Origin: Eledone cirrhosa
Lineage: Eukaryota
DNA length: 64,000 nt
NCBI GenBank assembly: GCA_964016885.1
Contig: OZ024746.1
Span: 35,650,001-35,714,000 of the forward strand
Reading direction: 5' to 3'
In this document: one piece after another, positions 1 through 64,000 of the stretch
Layout of the letters: each line of letters begins with the position of its first letter
Position numbering within the stretch: the stretch's first letter is position 1
Notes under the pieces: model-generated
The model's database searches: none
Seen by the model: the letters and a program-made list of their open reading frames with translations, nothing else
What the model was told of the DNA's origin: nothing
Position numbers and translations under genes: made by a program

Positions 1-552
1 AGCTTAATGACTATGAAATTATACTCAAGTTCAAATGGATAATCTAATTGAAACAACAGGAAACATTGGCAGTGGTAAACAGGGGCGCTGTCACTATAGG
101 ATCTATAGTGTGACATACTCTCAGGTCTTGAATAATAGTCCTTCCCTCGCTAATTAATTTTTCAGATTTTCTCCAACTCCCGGCACCACTTATTAAATTT
201 TGCTAATCCGTCTCCGGGGAAATTTTATTGTAAGTGATGTATATCCATACAGGAGCTGGAGAATCTGATAATATTATTTTACATTTAAAAAATACAATAT
301 ATATGACAAAAAGAGAATATTACCAGATATTCCATATTTTCAAACGTACACTTTACAATTATCGATTCAACGCCCGTTTATTCCAACCCACGTATGTATA
401 GATTACACATTTATCTATACATAGACTGATTAAGATATAATCTGGATTGACAAATAAAATATACATTTATATTCCTCAGCTTTTTTATATGTTTCAGTGT
501 ATTTTTTTACAGAATGCTCTATAAGTAGTCATTTACCCCAGTAAGCATAGTC

Positions 553-1897
553 GTTTTTTCTTCTTACAATAGTTTATAACTTTGCCCATTAATCCTTATG
601 TTGAGCAAATGGCCTCCCCACAGCCCCGGGGACAGAATGGAGGAGGCGTTTCCCCGGAGGATGGTTAGGGAGATGCGCTGGTAGAGCCATTCCAACTCGC
701 GAGGCTCATACCAGCGGCTGGCTAGCTACGCGCCTCTGGTGGTGAATAGGGTGTAGCCCTAGGGTCGAGGACAGCAGAGGTCTCCACTGCCAAGGGCACG
801 TCTGCGAACCTGTCGGAGAGCGACCGGTACTTGGAGAGTTTGGCCTCCTCAACCCGACGTGCAGCAGTGCCTGGGTTAGTCGCAGACAGCACCTGGTTGC
901 GGCTAGAGAAAGTGTCGCTGCAAGTGGCATCCTAAACAAGGGGTTTGCCACCGTGGAACGGGAAGATGGTCATACCGTCTGGCCTTTTGCCATCCTTTCG
1001 GTCCAGCCACACCGGATCGAGCAGGGAGGGGAAGCCTGCAGCGTCCAAGCCATGCTTAATGACCTCGTTGAGGGTAGCATGGCATGGAAGGCATCTGGCA
1101 CTATGGTGAGAGGAAAGTGGGTGAATCCGAAAGAGTCCACGGTGGATCCACAGCGACATTTATGTGGCTCGCAGATCCGGAGTCCAAGCCGCAAGGAAAC
1201 GGCAATGCGCAGGCTATAGTTATCCAGCTTCGTGCCAGTGGAAAAGGAGGGCAAGGCATGGAGGCAGGTACAACTGTGGGGTTTGGAGGCCGCACGAAAA
1301 CAGGCAAGGCGGTGCCGGTTGAGCTGGCGCCTGAGCCTGTCTGAGGCCAGGTTGCACTGGATGGCATCTGATACGCTTTGGGGGGACTTGACGTCAGCAG
1401 GGGGAGGAGGAGGAACGTCTACCGGACTAAGTCCCAGCCTGTCCCACGTCTCACAGGCGGCCTCACGTTCACTGAACACATAGGGTTGTATTGTGTTTTG
1501 GAGAACCCTGCTGGCGAGGACGCGGCATGAGGTTACCGATGAAAGTAACGCCGGCAAAGCCAGCGAGATCGAGGACCGGAGGCCAAGGCCGCCAAATCTG
1601 ACAGGTAAAATGGCCTGTTGCTATCCAATATTGTCAAACTTGACGTTGCGTATCTCCTCAGCTGCCGCTCGGAGACAAGTGTCAAGGTTAGCACGGAGAG
1701 ATGTGTGACTGTAGTACGGAGCGCTGCGAAGGGTGCAGAGGAGCTTCGGCATTGCGAAGCCGTTCCTCAACAGGAATAGAGCTGGGTGGCTGTCGATCTA
1801 GCTCAGTCGACTCGTGAGGGTCTGGAGTTGTTATACCCTAGACCTGATGGTGGAGCGGATGGCCGGTGAGTGGATCGGTGACCCGAGGATGAGGACA
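553..1897 (-). mobile_element. 5'-truncated, frameshifted CRE-type (RLE-endonuclease) non-LTR retrotransposon relic
   Basis: Broken minus-strand frames give RIAVSLRLGLRICEPHKCRCG (zinc finger), HATLNEVI, RKDGKRPDGMTIFPFHGGKPLV then DAT (PD-(D/E)xK restriction-like endonuclease). The layout is typical of CRE-clade elements. Ends are approximate. Confidence 0.8.
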
Positions 1898-2463
1898 CCC
1901 CATATGATATGAAACACATTCATGTGTTTCTGTGTGGTAAACAGAAAGGTTAGGCGAGGAAAGAATCTATAATAATAAAATATTTTTTTGTCCACATCTA
2001 AATATGCAAAACTGTATCTAATGAGAATTGAGAATTCGATGTTAATTCCCTGCGTTTAAATTTATTATTACACTGAATATGAACATTATTTTACGACGTC
2101 GCATAATATATGCAAAGAACAATGTATTCCTTTATAACTACGATGTTCTATTTCGAACATGCTTATTTTTTTTTCACGCATATCCATAATTTAATTTTAA
2201 ATTATAATTTATATTTGAGATTTCCATCTATTATTTCTCGTCAAACATGTCTTACTAAATCGTATGTTACTCCGATTCTTCACATAGTGAAATATATTAA
2301 TTCATTACATTTTTATTACATTGTCCCAATAATAACGCGAAAGATCGGGGATTCTATGGTTTTGAGAGTAGAATAAGAAGGATATATGACGGGACAAGAT
2401 ATAACTATTATATGCCTATAGCACCCTTTATCATATTCAGTCATATATCTATATATATCTATA

Positions 2464-2545
<82 letters not shown>

Positions 2546-2666
2546 GGAAAGTTATATTTAAATTGTAACTAGTAAATATTTATAACTGATATAAAAGCAC
2601 TCAACAAGTATTTGGAGTATATTTACGATATTAAATAAATGGAAACTATATTTATAAAACCATATT

Positions 2667-2732
2667 TATTTCATTATATATATTTCAGGGATATCATATT
2701 AACAATATGTTATGCCTTCTTCAGACAAAATA
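2667..2732 (-). ncRNA. Type I hammerhead ribozyme motif (mirror copy)
   Basis: Reverse complement of the motif at 2886-2951. Confidence 0.7.
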
Positions 2733-2885
2733 CAATATAGACAGTTTTATAGATAAATAGATTTGACATACCGTTCAACATCGACTTGTATTTGAAAAGG
2801 TTGATTTGGCAGATCAACTTTTTCAAATACAAGTCGATGTTGAACGGTATGTCAAATCTATTTATCTATAAAACTGTCTATATTG

Positions 2886-2951
2886 TATTTTGTCTGAAGA
2901 AGGCATAACATATTGTTAATATGATATCCCTGAAATATATATAATGAAATA
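2886..2951 (+). ncRNA. Type I (minimal, PLE-type) hammerhead ribozyme motif
   Basis: TATTTTGT-CTGAAGA-AGG..CATATT/AATATG..CCT-GAAA-TATATA-TA|-ATGAAATA. It has an 8-bp stem I (2 G-U pairs), an intact core, a palindromic stem III and an AUA cleavage triplet after 2943. Confidence 0.75.
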
Positions 2952-2991
2952 AATATGGTTTTATAAATATAGTTTCCATTTATTTAATATC

Positions 2992-3062
<71 letters not shown>

Positions 3063-3280
3063 CAAGTGTATATTTGTTTTCAGTTGATTATAGATTATAT
3101 TTAAGTAAATTCATTACTCTGAATATAAATATATATTCTGTCAGTGAGATTCTTTCACAAACTTTACACAAATAATTACCGCTACTTCTAGAAAATAACA
3201 TTTCAAATGTTAATTTAATCTCCCCCTCACTTTCTCCCACTCTCCATCTCGATCTATCTACTTATCCCTCTCTCTATCTC

Positions 3281-3375
<95 letters not shown>

Positions 3376-3874
3376 GTTTGTGTGTGTGTGTGTAATTGTG
3401 TGTGTGTGTGTGTGTGTATGTGTGTGTGTGTGTATGTGTGTGTGTGTGTGTGTATGTGTGTGTATAAATATTAATGTGTATATATATATATGTAATCGTA
3501 TTAAATATGTGTAATATCAACATTCGAATGTGGAGTATATCTATTTTAGATAATACATTACGATGTGTCATCAATCAGTCAGATAAAAACAGTTTCAGTG
3601 ATGTTCAATTCATTTTTTGTTATATCTCTATATTTATATATGTCTCAAAGGTTTGTTTGATGCCTTTTATTCGTGTACATTTTATGTGATGAAGAGTGAC
3701 ACAATACTGTATCTTTATTGCAATGGAGTAGAAGATAATATCTATCTCATCTCTATGAAAATGTCAAACGGTTATAAAAGATAGAATACACCACAAAGCA
3801 AAATGTATATACGAATATCTCACACACAGAAATGCGCAGAAACAGACACAATACACTTAAATGTATATATATTC

Positions 3875-4028
<154 letters not shown>

Positions 4029-4040
4029 TATATATATATA

Positions 4041-4105
<65 letters not shown>

Positions 4106-4227
4106 TATATATATAATCACTTCTTTCAGGACACGTATTTTAATAGCTCTTATCTTATTCTAGGTTGTTTTGTGTATCGTTTTATTTTTTCAGATAAATG
4201 ATGATGTAGAGCTGGCTAACATCCCAA

Positions 4228-5075
4228 ATGGAAAGGCACACAGTAATCCTTGTTTTTAAGACGGAACATTGTGATTTAGAGATTGCACATTCGTTTGTTG
4301 CCATAGTTTGCAAAGATCTAGAAGACGTTGACTTCGATTCTACCATTGTAGCCCAATGTAAAACGTCAGCGAATTTCTCTAACACCATTTGAACAGCAGC
4401 GTTTATACAAAAAATGCCGGTAAGTATTGGAAAGGAGCTCAATTTTTCAAGACTATCGGATAATATATGCATGTGGCCTTTAGATACAAATTATATGTGA
4501 TGCAAAGAGGTCAATGCAAATCTGCAATTTAAAACGCTAGACGTTTCATCCGCGCAAACACCTGAGCTAATGAAACATGTTTATGGAGAGACACAAAATA
4601 TATTCCATCTGTTGTGCACGTTTCAATCAAATGTGATGGTTCGGTGTGTCATGAGCAACGATTGCTTTGTCATGCCCCCACATATTTTCCACAGGAGTTC
4701 GGTGGCAATGCTGCTGATAATAAGGATGTGTTGGAGAGGGTTGTGATGGTAAGACCGCACACCTACCTGTAAATCTCTGTGACGTGTCAATATGTCAAGC
4801 TGACACAAATCTGAATGAGTTACAATCTTCACGATTACGTCACCCCAAACATATGCTATACTACTTCTCCAGACCTGGTCTTTTACACTCCTTGTGTGGG
4901 GCATGGTCAAGGAGGACATAAATCGACACCCATATAAAACTGGAACATTTCTGAAGTTTGCTATGAGTAGCACACTGTCCAAACAAGGTAAAGATCATTT
5001 GATTCAGTCATATCAAAACTTCCGACCTCGTACCGAAGCATTTATCAATTATAATGACAGATATATTCAGTTGCT
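4228..5075 (+). pseudogene. Decayed Tc1/mariner-superfamily transposase
   Basis: Interrupted frames read MERHTVILVFKTEHCDLEIA, VMVRCVMSNDCFVMPPHIF, NLHDYVTPNI..SPDL (decayed WPPxSPDLNP) and VWGMVKEDINRHP..DHLIQSYQNFRPRTEAFI. There are many stops and indels, and no TIRs were found. Confidence 0.75.
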
Positions 5076-5240
5076 GAATCAGGATGATTCTCAAGATTAT
5101 TCGTGGCAATTATTTCTCTTTCATGATTTGTGCATCTTTTTACTAAACACAAGTTAATGTCTTTAAAAACTGAGCAATGAATATATCTATATCTATGGAG
5201 GGTATGTGTATTAATGTATGTGGATGTATGTATGTTTATG

Positions 5241-5285
<45 letters not shown>

Positions 5286-5444
5286 ACACACACCCACACA
5301 CCCACACAGACACACACACACATACAAACATATCTATGTATGTTTGAATGTATGCAGTATGCATGAATGTATATATGTATGTATGTATGTGTGTGTGTGT
5401 GTATGTGTGTGTGTGTGTGTTATCTTATTCTTTCATTGTTTAGA

Positions 5445-5730
5445 AGTGTTCTGGGTGCGGAGAACGGAGAGTCACACCAGGTAGAGCCGCTATTTCTTCG
5501 AATTGAAAGATCACAGGGAAGAATTACTTGGCATATTTTGAGAGCAAAACTAACCGGCAGGAGACTCATGTGTATACCCCGCGCATGATGTTTGGATAAT
5601 ATCCGTGAGCTTGATTGGTCTCGCTTGGAGATCCAATCGTATCAGCTGGAAACGGTTGCTCCTGACAAAACGCGCTGGAAGTAGTGTGTGAATGCTCTAT
5701 CCTGACGAACCTCTCAGGAATAAGTGGGCA
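5445..5730 (+). mobile_element. 3' fragment of an RTE-clade LINE
   Basis: Translates to QVEPLFLRIERSQ..HILRAKLTGRR..LDNIRELDWSRLEIQ..VAPDKTRWK, which resembles the RTE C-terminus (RIERSQLRWFGH, GRRPRGRPR, DRxxW). Confidence 0.65.
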
Positions 5731-6072
5731 AATATATATTGTTTAACACTTTGAATCAGCCAGCCAAAAACCGGGAGTTGCTTCCCTTGTTGAAAATAAC
5801 ACGTGAGAACTAAATGTACGTTTGGCTTGCTTATAGCAGCAGCATTTAGCGTTCACTCCGATTTTTAGCAGAACGGAATCCCTGTCGATGAAATGAATCC
5901 TATGATCGATCATGGAATACAACGCGCGTGCCTGTTACGTAAGTCGGATATTTGATTTCGGATTTCATAGAAACACTTTACACGTATATCGTTTGATTTG
6001 TCCAGGTGTATCCTTTTAACCTGTTAGTTTTGTCGTTACTTTGGTATTGTTCGATTTTACTAAGCTTCCACT

Positions 6073-6152
<80 letters not shown>

Positions 6153-6161
6153 TACATATAT

Positions 6162-6239
<78 letters not shown>

Positions 6240-6251
6240 ATATATATATAT

Positions 6252-6322
<71 letters not shown>

Positions 6323-7427
6323 GTTGGTGAGACACTTTTACGGGGCACTGCATATCATTTTTTGTTGATGTTTGATGGCCTTGTGAATTGATATCATATT
6401 GTGGATTGTTACGGGCTGGTTTGTTAATCTAACTGTCTTCGCTTACATGTTACATTTTCATTGTTTTCCTTCTCGGATTATGAATAGTTTTTGGCCAAGT
6501 TTCAATATTTTTATTAAGTTAAAAGATGCTTTTCGAATGCTGCCACTAATCGGCTTTTGCGATCTGAAACTTTAACTCTTTTCCTGTTGCTTGATTTGTT
6601 ATTTTCTGTTTTTGTTTGAAAAGTTTTTGTTTGTAAAATTGATTGGATTTTATAGGAAAGCATTATTTGATTCATGTTCAATGAACGGTGCCAATTGTGA
6701 TTTGTTTATATTATCCTACTGAATGATACGTTGTCCAATACAATTTCATGATGGATGTCTCTACAATTTCATGAATCTTATGTACAATAAATAAAGTATA
6801 TTATAGCAGAGCTCGTCGTTGTGGTTAGGAGGGATTCGTTTAGAAATTCTCTAGGAATCATGCAAAAGTTTGTAAAAAGAGTTAAAAGTAGTCCTTTATA
6901 TTATTTAAGAGTTTCGTAAGAATGCGTTTGATGTGAGAATTTTGCATGTTGCAGATATAAGAGGACATTTATCATTCAGAACCGCATGCCCCTTATCTAA
7001 ATCTACCAGTAATTCGATTTCAGTATATTCTTTGGAAACGGAATAGCATGATTGTTAGGAAATTTGCTTAGAACTAAATTTCCGTTCTCCACTGGAGGTC
7101 AGTGCTTAGACTTGTGTGTTCATTAATTCAAAAACTTTGAGCAACAGAGAATTTTCCAGTTGCTAGCCGACCAGAATTAAGTCATTGAGTAATCCATTAC
7201 AGAAATAAGATATGAAAAAACCTGCCTGATGAATAACTTTCCCATCTATTATTATATACAGGAAGATTTCACCATTGTATTACTGATTCCGCCAAACAGA
7301 AATAATATTAGACTAGAAAGAGAATAAGAAGTTTGAGTGTAGGTGTGAGGGAAAGAGAAAGAGATAGAGAGTTAAGACACTCTAAAAGAAAATACATTGA
7401 TCCCTCAGGTATCAGATTGTTCAAATT

Positions 7428-7537
7428 TCTTCTTCTTCTTCTTCTTCTTCTTCTTCTTCTTCTTCTTCTTCTTCTTCTTCTTCTTCTTCTTCTTCTTCTT
7501 CTTCTTCTTCTTCTTCTTCTTCTTCTTCTTCTTCTTC
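7428..7537. repeat. (CTT)n microsatellite
   Basis: Direct reading. It produces spurious poly-L and poly-R ORFs. Confidence 0.98.
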
Positions 7538-8476
7538 TCGTCATTATTATAGTCAACATCGTCTTCATCGTCATCACCATTATTATCATAATTATAAGCT
7601 TCATGTAAAAGCGTTATTTATAAATATTAGTCTCCTATTCAGTTTGTCTTTTCTCAGGGTAAAAGTATTCTAGAACATAAATGTCAATTTTCTCAAACTT
7701 TCTCATCCATCTTTAAGGCTCCTCCTCCACTTTCGCTCTTCTCCATCACTTTCGCAGTCTACTTTTATCTCATATAGAATTCTGGAAGAAGAAAAAGAAA
7801 AAAAATGAAAAAAAAAATGACTTTTTTTCTGTTAACAAATCAGTGACTATTTTAACATTTCTCTTAATGGTTTCTTTGCTCAGAAGATTATCAAGTGTAA
7901 TGGAAAAATCAGTGAGATTTTACTATTTTAGAATACAGCATGTATTTATTTAAGTTTCAGATTTAGATCTCTTTCTCTCTTAATCTCTCTCACAGTGTAT
8001 ATATATTTCTCTCTCTTTCCCCAGACCTACTCTGCCTTCTTATCTCAATGCTTTTGTTTGTATATCAAATATATTTCTTTTAATATCTTACATTAATAGT
8101 ACGTTTTACTCTATGTTTTCTGTTATGAATTTTTATTTACTTTTGCATATTTTAAATTTATATTTTCTTTAGAAAACATTTATATCACGATATTTTACAC
8201 ATATATGTTTGCATGTTTATTCAAATATTATTTCTTCTATTTTTAAATTTCTTTTCTTCTTTTGGGCGGGACTTCGTTATATTTTCTCTCAATTTTTAGT
8301 TTTAGTTATTTAGGTTTTCCTAATTTTTAATTCATATTTTTCAAATGTTCAATACATTTCAGTTTCATTTTTATTTGAATTATAAATGGAAAAACATAAG
8401 AATATATAAAGAAGAATGAAATTGTCAGTTCAAACCATTAATGTTTTCTCTCCAGAAAATCTAGAAAATGGCTTTC

Positions 8477-8659
<183 letters not shown>

Positions 8660-9441
8660 TACTATCGAGAGTTTCCGTGGAATGGATGCAGGAGAAATAT
8701 CTATCTATTTTATCGACGGATCTGAGATATGAATGTTTACTCGGTACAATTATCAATGAGTAAGGTTTCGAAGCTTGCCCCTATAGTGGCTATAAAGTTT
8801 TATTATCGCCCAAAGTGGGGCTGTTTGTTATCAAGCGAGTATTTATGAAGGTTGCCGTTATTTCAGATGAGATCTCATAAGATCAAATCGGTGGACTTAA
8901 GATGAATACCTAATTCATTGGTAGTAACTTCTCTTTTGATGAGTGTAACTATGCAAATATTCATATATATACTGTATAATTTTGAATATCGCCCTTAAAA
9001 CATGTTTGAATGAGGGGTCTGTGATTGGAACTTAATTGAGACCGCTTTTCTAGGCTTATGCTAAAAAGGTTTTGTGAATGTATATGTTTTTCTTTTTAAT
9101 GTACATTATTTGAAGTCATGTCATTCATTACATACCCTCTGAGGTACACATTGCTGAACACAACCTCGATTAATGTGTAGGCATTTTCTGATTGTTGATA
9201 TTAGATATCTGAACCGCTATTTTCCATTCTAATAGAAGATGAAGATGGGATCTGAGGTGCAGGTAACCTAAACATTTTGTTCTTAATCTTCAGATTATAT
9301 TGCGGGATTTCTATTGTTTAATTTTCCGGAAATTGTCTTTGGACTGTTCATATCGAGGGTACTCCATGTAATTCTGTCGGTTATCCTATTATGTATTAGT
9401 TCCCAGACTCGCTGTGCCATGGAAGGCCTGTGAGTAATATG

Positions 9442-9843
9442 AGGCTTATTTCGTGCGACATGGGCTTTCGCAGCTCAACTCTATGAATGAGCTATAATCC
9501 CGGGTCAAGTGCTAACCACAGTTGGTCAACTGGTATCTACAATGCTGTCAGGCATACGTGGTATTTAAATACCTGCACAGCGTGATAGAAAGCAAGGAAA
9601 TAAAAAAATTATTTTCTGTGTAGTGTTAGTGGAAAATACGAATCTCTATGGCCTGGATGCGGTTTTGTAATTGTATTCTTTTGTCTCCAGGGGACTAAGG
9701 CACCTGATATGTACATATGTACATATGACCTTGTACCATATACACATATCATTCGCAACACTGTTTTGTTGGTGGCTTCGCACATTATACACCTGGCATT
9801 ACATTTCAGCAGCAGTGGACAATTCTACTTTACCTACCATTCT

Positions 9844-9935
<92 letters not shown>

Positions 9936-9939
9936 TGAG

Positions 9940-9974
<35 letters not shown>

Positions 9975-10459
9975 ATGAAAGACTGATAGTTGAGTGTTTG
10001 AATGTCTGATAGTCTATGTTTGAATTTGTGAGTAATGTATCTGTATGAAGGGTATAATCCCACTGCTGCGAGAATCCATCTGATGCCCTCATTAACCCCA
10101 TGCTCCCTTTCAGATGAGACGAATAATGATGCACCGAAACACGCTACAGTTACCGTACATGTGGGATTAGCTCGAGGGTTATAACGATTATGCCAGCGAA
10201 AGAAACTTCCAACGAGATTAGGCTTATTTCGTGCGACATGGGCTTTCGCAGCTCAACTCTATGAATGAGCTATAATCCCGGGTCAAGTGCTAACCACAGT
10301 TGGTCAACTGGTATCTACAATGCTGTCAGGCATACGTGGTATTTAAATACCTGCACAGCGTGATAGAAAGCAAGGAAATAAAAAATTATTTTCTGTGTAG
10401 TATTAGTGGAAAATACGAATCTCTATGGCCTGGATGCGGTTTTGTAATTGTATTCTTTT
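9442..10459 (+). repeat. ~240 bp near-identical direct repeat (9442-9682 and 10220-10459)
   Basis: Both copies run aggcttatttcgtgcg...gtaattgtattctttt with about 1 substitution. Confidence 0.92.
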
Positions 10460-11216
10460 TTGGCGAAAACATGGCGGAACATGAATCAATGGGCTAAATT
10501 ATTTTTTCCCACCTCCACATACTACAGACACGTGTTTCTGCTTCATTACTTAATTTTGCTGGTTTCTGGTTAGCAGTTTGCCAGACGGAACTATAGCTTA
10601 AAATCCTTCCTCTTTGCCTTGATTCCAGTAATTTTCAGTATTTAATATGCAGGCATGTCCTATGCAATTACTTATCAATGGTATATTCTAGCATAAATCG
10701 TGACAATGTTTGGTGTTTATTCTCATTTTTCTTATTAAACATCTACAATTCTAGTCTATATGCGATAATTAGTGGCTTCCTGTAGAATAAAAAAAAAACT
10801 TTTGTTTTTGGCGTGATTCTTCGATAAATATGATTAGTTTTCCATTATTCTTTTGCTATATATTTATGTCGGCATATATATTAGATACTTCATAACATAG
10901 AGACATATGCATACACGCAACGCAAACGCACACACAACATCCCCTTATATATATACATACAGTTATATATATATATGTGTGTGTCTATATATATATATAT
11001 GTACCTTCTATCCAGCAAATGTTACTTCGCAGCAGAAATACGTATCACTACCAACATTCTCCTGTTCTCTGGTAAATATGCTAAAGTTAAAGTTAATAGC
11101 AACGTTATAGTTATATGTTCCAGTTCCTGTTAGTTGAATCTGGTGCCACTATCAATGCAAAATCGAACACATATATAAATCATATATGCGTAAAATGTTG
11201 CGATATATTATTTATA

Positions 11217-11295
<79 letters not shown>

Positions 11296-11311
11296 CAGAG
11301 AGAGAGAGAGT

Positions 11312-11429
<118 letters not shown>

Positions 11430-11494
11430 GCAAACATAAGTTTGGAATTAACTGTTTTTACGAATACGCAAATGTTTCTATAAAGATTCTCACA

Positions 11495-11564
<70 letters not shown>

Positions 11565-13734
11565 AATTTCTTTGAACAATAAATTTAAATAATATTGAAT
11601 AAGAAATGGTTCCAAGTTTGTGCGTTCTATCAAAGATTTTATAAGGATTAAATTCCGAATTAAGACGTTAATGAACAATTGAAATTTTGCCTATTTATTC
11701 TTCAGGTCGAGAATGTATTTAACTTAATGTCCCAATGGACCAACTTACATCCTAATACATATAAAACCATGTTTAATGTTCACGCCATTGTATTTGAAAT
11801 GTTTCTCCTGTGTGCACTTGAAATATATTAATAGATTATGTTATGTTCCGGCCATTAATTCTCAATATAAGAAACAAAACGCACAAAATAAAGCATTAGA
11901 TTGCTGCAACCTGACCTACATAATTTCCAGTGTTGGTTCAAAGGCAAAACCCAATATACAAAACAGTTCTAAACTTAATTTGAACGTTTGCATATATGTG
12001 GATTTTTTTCAAGCTATTCTATAGATATTCCTATGCACATCATCATTTAAATACCTCAGCCCTACCTTTTGAACGAGGGAATTTCGGCACGTTGTTTTAG
12101 GCATTTTAAGTAGCGAAAAGTAAGGAAAAAGCGAACGATTTTTAACTGGTGATGTTAACATCGCATTTAAATTTGTCTCATTTTCAACTTTTTTATTTCT
12201 TCCAATGTTTATTTCACGGACGCAATATACGTCTAAGCAAATTTGGTTTGAATTTAATATCCATGGACATTATTTGTGTTTTTTTTCTCAATTCTATGTA
12301 ATATTGCAGAAGTTTGCTCTAATTATCTTCTAGTTCATTTGTATGATATGTCGCTGTGGTTCGTTGCTGAAATATACTTGGGCAACCGACGGGAAATACG
12401 TTAACATGTGTACGAAGTAAGTGTTCTGTATGATATACATGATTTTCACCCGTATCTTATCTATCTCCCTTAGACGAAACCACAGGCATGTATTCAAGGC
12501 AACAACCTCTGTTTCCCATCCAGGTTAGCAGGTCATCGCTGTGAATTCATGTGTCTGTTGCTATGGTCTCCCTGTTTTCTGAGCTTTCTGGTTGAAGAGA
12601 TCTTCCACATAAAAAATGTGAAACCATATCATCTTTTGTGCAGAAGTAGTAAACAGCAAACTTTCTACGACGTTCAATTAGTTGCGCACTTCATTTAGGG
12701 ATTTTCCGTATATCTGATTAAACGAGTGCTGGGTCTGTTTCTCTTATTGTCAAACATCAATAAGCATACCTCAGCACTGAGACCTGTGTAAGAATAATTG
12801 TGATATTTGTGTTCGTCGGTTAGTGATAGATTGTTCAAAGTCGCCTCTACCACCACTACAGTCCCAAGTATGACTTGTTTGTATAAGTATTCGCTTTGGA
12901 TATTATTCACACACACATATACACACACACACACACCCACACACATACACCCCCCCACACACACCCCCACACATATTTATATATATATATATATATAATT
13001 GATAAAGTTTCTACTTCAGTGTTGCAGTCAACCAGATTTCAATAGTTTTCCCTGAAGAAACATTAATTTGTGTACGGCACATTTTCATACATTTAACCCC
13101 ATAATATTTTGAAATGCTGATCATAGCTGACCAGTGACATTGAAAGATATAATGATTTGTACACATTGCAAACGAATGCAATTGGCATGAAATACATTCA
13201 GTTAAATTCTGCGACTACAAAAAAAGAAAAATAATTAACATAATAAATCGATGGCTACCACAAACACATCAGCTACTAAATAAGTCAGATCAAATCAATA
13301 AAACTAGAAACCTATACCAAGTAAATAAATCTAAATCAAATTTAAACCTGTCACAGATAGACGATAACGAAATCAAAACCTAACCATTATAGTGGTACAA
13401 ATAGGACTCAACGTCCAATTGCAATCACAGACAGTGGCTACAGTACCACATATTTTGAAGTGCACATACCTATTAAATATCAAAACCTAATCACACAAGT
13501 ATAAAACGTGATGGTTGTTGCCCATACATCAAATAACCCGGCAGGCTAAGTTAAACCAAATTAACCGAAACTTAAAATAATCAGTCCATTAAATGAATTA
13601 TAATTGATAATAAATTAACAAATAAGAACCAACAATATGAATCGAACCGTAAGGAAGCCTAGCTGAAATTCCCTTGACTTCCAAACTTACACTTTTTGTT
13701 ATATATATTGATGATGATATAGATACCTGAATTG

Positions 13735-13736
<2 letters not shown>

Positions 13737-13818
<82 letters not shown>

Positions 13819-13877
13819 GTGCGCTTATGTTAGTAGATATATTAAATTATCTATATATATATATATTATATATATAT

Positions 13878-13930
<53 letters not shown>

Positions 13931-13960
13931 GTGCGCTATGTTAGTAGATATATTAAATTA

Positions 13961-14040
<80 letters not shown>

Positions 14041-14049
14041 ACACATATG

Positions 14050-14096
<47 letters not shown>

Positions 14097-14117
14097 ATAT
14101 ATATAATATACATATAC

Positions 14118-14203
<86 letters not shown>

Positions 14204-14305
14204 TTATATATATATAAATATATATAATTCGTTTTAATATGTATATATATATATATATAATTATATATATATATATTGGCAGCATGACCCGCCCAAACTA
14301 TAACA

Positions 14306-14350
<45 letters not shown>
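13737..14350. repeat. Compound (TA)n microsatellite block, representative of dozens of (TA)n/(GA)n/(CA)n tracts in the window
   Basis: Direct reading. A ~35 bp unique insert is duplicated at about 13817 and 13929. Confidence 0.95.
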
Positions 14351-14353
<3 letters not shown>

Positions 14354-14536
14354 AGGTGGTGAGTTTTATTGTAGTACAATAAAGCAATGCTGATATCGGA
14401 TAAGAAGCACTCTACAGTTTGTAGGACTGGAGTATACATAATATATAAGATCAAAAGATGGTTAAATGAGTTCCATGTATTTTATTATGCGCATTTCAAA
14501 AACAAATATCAACATTTGTGTTTTCATCAGATAAAT

Positions 14537-14736
14537 NNNNNNNNNNNNNNNNNNNNNNNNNNNNNNNNNNNNNNNNNNNNNNNNNNNNNNNNNNNNNNNN
14601 NNNNNNNNNNNNNNNNNNNNNNNNNNNNNNNNNNNNNNNNNNNNNNNNNNNNNNNNNNNNNNNNNNNNNNNNNNNNNNNNNNNNNNNNNNNNNNNNNNNN
14701 NNNNNNNNNNNNNNNNNNNNNNNNNNNNNNNNNNNN
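14537..14736. other. Assembly gap (200 N)
   Basis: Run of n characters. Confidence 1.
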
Positions 14737-14781
14737 ATTAAACATCTTTTGATCTTATATATATATTATAATATATGTATA

Positions 14782-16285
14782 TAACGAAGGAAATGTGGTA
14801 AGGAACCAGGTGGACCATAACGCACCAAAGTACTCAATAGTTGGGGTAGTAGAGTGGGTAATAGGAACCAGTAAGACCCCGACGGCTGAGCTCAAGCCGT
14901 TTCGACGGCTAATTCTGGACTAAATGAACATTTATCCTGGTATTTAAATAGCGATCTTCTCAAGGGGTAATTCCATATATGGTCAAAGTGATTGTCAAAA
15001 GTCAGTAGTAATTCTGTGATTGCAAATTAGTAGGGGATATGGTGGCTAAACCAGCCAGTAGGAGAAAAAGGGGAGGGGGTGAGTAGACCCAATCAAGCGT
15101 TGGTAGTGCCAGCTACAGCTGGGCAGGAGGTCAAAGAGGATACTGGGGAGGTGGAGGGGGAGGAAGTTGGAACGGTAGGTAGAACAATGAGGGTTAAAAA
15201 ATATATATGGAAGAAAAAATACTGAGAGTGAAGAAAAGCGAATAAGTGTAAAGAAAAAAGTAAAGCAAGTTCTACGACCTAAGTCTCTAGCTATTGTTAG
15301 GCTAGATAAATAAATAAATAAAGAAAGAAAGAAGTAAAGAAAGAAATAAAGAAATAACGAAATAAGTAAATGAACTAGGTGGGACGGATAGGCAACGACC
15401 CTTTTAAGAGGTATAAGTACGTAAATCATACGGTGACAGGTCAACAAATGGGGCCAAATACTAAGGAGACTACCACGAAATAAATAATAAAGGTTTCTAT
15501 CCCGGGCACAATGCCAGCAACCACCCAGTGCAGCAAAGTAAACTAGTACGAGATAATAATTCTGAGTCCCGAAAAAAATATATACTAATGCTAACTCTAA
15601 AAGATCTTAAACAAGCTACATGAAAGTTCGTACGAACTAAAGGTAGAATACGGAAAAATAAATTCAGAATCCACCCCGCCAAAAGAAAAGCGAAGAAAGA
15701 AATACTGAAACGAGAAAATAAGGCATAAGTGCCACTAAGAAATATAGAAGGCACGGAAAATAGTGGGAGCGGTCGGAAAAGGGGGCAAGTATCCGGGGTC
15801 TAAACCAACTGCTATAAAAAGCGGAGTCCGCCAAATCTATCATAGACTAGGGGAGGGGGTGGGGTACTAAGGCTACAAGGGGCCAAAGGGCAGCCTCGGG
15901 TGGTCGAGAAAAGACGCCGACAAAGAAGAAGAGCTGGGGTAGAAGGACTAAGGAGGGATGGGGGGAAGGAAATAAAGGAAGTGATAAAAGAATAAAAAGA
16001 AGATCTTACGTCTCCCTTGGCAAGCAGGGGTTACCCATTGCAATATCGGCTAGTGGGTTGTTATAGCCCTAGTCTACACCCCCCCCCCCCCGGGTCATTA
16101 TGGGGTTTGAGTGCGAGGTAAGTCCTACGCAATCTATGTTTACATGCAGTAACCAGTTCATCTTTCTTGTTTAGAGTTGGTCCGTCGAAAACAGCATTTG
16201 TAAAGTTTCCTCCGAGCATAAATTGCACGGACGGCGTCCTCCCGTGTAAGAATTGGCTCTGGACAGTAATCTCCAAGTGAGATCA
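14782..16285 (-). mobile_element. 5'-truncated Naiad-type Penelope-like element (end of GIY-YIG ORF, 3' UTR, pLTR)
   Basis: Homologous to 32165-33650 and encodes DLTWRLLSRANSYTGGRRPCNLCSEE..ELVTACKHR. TA-rich tracts lie at both ends. Confidence 0.88.
14876..14968 (-). ncRNA. Hammerhead ribozyme motif, U3-A8 core variant
   Basis: Minus strand reads ACCCC-TTGAGAA-GATCGCTA..TAGCCGTC-GAAA-CGGCT(tgagctc)AGCCG-TC|-GGGGT. Confidence 0.72.
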
Positions 16286-16296
16286 AATATATATAC

Positions 16297-16342
<46 letters not shown>

Positions 16343-16572
16343 TCTACCCCGGCATTCGCTGTCTCGGTTGTACGCGGAATTTCCTTAAAACCCAACTAAC
16401 AATTGTTCGGGAAACCACCACATTTTCGCGGAATCTTCCGCGACACTTTAATGTCATTTTACGTGGAAATATATATATTTTTTCAACGCTAGATTATGAA
16501 TAACAATGCACCGTTTTTGCCGGCCTATTGGATACCCCTTCGCATATATATATATGTGTGGTGTGTGTGGTG

Positions 16573-16668
<96 letters not shown>

Positions 16669-16676
16669 GTTATATT

Positions 16677-16709
<33 letters not shown>

Positions 16710-16713
<4 letters not shown>

Positions 16714-16922
16714 ATATAAATAAATTTGAATGCTAAAATCCCAAAAGGGCTCGATAAGGATAAATATATATCAAATATATAAGAACCGTAGTGCGTCTTC
16801 CTGTCTTCCTCCGGTTGCAACGTCTTTTGAAATATCCACTTCTGCGTTGTCAGTTTCAGAAGATCCCGTTAAGGGTTAAATCAGCGATTCTTTGCTTAAA
16901 CTTTAATCTGTTATTTTAATAA

Positions 16923-16953
<31 letters not shown>

Positions 16954-17936
16954 ATATATATATATCCAAAATTAAGTTAAATTAAGGGTGTCATGTCAGA
17001 TAGACATGCGCCATATCACCCGTAAATATGCTCCAAGATTCTAATAAATAGATCCGAGCATTTCATATCAACTAGAAATTGATTGACATAAAATATATCT
17101 AAAATAAACATATAAAACAATCACAGGGTATAATTTGTAAAGTGTGTAAGCACACACATCTAGGTAGGTAACTAAATAAACTTTAACTAAAACTTCAAAA
17201 ATAGATACCTTATAATATATTTCACCAATTAATCGATTGGTAAACGACAGTAGCCAGATCCTGGATTTTCAACAAGGAAGAGGTCCAACCATCTGTGTTT
17301 ACGCATCAAATTCAAATCAGCGACTGGCCAGTAACACGTGGTGTATTTACTAAAAATACCCACATCGTACCAGCTTCGTACTAGTGGCGTGAATAGGGTT
17401 ATCGACAACTAGAAATAGCAGTCAAGTCCTTTCAACTGAGTTAGTTCTACAATTAAGGGGCCGCATTTATATATATATCCAAAATTAAGTTAAATTAAGG
17501 GTGTCATGTCAGATAGACATGCGCCATATGACCCGTAAAATATGCTTCAAGATTCTAATGAATAGATCCGAGCATTTTATTTCAACGAGAAATTGATTGA
17601 CATATAAATATATCTAAAATAAAAATATGAACCAATTACAGGGGATAATTTGTAAAACTGGGTAAGCACACATGGCTAGGTAGGTAACTAAATAAAGTTT
17701 AACTAGAACTTCAAAAATAGATACCTTATAAATTGATTAATCTTCCTTGTATATATTCCATTAAAGAAATATATTTCACCAATTAATCGATTGGTAAACG
17801 ACAGTAGCCAGATCCTGGATTTCCAACAAGGAAGTGGTCCAACCATTCCTTGTAACACCCCCTGGTTATATATATATTATATATATATATATTTATTAAA
17901 ATAACATATTTTAGTCTTCAAATTTATTATCATAAC

Positions 17937-17968
<32 letters not shown>

Positions 17969-19067
17969 ATATATATATAGTAATAATAATAAATTTGAAG
18001 ACTAAAATCCAAAGAGGGCTCGATAAGGATAAATATATATCAAATATATAAGAACCGTAGAGCAATATTAACTCTGTAGCGGAGATTCATTCGGTATCTA
18101 GTTAGAATTTTAGTCTACGACTTCTGCTATACCATTTACGTGGTTTTGTCTTTGCGTGCTATTGTTCTCCACGCTCCACATATGGCCTATTATTTTCTTC
18201 GTTTTTTTCGTTCATTGCCAGAGAACGTCTCTATGAACCACCTAAGAGAACATTAGTCTACGACCTCTTTTATACCATAAACGAGGTTCTGACTTTCAGA
18301 TCAAAGTTTAAGCAAAGAATCGCTGCTTTCACCCTTAACGGGATCTTCTGAAAACTAACAAAGTCAATCTGTAAACGCAGAACTGGATATTTCAAAAAAA
18401 CGTTGCAACCGGAGGAAGACAGGAAGTGGCAAAGAACGGGAAAAAACGAATAATACGTCATTAATAGGAGCGGTGAAAAACAATTACGCGCAAAGACAGA
18501 GCCACGTTTATGGTATAAAAGAGGTCATAGACTAATGTTCTCTTAGGTGGTGCATAGAGACGTTCTCTGGCAATGAACGAAAACACGAAAATAATAAGTC
18601 ATATGTGGAGCGTAGAGAACAATAGCACGCAAAGACAAAACCACGTAAATGGTATAGCAGAAGTTGTAGACTAAAATTCTAACTAGGAGACCAAATGAAT
18701 CTCCGTTACCGAGTTAAGAACAAAGTAAATAAATACAATACAGAAGTAATAGAAACAAATACACGCAAACAGATACGTACATACACAAGCATACGCAAAA
18801 CCTTACCTTTCCAGCGAACGTTTCCACGAACCAAAGTATCGTCTTCCTGTCTTCCTCCGGTTGCAACGTTTTTTGAAATATCCAGTTCTGCGTTTACAGA
18901 TTGACATTGTTAGTTTCAGAAGATCCCGTTAAGGGTGAAATCAGCGATTCTTTGCTTAACTTTAATCTGTTATTTTAATAAATATTTGCTCTACGGTTCT
19001 TATATATTTGATATATATTTTCCTTATCGAACCCTCTTTGGATTTTAGTCTTCAATTTTATTATTAT

Positions 19068-19075
<8 letters not shown>
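16710..19075. repeat. Unclassified non-coding repeat cluster with nested inverted segments and a ~510 bp partial tandem
   Basis: Inverted pairs: 17975-18069/18985-19075, 18070-18283/18505-18716 and 18297-18425/18842-18968. A rearranged short copy lies at 16710-16925. A separate tandem runs 16966-17478/17479-17850. Confidence 0.8.
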
Positions 19076-19084
<9 letters not shown>

Positions 19085-19104
<20 letters not shown>

Positions 19105-19410
19105 TAAATTCAGCGAGAATCGCATTTCGGCGAGTCGAAAAAGCGAAACGAAACGCAAAATCAGAGTTATGCTGGCAAGCGCTCTATAGTTAAAAAACCA
19201 GAACTAAAGATATATGTTAAAACACCATACAAACTGAAAAAAGTGGTCAAGAAGGCATTAACTACCTAAGCCAAAAAGCAAGTCCAGCTAAACAGGTCAA
19301 ACAAAATAAATGATAAAATCATATATATAAATACATATACACATATATATAACCGACCTGGACCCAATGGAATTGATGGTAAAATCCAAATGCGTGGTTT
19401 CTATGACACC
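19085..19410. repeat. Unclassified dispersed repeat; diverged inverted copy at 29395-29705
   Basis: The shared core gctggcaagcgctctatagttaaaaa and the cctggacccaatggaat segment occur in opposite orientation. Both copies are bounded by TA tracts. Confidence 0.75.
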
Positions 19411-19501
19411 TATATATATATATATATATATATATATAGCAATACAGAGAAAGACAGAGACAGAGAGAGAAAGAGAGGGAGAGAGAGAGATACAGACAGA
19501 G

Positions 19502-19595
<94 letters not shown>

Positions 19596-19980
19596 CAAGT
19601 TAACTAGAAATTTAACCCGGACTGAACTACACAGGCGATCATTCGTCAAACGTTTTCCCCAACAATTTAGTCTAATTGAGTTGTCTCCCTTCTTATTCAA
19701 CTAGTGACATCTGCTGCGTAGAGTCCAGCCACCTCAAATATAATTCCGTTCTCAGTATACCCATACCCAAGTTGAAGAATCCTTCGGGTAAAACATGTTC
19801 TTGATTATGGATTGCTAATTTGTTGTGGAACTAACACTATTCCGAATTCGTCCTTTGGACTGATTGCTCGACGAACTTCGAATATAAACGCTCGGTTTTC
19901 TACCACTATATATTTACATATATATATAGTTAATGAATGAAATAAAGAAACCGCACACACACAAACACGCGCGCACCCAT

Positions 19981-20086
<106 letters not shown>

Positions 20087-20955
20087 TCATGTTTGCGTTT
20101 AAATATATACCTATATACACATACGCTTATTTATGTAAATGTGTATATATTTTCCCCTCCATTTCCAAGTATATACACGCACGCATATACATGGCCAGGT
20201 GCACGTACATATATATGACATTATATTATATAAGTATGCCTAACTGTTTGCACGCATGTGTATATCTAAGTCTGTGGAGCTATGCATATATTCATACGTA
20301 CTTACATACGTATGCGTAGAATGCTTAGTAATTGTTATTTATTCGAATGAGTAGCTTGCCAATTATAAGCCAAGAGAATAATTTTGGCATCGATTAGATG
20401 CCTTGTACACTCTATGCAAAATCGGCCTGAGAATTTTAATGAAGCATGCAATAAATCTTAAAACACTGACGTTGCGAATAATTATTTTGCTAAACACCTC
20501 ACATGGAAGATCGTTAACTCAGCAACAAGGCATGGAACCACACACAACTGAGGAAGTATAGGATTGATTTGGGACATTGGGAAAAACGAATGCCGTAAAG
20601 TAAGTGAACAGGTGAGATATGATGTTAGACAATTTCATGTACGCACACATGGACACCCAAACTCATATGTAGATCTGGAGAGAGAAAGAGAGAAAGAAAG
20701 AGAGAAAGTAATGGAGAGAAGGTGGAGAACGACTCAGACTTGTTTATGCGTTTGCGTATTTCCTTTCATTAAAACATGGTTTCTGTTCAAACTTGGGCAA
20801 GTGGTTTTTATTATATCGATGGCGCCTGAACTGAATATTGTAGTCGGAAGGTGAGGTATTTGGGTCCCTTTCTCGTTTCTGACAGTATGTCGTACCCTGT
20901 ATATATACAATTTTGATCAAAACGAGATCACTTGGTGCCACACTAATCTGGAATA

Positions 20956-22893
20956 GTGTCACAAAATGTTTCTGGTTACATCTCATACATTGGGCAGTTA
21001 TTCGACTCTCGGATATCGACTCTCGGCAACAACACCACGGAATCTATCAAACCCAGATTCCCAATATACCAACTGGATCGCCTACTCTGTCCACCGCCTG
21101 CCAACCGCGAGCTTGAAGAAAAACTCTCTAAGCTAAAACATTCCGTATTTAAGATCTTACGGAAACAGAAGAAGATAGACCCAAACCTCTCCAGGACACA
21201 ACACCTCGCCCTGAAGAACCTACGGAATAGGGAACTTATATACTTACCATCCGACAAAGGTAAAGAGTTTTGCATCATCTCTCAAGCCACATACAACAAC
21301 CTAGCCTTTGAACACCTAAGCGACAATGAATTATACACTGAGATCCCGGACATGACTGCAGCGCAGATCGAAAAACAGACCAACTCCATCTGGTTCGATA
21401 TCTGTAGGAGAAGACAACACCCAAATAAAGTTAAGTTCAACTACACCACTAAAAATAGCAGACTGCCCACTTTCTACCACCTCATCAAGACCCACAAGAA
21501 TATTACTAAGACGCAAATAAGACCCATCATCTCTAGCATAGAAGGACCCCTATACAAAATTTCCTGGCGCCTCTCCCAGGTCCTCAAGCCTCTACTCTCC
21601 ACCTTTCCCGGGCATGTCAGTAGCTCCGACGAAGTTATACGTAGACTACACCAACTCCAGCCAGAACAACTTAAACTAAATAAATACGCCTTTAGCCTCG
21701 ACGTTGTCTCCCTCTACACTACAGTCCCCGCTCATCCAGCTGTCGGTTTATTGACGGACTGCGTGGTCGCAGAGGACATCCACTGCTACGGCCTCCACCC
21801 GACGGACATACACCAGCTTTTGTCCTTTACAGTAGACAACACGTACTTCACCTTCCACCACCACACATACAGACAGACACCAGGATTACCCATGGGATCC
21901 CGCCTATCGGGCCTGCTGGCCATCACCTACATGAATCAGCTAGAATGCCGAGCCCTCAACACCTGCCATTCCCATACCTTCTTCATCCGATATGTAGATG
22001 GCATACTCTTCCTTACATCATCCCGTGAGGAGGCGGATAAAATATACACAACATTCTCCAGCATAGACGCCAGTATAGAGTTCAGCATGGAACACTCCGA
22101 TGACCGCGGATCCCTATCCCTACTGGACTTCCAACTCAGGGTAACAGAGGAAGGCAACATCCACACCTGCTTCTATAAGAAAAGCCGCCAGCAGGGACCT
22201 GTTCGTACGTTTCAGATCGGCCCTCCCACTCGGTGCCAAGTTCGGATACATCAGGAACGAACTAACACGTATCCGGAGCAAATGTACCAACGCTGGAGAC
22301 CGAGACACACACACCACACATTTCCTGGAAGTACTCAAACTGAACGGATACACGACATCTACCGCAAACCGTGCCAGAAAGAACAGACGACACCACACCC
22401 GAGGCACTAACACTTGCTTCCTGAAGCTCCCACACCTCAGTGAAGAAACAACAACAGCCATCCGCAGAGCTATCAGACGAGAGGGACTAGATATCCAACT
22501 GGCCCACCCAGGTCCTTCTCTACGCGGACAGCTAACCAAAAGACACTCCACCAGACATGACAACTGCTGCAGACTAGCCAACTGTCCCATCAACGACACA
22601 GACCTATGCCACCAGGCTTACGTCGTATACAGACTAGAGTGTGACAAATGCAGCAACTTCTACGTAGGTAGCTCACCAGACCACTCCACATAAGAATAAA
22701 AGAACACCTCAATATTAACGCTTCCTCATTTAAGAAACACCTAGTTAAATGCAAAAACACCGACAAAACCATAACAGTTAGGATAGAAACTAAGGAAAGA
22801 AACCTCGGCAATCTTAGAATTAAGGAAGCACTAATTATAGATAAAACACAACCACCAATCAATAATAGACTCAACACCCAATTTATAACCTGA
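20956..22893 (+). pseudogene. PLE reverse transcriptase / GIY-YIG endonuclease, frameshifted
   Basis: Motifs: LPSDKG, FYHLIKTHK..RPIIS, FSLDVVSLYT, GLPMGS, RYVDG (catalytic D lost) and LSLLD. After a shift near 22185 come VVYRLECDKCSNFYVGSS..RIKEH and EALII..PPIN. Confidence 0.88.
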
Positions 22894-23291
22894 TAGAGCT
22901 TCTAGCCCTATATTTACACCCCCCCCCCACACACACGCACGCACACACACACACACACGCTTACACCTCCACTTATTCTCTCTCACACATTCACACACAA
23001 AACCAGTTCTAACACCAGATAACACCTATCCTCCATATTTACGAATAGACATATCTTCTCACACTCAAACACACACCCACATACTTACACATTCATGCAT
23101 TCTCCCACACACTTAAACAGGCATGTATAAAAAAAACAAAAAAACAAAAACAAACCCCTTTTAAAGGGAGACTACTCTTTATTCACTTAATTTTAACTCT
23201 TTGACATTAGAGATAGAACAGATACTCTATACCATTTCCTGTCAGCATGACTTGGCAAGCTATTTAGAACACTTGTTTCAGAGCTTTACTT

Positions 23292-23328
23292 TCCTCCGAA
23301 GAAGAGATATTATCTCGAAAAGTAAGGA
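23292..23328 (+). ncRNA. Minimal hammerhead-like motif in PLE terminal repeat
   Basis: TCCT-CCGAAGA-A-GAGAT(att)ATCTC-GAAA-AG-TA-AGGA. The sister copy at 45641-45677 has the canonical CTGAAGA. Confidence 0.5.
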
Positions 23329-23444
23329 CATTTAAATAAATCTAAGGTAAAAGACTAATTGTCAACAATATCTTTTGCATTTGCATTCTTTATTCTATGT
23401 CCATACCTGCATTGTTTTGGCTTTATTATACATATACAAACGTT

Positions 23445-23502
<58 letters not shown>

Positions 23503-23764
23503 TTTCTTTTATTTGCCACTAGGGCATCAAAAGTGGGACAAGTACAAAGCGGGGAGTTTACACAAAAAGGCGTCCTCAATAAGGAGGAGGCAATAACAAA
23601 ATATAAAAATAAAATAAGATATAACAAAAAATAAAATTTTTAACAAAATCCTCAATAGAGAGGAGGCGCCTTGGGGGGTCGCACACACCCCCGAAAAAAG
23701 TGTGCAACCCTTTTCCTCAGGAGCACAGAGAGGGGGTGCTCCCTCGTTCCTTCCTCTTTTCCAC

Positions 23765-26700
23765 CTACAGGTTTATGTAAAGAGAAGGCCCATTCACACG
23801 GGCCATTCTCGCCACTTTCACCCACCTTTCATAAAAACGACTGGGGTGCAGCACCTCTCTCTCCATCCTGATCCTTCTTCCGAAATGATATCGGAAGAAA
23901 CGGACCAGTTGTTGGCCAGAGAGAAAGGTGCCTGACCTCAGTCCTTTCAGACGCGTCCACCATACAACCTCTTTCGCCATGGCTATTACGCACAGAAACA
24001 CCGCCTCTGCTTCATCTTTGAAGGGGGGAGGCGGCTTGATCATTACAATAGACTCGGTGGTCAACCGGATCGGTCCCACCCTTGACAGCAGTTGTTCGAC
24101 ATAGCCCCACAGATCGGCTACGCCCGAGCAGTGTACCAATGCGTGTGCAACGGTTTCCTCGTCGCACACGCATCTGGGACAGATCTTTTTGGCGGGGTCC
24201 CTACCCGGGCGCCCGTGTCTGTAGAGCCTTTCTCGAACGGGTAAAGCCCCTCGGTAGCACTGCCAGGCCAGGGACTTCTGGAAGTTGTCCATAGGTCCCG
24301 GGCTGAATGTCCTACCGAACAGGCCGGCTAGTTCGTCCTCCTCCATGTCTAGGGCTTCTCCGAGGGCGTCGTCGCACCTGCTGCGTACCAGCCCTTCTTT
24401 AGAATGTTGCGGTGGAGTCTCCACTGATAACCGGATCCGCCTGCCAGAGGGCGGTGAGCGCCTGGGCACACTCAGTGTGCCAGGCGCCCAGTTTTCTCGG
24501 TCTTTGCTTGACCCAGGATTGCAGCTTAGTGAGTGAGACGAGTCTGGGAAAGGTTCGTCTCACAAACGAGGCCCACACGGTTGTCCGGTGAGGAATACGT
24601 AGAGGTGCCGTAGCCTTAATGCGTGTTTACGCATCATTAGCCACGGCATCCCCAGCCCTCCTTTCGAAGGGTGTTGACAGCAGATGGATCTCCTCACCAT
24701 AGGAGCCCGCCCCTTCCAAAGGAATTGGAAGAGCGCGCGCTCCATCTTGGTGAGGGTTTCCCTTGGGCAGGGCACTACGGTCAGGCGGTAGTAGATGACG
24801 GACGCTATATAAGTGTTCGCCACCTCCGCCCGACCTTTCAGGGATAGTTTGCAACTGGCCCACTTCTGGGTCAGTGCAAACACCCTGTTCGTAACCACCG
24901 CCCAGTTTTTCTCCACCTGGAGGTCCGGTCCGAACCAGACCCCGAGCAACTTCACCGGGCCCTCCGTCCAGCGTCCGACGACGCCATCGGAGGGCATCGG
25001 TCTGCCCCTCCACGTGCCGAGTTGCAAACCGATCGACTTGTCCCGGTTCAGCTTAGCCCCTGTGAACTTTTCGTACTCCTCCAGTAAGGTGCCGACCACC
25101 TCGATTTCGGAGGCCGTCGACACCATTACTGTCACATCATCGGCGTAGGCTGACACCGCTTTCCGCAATCCCGGTTCCAAAGGGATGCCCTGCAACAACT
25201 CCAACTTCCGCAGTAGTGGCTCGAGAGTCAACACATACAGAAGGGAGGAGAGAGGGCACCCTTGTCGGATGGACCGCGCGATTTTGAACGGCTCCGAGAG
25301 GTAGCCGTTCACCTTGACCCTAGAGCAGATGCGGCTGCTGTGCATAGCAGTGATCCAGCCCCTGAAAACGGGTCCGAAGCCTGCCGCCGCTAGCACCGCA
25401 TCCAGGTAACCATGGTCGACCCTATCGAACGCCTTAGATTGATCCAAGTTGATCAGAGCCCCACCAAAGCCGGGTTCGTTCCCAACCCTCTCTATGATGT
25501 ATCGCATGAGGTGGAGGTTGTCATGGATGGACCTGGACGGGATAGCGCATGTCTGCGCATCTCCCACCAGGTTGCCCACGACAAGCGCAACCTCTTTGCT
25601 AGCACCTTGGCCAAAATCTGTAACTCTGTATTTAGCAGAGTTATGGGCCTGAAGTTACTTATTTCGTCCCCCTTGTTCTCGTCCTTCCTCACTAGCGTGA
25701 CTACGCCCTTGGTCACAGTACAGGGAATTCTCCCGTTCTGTTGCCAGTTGCAGTAGACCGCCTCGAGGAGATCGGGGAACAAGTCCGGCATAGCTAGATA
25801 TAATTCGTAAGGAAGACCATCGAGACCCGGGGATTTGCGTTTGCCGCATTGGCCCAGCACGTCTTCTATCTCAGCGGCCGAAATCGGCTCCTCGCAAGAC
25901 TTCGCCTCCCTGTCCGAGAGGCGCGGCAGGCCGTCGAGGTATGGACCGAAGTCCACGTTTCCAACCGGCTCCCCGCCCCTCCCGAACAGTCGGGCAAAGT
26001 GCCTTTGAAAGGCCTCACACATCTGCTTAGGCTCAAGAATCGCCCGTCCATCCAGGTCTCGCAAAGACCGGATGGTGGATTTAGTTCCACTGTTGGCCTC
26101 TGTCACGCGGGCCCAGCTAACAGCTTTGGCCCCCTCGTTCCCTAGAGCACGTATTTTACTTCGGACAACGCAGCCTTCGTGCTTCGCGTCGAAAAACTGG
26201 CTCAAAGCCGTTCTCGATGCTAGCACTCTGGCCACGTCGCCGCTTCTAATTGCCTCTTCTACTCTATCTATTAGCTCCCTTTCCTTCCTATTCCTATCCG
26301 CAGCTAGAACCTTACTAAATTCAATCGAGGCTACTCTAATCTCTCTCTTTAGAGATACCCACCACCTGCTGTTGACGATCGCTCCAGTCAACCGTTCCTT
26401 AACTAACGTACTAATCCGATTCCTGTAGGCTCTACTTGCCGGCAAGGACAAGTTGAGCTTCCAGTAACCGGGGCCCTGTCTATGCGTTCTATCAAGGTTG
26501 ACCATGCAGGTCACCAACTTGTGGTCTGAATAGCCAACCATGAGCATTTCTGGACAACTTAAAAAGTCCCTGTCCTTATTTCTAACTAAAAATCTATCTA
26601 GGTACGATCTAGATGATCCGCTGCGATTTGACCAAGACCAGGTTGGCACCGTCGGAAAATCTAGTCGAAATCTATCGGCCAGGTCAAATCGGCCGAGTAA

Positions 26701-27201
26701 CCCCTTGAGGCTGTTGCACCCCTCTCTATCGGGACATGCCCCTGCATAGTCCCAACGTGCATCCAGGATACCATTCCAATCCCCCACTAAAAGCAGGGAA
26801 CGGGACGTCCCTAGAAAAGACTCCAGACGCTGGAAAAAGTCGGGCCGCTCTGTCCCAAAAGGGGCATATGCGGCTATCAGCCTAAGGGCTCTACCTTCAC
26901 CACTGCCAAGGTCCAGCACCACCAGTCGACCCCCTGGGTCCAAGTGAACTATCTGTGTTGCAAGGCCCATATGTTTTTGCAGCAGAACGACAACCCCACC
27001 CCCACCTCCGGGCTGACAGAGAGATGCGTGCATCTCAAAGTCGTCAAAGGTGGGGGCTAGCTGTCGGATGCTGCTGATCCGGGCCTCGCAGATAACCATC
27101 ACATTTATAGATTGTGACCTGAGGTCATTTAGAAGCATTGCTTGCTTCCAAGACGAGCCCAGGCCACGCGCATTTAGACACCCTACTCTTAGCACAGCCA
27201 T
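23765..27201 (-). pseudogene. Tx1 ORF2: apurinic-like endonuclease, reverse transcriptase, C-terminal zinc finger (at least 2 frameshifts)
   Basis: APE motifs: GCLNARGL, GDWN, YLDRFLV, SDHK. RT motifs: KSPGLDG, NFRPITLLN, LDQSKAFDRVDH, RQGCPLS, YADD. Zinc finger: CPRC..ETVAHALVHC. Confidence 0.93.
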
Positions 27202-27225
27202 GTTGGTGGTAAAGAGAAAAGGCAC

Positions 27226-28852
27226 TTACCTCTCTGCGTCCCGGGAAACGGGCCGCTCAATTTCCATGCTGGTTGGGGATGGGTTGTTGGGTGGGGTTGT
27301 GGTTTGTGGAAGTGAAGGGGCATCGGTGTGTTGTGGGGTTGGGGTGTTTGTCGTTGAGTGGGTGTCTGGGTGGGGTGGGGGGGTGAAATTTTTTAGGAGG
27401 ACGCGGTTGATTGGTTTGACGCAGGGGGGGCCCACGTCCTCCGTGAAATTTATTTTCAGTGTTTTGTACAAGTGCATTGGGACTTTTATCATTTTCAAAT
27501 GAGGTAGTCCCACAGCAGTTATAAAGTTTGGCCCTTCAGTTTGGACCGAAGTATTTGCTGAAATTGTTTTCCGTAATTTTTTGTTGTCTGTGTTCATGTA
27601 TGTGTATTGTAATGTCTTTTTTTGTGTAGCAGTTAGTGTTGTGTGACAGGGAGGGGTGGTTTGTGTGTAGTTTGTGTTCTCTTGGGGGGGATTAAAGTTA
27701 ACATGTGTGTCTGTGGTGCGTCTCCTCTTCTTTCTTTTTACTTGTTGGAAGGGATCTTTTTCGTCTTGCGACGAAAGAGGTTCGTCTTCCTTGTTGGGTG
27801 GGAGGGGTATGTTTTCTGGTAGAGTTTGCGGTGTGCGTGTTTTTGTATTTGTTTTGGGTGGGACAGTATTCTGTGTTATTTTTTCACGTGTTTGTTGTTG
27901 TTGTTGTTGTGGTGGTGGTGGTGGGGTTGTTGGTTTTTGTTGTTGTTGTGGTTGTTTTTGTTGTTGTAGTTGGGGTGGTGTTGGTGTTGGTAGCAGTGTT
28001 TTTTCTGTGTGAGCTGGGGACAGGCAGCCCTCAGGTGACCTCTATTGCCACAGAGGTAACAGGAGGGACGCCTACCCTCCACAATAATGTTGAGGTGGGT
28101 ACGGTCATCCAGCATGACGCGCTCAGGGATTTGGGCGATGCGTTCTGGCCTTATTTGGGTCAGAACTTCGAGGCTCGTTCCACTGAACGCGTCGCCGGAT
28201 GCCTTCCCTATTGAGATGAGGTTGTCCTCGTCTAAATTGAGGAAACCGGTTAGTAACCACCAGTAGTTTATGTTTGGGGTGATGGTGGTTATCCATATCC
28301 TCTGGGTTTTTTTACCCATGTAGGTGGGGAAGAAGGTGTAGTGTGTGGACCGAATTGGCGACACAGAGTATTTTTTTGCCGCCAATTCGTCTTTCATCAA
28401 TATGGATAAACTCCCATAGAGTTTATCCTTTTGTATGAAAGTGATGTCTCTCATCGCGTCTTTCAAGACTAACTGAGTTTCCGCTTGAGATGGTTGCGCT
28501 GGTTTCTTTGTTTTATTTAAAATTGTTCGGAATACGACAGTTCGTAATTCCGTCTGTCTTTTTAGCTCCGGAGGTGAATGTATAGAAAACGATCCGTTTT
28601 CGCCAAAAGACACATATTTCTTGGCTTTTTCCAGCATTTCTTTTGCTTTTGAAATATCTTCCAGCACATAAGCGACTGATAATTTAGCCGTTTGTGCAAA
28701 AGATATTTTGTTTTCGTTTTGGATATTAGTATTGTTTTGTTTCTCGTCGTTTGAGTTGTTTTCATCTTTGTTGTTGTTGTTGTTTTTCTCGTTTCGTGTG
28801 TGGATACTTGTGACGTTTGTGTTGTTGTTGTTTTTGTTGTCTTTATCGTTGC

Positions 28853-28883
<31 letters not shown>

Positions 28884-29063
28884 GTTGTTTTCAAATTCTT
28901 GTGTAGTTGTGGCTACATCTAGTGGTCGGTCAACAGGTGAAGACAATTCTTCCTCTCTCTGACCTCTGCCTTTGGCATCTGCTGCTGTGACAGTGGCAGG
29001 GGGAAGCTGTGAGTATGACTTCCCCTTTCCTTCTTTGATTGATGGTGAAGATGCTTCAGCCAT
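27226..29063 (-). pseudogene. Tx1 ORF1 (gag-like, CCHC zinc knuckle), frameshifted in a low-complexity region
   Basis: Starts MAEASSP.., has a poly-Asn tract and IIVEGRRPSCYLCGNRGHLRAACP. It continues out of frame into the Pro/Thr-rich 27226-27597 frame. Confidence 0.8.
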
Positions 29064-29266
29064 TTTTCTCAAAATAGGGTTTTTCGAAGTTTTTCGAAAG
29101 ATAAAATGTTCACAATACTATTTCGCCCAAAGGCGCAGACTATTTTGAGAGACCGACCAGATCAAAATTTGACCTGGCAGTCCCTCTACAAAATGATACA
29201 AAAATGAAAGTTTACAGTTTACAATTTCCGTATGAATTTAAACAAAAACTTACCGAGCGAGCTCAG

Positions 29267-29304
<38 letters not shown>

Positions 29305-29706
29305 CGCAAAACAAAATACCTGTTCATAATGTGATATTCCTTGTTCGATCATTATACCAAAGCTTATGGTTTTAAGCTGACAGTATTATTGTTTTGGGTG
29401 TCATATAAACCCTGTATTTGGATTTTACCATCTATTCCAATGGGTCCAGGTTGGTTATATATGTGTGCATATGTATATATATATATATATATGATTTTAT
29501 CATTTATTTTGTCTGATCTGTTTAGCTTGATATGTTTTCTGGCTTAGGTGGTTAATGCACTCTTGACCACTTTTTAAGTTTGTATGGCGTTTTAACATAT
29601 GTTTAGCTCTGGCTTTTTAACTATAGAGCGCTTGCCAGCATAATTATAATTTTACTTTTCGTTTCGCTTTTTCTACCCGCCGAAATGTGATTCTTGATGA
29701 ATTTAC

Positions 29707-29784
<78 letters not shown>

Positions 29785-30709
29785 TAATAAATTAACGAAA
29801 TCTACTACCGAATGTTAATTCATGCATATATGGCATCGTGACACCGTGCCACATTCTATTTTACTGATTCATAATTGAAATAAATTCCAGAAATAGAGTA
29901 TATTCATACAGATATGGTTGTACGATGACACTAATCTAACATACCAATTAGGGTTATACCACTCATATCACCCAACATTAAAAACAATGTCAAATATAGA
30001 TTTAATTACTCATTCACCGATGACTGTTAGTATCAGTTATGAAAATATGTGCATTTTTCAACAGTTAGTTGGAACACCGGAAATATCTACATCGTCCAAC
30101 AATGCACGTTCAACACATGGAAAACGAGTTTTACAGACACCTAACATGTTCGTTGTAGTTAGTTTTGTTTTCGTGTCTGTCAGCGGTTTGAAATCAAGTT
30201 GAAATCGTGACGTAGTCGCGGTCAGGTTGGAAGTTGTGTGGTAGTTGCTTACGACTGGTGGCATTTTAGCTAGAAAGCACAGCACAATACAGCCAAATTT
30301 GTATCTCAAGCTAATGGGAGATTATTACATATAAAAGTTTACATATATATATATACATATATATACATATACGTGTTTTGCAACTGGTCACTTTGTTGCT
30401 CAATGAAAAATTAATGAATTAAATAATCAGAGCTATATATTATAAAACATGTCCATAGAATCACAAGATAAAATATATACTATTTCCTCTCCCAATTAGC
30501 ATAATTAACTATATAAAAAATCGAATAGACCAGGCTATAAGAATGAGGCTTCTATGAAGAAATCTCTGACAAATAACCAAAACTAGCCCTTCGCGTCGGC
30601 CGTAGCGGAATATTTATCGAATATTTCGACAGCGTAATCGCCCAGATACAGTCAACTAAACAGAATTAGGTGTAAAATAAACTAGGAGAATATAGAATAC
30701 ATTTAAATA

Positions 30710-30795
30710 CCTCTACCATGGTTTCATCCGTATTTTGAGTCTTCCAATAATTATGTAATAATTATATAAACTCGAGCGCCGGATTCATCAGGATG
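30710..30795 (-). ncRNA. Type I hammerhead ribozyme motif
   Basis: CATC-CTGATGA-ATCCG..CGGAT-GAAA-CCATGG-TA|-GAGG. Confidence 0.75.
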
Positions 30796-31424
30796 TTCGC
30801 TCTTATCTAGACGTTAAATTTTCCAAAGTGATCGCGCCAAGAATTCATTCAAAATGGCTAAAAATCGTGACGTAGTCGCGGTCAGGTTGGAAGTGGTGTG
30901 GTAGTTGCTTACGACTGGTGACATTTTAGCTAGAAAGCACAGCACAATACAGCCAAATTTGTATCTCAAGCTAATGGGAGATTATTACATATAAACGTTT
31001 ACATATATATATATACATATATATATACATATACCTGTTTTGCAACTGGTCAATTTGTGGCTCAATGAAAAATTAATGAATTAAATAATCAGAGCTATAT
31101 ATCATAAAACATGTCTATAGAATCACAAGATAAAATATATACTATTTCCTCTCCCAATTAGCATAAGTAACTATATAAAAAATCGAATAGACCAGGCTAT
31201 AAGAATGTATATATATATGTAAACTTTTATATGTAATAATCTCCCATTAGATTAAGATACAAATTTGGCTGTATTGTGCTGTGATTTCTAGCAAAAATGC
31301 CACCAGTCGTAAGCAATTACCACACCCTTCCAACCTGACCGCGACTACGTCACGATTGTTAGCCATTTTGAATGAATTCTTGGCGCGATCACTTTGAAAA
31401 ATTTAGTGTCTAGATAAGAGCGAA

Positions 31425-31510
31425 CTTCCTGATGAATCCGGCGCTCGAATTTATATAATTATTACATAATTATTGGAAGACTCAAATTACGGATGAAACC
31501 ATGGTAGAGG
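31425..31510 (+). ncRNA. Type I hammerhead ribozyme motif
   Basis: CTTC-CTGATGA-ATCCG..(~50 nt insert)..CGGAT-GAAA-CCATGG-TA|-GAGG. The core is canonical, stem III is palindromic and the triplet is GUA. Confidence 0.82.
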
Positions 31511-31775
31511 TATTTAAATGTATTCTATTTTCTCCTAGTTTATTTTACACCTAATTATGTTTAGTTGACTGTATGTGGGCGATTACGCTGACGAAATATT
31601 CGATAAATATTCCGCTACGGCCGACGCGAAGGGCTAGTTTTGGTTATTTGTCGGAGATTTCTTCATAGAAGCCTCATTCTTATAGCCTGGTCTATTCGAT
31701 TTTTTATATAGTGAATTATGCTAATTGGGAGAGGAAATAGTATATATTTTATCTTATGATTCTATAGACATGCTT

Positions 31776-31835
<60 letters not shown>

Positions 31836-31838
<3 letters not shown>

Positions 31839-32092
31839 CTTGACCGACCAGTCTATCGGGCGTCCATTCGGCGTCGCTGGTCACATCACGTCGTGCTGTT
31901 TTAGACATAATATAACGCCATCCCACTGGCTGGGCAGACAGGCCGGTACTCCTCATCTCATTTCTACAGCTGAGTAAACAGGAGCAACGTGAAATAAAGT
32001 GTCTTGCTCAAGGAAACAACACATCACCCGGTCCGAGAATTGAACTCACAACCTTTCAATTGCAAGCCCAAACCACTAAGCCATGCGCCTTC
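31836..32092 (-). mobile_element. tRNA-derived SINE
   Basis: Minus strand has A-box TGGCTTAGTGG, B-box GAGTTCAATTC and then a ccttgagcaagacacttt central motif. Flanked by microsatellites. Confidence 0.75.
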
Positions 32093-32255
32093 ACACACAC
32101 ACACACATATATATATATTCATATATATATATATATACACACACACGTATATATATATATATATCGAAGGAAATGTGGTAATGAACCAGGTGGACCATAA
32201 CGCACCAAAGTACTCAATACTTAGGGTAGTAGAGTGGGTAATAGGAACAAGTAAG

Positions 32256-32349
32256 TCCCCGACGGCTGAGCTCAAGCCGTCTCGACGGCTAATTCTGGAC
32301 TGAATGAAAATGTATTCTGGTATTTAAATAGCCGAGCTTATCAAGGGGT
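32256..32349 (-). ncRNA. U3-A8 hammerhead motif, probably inactivated (GAAA to GAGA)
   Basis: Same fold as 35785-35878 but with A14G. Confidence 0.55.
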
Positions 32350-33324
32350 AATTCCATATATGGTCAAAGAGATAATCGCCAGGATTGGTCACATCACAAG
32401 TTAGTATCTGTGATGGCAAATTGATGGTGGAAGGGGTAGCTGAACCTGCCGGTAGGAGAAAAGGGGAGAGGGGGTCGAGTAGACCCATTCATGCGTTGGT
32501 AGTACCGGCTACAGCTGGATGTGAGGTCAAAGAGGCTACTGGAGAGGGGGAGGGGGAGGAAGTTGAAACGGTAAGTAGAACAATGACGGGTAAAACTATA
32601 AAAAGTACTGAGAGAGAAAAAAAATAAGCGAAGTCTGGTTACTAAGACTTAAGTCTCTCGCTATTGCTAGGCTAAAGAAATACATAAATAAATAGGTAAA
32701 CAAATGAGTGATTAAAAGAATAGATAAATAAATAAAAAAAAAAAATGAATGAAGAATAAAAAAATAAATAAAAATAAACTAGGTGGGACGGAGATAAAGG
32801 GACCCTTATACGCGGTATAGGTGCGTGTATCGTACAGTGACGGGTCAACAAAGGAGGGGGGGGGGGCGAAATACTAAAGAGACTACCACGAAATAATAAA
32901 GGTTTTTACCCCAATCACAGGGCCAGCAACCACCACTTTAAGGGTACCGCCACGAAACAAAAAGTCTTATACAAGCTACATGAAAGATCGTACGAAGTAA
33001 AAGTAAAGAGCGGAAAATTAATAAAGAAACACCCCCCCACCCCCCCACACCTCCAAAAAAAGGGAAAAAGAGGAAAACTGGATAAACGAGAAATTAAAGA
33101 AGAGATGCCACTAAGATATATAGAAGGCACGGAAAAAAGGGACAGCGGTCGGAGAAGGGGAAAGTATCCGAAGTCTAACACCTCTGCTATAAAAAGCGGA
33201 GTCAGCCAAATCTATCATAGAATAGTGGAGGTGGTGGTGGTGCTGAAGCTACAAAGGACCGAGGGGCTACCTCGGGTGGGCGAGAAAAAGACGACGACAA
33301 AGAAAGGGAACTGGGGTAGAAGGA

Positions 33325-35599
33325 CTAGGGAGGGATGGGGGAAGGATGAAATATAGAAGAAGCGATAAAAGAATGTAAAAGAAGATCGTACGTCTCCATT
33401 GGCAAGCAGGGGTTACCCCTTACAAAATAGGCAAGTGGGGGTGTTATAGCCCTAGCCGGGTCATTATGGGGTTTGAGGGCGAGGTAAGTCTTACGTAATC
33501 GCTGTTTACATGCAGTAACCAGTTCATCTTTCTTGTTTAGGAGTTGGTCCGTCGATAACAGCATTTGTAAAGTTTCCTCCGAGCATAAATTGCACGGACG
33601 GCGTCCTCCCGTGTAAGAGTTGGCTCTGGACAGTAATTTCCAAGTGAGATCATAGTTGATGTTGTTGTCCTTGAGGTGCCATATGTGGCCCGAAAGTGTA
33701 GTGGCGTGACGCCGGGCCGGGTTTCGGAAGGTATGTCTGTGTTGGTATAGCCGGGTCTTGAAGTCACATGCGGTTAATCCTATATAAGCTTTGTTGGTGC
33801 CCGTGCTCACGTTGCACTGGTAGATCACATTACGGTCTCTGCATCTGTTGTCGAGGGGGCAACTGGATCTATCAGGACAGTTGCACCTCCTGGTCGGCGC
33901 TCCACTGCTATTTAGGTTGTTTCTTCCATCGGGGTTGAGTATTTTGTTGTTGGAGGAGACGATGTTTTGTGCGAAGTCAGGTGTAGTGCTGTAAGAGAGT
34001 TTGATGGTATTTTTGTTAATTATGTTATGGTAGCGGTGTTGCGGTGGGAAGTGTTTTTCAATGAGCCCAAAGAAAATTTTCCCGATGGGAGTTGTCACCT
34101 CGTCGTTGTGGGGAGGATTGAACCATGTTACATTGCGTGAGCTGCGGTGTCGCCTGCTGGCTCCGCTAATGGGAGCTGGACAGTAGGATATTTCCTCCCG
34201 GAAGCCACTCCGCTTGAGGGCCTGGTTGTAGTAAGGCGCATGTTCATCGAATATCTTCTCATTAGCTGACAAACGGGATATGCGGAGGGAGATGTTTTTG
34301 ACCAGGTTGTTGGTGATGTTCCTAGGATGGTTAGATCGGCGGTGGATGTAGTGCAGGTTGTCATTGGGTTTCCTGTATGGGTAGTACAGGTCATTATTGA
34401 GATCGAGGGTAACGTACAGGAAATTAACTCGGGTCAGGGACGTTTGTAGGGTTATTTTAAATCCCCAGTCGCGGAAGAAGCTGATTAATTGTTTACGGAC
34501 CCGATCTGTACTATTGGGGTTGTACCCTTTAAGGGTAAGGAGCCCATCATCACGGTACAATCCACCACCGAAAGCAGGAAACGTATCGGTGAGTTTGGCT
34601 ATAAGGAATAATCCTATAAGATCAGTGACCTCCGCCGAATCCGTAGCGCCCATGCTGACGTCGAAGCGTGAGTCGGGAGCTCTTTTTACCCATTTGGAGT
34701 TGTCAAAGAGTAAGACTGTCTTCCCATTCGTGGAGGATGATTTTTCTTTCCTGGTCGGTGATGGGCACGAGTGCTTCGGCGAAGTCCATGGCTGCAGTAA
34801 GTAGCGGTAAGGTGATAGAAGCATCGTAGCTCTCTATGTCGAACTGGATAAATTTAGTGTCTCGTTTATCCTCCATATTGCTGAACCATGAGATAACTTC
34901 CTGGGTGTTGATCCATAGGCTAAGTCTGACGTATTGCTTGACTTTCGGTATCACGCGGTCTAGGATTTTTTTGCTGATTCTCCCTATGTCGGACTTCGTT
35001 GGGTTTATAAGCCTGATAGATGGTTTACGGTCGAAATCGGATTTGTGGTCCTTCAGTGTGAAGTAAGGTGTCCGCGGGTCTAGGGGTTCGGTGCGGTCGG
35101 CGACCCCGAGGCTGGAGGTAATTTGTTGTCCATCTCGATTAATGTCCTCGATGCATGAGTGGTTAGCCTTTTTATAGGTGGAGTTTAGGCTGCTCCTGAT
35201 CAGTGTGTGGTATCTGTCGGGGTTGACAAAGTATAGGTTCCCAGTTTTATCCGAATGTACCATGATGTCATTGGTGTTATCATACTCTGTTATGTTTCTA
35301 CGGAGTTTTTGTAGGAATCGGTTGTGTCTGGGTTTGAATTTAAGGTTATTGACCAGTTGGAAGAGGTCATTCTCGAAGGGTGAGAGCAAAGGTTTCGGTG
35401 GGGGAGATTTGTAGGTAATAAATCCGAATGTCTCCTTGGTACCGAAGTCGTGATTGTCGCAAAATCTGTCGTAGAAAAAAGTTCTCCATCTAAGTTTTTT
35501 CGCAAATAGATTGATTTTTTGCGTGAGCATCCGAAGGTAAAGTTTTTTCGGTGGGATTGGGATGTTCTTGGTAGAGAAGTCGATGTTGTGTTTTCGCAT
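33325..35599 (-). pseudogene. Naiad-type RT + GIY-YIG endonuclease (one frameshift near 34725)
   Basis: Motifs: FSTKNIPIP, SDKT, FTLKDHK..RLINPTKS, FIQFDIESY, FDVSMG, GLYRDD, CNC..CPL..C, VIYQC..YIG..FKTRLYQH and CNLC. The clade label comes from remembered motifs, not a tree. Confidence 0.88.
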
Positions 35600-35784
35600 G
35601 GTGCGGGTGAGAGAAATTGAGCTTAGCGGAAAAGTCTGGGTACGGCGTGGTAAGGTCGGAAAGTGCTCTACTACGGGGATAGGAGCTAGATAACGAATGA
35701 AATGTGGTAAGGAACCAGGTGGATCATAACGCACCAAAGTACTCAATACTTAGGGTAGTAGAGTGGGTAATAGGAACAAGTAAG

Positions 35785-35878
35785 ACCCCGACGGCTGAGC
35801 TCAAGCCGTTTCGACGGCTAATTCTGGACTGAATGAACATTTATTCTGGTATTTATATAGCCGAGCTTATCAAGGGGT
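35785..35878 (-). ncRNA. Hammerhead ribozyme motif, U3-A8 core variant
   Basis: ACCCC-TTGATAA-G(ct)CGGCTA..TAGCCG(t)C-GAAA-CGGCT(tgagctc)AGCCG-TC|-GGGGT. Confidence 0.75.
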
Positions 35879-36457
35879 AATTCCATATATGGTCAAAGAG
35901 ATAATCGCCAGGATTGGTCACATCACAAGTTAGTAGTAAATCATGATGGCAAATTGGTGGAGGAAGGGGTAGCTGAACCTGCCGGTAGGAGAAAAGGGGA
36001 GAGGGGGTGGAGTAGACCCATTCATGCGTTGGTAGTGCCGGCTGCAGCTGGGTGTGAGGTCAAAGAGGCTACTGGGGAGGGGGAGGGGGAGGAAGTCGAA
36101 ACGGTAAGTAGAACAATGACGGGTAAAACTATAAAAAGTACTGAGAGAGAAAAAAAATAAGTGAAGTCTGGTTACTAAGACTTAAGTCTCTCGCTATTGC
36201 TAGGCTAAAGAAATACATAAATAAATAGGTAAACAAATAAGTGAATAAAAGAATAGATAAATAAATAAAAAAAAAATATATAATGAAGAATAAAAAAATA
36301 AATAAAAATAAACTAGGTGGGACGGAGATAAAGGGATCCTTATACGAGGTATAGGTGCGTGTATCGTACGGTGACGTAGGGTGATTTTAAAACCCCAGTC
36401 GCGGAAGAAGGTGATTAATTGTTTACGGACCCGATCTGTACTACGGGGGTTGTACCC

Positions 36458-38760
36458 TTTAAAATAATCCTACAAACGTCCCTGACCCGAGTTAATTTCC
36501 TGGACGTTACACTCGATCTCAATAATGACCGGTATTACCCATACAGGAAACCCAATGACAACCTGCACTACATCCACCGCCGATCTAACCATCCTAGGAA
36601 CATCACCAACAACCTGGTCAAAACATCTCCCTCCGCATATCCCGTTTGTCACCTAATGAGAAGATATTCGATAAACATGCGCCTTACTACAACCAGGCCC
36701 TCAAGCGGCGTGGCTTCCGGGAGGAAATATCCTACTGTCCAGCTCCCATTAGCGGAACCAGCAGGTGACACCGCCGTTCACGCAATGTAACATGGTTCAA
36801 TCCTCCCCACAACACCGAGGTGACAACTCCCATCGGGAAAATTTTCTTTAGGCTCATTGAAAAACACTTCCCACCACAACACCGCTACCACAACATATTT
36901 AACAAAAATACCATCAAACTCTCTTACAGCACTACACCTAGCTTCGCACAAAACATCGTCTCCTCCAACAACAAAAAACTCAACCCCGATGGAAGAAACA
37001 ACCTAAATAGCAGTGGAGAGCCGACCAGGAGGTGCAACTGTCCTGATAGATCCAGTTTCCCCCTCGACAACAGATGCAGAGACCGTAATGTGATCTACCA
37101 GTGCAACGTGAGCACGGACACCTACAACAAAGCTTATATAGGATTAACCGCATGTGACTTCAAGACCCGGCTATACCAACACAGACATACCTTCCGAAAC
37201 CCGGCCCGGCGTCACACCACTACACTTTCGGGCCACATATGGGACGGGACCTCAAGGACAACAACATCAACAAGATCTCACTTGGAAATTACTGTCCAAA
37301 GCCAACTCTTACACGGGAGGACGCCGTCCGTGCAATTTATGCTCGGAGGAAACTTTACAAATGCTGTTTTCGACGGACCAACTCCTAAACAAGAAAGATG
37401 AACTGGTTACTGCATGTAAACAGCGATTACGTAAGACTTACCTCGCCCTCAAACCCCATAATGACACACGGGGGGGGGGGGGGGGGGTAGACTAGAGCTA
37501 TAACACCCCCACTTGCCTATTTTGTAAGGGGTAACCCCTGCTTGCCAATGGAGACGTAAGATCTTCTTTTACATTCTTTTATCGCTTCTTCTATATTTCA
37601 TCCTTCCCCCCATCCCTCCCTAGTCCTTCTACCCCAGTTCCCTTTCTTTGTCATCGTCTTTTTCTCGCCCACCCGAGGTAGCCCCTCGGACCTTTGTAGC
37701 TTCAGCTCCACCCCCCTCCTCTATTCTATGATAGATTTGGCTGACTCCGCTTTTTATAGCATAGGTGTTAGACTTCGGATACTTTCCCCCCTTCTCCGAC
37801 CGCTGTCCCTTTTTTCCGTGCCTTCTATATTTCTTAGTGGCATCTTTGCTTTAATTTTTCGTTTATCCAGTTTTCCTCTTATTACCTTTTTTTGGAGGGG
37901 GGGGGGGGGTTTCTGTATTAATTTTCCGTTCTTTACTTTTACTTCGTACGATCTTTCATGTAGCTTGTATAAGACTTTTTGTTTCGTGGCGGTACCCTTA
38001 GAGTTAGCACGAGTATTTTTTTGCGGGTCCCCGAACTATATTCTCGTACTAGTTTACTTTCTTGCTCTGGGTCGTTGCTGGCCCTGTGATTGGGGTAAAA
38101 ACCTTTATTATTTCGTGGTAGTCTCTTTAGTATTTCGGGCCCTCCTTTGTTGACACGTCACCGTACGATACACGCACCTATACCTCGTATAGGGTCCCTT
38201 TATCTCCGTCCCACCTAGTTTATTTTTATTTATTTTTTATACTTCATTATATATTTTTTTTAAATTTATTTATCTATTCTTTTATTCACTTATTTGTTTA
38301 CCTATTTATTTATGTATTTCTTTAGCCTAGCAATATCTAGAGACTTAAGTCTTAGTAACCAGACTTCGCTTATTTTTTTCTCTCTCTCAGTACTTTTATA
38401 GTTTTACCCTTCATTGTTCTACTTACCGTTTCGACTTCCTTCCCCTCCCCCTCCCCAGTAGCCTCTTTGACCTCACATCCAGCTGTAGCCGGTACTACCA
38501 ACGCATGAATGGGTCTACTCCACCCCCTCACCCTTTTTCTCCTACCGGCAGGTTCAGCTACCCCTTCCCCCACCAATTTGCCATCACAGATTTACTACTA
38601 ACTTGTGATGTGACCAATCCTGGCGATTATCTCTTTGACCATATATGGAATTGCCCCTTGATAAGCTCGGCTATATAAATACCAGAATAAATTTTCATTC
38701 AGTCCAGAATTAGCCGTCGAAACGGTTTGAGCTCAGCCGTCGGGGTCTTACTTGTTCCTA
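36458..38760 (+). mobile_element. Inverted, 5'-truncated copy of the Naiad-type element
   Basis: Reverse complement of about 34460-32245 (RT thumb, GIY-YIG, 3' UTR, pLTR). It is frameshifted and ends at ttcctat|(TA)n. Confidence 0.92.
38653..38746 (+). ncRNA. Hammerhead ribozyme motif, U3-A8 core variant
   Basis: GCCCC-TTGATAA-GCTCGGCTA..TAGCCGTC-GAAA-CGGTT..AGCCG-TC|-GGGGT. The substitutions produce G-U pairs. Confidence 0.72.
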
Positions 38761-38870
38761 TATATATATATATATATATATAATGAAAAATTGAACAGGG
38801 ACAGAACAGAGAGGCAGTACGATAAATGTTTCTTAAATTCACGCTCAGGAGAGTGGAGGGTAGGTGGGGG

Positions 38871-38903
38871 ACGACGTTTCGGGCATAAGCCCTTCTTCAG
38901 GTG
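38871..38903 (-). ncRNA. Minimal hammerhead-like motif in pLTR
   Basis: AC-CTGAAGA-A-GGGC(TTAT)GCCC-GAAA-CG-TC|-GT. Stem I is only about 2 bp. Confidence 0.55.
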
Positions 38904-40259
38904 AGAGTTCAAAAGGTGTGTAGGGGAGTGGTGGAGAGACATGTAGCAAAAGGAAACGGTGCGAATGAAAAATTAACAAATAAAGACAAAAATATTATAA
39001 AAAATAAATAAAAATAAAGCATGATCAAAATACAAGGAATGAGAAAATTTAAAAATAAAGGCATGATCAAAATAAACTGAAATTAAAAGGGGGGTAAACA
39101 GGTGGTGGAAGGGTGTGGGGTGAGTAGAGGTGGTGGCGGGTGGAGTGGGGAGAGGGAGACGGGGTGTCCGAGCGGGGAGGGCTGAAGGTGGTGTGTGTGG
39201 TTAGGTGTGCGTGTGTGTGTGTGTGTGTGTATGTGAAAGTGAGGGTTGGGGGAAGAACGGGGTTGCATGTTCAGGAAGGTGTGTGTGGGGGGTGTTGGTG
39301 TGGGTCGGAGGGTATGTTCGTGTGTGGATAGGGGGGTGGGGGGGAGAGGAATCAGGGGGCTGAGGGTGTAAATATGTGGTGGGAAGCACGTGTGTGTGGT
39401 TTAAGCGTGTTGTGGGTGTGGGTGGCGTGTGGATAAAAACATTTTTTTGGGGGTGTGTGTGTGGGTGAGTTCTATAGGTGATGGTGTAAGAGGATGGTTG
39501 AAAAGTGGTAAGTTACACGGATGTATGGAGATTTTGGTTGGAAGTCAATAACGCGTGTGGGTAATCCAAGAAGCGGTGGTCGGAAGAGGAGAGATGTGGG
39601 GTGCGCGCGCAACAGGAAGTGGTCAGCAGTGGAAGTGCTGTGGTCAGTTGGTGCTGAGACAGTGGTCGGAAGGGCATAGCAGCAGTCGGCGGAATGGTAG
39701 GGAGGCGAGGATGGGTAGGTGTGAGAGTTGGAGTGAGGAGGGTGTGTGTGTGTGTGTGTGTGTGTTTGTGTATTAGAAGGGGTGTTAGTGGGATGAGTAG
39801 GTGTGGAGTGGGGAGAGAAGGGTGTGTGTGGTTCTATGGAGGGAGTGTGGTGTACTGGTGTGTGTGTAGTTTGGTGAAGAGGTGTTAGTGGGTGTTAGGA
39901 TACGGAAGGTGGGGAGGGGTGGAATGCAGGTGTGAGTGGGGGTTAGTTGGGGTAGGTGTGTAGAGTTGGTGGTGTACGAGGGTGTGTGGGTACGTGTGCG
40001 TGGGGTTGGAGGGTGCTAGTGATGTTAGTTGCGTGTGGGGTGGGTGGTGTAAGTGGGTGCGTGTGTGCGTGTGATAAGGAGGGGGGAGGAGGAGAAGAGG
40101 GGAGGGAAGGGATGTTCGTATGTTAGTTGGGGAAGGGTGGTCAGATGAGGGGTGGAGTGGAGGTGTTAGTATTGTTAGTGTGGGGTGGGCGGTAAAAAGG
40201 AGGGGTGTGTTAGTGGTGTTAGTGGGGGATAAGTGTGGGGGGAGGGGGGCGGTCAAACG

Positions 40260-43057
40260 CTAAAGGAATAAGGGTGGGGAGTTCAGGCCGGGGGGAGTGT
40301 GGGTCTGTAAGATGAAGATAGTACGTTGTTCGACCGTAAGGCGATGGGCGGGTGTTCCGTGGCACTGGAGTAGGCCACAGACTGTGAGATGGCGTGCGGA
40401 GTGTCCAGGGCCACCAAAGTGGCGGGCGATGGGGGAACTGCCCCGAGACGAATGTCCCGGAGGTGCTCCGTGACTCGGTCCGCCAGGCGACGTCCCGTCT
40501 GTCCGACATAAGTCGCTCTGCACTCCGTGCAACGAAGTCCGTAGACTAGGTTGGAGGAGGTGCAGCGGAAGGCATGCCGGACCGAGAGAGGGTGGCCGTT
40601 GGGACCCTGGAAGGTGGTGGTGTTGGTGATGTGGGGACAGGTGTTGTAGCGGGGCCTAGAACAGGGGAAGGAACCGGGGGTGGGGGACGGAGCGTGGGTT
40701 GGGGGGTAGGGAGCTGTGGACGAGGAGGGTGCGGAGATTGCGTGCGCGTTTGAAGGAGGGGATTGGTGGGGTTGGGAATAAGTGGGAGGTGGAGGGGTCG
40801 GACTGGAGGCGTCGGAAGAGGCGGCGGATGGTGTAGTGGAGGGGTAAGGTGGAGGGGTGGTAGGCGATGGGGAAGGGGAGACGGTGGGTGTGCGGTGGCG
40901 TGGAGTGAGGATGGTGGAGCGGGGGATAGCACGGGCGCGGGTGAGAGCGGTGTGGACGAGAGAGGGGGGTAACCTCTGTGGATGAAATGGCTGACTAGGG
41001 AAAGGGCCTGGGACTCAAAGTCAGCATCTCGGCTACAGAGGCGCCGGATCCTGAGAAGTTGGGAGTAGGGAATGGAGAGTTTAGTGTGGGCGGGGTGGGA
41101 AGAGGTGAAGTCGAGGTAAGTGTGGGAGTCGGTGGGTTTGAAGAAGGCGGAGGTGACGAGGGAGTGGTGGGAGGGGTCGAAGGCGACGGAGATATCCAAG
41201 AAGTGGACGTGGGTGGTGGAGATAGAGGTTGTGAAGTGGAGGGAGGGGTGGAAGGAGCAGAAGAAGGAGAGAAAGGAGTCGAGCTGTACTCGGGTGAGGG
41301 TCGTGGCTCCGATACAGTCGTCAATGTAACGACCGTGCAGTTCGGGTGTGGGGCCGGTGTACTGGGCAAAGATTTGGGCCTCAACATGGCCAACAAAAAG
41401 GTTGGCATAGTTCGGGCCCATTCTTGTGCCCATGGCTACCCCCGTGACCTGTTGGTAAAACTCACCCGAGAAGGAGAAACAATTTAGGGTGAGGACCAGC
41501 TCGGCGAGGCGAAGGAGGGTGGGGGTGGAGGGAATGGGTGAGCGGCGAAGATCGAGGTAGTGTTTGAGGGCGCGAAGGTCGTCGGCGTGGGGGATGACGG
41601 TATAGAGGGACTTGATGTCTAGGGTGAAGAGGAATGGCTGAGGGCCGGGTAGGTAGGTGAAGGAGTCGAAAAGGCGCAGGGCGTGGTTGGTGTCAGAGAT
41701 GTGGGAGGGGAGGGTGGTGACAAGGGGGGCGAGGAGGGAGTCGAGAAAGGCGGAGATGAGTTCGGTGGGGCAGTTGCAAGCGGAGACGATGGGGCGGCCG
41801 GGGTTGTCGGGTTTGTGGAGTTTGGGGAGGAAGTAGATGGTGGGGGTGCGGGGGGTGCGGACGATGAGGTGGGAAGCGGTGGGGGGGGGGAGGGAGGAGG
41901 CGATAAGGTCTTTGATGGTGGAGGAGACTTGTTGTTGGTAGAGGGAGGTGGGATCGGAGGGTAGAGGGCGGTAAAAGAGGGGGTTACAGAGCTGCCTGAG
42001 GGCCTCGGCCGTGTAGAGGTCCGCGCGCCATACCACCACGGCGCCTCCCTTGTCCGCCGGTTTGATGACGATGTCATCTCGGCTACGGAGGGAGCGGAGA
42101 GCGAGGAGTTCGCCCCGTGAAATGTTGTGCCGTTTGGAACGGTGGCGGAACTCGAAACGATTTACTGCGCTACGGCTGGCATCGACGAAGGCGTCCAGGG
42201 TGCTAAATTGCCCTGGGGCCGGCGTCCAAGAAGATGGTCGTCGGCCCAGGGCGAGAAACGGGTCTGGGGCGTCCGGAGCCTGTAGCGTTCGGCTGAAATG
42301 TGCCTGTAGCTTAGTGCGTCGCACGAATCGCTCGACTTCCGTTCGGGTGCGGAACTCGTCGCTGAGCGGAGTTTGGGGTATGAAGCGAAGGCCTCTACTA
42401 AGGAGTGAGCGCTCAGGTGCGGAGAGGGGGAGGTCATGGGGTATGGTGACAACAAGGGGTGGGGTTTGGGTGTTTGGGGAGGGAAGGGAGGGTGTGGTGA
42501 GTGGTGGAGATTGGGTGGGGGTGTGGGTCGGGGGAGAGAAGGGGAGTGGTGGGCGTATGGGGATGGGTGGGTGGTGGTGGATGCGGTGGGGGGGGGGAGG
42601 AGTGAGTGTAGCTTGCGGGCTTTGGTGGAGCTGAGGAACGAGAAGAGGTTGTGGTTGAGTTTGTGGATGAAGGAGAGGATGGCTTGGGCGGGGAGGGGGT
42701 GGCAGGTGGAGTAAAGCGGAGGAGGGTGGGGGTCGGTTGGTGGTCAAGTAGGCGGAGGGTGGAACGGGAGGCGCGGATGGAGTTGCGCATCAGAAGGCGT
42801 GAGGATCGGGTGAGGATACGTTGCGCGGAGGGGGAGGCAGCGGGGGAGGGGTGGAAGTGTAGACGGAAGCCAAGGGGGATAAGGTGGAGGCGGAGGCAGT
42901 GGCTGAGGAAATGGATGTGGCTGGAGTGCCGGGTTTTGGCGAAGAGAAGGTAGGAGATTTGAAGGGCGGAGGGGAAATAGCAGGGTGGAAGGAGGGGGGT
43001 GAGGAAAAGTTTGAGGCGATTATGGAGTTGGTGGAGAAAGGATCTCAGGTTGGCCAT
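40260..43057 (-). pseudogene. Neptune-type RT + Cys-rich linker + GIY-YIG endonuclease, several frameshifts
   Basis: Motifs: HIHFLSHCL..IPLGF, IKPADKGGAVVVW, YFLPKLHK..GRPIVS, LDIKSLYT, GVAMGT, RYIDD, KPTD, then NLVYGLRCTECRATYVGQTGRRLADRVTEH (read manually near 40555-40460) and EQRTIFILQT..PPGLN. Confidence 0.9.
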
Positions 43058-43573
43058 GATGGGCGTTGGGTGGAAGCAGGGGGAGGGATGAGAGGGGGGG
43101 GGGTGTGAAGCGGGGTGGAGTGAACGAAGGGGTGAGTGCGAAGGATAGGCAGAGACGGGGAAGGGAAAAAGAAACAGAAAAACGTGGGGAGGGGGGGGGA
43201 GTAAACACCGGAAAATTAAAGACAAAAAATCATAAAGGTAATAACACAGGCGATCGTGAACAAAAAATCATAGAAATACAATTGTAAGAACACAGGCAAA
43301 GAATCATATACGGAAAAAAAGGGGTACGGTAACAAAATCAAACAGAGGTAATGCGTGGAAGGAAAGACGAAGTGTGGGAAGGTGTGTAAAGTTCGGAGAA
43401 AGGTCACGGCGGATTAGATCGGGGTTGAGCCGGTTGTTAAGTTAAGTTCCAAGGATGGAGGCCGTGTGAGCGTGTGTTATGTATAATGAAGAATTGAACA
43501 GGGACAGAACAGAGAGGCAGTACGATAAATGTTTATTAAATTCACGCTCAGGAGGGTGGGGGGTAGGTGGGGG

Positions 43574-43606
43574 ACGACGTTTCGGGCATAAGCCCTTCTT
43601 CAGGTG
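43574..43606 (-). ncRNA. Minimal hammerhead-like motif in pLTR (identical second copy)
   Basis: Same sequence as 38871-38903. Confidence 0.55.
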
Positions 43607-44501
43607 AGAGTTCAAAAGGTGTGTAGGGGAGTGGTGGAGAGACATGTAGCGAAAGGAAACGGTGCGAATGAAAAATTAACAAATAAAGACAAAAATATAA
43701 TAAATAATAAATAAAAATAAAGCATGATCAAAATACAAGGAATGAGAAAATTTAAAAATAAAGGCATGATAACTTATACATGTATTACAATATATTTATG
43801 TATTATTAAATATTTATGCATTTCTATATAAAACATCTTTTTGAAATATCTTGAAATAATACTTCCACTACTATATATATAAATATACACACATAGATGC
43901 ACACGTATAGTATACATAAATAATATACATGTTTAACTATAAATCACCCTTTCATATCATTATGTTAATTTTTTTTTTAATTCTATACATTTTCTGTAAT
44001 TTCAACTTATTTAGATCTTTACTTACTAATTCATTTATCTATTTATTTATTTCGTTTGATATAATATTTTTTTAATGAATTCCTTTACCTAACATCATTT
44101 ACCTTTTAAATTCTATGTATGCGTGCGTGAAGATACCCTTACTCCTCACCTCCTCCACCTTCTGTTCCTATGACCATTATACCTCTTCTTGTCTTAAGCC
44201 ACTCCTAACCCCACCCACTTTATTTCCTTTCCCGACCCCTAGCACGTATAGATACACATATCACGCTATGCCCACTTCTTTCTCCATCCTCTCCCATGGC
44301 CTAGTCACAATGACAAAATTGTCCATACAACTGCCAACCCAGCTAGTGACCCAAATCTGACACCCACATAATTTTTAAACAGAAAAATTTCTTCCTAACC
44401 CTAGTACAGTTTTGAAAAAGACTTCATGTGCACAATCCAGAACCGTTCTATACCCACTCTACATATTCCCATGATTTGTGGTCTCCCTGGTCTCAGCACC
44501 A

Positions 44502-44674
<173 letters not shown>

Positions 44675-45125
44675 GGTATGTATGTATGAACGCGTGTATG
44701 TATGTATTTACTCATGTATATATACATACAATTATGCACATATGTATGTCTAACCAGTAGGTGTAAAATTGTTAATTTCGCAGTTATATATAAACAACCT
44801 GATTTACAAAAAGACATTCATTTATTTCAAAATAAGAAAGTTGAAGAAAACTAAACCTTCTCATCTAATGATCTTCCATTTCATAGAACTGAATGTCATC
44901 GTTAAGCGATATAACCTCGGAATTGATTTACAGTAAACATTGAGATATTTCTAACATATAAAATTGAATTCATTACTAATTTAAATTTCACGAAAGTTCA
45001 ATAACAAATAAGAAATCAAATTTAGATTCGTGCTTAAGTTGTAAATATTTTATTTTTTGTGGAACATGTTACATGTTTATGCTGATATATCAGGTTATTG
45101 CGTTTGTTGCCACAATTTTGAAAGG

Positions 45126-45187
<62 letters not shown>

Positions 45188-45210
45188 ATATATATATATA
45201 TATATATATA

Positions 45211-45417
45211 TGTTTAACCCCGACGGCAGAAAATGTTTAACCCCGACGGCAGAGCTCAAGCCGTTTCGGCAGCTATTTCAGTCCAGAAATAACCGTTGAA
45301 ACGGCTTGAGCTCTGCTATCGGGGTTAAACATTTTCCTATTACCCACTCTACTACCCTAAGCATTGAGTACTCTGGTGCGGTATGGTCCATCTGGTTCCT
45401 TATCACACTTCCATCGT

Positions 45418-45420
<3 letters not shown>
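45211..45420 (+). mobile_element. Short fold-back fragment of a Naiad-subfamily pLTR 3' end
   Basis: Homologous to 35695-35835. An internal hairpin spans about 45234-45331, the first ~20 bp are duplicated, and only the 3' half of the HHR remains. It lies between TA tracts. Confidence 0.8.
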
Positions 45421-45482
<62 letters not shown>

Positions 45483-45529
45483 AGGAGGTTATAGTTCACT
45501 TGAAGCATTGTGTAATGAGGTATAATAAT

Positions 45530-45717
45530 TTGTATATGTATAATAAAGCCAAAACAATGCAGGTATGGACATAGAATAAAGAATGCAAATGCAAAAGATA
45601 TTGTTAACAATTAGTCTTTTACCTTAGATTTATTTAAATGTCCTAAATTTTCGAGATAATATCTCTTCTTCAGAGGGAAGTAAAGTTGTCAAACCAGTGT
45701 TCTAAATAGCTTGCCAA
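45530..45717 (-). mobile_element. Solo terminal-repeat fragment of the 20956-23445 PLE family, with HHR-like core at 45641-45677
   Basis: Reverse complement of about 23253-23440. Contains CTGAAGA-A-GAGAT(att)ATCTC-GAAA. Confidence 0.82.
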
Positions 45718-47765
45718 TGATGCATGTACTTATATTTGAAATTACAATTTTCTTTTTATTTTATAATTATAAAAAACGAAAATTCCAAATATATGTGAAT
45801 TGTTTACCTTTATTGTTTTGATTTAACGACATGTAAATATAACTATGTATACACATATACACTTACACTTAGACACACACACTCTATATGTATACTCAAT
45901 CCTCTGCTCTACTGGACAAAACGTTGTGATCTTAAGTATGATAATGCATATTACGGCTATACAGTTCACTCAGCAGCTACAGTAGCGGAGGGCGAACTCA
46001 TGAATGGATGGCAATTTTCAGCTATAATTTCGATATTGAATGAATAAAAACGTAAATTTCTCTAGAAATTAAAAGATTTGAATGATGTTCTATTCAGCCC
46101 TCAGATGCTTCGTGAACCGACAAAGAGCGGATAATATGACAGTAGAGTTTATAACGGAATTAATAAAGATATCTATAGAAAGTCCTGGTTAATAGTTTTA
46201 CATTATATGGGATTTGATCCTGAACATTCCTGTCCTTCTTTAGTTGAACACGCTACTCATAAAAAGTACGTGCATATACCTGAGGTTTACGTACATACGT
46301 ACACCCTGAATATATTTTCTAGTTAGACAACTTAAATGATCACACTGGCTCTTTTAATTCTATGTAGAGATTATACAATAGTTCAAATCTTTATCCCTAC
46401 CCCGAATTAAAATTCACATGTATTATTTTCGTCTGAGGATATTTTCTCAATATGCCCTGCATTGGGAGCGAACGTTTATTAGAAAGAGGAAGAGAAAGAG
46501 AGATAGAAATAAAGACCGCTAGTAAACGACGTAATATTCTCATGCGTAAATGCCTTGAATGGGATTTGAAACGTTTGCTTTACTTATACTACTATGTACT
46601 CGAATCTAATCAAATTGATCTGTCTGCCACTTCACATTTATGAACATGTGAGTCATGCGAATAGACATTTGTGATTAAATGCTGAGCTTTGAAATGAAAT
46701 TTCCCCATAGCTTTTCTCACAACAGTAAATAACTAATCGCTTTCTTTAATGCAATTATCACAAAAGGTTAATTTGTGAGTGGAGAAAAAATTAATTTTAA
46801 TTCTTGCTTGTATTAGCCTCTAGCAAACGTAGAGCGAACAAGAAAAAGGTGCAGTAAAAAAATGAAATGTCTTATAAAAGTAAGAATCATTTAATGTTGA
46901 TGAAGGTTGATGAAAATTATACGCTGTTATATAAACATTCACTTGTGACTGTGAATGATTATGTATATATATTTAATGAAAACATCCCTACGATGAAAAG
47001 GTTTGCTTCATAATCATGAGAGCTACGGCTCGATCAAACGTCATGGTGTCTTGAGCAAGAAGAAATCCGTTGGATGGACTGTACTGCTATTTCAAAATGC
47101 CAGTCTAGGCATACACTGTGTCACTCTGATTCTGTCTTATGATATTTGTAAGAGATCCGAAGTTTCTGAAACACTCCACCAATTACATGCTACGAAAGGT
47201 TATGTGTATCCAAGTGGCTCGAAATAGACAATTACTAAATATGCGATAGATTATGTTATAAGTCTTCATTTGAAAAAAAAAAGAAAAGGCAATTCGATGA
47301 TACTCGGACGCCGTAATGTTATATGCCAATCTATCTACTTCATCATTTGTACATGATATATTGTGGTTAAATCTCATATAACAAATACAATTGAATTGTG
47401 ACATAAAATCGTGAAAACTCTTGTTTGTTTGATTGCTTGTGACTGACAAATTATTTCAGAGAAATAAATGTCTCATATTCTGAGTTAGAATATATAGGTA
47501 ACTGGAAAACATGTAAAGTTAAATTTTCAAAGTGTTTGCGGGAATATGAATGAAGTGAGTGATAAAGTATGAGCGAACGAGAAATAAAAAAGGAAGTTAG
47601 AGAGCAGGAGAGAGAAAAAGGGAGAAATGACGAGGAGAATAAAAAGAGAGGGGGCGGTAGCAGGTGTTGCATGTTATAAGAGGAATTCAGTGCATACTAA
47701 GTTCCTTTCGAAACAGATTGATTCTTTTCAAGGGTGACCATTGCGTTTATAATGTGAAAAACTTT

Positions 47766-47867
<102 letters not shown>

Positions 47868-47974
47868 CATAAATGTGAGGAAAAGGAGGTAAAAGGCAAG
47901 GACAATAAGATGACTTGAAACAGAGAATCGAAATATGGTCGTATTCAAATAAGAACTACAACAATGGAGATACT

Positions 47975-49016
47975 AATCCTCCACAAGTTCTTTTATATTA
48001 GGCTATTCAACAGAATTCGTAATATAATCGGCTTGTCCCACCACAGCCCCGGCGGACAGAATAGAGAAAGCGTTTCCCTGGAGGACGGCAAGGGAGACAT
48101 GCTGGAAAAGCCACTCAAACTCGCGGGTCTCACACCTGCAGCTGGTCAGCTCAGCGCCTATGGTGGTCAATATGGAGGTAGCCCTAAGGCCGAGGACACC
48201 AGAAGTCTCCACTGGCAAGGGTACAACCGCAAACTTATCGGAGAGCGACCGGTATTTGAAGAGTTTGGCCTCCTCAGCCCGACGTGCATCAGAACCTGGC
48301 TTAGTCGCAGACTGCACCAGGTTGCGGCTGCAGAAAGTGCCGGTGCAAGTGGCATCCCAGACGAGGGTTTTGCCACCGCGGAATGGGAAGATGGTCATGA
48401 CCATCTGGTCTTATGGCGTCCCCTCGGTCCAGACCCACCGGCTCAAGCTGGGAAAGGAAGCCTGCGGGGTCCAAGCCATGCTTTATGACCTCATTGAGGG
48501 CGACAGAAAAGCGGGTGGAGGCCGAAATAATCCACGGAGGATCTACAGCGACATTGGTGTGGCTCGCATATCCGGAGGTCGAGTCTCAAGGAAACGCCAA
48601 TGCGCAGGCTATTGTTATCTAGCTGCGTGCCAGTGGAGAAGGAGGGCAAGTCATGGAGCCAGGCACTATTATGGGGTTTTGAGGCCACATGAAAACAACA
48701 AGTTGGTGCTGGTCGAGCTGGCACGTGAGCTTGTCTGAAGCATGGCTATACTGGATGGCATCCCAATTGATTATTGTTGGGGGGAACCTGACGTCACCAG
48801 GGGGAAAAGGAGGAGGGAGGTCTACTGGGCTAAGTCCCAGTCGGTCCACGTCTCACAGGCAGCCTCACGTTCTCTGAACACAGAGGGCTCTATTGTGTTT
48901 TGGAGAACCCTGCTCACGAGGACGCGGCATGAGGACGAAACAAACGCCGCCAAAGCCAGTGAGAACGGGGACCGGAGGCCAAGGCCGCCATACCTGACAT
49001 GTAAAGTGGCCTGTTT
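47975..49016 (-). mobile_element. Second CRE-type RLE LINE relic
   Basis: Homologous to about 615-1620. Encodes LRIGVSLRLDLRICEPHQCRC, TIFPFRGGKTLVWDATC..AEEAKLFKY..PLPVETSGVLG..FQHVSLAVLQGNA. Confidence 0.85.
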
Positions 49017-49305
49017 CGAATGTATAATTCATATCGTTTCTATTCAGGCTACTTCATTGTGCTCAACAGCCTTAAAGACCACACCATAAAGAATATCTCT
49101 GAAATCAATGAGTGAATAATAAGACTCGAAAGAATAAAGAAACCAAATGTCATCCTTCATTTGTAGAAACAAGTCAATATATACTCTAGGTACACATCTA
49201 TCTATATATCTACCTATCTATCTAAATGTTGCCTGTATATACGACTATCTATGTTTCCATCTATCTTTCGTTCTATCATTATTTACACACACACACACAC
49301 GCACG

Positions 49306-49377
<72 letters not shown>

Positions 49378-49784
49378 TTTACACATACACTAATTAAACA
49401 AAGTCACAGGTATATATGTGTTTTTGCATCTTTTCACGATGTGGCTCAATGTAGAATTAATAAATTAAATAATCAGAGCCAAATACTATAGAGTAAAGCA
49501 TGTCCAGAGCATTATTTGATAATATATATACATCATCTCTACTCCTAATCAGCATAATTAACCACACACAAAATCAATTAAACCAGGCTATAAGAATAAA
49601 AGGCATCTATGAAGAAACAGTAAATAAATACGCCACTGCGGCGTCTTTGCGTATAACCGCTATAGAATATTTACCCAACATTTCATAAGGACGTGGAAAT
49701 TAATTAGATATACGGTCAACCATACATAATTAGCTAAAATTTATGTTAGAAATGCTTATATACATACCAGGATTAAATCACTAA

Positions 49785-49863
49785 ATCCCGACCCAAGGGT
49801 TTCGCTCACTTTTGAGATACCTTATTAAGGATAATACTCGAGATTTAGAGCTCTTCGGGGGAC
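49785..49863 (-). ncRNA. Hammerhead motif (U4C in this copy)
   Basis: GTCCC-CCGAAGA-GCTC..GAGC-GAAA-CCCTTGGG-TC|-GGGAT. Confidence 0.68.
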
Positions 49864-50638
49864 AAACTCGCTAGGACATATTATTTTCCGAAGTGGCCCT
49901 CGCCAAACACGAATTCAAAATGGTTGAGAACTGTGACGTTGCAGTGGTCAAGTCAGGAAAGGTGTGATTGGTTTCTTACAGCGAGTGGGTTGGTTGCAAG
50001 AAAGCGCAGCCCAATATCGCCCAAATTTTTGTCTGAAGATTTAGGGATTTAATCCTGGTATGTATATAAGCATTTTTAACATAAATTTTACCTAATTATG
50101 TATCGTTGACCGTTTATTTAATTAATTTCCACGTGTTGTTGAATTGTTGGGTAAATATTCTGTAGCGGTTATACGCGAAGACGCCGCAGTGGCGTAGTTA
50201 TTTACTGTTTCTTCGTAGATGCCTTTTATTCTTATAGCATGGTCTAATTGATTTTTTGCGTGGTTAATTATGCTGATTGGGAGTAGAGATGATGTATATA
50301 TATTATCAAATAATTCTCTGGACATGTTTTACTCTATAGTATTTTGCTCTGATTATTTAATTTATTAATTCTCCATTGAGCCACATCGCGAGAAGTTGCC
50401 AAAACACATATATACCTGTGCCTTTGTTTAATCGGTGTATGTGTAAATATTTATATTTAATAATCTCCCATAAGGTTGAGATAAACATTTGGGCGATATT
50501 GGGCTACGCTTTCTAGCAACCAACTCACTCGCCGTAAGCAACCAATCACACCCTTCCTGACTTGACCAAAGTTCTCAACCATTTTGAATTAGTGTTTGGC
50601 GGGGGCCACTTCGGAAAATAATATGTCCTAGCGAGTTT

Positions 50639-50717
50639 GTCCCCTGAAGAGCTCTAAAACTCGAGTATTATCCTTAATAAGGTATCTCAAGTGTGAGCGG
50701 AACCCTTGGGTCGGGAT
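50639..50717 (+). ncRNA. Hammerhead motif (A13G in this copy)
   Basis: GTCCC-CTGAAGA-GCTC..GAGC-GGAA-CCCTTGGG-TC|-GGGAT. Confidence 0.68.
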
Positions 50718-51011
50718 TTAGTGATTTAATCCTCGTATATATATATAAAAATTTCTAACATAAAATTTACCTAATTATGTATGGTTGACCGTATATTTAA
50801 TTAATTTCCACGTGCTGTTGAAATGTTGGGTAAATACTCTATAGCGGCTATACGCGAAGACGCCGCAGTGGCGTATTTATTTACTGTTTCTTCATAGATG
50901 CCTTTTATTATTATAGCCTGCTCTAATTGATTTTTTAGTGTGGTTAATTATGGTGATTGGGAGTAGAGATGATGTATATATATTATCAAATAATTCTCTG
51001 GACATGCTTTA

Positions 51012-51213
<202 letters not shown>

Positions 51214-52630
51214 TAGCACTCAATGCTGGTCCGATGTCCGTCTCGTTTGGTTTGTATTCCAGAGTTACGTCGGCTGCTTTAGATGTATTTGCTCATATAC
51301 ACTCGCATATCTGAGGAGATGTCGAAAAAACGTCGGGCCTCTTCAACTGGACAATTGGGATGTAAATATATATGGATATTCAAGTAAGCATCTATACAAA
51401 TCTATGACGATGTGAAGCGTAAGCAACACATTGAATGCCCTTAGGTCTCAACCACGCTTAAATCAATAAGCAATCGCCACACATATGCATGGAAACTGCA
51501 CAAAAAGGCATCTCTATATATTAATTACCAATTGCACAGAAATGCAGGTAATACAATATAAAACAAATCCAATTAAAGAGACATAAACAATTACACACAC
51601 ACACCCCAATTGTTTATACATGTGCAGTTTGGGCCCAGCAGATAAACATCATTTATTTTTAATTTTAGGCGTGATCTTCCTTGATGGAACCCGTATAATC
51701 TATAAAATCAAGAAGCAGTTCGCTTATTTTTTCAACTCAACCTAAGGAAAGGGATATTAGAGAATGTTAGAAATGATTATTAGTATTGTGTTAAAATTAG
51801 TTTTCTGTACTCAGACAATTGAAAATGATGGGTTTGGCCTAGAAATCATTAAGAAGTTCCTCTAATTTCAAAAATCAATTAAGACATACTTTATATATTC
51901 TGGACATAATTATTTAGGTTTTATTTAAAAAAAATTAAAATGGTCTAAATAAAATTATTAGCGTTGGAATTGATGTTCACGACATGAACCAATAATCTCT
52001 CGGCTGGTTCTCTGCTAAATTATTTTATCAACTAGTGTATGTGAAACACAGATAGAGGTATACATAAACAGTATAAAATAATTAGAAAACATTGTAAGCA
52101 GATAAAGTGAAAATGTCGTCAAGGCCACTAGATTTTACGCAGATAATTACAGCATCTCTGGAGTTCATCGGGTAACATTTATCAAATTGGTTTAGTTGTG
52201 TTTTCATTCTATAACCCTCTAGAACCTCCATGTATTCTCCTCTATAGGTCATCTGATAAACCCATTTAATTTTTAAGCAGTGACTTGATATTTATCTTTA
52301 TGTCAGCAATGTTGTTTTTACGTTTACTTTATGTTCGTTCGATGTGGTTTTATCTGAATAAAAGCTATATGTCACAATTTTTGAGGCATCGATTTAATAT
52401 TGACCAGGGCAATGCCAAGTTTTAGAAGCATATATTTTAAAATAGATCTGATTAACAAGAAAAACATATTTTCTTAGAATTGTAGGGGTGGCGAATATAT
52501 CTGGTAATGGAAAGATTAGAACGATACAAATTTAATATCACTTTTCCATTGAGATGTGGGGACTACAAATGATGAATATAAACGGAATGAAACGCATATA
52601 TCTTCAAATAAAATTATACGTGCCAAATGG

Positions 52631-52695
<65 letters not shown>

Positions 52696-52828
52696 TGTAG
52701 AAATTAATTCTACAGGATTTTAAGAAAATAAATATTGGTATACTGTAGGTACGTATTTAGTAGCTTATTAATTGTGGTCACATCCCTAAATACATCGGGT
52801 ATCCATATATATCTATGTGTGTGTGTGT

Positions 52829-52929
<101 letters not shown>

Positions 52930-52989
52930 TATATATAGATAGATATATATTTATATATATATAGATGTGTGTGTGTATATATATATATA

Positions 52990-53043
<54 letters not shown>

Positions 53044-53044
<1 letters not shown>

Positions 53045-53649
53045 TAGAATTAAACCCGGCGTTGCTCGGGGACAGTAAGTTACCAAAGTTAGATTTTTTT
53101 TGTTGTTGAATAATTTTATCTGTTGCTTTTGAATAATTGTTGTTTGGTATGAAATTTAATAAGTTCTCTTCGTTGTCATTGAAGTAAATAAATGTTTGAC
53201 CGTTCCACACTAAAAAACATACATTCTCTCTCTCTGTCTCTCACTCTCGCTCACTTCGCTCACTTCTTTTTTTTCTCACTCTCCCTCTCCTTCATTTCTT
53301 TCTCTCTTCTTTCTTCCGCGTTTCTAAAGGAAGTTTGTAAGGAGGGGTTTAAGTGTATATAAGAGAAAGTTGCAGCATGTATGTAGTTTTATCGATTTTT
53401 AAGGGGAGTAGAGAGAGGAAATCAGATTGTATTAGAGGTATAAAGCGTCATGTATTTAGTTTTATCGATTATTTCCGTAATTGAGGGTGAGTTGGAAAAA
53501 ATAAATAGTCGGTCAATTAAGTCAGACCAATCATAATATTTTTACAGAATTTAAGTCGAATCGGTTTGAAATTGTGCAAATGAATAAACATGGAACATGC
53601 ACACACTCATACACACCAACAACAACAATCTGCCTTTTATAGATAATGA
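53044..53649 (-). mobile_element. Non-autonomous Helitron
   Basis: Minus strand has an A|TC start at 53649 (or 53643), a 3' hairpin CCCGAGCAACGCCGGG (53055-53070) 7 nt before the terminal CTAG|T, and no TSD. Confidence 0.72.
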
Positions 53650-53658
53650 TATAGTTAT

Positions 53659-54049
53659 AGTTATGTAATATACAACATAAAATAATTATTTCATTTACCA
53701 AAGGTGTCACGAAGACAGACGAGCCTGACCCAGACGACTGACTTCAGTCGTCTGAATGAAAATTTATTTTAAATGGATGTGAGATATGGATTTCAAAACA
53801 AAGTCTAGAACAATTGAAAGCTAGGCTTAAATAAAATAACGGACGTAATGTAAAAAGGAAAATAATAAATGTACATGTATATATATAAACACTTACGTAT
53901 ATAAACACATACTCACGTATATACTTATACTCACACACTTACACATACATATATATACAAATACATTCAGACGTCTGTATCAGGCTCGTCTGTCTTCGTG
54001 AAACCTTTGGTAAATTAAATAATTATCTTATGTTGTTTATTACATAACT
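53659..54049. repeat. Inverted repeat with decayed hammerhead-like motifs in both arms
   Basis: Arms are about 53659-53760 and 53963-54049. The minus strand of the left arm reads TTTCATT-CAGACGA-..-GACA-CCTTTGG-TA-AATGAAA. The right arm has GAAA but an internal deletion. Confidence 0.7.
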
Positions 54050-54134
54050 AAAAAGGTCTGTGGTCTACATAGAGCATTCTCTATTCCTTTACCTTTCCTA
54101 CGGATGCACTTAATATATATATATATAGAGAGAG

Positions 54135-56556
54135 AAAATATGAATATGAAATGAAAGTGCTTTTATAAAGGAATTTATTAGGTATTGACATATGTTTCTG
54201 TAAGAGACGGAATAACTATGTATCACTGATTGCGTAATCATATAATGTTAGCAAGTATTCGATAGCAAATGTATAATCAGTTGTCACTTCTTCAGAAATA
54301 TTCGATAAATTGGAAAAAAATCAGAAAAAATAAAGTATTTATATTAGTTGTAAGAAAGGAAGAAGAGAAGGGATAGTATATGACAGATGGCAATTCAATT
54401 TGCTGGTAAACAAGTATATAGAAGGTTTTTAATTAGAATACAATGAGTATATGGCTTATTTTATCTAAATAAGAATTTTTGGGAGTGCCTATTTTAATCT
54501 ATATTTGACCAATTTAACAATGGACAAGGTCGTTTGGTGTAGTAGTATTAATACAAATATAAAGTGTCCAGTAAGGAAGAAAGAGATTTTCACTGTTACT
54601 GTATAACAGCAATGCTGGTAGCGTGCTGCTATATGCATTAGGGAATTGAATTAAGAAATCTCATTTTATCTATAGCAGTTTATATTAAATGGTAAAGAAT
54701 AGAAGAGTTGATAGAATTAAGACTAATAGAGAATGTTAATATATATTTTGACAATCAAACGAGGATGGAGACAGGCGTTCAATCCTGGTAGCGTTTGTAA
54801 TATGAAAATGTAGATTTCAAGCGATGGTTACAGTATAACGATCGCTCTATTCTGTTATTTAATAAAATATTTTTGGATTTCATAATACAAAATATTTCCA
54901 TATTACACAATTTACAAAATTCCTGTCCTTGGATAATGGAGGGGCAAGGTATTTTATACCATTTTAGGTTAAAATGTTGGTTATTTTCGCGCAGCTGCAA
55001 AGCCTTGTCTGCGAGTGTTGTTACATAACGCTGATGTTCATGTTTTATCGAATAACAATGTCTATAAAGGCGAGATTTCAAGGAGGTAGCTGTAGACCCC
55101 ACATAGTACCACTTCCGGCTAACCGATTCGATAGTACATTTGTATATAATGTTGCGTTCAAGACACTGATTGTTCAACGGACATGTTCCTGGTTGGATAC
55201 AGTTACAGTTATAATTATGCGTTGTTGTATTACCATGGATGGGTAATACAACAACGCATAATATATAATAAAATCTTAAACCCTAACACTATTCGACTTT
55301 CATATTCAAATGCCCCTAATATTGAACAACACATAAAAAAGCTTAACGCAAAACGGTTGTATAAACGCCTTCCAACACATAACAATACACGTAAAACATC
55401 ACAAAACAACATCACAAAACAACAATCAACATCCCGTCCTGCCTAAGCAACCTCATCAACCCATCCATGGTAATACAACAACGCATAATTATAACTGTAG
55501 CTGTGTCCAACCAGGAATGTGTCCGTTGAACAATCAGTGTCTTGAACGCAACATCATATACAAATATACTATCGAATCGGGTAGCCAGAAGTGGTACTAT
55601 GTGGGGTCTACCTCCTTCAAATCTCGCCTTTATAGACATCGTTACTCGATAAAACATGAAAACCAGCGTTATGTAACAACACTCGCTGACAAGGCTTGGC
55701 AGCTGCGCGAAAATAACCAACAATTTAACCTAAAATGGGATATAATATCTCCTGCCCCTCCATATTTCCAAGGACAGGAATTTTGTAAATTGTGTAATAT
55801 GGAAATATTTTGTATTATGAAATCCAAAAATATTTTATTAAATAACAGAATAGAGCGATCGTTATACTGTAACCATCGCTTGACAACTACATTTTCATAT
55901 TACAAACGCTACCCGGATTGAACGCCTGTCTCCATCCCCGTTTGATTGTCAAAATACATATTAACATTCTCTTTTAGTCTCAATTCTATCAACTCTTCTA
56001 TTCTTTACCATTTAATATAAACTGCTATAGATAAAATGAGATTTCTTAATTCAATTCCCTAATGCATATACCAGTACGCTACCAGCATTGTTGTTATACA
56101 GTAACAGTGAAAATCTCTTTCTTCCTTACTGGACACTTTATATTTGTATTAATACTACTACACCAAACGACCAGCCCTGTCCATTGTTCAATTGGTCAAA
56201 TATAGATTAAAATAGGCACTCCCATAAATTCTTATTTAGGATAAAATAAGCCATATACTCATTGTATTCTTATTAAAAACCTTCTATATACTTGTTTACC
56301 AGCAAATTGTCATATACTATCCATTCTCTTCTTGCTTTCTTACAACTAATATAAATACTTTAATTTTTCTGATTTTTTCCAATTTATCCAATATGTCTGA
56401 AGAAGTGACAACTGATTATACATTTGCTATCGGATACTTACTAACATTATATGATTACGCAAGCAGCGATACATAGGTATTCCGTCTCTTACAGAAGCAT
56501 ATGTCAATACCTAATAAATTCCTTTATAAAAGCACTTTCATTTTATATTCATCTTT
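54135..56556. mobile_element. ~2.4 kb palindrome of two inverted 5'-truncated copies of a second Naiad-type family (GIY-YIG domain + 3' UTR)
   Basis: The minus copy is 54135-55243 and the plus copy 55262-56556. ORFs 54779-55177(-) and 55517-55921(+) encode CPLNNQC..IIY..YVG..FKSRLYRH..CKLC..CNH, and NTIRLSYS lies upstream. Confidence 0.9.
54183..54300 (-). ncRNA. Possible hammerhead with long stem II (mirror copy 56392-56509 +)
   Basis: TATT(T)-CTGAAGA-~90 nt including ACTGATT/AATCAGT-GAAA-CATATG-TC|-AATA. Stem I and the base of stem II are imperfect. Confidence 0.45.
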
Positions 56557-56606
56557 TCTAGATTTTCTCCGGAATATATATATGTGCATATATATATACA
56601 CACACA

Positions 56607-56662
<56 letters not shown>

Positions 56663-56665
<3 letters not shown>

Positions 56666-57290
56666 TAAAACATGTCTATAGAATCACCAGATAAAATATA
56701 TACCATTTCCTCTCCCAATTACCATATTTAACCATATAAAAAATCGAATAGACAAGGCTATAAGAATAAGGCTTCTATGAAGAAATCTCCAACAAAAAAT
56801 AACCGAAACCAGCCCTTCGCGCCGGCTGCGACGAAATATGTATCGAATATTTCGACAGCGTAATCGCACAGATATACAGTCAATTAAACAGAATTATGTG
56901 TAAAATAAACTAGGAGAAACCATGGTCGAGGTAAATAAATGTATTCACTTTTCTCCTAGTTTATTTTACACCTAATTCTGTTTAATTGACTGTTTATTTG
57001 GGCGATTACGCTGTCGAAATATTCGATAAATATTCCGTCGCAGCCGGCGCGAAGGGCTGGTTTCGGTTATTTGTTGGAGATTGCTTCATTGAAGCCTTAT
57101 TCTTATAGCCTGGTCTATTCGATTTTTTATATCGTTAATTATGCTAATTGAGAGAGGAAATTGTATATATTTTATTTGGTGATTCTTTAGACATGTTTTA
57201 AGATATATAGCTCTGATTATTTAATTTATTAACTTTTCAGTGAGCCACAAAGTGACCCGTTGCAAAACACGTATATCTATATATGTATAT
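56663..57290. mobile_element. Third, palindromic copy of the 660 bp HHR element family
   Basis: Homologous to about 30370-30720. The fold-back junction near 56915 falls at the HHR GAAA (ctaggaGAAAccatggTCgagg). (TA)n lies on both sides. Confidence 0.85.
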
Positions 57291-58109
57291 ATATATATAT
57301 ATATGCTTCCTTAGGTGTATCTGTGTGTAGTCAACTGTTAGACATATTCGATAGTAGTATTTAGTTTTGTTTGAGGGATGCTATGATGACGGTGTTGTAG
57401 ATTTCTGTGACATGCTTATGTGTATGAATGCCCGATGGTGTTTATAATTATGTTTGAGTATGTAAGCGAGTACGTGAAACCTTGATAAATAAAAGCGGTG
57501 GATTTGATTGATCAGGTCTATAAACGTGAGAAGAATATCTCGTTCGCATTTATAAAGCCACTATCCATCATTAGAACAGCGAGATACATAGGGGATGTGG
57601 GCGAGGGGTTTTGTGTATGTGTGTAGTAATTGAAAATGAAAAAAAAGAGACAGAAATAGATAGCTAGATATATATTTTGAGAAGAGGAATAGGAACGACA
57701 ACGAGACAGACAGACAGATTGACAGGCATGTGCACAGACAGACTCCGAGGGTGATTTGTTAGTTTAGTTTAGAGAATCACGAAGGAGCCGATGTTGTATA
57801 GAGAAATCTGTGTGAATTTGTTGCTTGGTGGAACGTAAGGTGAGGATTTATTAACGAGGGATGCGAGAGCTACTGAATTACATGGAGAAAGATTCAATGA
57901 AAATGGAGAAAACATGAATAATTTTAAGGGCAATTTCTATAGTAAGCAAGGTCGGAATTTTGTCAGCATTTTTAGTCGGCTAATTCTGTTAGAATATCAC
58001 TGGGACTATAACTTACTGATCGCAATATATTCAAGGGCAAAGTGTAACTAGGACGCATTTGAACAGAAAATAAGTGCCGTAACTAGATAAAATAAAAATT
58101 ATATTAATA

Positions 58110-58290
58110 ATAATTGTTTCTACTTTAGGCACAAGGCCAGCAATTACCCAGTGCACTACTGGTACTTTATTTTATCGACCCCGTAAGGATGAAAGGCAAA
58201 GTCAAGCTCGGCGGGATTTGAACTCAGATCGTAAAGGGATGTAACTATGCTGGAAAGCATGGCATCCGACCTTCTACCGATACTGCCAAT
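58110..58290 (-). mobile_element. SINE (second family); related plus-strand copy near 59478-59640
   Basis: Minus strand has B-box GAGTTCAAATCCC followed by ctttgcctttcatcc..ggggtcgataaaataaagtacc. The same motifs occur near 59550-59610. Confidence 0.65.
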
Positions 58291-58379
58291 CCACCGCCAA
58301 TTATATTAATAATAATGGTCAACAATTTTGGTGGGCGGGGAAAGTCGATTAAATCGACCCCACAACTTGAAATAATAAA

Positions 58380-59000
58380 CTTTCTTTTTTGGTCATCAGT
58401 GTGGAAAAAGAAGGGAGAGTACAAATCGAGAGTACAATTTGTGCAAAAAAGGTATGTATTGTGTAAAAACCACGAACGCATATAACAAAATCGTAATTAA
58501 TTAAAACAGAATTCCTCATTAATAGGGAGTATAACCCAGGGGTAGATTTGAAATCCCACACATCCTAAACCACCCTAATCGCGAAGGGGAAACCAAGGAA
58601 TGTACCACCTCCTCTCTGAACTCTCAAACAAACAGGTGCATACTATATTCACCCACCGGCAAAACGATTTACTGGATAGGGGAAGAGAACCTTCCTCTCC
58701 ATCCTCACTTCTGTTTCAAAGTGGAACTTGAAAATGTCGATGAGGTGTCTATATTCAATCCTTTCAATCACGTAGTCCACATAACCTCTTTCGTTATATC
58801 CACCAGACACAGGATAACTGCCTGCTCTTCTCGGTCAAATGAAGATGGCAAGGAGATATTAAAGATAGAGTCGACAGGGACCAACGAAGTTTCATGACAA
58901 AATGGACAAATGGAAACCTTGTAAAGACTGGACAGCTACAGAAAATCAGGATGAAACAGTAAGAATGATATTCAATGCACACAAAGCCCAATCCTATGTA
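58380..59000 (-). pseudogene. Old 3' relic of a Tx1 LINE related to 23501-29270
   Basis: Reads DSIFNISLPSSFDREEQAVILCLVDITKEVMWTT*LKGL..IFKFHFETEVRMERKVL, which aligns by eye with ESIVMIKPPPPFKDEAEAVFLCVIAMAKEVVWWTRLKGL..FFRYHFGRRIRMEREVL. Confidence 0.7.
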
Positions 59001-59871
59001 CCACACACATAATCATACACACATGAAAGCATATGAATTAAACGGAAATACCGAAAGCAAAATATTTTAATAGGGAAAAAAAAAAAAAATCGAAACAGTC
59101 TGAAAATAATTTCAATACGAAGAGTCAGAAACAAAAGTTTAGAAACGAATACGAAAGGAAACGTAACAAACTCAAAATATTTTTCATATATATACTACGT
59201 ATTCACAGAAATTGAAAAAAAAAGATCAACTCTATACGGATAGAAAATTACAAGAGAACGCTGGATAAACGATGGCTAGTTGGAAGTATTCTATACATTT
59301 TGCACAGCACACTCTACCCGAAAATGGAAAGAACAAAAGAAGTATGGAATGAAAAAAATGTAATGTAAAATACTCCATAGATTACCATTCAAATTTATTG
59401 GGAATCGTTTAATAAATACAGAAACCTCTTAAGAAGTAAATAACGTTTATCAATGCTTGACATTCAGAAATTAGGACCGGGGTTTGGCAGAATCATTAGA
59501 TGTCGAACAAAATGCTTTGAAGTATTTATTTATAGGCCTATACGTTCTGTGTTCAAATCCCACTGAGGTTAGCTTTGCCTTTCATCCTTACGGGATCAAT
59601 AAATAAAACACAAGTAATGCATGGCAGGCGATTTAATATGACCTTCTCCTCACCCTACATATGGACATTTCACATGAATGAAACAGTTCTCGTCCTGTAG
59701 AAGTCATTTCTATATCAAATGATGTTGTTTACAATACTAATGAATTGAGTACCTTATTTACTGTGGCTATCCTCGATTTAACTCGGGGTCACTCTCTCTT
59801 TCTCTCTCTCTCCCTCTTTCTTTCTCCATCTCTCCCCCCTCTATCTCCCCCTCTCTCGCTCTCTGTATGTG

Positions 59872-59905
<34 letters not shown>

Positions 59906-59947
59906 TATATGTTTATATATATATATATGAGAAGAAGAAGAAGAAGA

Positions 59948-60006
<59 letters not shown>

Positions 60007-60638
60007 TGTACGTCCATGTTTGCGTGAGTGTTAGAGTGTGCGCAAGTATGCTTTCTGTATCCATATATATATTTAGATACATATTTATGAATGCTCAAAC
60101 AACACACATTCGCATAACTATGCATGTATGTATATACATTTATTCTATCTTAAATTTTAGAGCTTACACATACGCTACATTTTATCATCAGGATGACAAA
60201 GGAGACTTGAAACTCGCTAAAGATTCGAGTTAGCTTGCATAATATAAAACCTAGAATAATGTAATGGCGAATGTATAATTATTCACATAATACATAGGCT
60301 TGAATATTTAAAAAGAATTATTGATATATAGATATATATTATCAGCATCGTTTATCAAAACGCAAGGAGAGCTCTTTGTTTTCATGAAGTATACTCAAAG
60401 CTAAATTCAGATAATTATGCATTACTTCTAAAGTTAGAGAGTTGCCTAAAAGCCTACATATAATATTCCATTACAAAATCCTGCAGTTACAACTCTACGT
60501 ATCCCGCCTTTTCTACGTGATATCCCTCTGTATGTGTGCGCGCGCGCACGCACACCCACCCACACACCCATATATATATATATTTAAATATACATATACA
60601 CACAAATAAATATGTATTATATATATATTATATATAGA

Positions 60639-61480
60639 GTTATAAACTCAAATAGTCTTTTACAATTAATTAGCTCAAAGAAAGGAATATTTCTGAGCCG
60701 TGTAATACAAATGAATACATGGTAGGGATAAACACTGATACAAGTATACATGTGTTTGTATTGCAAATAACCAAGTTAGCTAGAGTGAAAAATACTAATT
60801 AAAATAATACGGTTTGCCTGTCTCGATTTAAAATAATAAATCAATAAAAACAAATCTATATTGGTAAAAGCCGTGATACCTGGACAAATTTAAATTTTAA
60901 ACTTCAAATTTGTTTCGCAACAATCTAGCTAACTTGGTCATTTGCAATAGGAACACATGTATAATCGTATCAGTGTTTATCCCTACCATATATATTGATT
61001 TGTATTACACGGTTCAGAAATATTCCTTTCATTGAGCTAATTAATTGTAAAAGACTATTTGAGTTTATAACATCCGTTGAGCTAATTTTTTAGTCCCATG
61101 AAACCGGCTGCTATTTTTAGCGGCACAAGTATAGGACGCGTTAGACGCTGTGATCATGTGCGTTAAAAAACACATCTCTCCCAGTCTTCATTAGTATTTC
61201 GAAGTGAAACTTACCAATTTCTGGATACCTGCAGAAGAGCACAGAAATAGGAACTTTCACTTAATCGTTACGAAATAAATTTGAAGTTTAAAATTTAAAT
61301 TTGTCCAGGTATCACGGCTTTTGCCAATATAGATTTGTTTTTATTGATTTATTATTTTAAATCGAGACAGGCAAACTGTATTATATTAATTAGTATTTTT
61401 CAATCTAACTAACTTGGTCATTTACAATACGAACACATGTATACTCGTATCAGTGTTTATCCCGACCATATATTCATTTG
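60639..61480. repeat. Unclassified element with inverted copy plus ~480 bp partial tandem
   Basis: 60639-60783 is inverted at 60924-61070 and partly again at about 61405-61480. 60785-60917 is inverted at about 61270-61405. Flanks are TA-rich. Confidence 0.82.
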
Positions 61481-61526
61481 TATATATATATATATATGTG
61501 TGTTTGTGTGTGTGTATATGTATATT

Positions 61527-61617
<91 letters not shown>

Positions 61618-63258
61618 ATGCATATGCAATTCAATGTTTAAACATTGTTAAACATTGGTATTTTCCTATAGACAATGCATTAAAGCAATACTCTATTATT
61701 TTACTAGTATTCACAAATATGTCTGTCGAATTCATTTTTATGCAATCTTTCCATTTAATACACATACACTCACATACTCACACACACACACAGGAATATT
61801 ATAAGTCTCGTCTAAAGTCTGGCTCAAGCCACATGCTCAATATATCGGGACTTACTTATCCTGAATTACTGGCGTGATGTAACTGAGAGTACATGACCCC
61901 CCCCCCCCCCCCCCCCCCACAGGTCAGGTCACGGCTCATCGCAGCTTTAAACGCCGTAATATTGCTGGTGTTAATTTGAGTATATTAGAGCAACCTGAAA
62001 CGAAATATTTTGCTCAAGAACACAACAACCACCCGGCAGAGTAATCGAACCCTCGTCATTATGCCCGTGGTTCCAAAAGGGAACGTGCCTCCACTTTATA
62101 TTTATATATACACATTAAGCAATTTGATATCCAATAGAATCTCGAGGGACCAACTATTGTTGTAGAATAGATTACCGCTGTGGATATATATATATATTAG
62201 TATAGTGTACCATTGACTGTATACTGATGGAAATGGATCGTGTTTAAGAATGCATCATGTACAGAATACACTTAATATTATTTCATTTAGCATTCATTTT
62301 CATAAGTGTCTTAAGAATACAGAATTACCACAAGCACAGAAAATACGTACCAAGTAATGGAATAAAGGGAAGGGGGAGCGCAAAATCCCCATCAAATCTG
62401 CTACAATCATGAATGTGTCTATTGATCTTTCTATAGGTTTTTCGTCCATACGATATGTCTTATGAAAACATCCGCTACGTTTATCGGAATTTTAAACATC
62501 GCAGTTCATTTACGTAACAATGATTATCACAAAATTAATAACTGAACACAAAATAACGGTTAAAATAATTGTTTAACTGATTTCCTTCATGTTCATTACA
62601 TTCCTGAAAACAAAACCAAAGAGACTTTTGTACATTATTAAAGAATACACTATCAATATTTGCATTTCGTATCCTTAATTTTTCTTTTAATTCTATAGCA
62701 ATTATCACATTTACTTACAGAAGGTAACAAATATGAAGATATTATGTCAAAGTGTTATTTTACTGGTGCGACACTTTTGTGCAAGTCTATATAAAGGTGA
62801 AAATTACCGTCTGATGACCTGGAACCTGAGACGCATGGTTGTAGATAGGGATGTTTCGGTCACACTTCCCAGACTCACATCAACCCGCATAGATTCCTAA
62901 TATAATAATATATAACGATTATTATTTTAGTTTAGAATTTGATATTCCTTCATAATTCCGAATGTAAAAGGAAAAGCGATTTCAAAAGCATTATGAGTAA
63001 ATTCAATATACGTTTTTGCGGCTGCATTTGCAATGTGCCACTACAGATGCAATGAAGAGAGTATAGACATACATATATATGTATCTAAGAAACTCTTCCT
63101 ACATATACAGATACTAACGTACATACATCTGCACAAACCGATACACACACACAAGGGATAAATGAAACTTATACGGATTACATACCGATCTTCCGAAAAT
63201 CCGAATGTTACAAAATAGTAACTGACACACTGACTACATATGCAAACACACACACACT

Positions 63259-63435
<177 letters not shown>

Positions 63436-63666
63436 CTGTGTGTGTGTGTGTAAATAGCATACACTGAATCGCTCTCCAGATAGCTAATGCTGTGTTCAAC
63501 ATGCGCATTATCTCTACCTTAATGAAGCTGTCAGAATTGTCAGCGAATATCCTTAATAGCAGTTGACGTTTTGTGTTAGAGCGCTTCTAGTATGATTCCA
63601 TCGCATCTAGATTCTTGGAGATACATAAGCACTACCAAACGTACACAGGTGCACAAATATATGCTC

Positions 63667-63742
<76 letters not shown>

Positions 63743-64000
63743 AGAGAGAGATAGTGAGAAAGCAAGAGAGAGGAGGGAAAGATAGAGAATGAGAGATTCT
63801 TTCAAGTTTCTCTTTACATGTTATTCATAATTTCTCGACTTCTTCCTCTGTACCTAATTATAATTCATATCACCACCTATATACTTCTCGTCTAATTCGT
63901 CCTAGAATGTCTTCATCATATGAATATTTACTGATAGACGTATACTTCACATGGCTACCGTCTGTTGTTTTACCAGTGCCTGTCTCAAATGAGACTCAAC

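What the first reader, a model, noticed from the sequence alone, without database searches (positions are those of the whole stretch)
35785..35878. Non-canonical hammerhead (UUGANAA core, U3-A8 pair) in the Naiad-type pLTR
Seen: four copies (14876, 32256, 35785, 38653) read ACCCC-TTGA[T/G]AA-stem II with ~37 nt loop-GAAA-CGGCT..AGCCG-TC-GGGGT. The free position N7 varies (T or G), stem II differs between subfamilies but still pairs, and the other helix changes are mostly G-U. Known: C3-G8 is a tertiary Watson-Crick pair that tolerates U3-A8. A CUGANGA pattern search would miss this motif. Stem III is full-length, unlike minimal PLE HHRs, yet is near-palindromic (GAGCTC), so monomer and dimer folds are both possible.
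Basis: partly seen in the sequence, partly recalled or inferred. Interest (0 to 1): 0.8.

Follow-up and report, generated by a model that had tools for sequence, protein, structure and literature searches.

The report
Hammerhead ribozyme in Hydra retrotransposon
A jumping gene with thousands of copies in this animal genome ends in a small RNA motif shaped like a self-cutting hammerhead ribozyme with an already known U-A core variant, and its family tree shows that the element kept multiplying for a period with a mismatched, likely inactive core, which suggests that the cutting is helpful but not essential.

Summary
The motif is real: a type I hammerhead with a UUGANAA core, once per unit in the pseudo-LTR, about 190 nt before the ATG. 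Two claims fail. The element is not a Naiad: RT then C-terminal GIY-YIG, DKT, RWR and CxCX5C place it in the Hydra clade, which is known to carry hammerheads. U3-A8 is not new: it is in print for natural hammerheads and for a Penelope-like element (PLE); this scan also noted one on other DNA. What is new lies in the genome-wide copies. Older relatives carry canonical C3-G8, so U3-A8 is a true covariation. But 1,578 exact matches carry C3 (99 of 100 listed with A8, a mismatch reported inactive elsewhere) against 5,147 with U3. The endonuclease tree is a ladder, old U3-A8 to C3.A8 to young U3-A8 (U3 as one clade rejected), with the ORF under purifying selection throughout. A sister Hydra family (12,247 matches) carries U4A. 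Folding predicts a competing inactive hairpin in the window's subfamily and a hammerhead dimer through a conserved GAGCUC. Cleavage is untested. Verdict: known kind of ribozyme, unusual natural mutant series; interest 0.5.

The parts
35785..35878 (-). Type I hammerhead, focal copy (subfamily with core UUGAUAA), in the upstream pseudo-LTR of the main element
35874..35878 (-). Stem I, 5' strand (pairs with 35785-35789)
35867..35873 (-). Core 3-9 UUGAUAA: U3 at 35873, N7 at 35869, A8 at 35868
35813..35866 (-). Stem II (G-C, 2x1 internal loop, 6 bp) with 37-nt loop II (35821-35857)
35809..35812 (-). Core G12-A13-A14-A15.1
35791..35809 (-). Stem III, 6 bp, 7-nt loop holding the palindrome GAGCTC (35797-35802)
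35804..35819 (-). Predicted competing hairpin (3' strand of stem II paired with 5' strand of stem III, GAA in its loop); inactive fold
35789..35790 (-). Predicted cleavage site, after C17 (35790) of GUC; untested
   Evidence: hammerhead consensus applied
33325..35599 (-). Hydra-type ORF, RT then GIY-YIG endonuclease, broken by one frameshift near 34700-34730 in this copy
32158..32842 (-). Downstream pseudo-LTR (95% to 35687-36376), ending at (TA)n; holds the hammerhead 32256-32349 with A14G
36458..38761 (+). Inverted 5'-truncated copy of the element; hammerhead 38653-38746, C17 at 38741; ends at (TA)n
14771..16285 (-). 5'-truncated copy of a younger subfamily between (TA)n runs; hammerhead 14876-14968 (UUGAGAA, one G lost in stem II)
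45212..45420 (.). Short inverted pair of fragments of an older subfamily, holding only the 3' half of the hammerhead and the tail

Best explanation
A type I hammerhead motif with a U3-A8 core sits once per 3.5-kb unit in the pseudo-LTR of a Hydra-clade Penelope-like retrotransposon, where it likely cuts read-through or tandem transcripts after GUC into unit-length RNAs, likely slowly and often as a dimer, and this cutting is likely useful but not essential to the element. Shown: anatomy, position, copy counts, covariation, and a lineage history C3-G8, U3-A8, C3.A8, U3-A8 with an ORF under purifying selection. Predicted: in the window's subfamily the monomer prefers an inactive hairpin by 2-3 kcal/mol while the dimer restores the three-way junction through GAGCUC; in the youngest subfamily the monomer folds as a hammerhead. 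Inferred from the literature model: unit RNAs would be ligated to circles and copied past the junction, giving tandem arrays and 3' ends beyond the cut site.
For: One motif per 3,531-bp unit in a 4.5-unit array at 99.9% identity, last unit ending about 19 nt past the cut site at (TA)n. 29 of 29 other loci picked by protein alone have an intact U3-A8 core, 24 of 29 with a 717-721 aa ORF. Double changes at two pairs, C3-G8/U3-A8 and G-C/A-U in stem II; 96.5% of 342 cells paired, 0 of 500 shuffles as high, slid controls 19-58% (kin inflate this). Among seven younger subfamily consensuses 26 of 27 structured 3'-half positions are invariant against 57 of 88 loop and flank positions (p 0.001); N7 takes all four bases. 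U3-A8 cores are reported active in vitro. C3.A8: 1,578 matches, paraphyletic trunk of the tree, pN/pS 0.05-0.24; a natural CUGANAA core did not cleave. Dimer fold -63.1 against 2 x -24.9 kcal/mol.
Against: No cleavage assay and no RNA ends were seen. The strict hammerhead fold has probability 0.003 in the focal monomer. Search patterns fixed U4, G5, A6 and A9, so their conservation is partly built in. Stem I is only 5 bp and no loop I-loop II contact was identified. A trunk that tolerates C3.A8, and a sister family with U4A, fit a motif that no longer cuts at all equally well. The oldest canonical group rests on 5 aligned copies, one tied to an ORF at 64-72% identity.
Confidence: 0.55

Rival explanations
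1. Cleavage was needed throughout and the C3.A8 forms still cut: either C3 pairs with G7 in a shifted register (no spacer, extra A before stem II), or a U3-A8 partner RNA cuts the C3.A8 RNA in a mixed dimer, or a protein rescues the core.
For: 94 of 100 listed C3 matches have G7, whereas older U3 subfamilies have A, C or U there. In the predicted dimer one RNA's catalytic strand faces the other's cut site. GAAA and UC stay in the consensus of the C3.A8 subfamilies (36 of 42 copies keep both). The lineage returned to U3.
Against: G7 in all C3 subfamilies can be plain descent from one ancestor. A natural CUGANAA core was inactive (its N7 was not seen). No precedent for the shifted register was found.
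Confidence: 0.2
2. The motif descends from a ribozyme but is kept only as a folded 3'-end signal or dimer contact for the element's RT-endonuclease; it no longer cuts.
For: Core defects in two abundant families (C3.A8; U4A in 99 of 100 listed of 12,247); competing inactive fold; the 3' half alone is about eight times more common than the 5' core (52,348 against 6,725); PLE hammerheads cleave poorly in vitro.
Against: The only changes at 3 and 8 at either end of the series give Watson-Crick pairs, N7 alone is free, and the youngest subfamily gained changes that favour the hammerhead fold (stem pair probabilities 0.75 against 0.33). Excess 3' halves follow from 5' truncation.
Confidence: 0.2
3. 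A chance GC-rich hairpin cluster read as a hammerhead.
For: No Rfam hammerhead hit; weak folding z-scores.
Against: Canonical CTGAGGA core in older relatives, covariation, position matching known Hydra hammerheads near the 3' end.
Confidence: 0.03

Closest known systems
U3-A8 minimal hammerheads of the Schistosoma mansoni Cercyon PLE (Cervera and de la Pena 2014, PMC4209133)
   Same: Type I motif in the pseudo-LTR of a PLE, U3-A8 core, long helix II, 5-bp helix I, conserved G10.1-C11.1, palindromic helix III region
   Different: Here helix III is a real 5-6 bp stem with a 7-9 nt loop, loop II is 37-39 nt, and the host element is Hydra
Hydra-clade PLE hammerheads (Craig et al. 2021, PMC8557442, File S2)
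   Same: Near the 3' end of a C-terminal-EN element inserted in (TA)n; sense strand
   Different: All 26 listed rows have CUGANGA (their descriptor required it), 3-4 bp helix III with 1-3 nt loops and loops II of 3-10 nt; the unit here is 3.5 kb against under 3 kb for most
Natural core-variant hammerheads (Perreault et al. 2011, PMC3088659)
   Same: U3-A8 covariation seen in nature
   Different: Scattered examples; no lineage series through a mismatch is described in the section read
Naiad PLEs (Craig et al. 2021)
   Same: (TA)n targets, pseudo-LTRs, inverted truncated copy at the 5' end
   Different: Naiads have an N-terminal endonuclease, CxC, DKA and no canonical hammerhead; none fits

Membership tests
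Naiad PLE | GIY-YIG endonuclease N-terminal to RT | tested here: not met
   intact 717-aa ORF starts with RT-side motifs and ends with GIY-YIG (definition)
Naiad PLE | DKG motif changed to DKA | tested here: not met
   reads DKT
Naiad PLE | Insertion in fingers domain | tested here: inconclusive
   spacing between RT motifs A and B matches Hydra rows by eye; no Naiad alignment made
Hydra PLE | Single ORF, RT then C-terminal GIY-YIG | tested here: met
Hydra PLE | RWK and DKT motifs | tested here: met
   RWR and DKT (definition)
Hydra PLE | CxCX5C linker; CxxC and CxH around conserved E and N | tested here: met
   CNCPDRSIC, CNLCSEE, NKK..CKH
Hydra PLE | Insertion into (TA)n; tandem and inverted copies | tested here: met
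Hydra PLE | Placement in the Hydra clade of an RT tree | not tested
   published proteins were only compared by eye, with colinear motifs throughout
Hydra PLE | Canonical CUGANGA hammerhead | tested here: not met
   U3-A8 or C3.A8 in the young subfamilies; CUGAGGA only in the oldest relatives
Type I hammerhead ribozyme | Three helices around U4 G5 A6 N7 A9, G12 A13 A14, A15.1-U16.1, H17 | tested here: met
Type I hammerhead ribozyme | Watson-Crick pair 3-8 | tested here: met
   U-A in the four window copies and 98 of 100 listed U3 matches; broken in 99 of 100 listed C3 matches
Type I hammerhead ribozyme | Hammerhead is the preferred monomer fold | tested here: inconclusive
   not for the focal subfamily (3.2 kcal/mol above the minimum), yes for the youngest; dimer restores it
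Type I hammerhead ribozyme | Score above an Rfam hammerhead model threshold | tested here: not met
   no hit at E up to 5
Type I hammerhead ribozyme | Self-cleavage after N-U-H | not testable with these tools
   needs an assay or RNA ends

The most novel reading that the evidence does not exclude
The trunk of an autonomous Penelope-like lineage lost the catalytic 3-8 pair of its hammerhead (C3.A8), went on producing on the order of a thousand insertions through several subfamilies, then restored it as U3-A8, while a sister family reached over 12,000 matches with U4A: a natural experiment showing that PLE hammerhead cleavage is dispensable or tunable, or else that such cores are rescued by dimers, proteins or a shifted register not yet described.
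Probability: 0.5. Interest if true: 0.7.

Novelty: new variant of a known kind. Interest (0 to 1): 0.5.

Why it matters
What PLE hammerheads are for is stated to be unclear, with the suggestion that they may only parasitise the elements (PMC8557442). This family offers a dated, natural allelic series in one scaffold (C3-G8, U3-A8, C3.A8, U3-A8 again, plus U4A in a sister family) that can be assayed directly. It also shows that CUGANGA descriptors would miss thousands of hammerhead-like motifs in one genome. The U3-A8 core itself is not news.

Tried and rejected
Rfam scan: no hammerhead. Pfam: 0 families on 4 window proteins. No RNA holder was listed among 6 runs, so expression and RNA ends stay open. 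Contigs laid on the motif showed U3-to-C at about 24% depth, which led to the C3 subfamilies, but missed the known N7 variation, so that table was not used as a conservation test; runs of two other organisms gave too few contigs to use. DNA around relatives in other species was not obtained, so conservation across species is untested; 2,049 protein relatives were found, best full-length about 42-43%, with no useful names. My guessed stem II for an older canonical relative found 2 unrelated matches. My first descriptor found no hammerhead in the sister family because it demanded U4. A first flank tree dropped 53 of 170 diverged rows and was discarded; the tree rooted on the sister family had an unreliable root; the motif-only tree placed the root weakly (53-54%). 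The Fisher test (p 1e-7) is inflated by my patterns and is not relied on. The consensus of the oldest group misfolds and is built from 5 decayed copies. Papers not held: PMC1986816, PMC5785218, PMC2271363, PMC4447102, PMC2733889. Rejected: Naiad; chance motif; strict conservation of U3-A8.

Full report
1. Observation. The four copies exist at the stated places. The focal copy reads, on the minus strand, stem I (5 bp), UUGAUAA, stem II (G-C, 2x1 loop, 6 bp) with a 37-nt loop, GAAA, stem III (6 bp, 7-nt loop), UC, stem I. The 32256 copy has A14G, the 14876 copy a private deletion in stem II, the 38653 copy two G-U changes. Rfam gives no hammerhead hit among 140 weak matches, and folding z-scores are weak.

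2. The element. The window holds a main copy (ORF 35599 to 33325, one frameshift), 690-bp pseudo-LTRs at 95%, an inverted truncated copy and (TA)n ends. The 3.0-Gb genome holds many intact copies: of 29 other loci picked by protein alone, 24 have a 717-721 aa ORF and all 29 have a TTGAGAA core upstream. One array has 4.5 units of 3,531 bp at 99.9% or more, one hammerhead per unit, 190 nt before the ATG, ending about 19 nt past the cut site. The protein is RT followed by GIY-YIG, with RWR, DKT, CxCX5C, CxxC and CxH. These define Hydra, whereas Naiads have an N-terminal endonuclease, CxC and DKA (PMC8557442: passages and the Hydra section). By eye the protein is colinear with the published Hydra proteins (supplement passages). 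No tree with references was made.

3. What is in print. U3-A8 occurs in natural hammerheads and such cores are reported active in vitro (PMC3088659, passages and section 8). It occurs in a PLE: about 1,300 hits in S. mansoni (PMC4209133, parts 1-2 of 4), a paper that also reports low activity, dimers and the circle model (also PMC6765202, passages and part of section 11). All 26 Hydra rows of File S2 have CUGANGA, 3-4 bp helix III and short loops, but the descriptor demanded that core. A natural CUGANAA core did not cleave (PMC8490949, passages). Also opened: bioRxiv 10.64898/2026.07.22.740005 (part 1 of 5), PMC7151607, PMC3884650, PMC6257768, PMC11014351 (term searches), adding nothing. An earlier scan note (e1-7786987) reports a U-A core in a PLE of another genome. 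Searches found no report of a PLE lineage with C3.A8 or U4A; Lunse 2017 and Przybilski 2007 were not held and the supplements of Cervera 2014 were not read, and they may bear on this.

4. Genome-wide variation. Exact pattern counts: 5,147 with U3 (98 of 100 listed have A8, 2 G8; N7 is A, C, G or U) and 1,578 with C3 (99 of 100 listed have A8; 94 have G7); reversed controls 0. Counts include both arms of inverted insertions and some decay, so insertions are fewer. The C3.A8 copies form subfamilies with their own flanks. A pattern on an older stem II found 200 matches; of the 100 listed I counted by eye about 78 U3-A8, 9 C3-G8, 7 U3.G8, 1 U3.C8, 5 spurious and no C3.A8. One copy of the oldest type lies about 1 kb behind an ORF 64-72% identical to the intact protein. 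From 142 motifs (7 dropped as truncated or decayed) nine subfamily consensuses were made; divergence from consensus falls from 0.11 (C3-G8) through 0.10 and 0.055 (U3-A8), 0.036 and 0.025 (C3.A8) to 0.01-0.023 (young U3-A8). On 21 chosen copies, 96.5% of cells pair and two pairs change on both sides. For the seven younger consensuses, positions outside the search pattern give 26 of 27 invariant in the structured 3' half against 57 of 88 in loop and flanks. GAGCTC is in all nine consensuses and in 66 of 81 unfiltered A8 copies.

5. Order of events. A tree of 675 columns of the C-terminal coding region (31 copies plus the oldest-type copy as outgroup; at most 5 per type kept from the first 122 loci) is a ladder: old U3-A8, then nine C3 copies (eight C3.A8, one C3-G8) as a grade with several nodes at 95-100, then young U3-A8 as one clade (100/99). 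U3 as one group is rejected (p-AU 1.5e-49), as is C3 as one clade (1.2e-6); the groups came from core labels, but I had seen a similar tree, and the outgroup branch is long. Consensus pN/pS between subfamilies is 0.05-0.24, with no stop in the C3.A8 consensuses. So the trunk itself ran through the mismatch and reverted. The single C3-G8 copy at the base of the grade may be decay or a brief intermediate.

6. Folding. Stems II and III share sequence, so a hairpin between them can bury GAA. In the focal copy this fold is 3.2 kcal/mol below the hammerhead; it dominates the C3.A8 and focal subfamilies (0.58-0.88), is minor in the old U3-A8 ones (0.01 or less) and falls to 0.25 in the youngest, whose minimum is the hammerhead. 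Two-molecule folding gave the double three-way junction in 4 of 4 consensuses tried, 10-17 kcal/mol below two monomers, through stem III and GAGCUC. These are predictions without tertiary terms.

7. Sister family. A second Hydra family, 53-55% identical in protein, ends in a hammerhead with CAGAAGA (U4A), 3-bp stem II and 5-bp stem III: 12,247 matches, 99 of 100 listed with that core. Its predicted minimum fold is not a hammerhead.

8. Mechanism. Most likely (0.55): a weak, often dimeric self-cleaver that trims multimeric transcripts to unit length, useful enough to keep the core and to restore the 3-8 pair, but not essential. Rivals: cleavage always needed and C3.A8 rescued (0.2); no cleavage, structural signal only (0.2); chance (0.03). 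Shown: sections 1, 2, 4, 5, 7. Predicted: section 6. Inferred: cleavage, circles, dispensability.

9. Verdict. It works like a PLE type I hammerhead and meets its sequence features; activity is untested. It belongs to a Hydra, not a Naiad, element. U3-A8 is known; the lineage through a mismatch and the U4A sister family are, as far as searched, unreported. New variant of a known kind, interest 0.5.

Noticed in passing
L063-L092 (e.g. L067:1501-3630 ORF, motif about 970 nt behind it): Second Hydra family (709 aa, 53-55% to the first) whose 3' hammerhead has CAGAAGA (U4A); 12,247 exact matches.
   Followed up: partly
window 45212-45420; L123-L152: Very many short, often inverted copies begin inside loop II: 26 of 30 keep only 9-34 nt before G12 (measure runs short in diverged copies), and the 3' half has 52,348 matches against 6,725 for the 5' core. 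A truncation hotspot or a self-amplifying short element.
   Followed up: partly
window 35883-35892: A 10-nt palindrome lies just upstream of stem I and is kept in most subfamilies while neighbours change; possible second dimer contact or hairpin.
   Followed up: no
window 35687-35768: Copies end either about 18-20 nt or about 100 nt past the predicted cut site; the longer tail of about 80 nt is usually at one end only.
   Followed up: partly
L124:1435-1530 and L257: A more distant relative with CTGATGA, a different loop II and the same stem III and stem I; possibly the oldest layer of the family.
   Followed up: no
L067:895-965: Another hammerhead-like repeat end with a damaged core, followed by a second CTGATGA and short hairpin.
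   Followed up: no
window 23765-29117 (-) and 40283-43267 (-): Clusters of long broken reading frames, probably other retroelements; not examined.
   Followed up: no
window 14537-14736: Assembly gap of 200 N beside the 14771-16285 copy.
   Followed up: no
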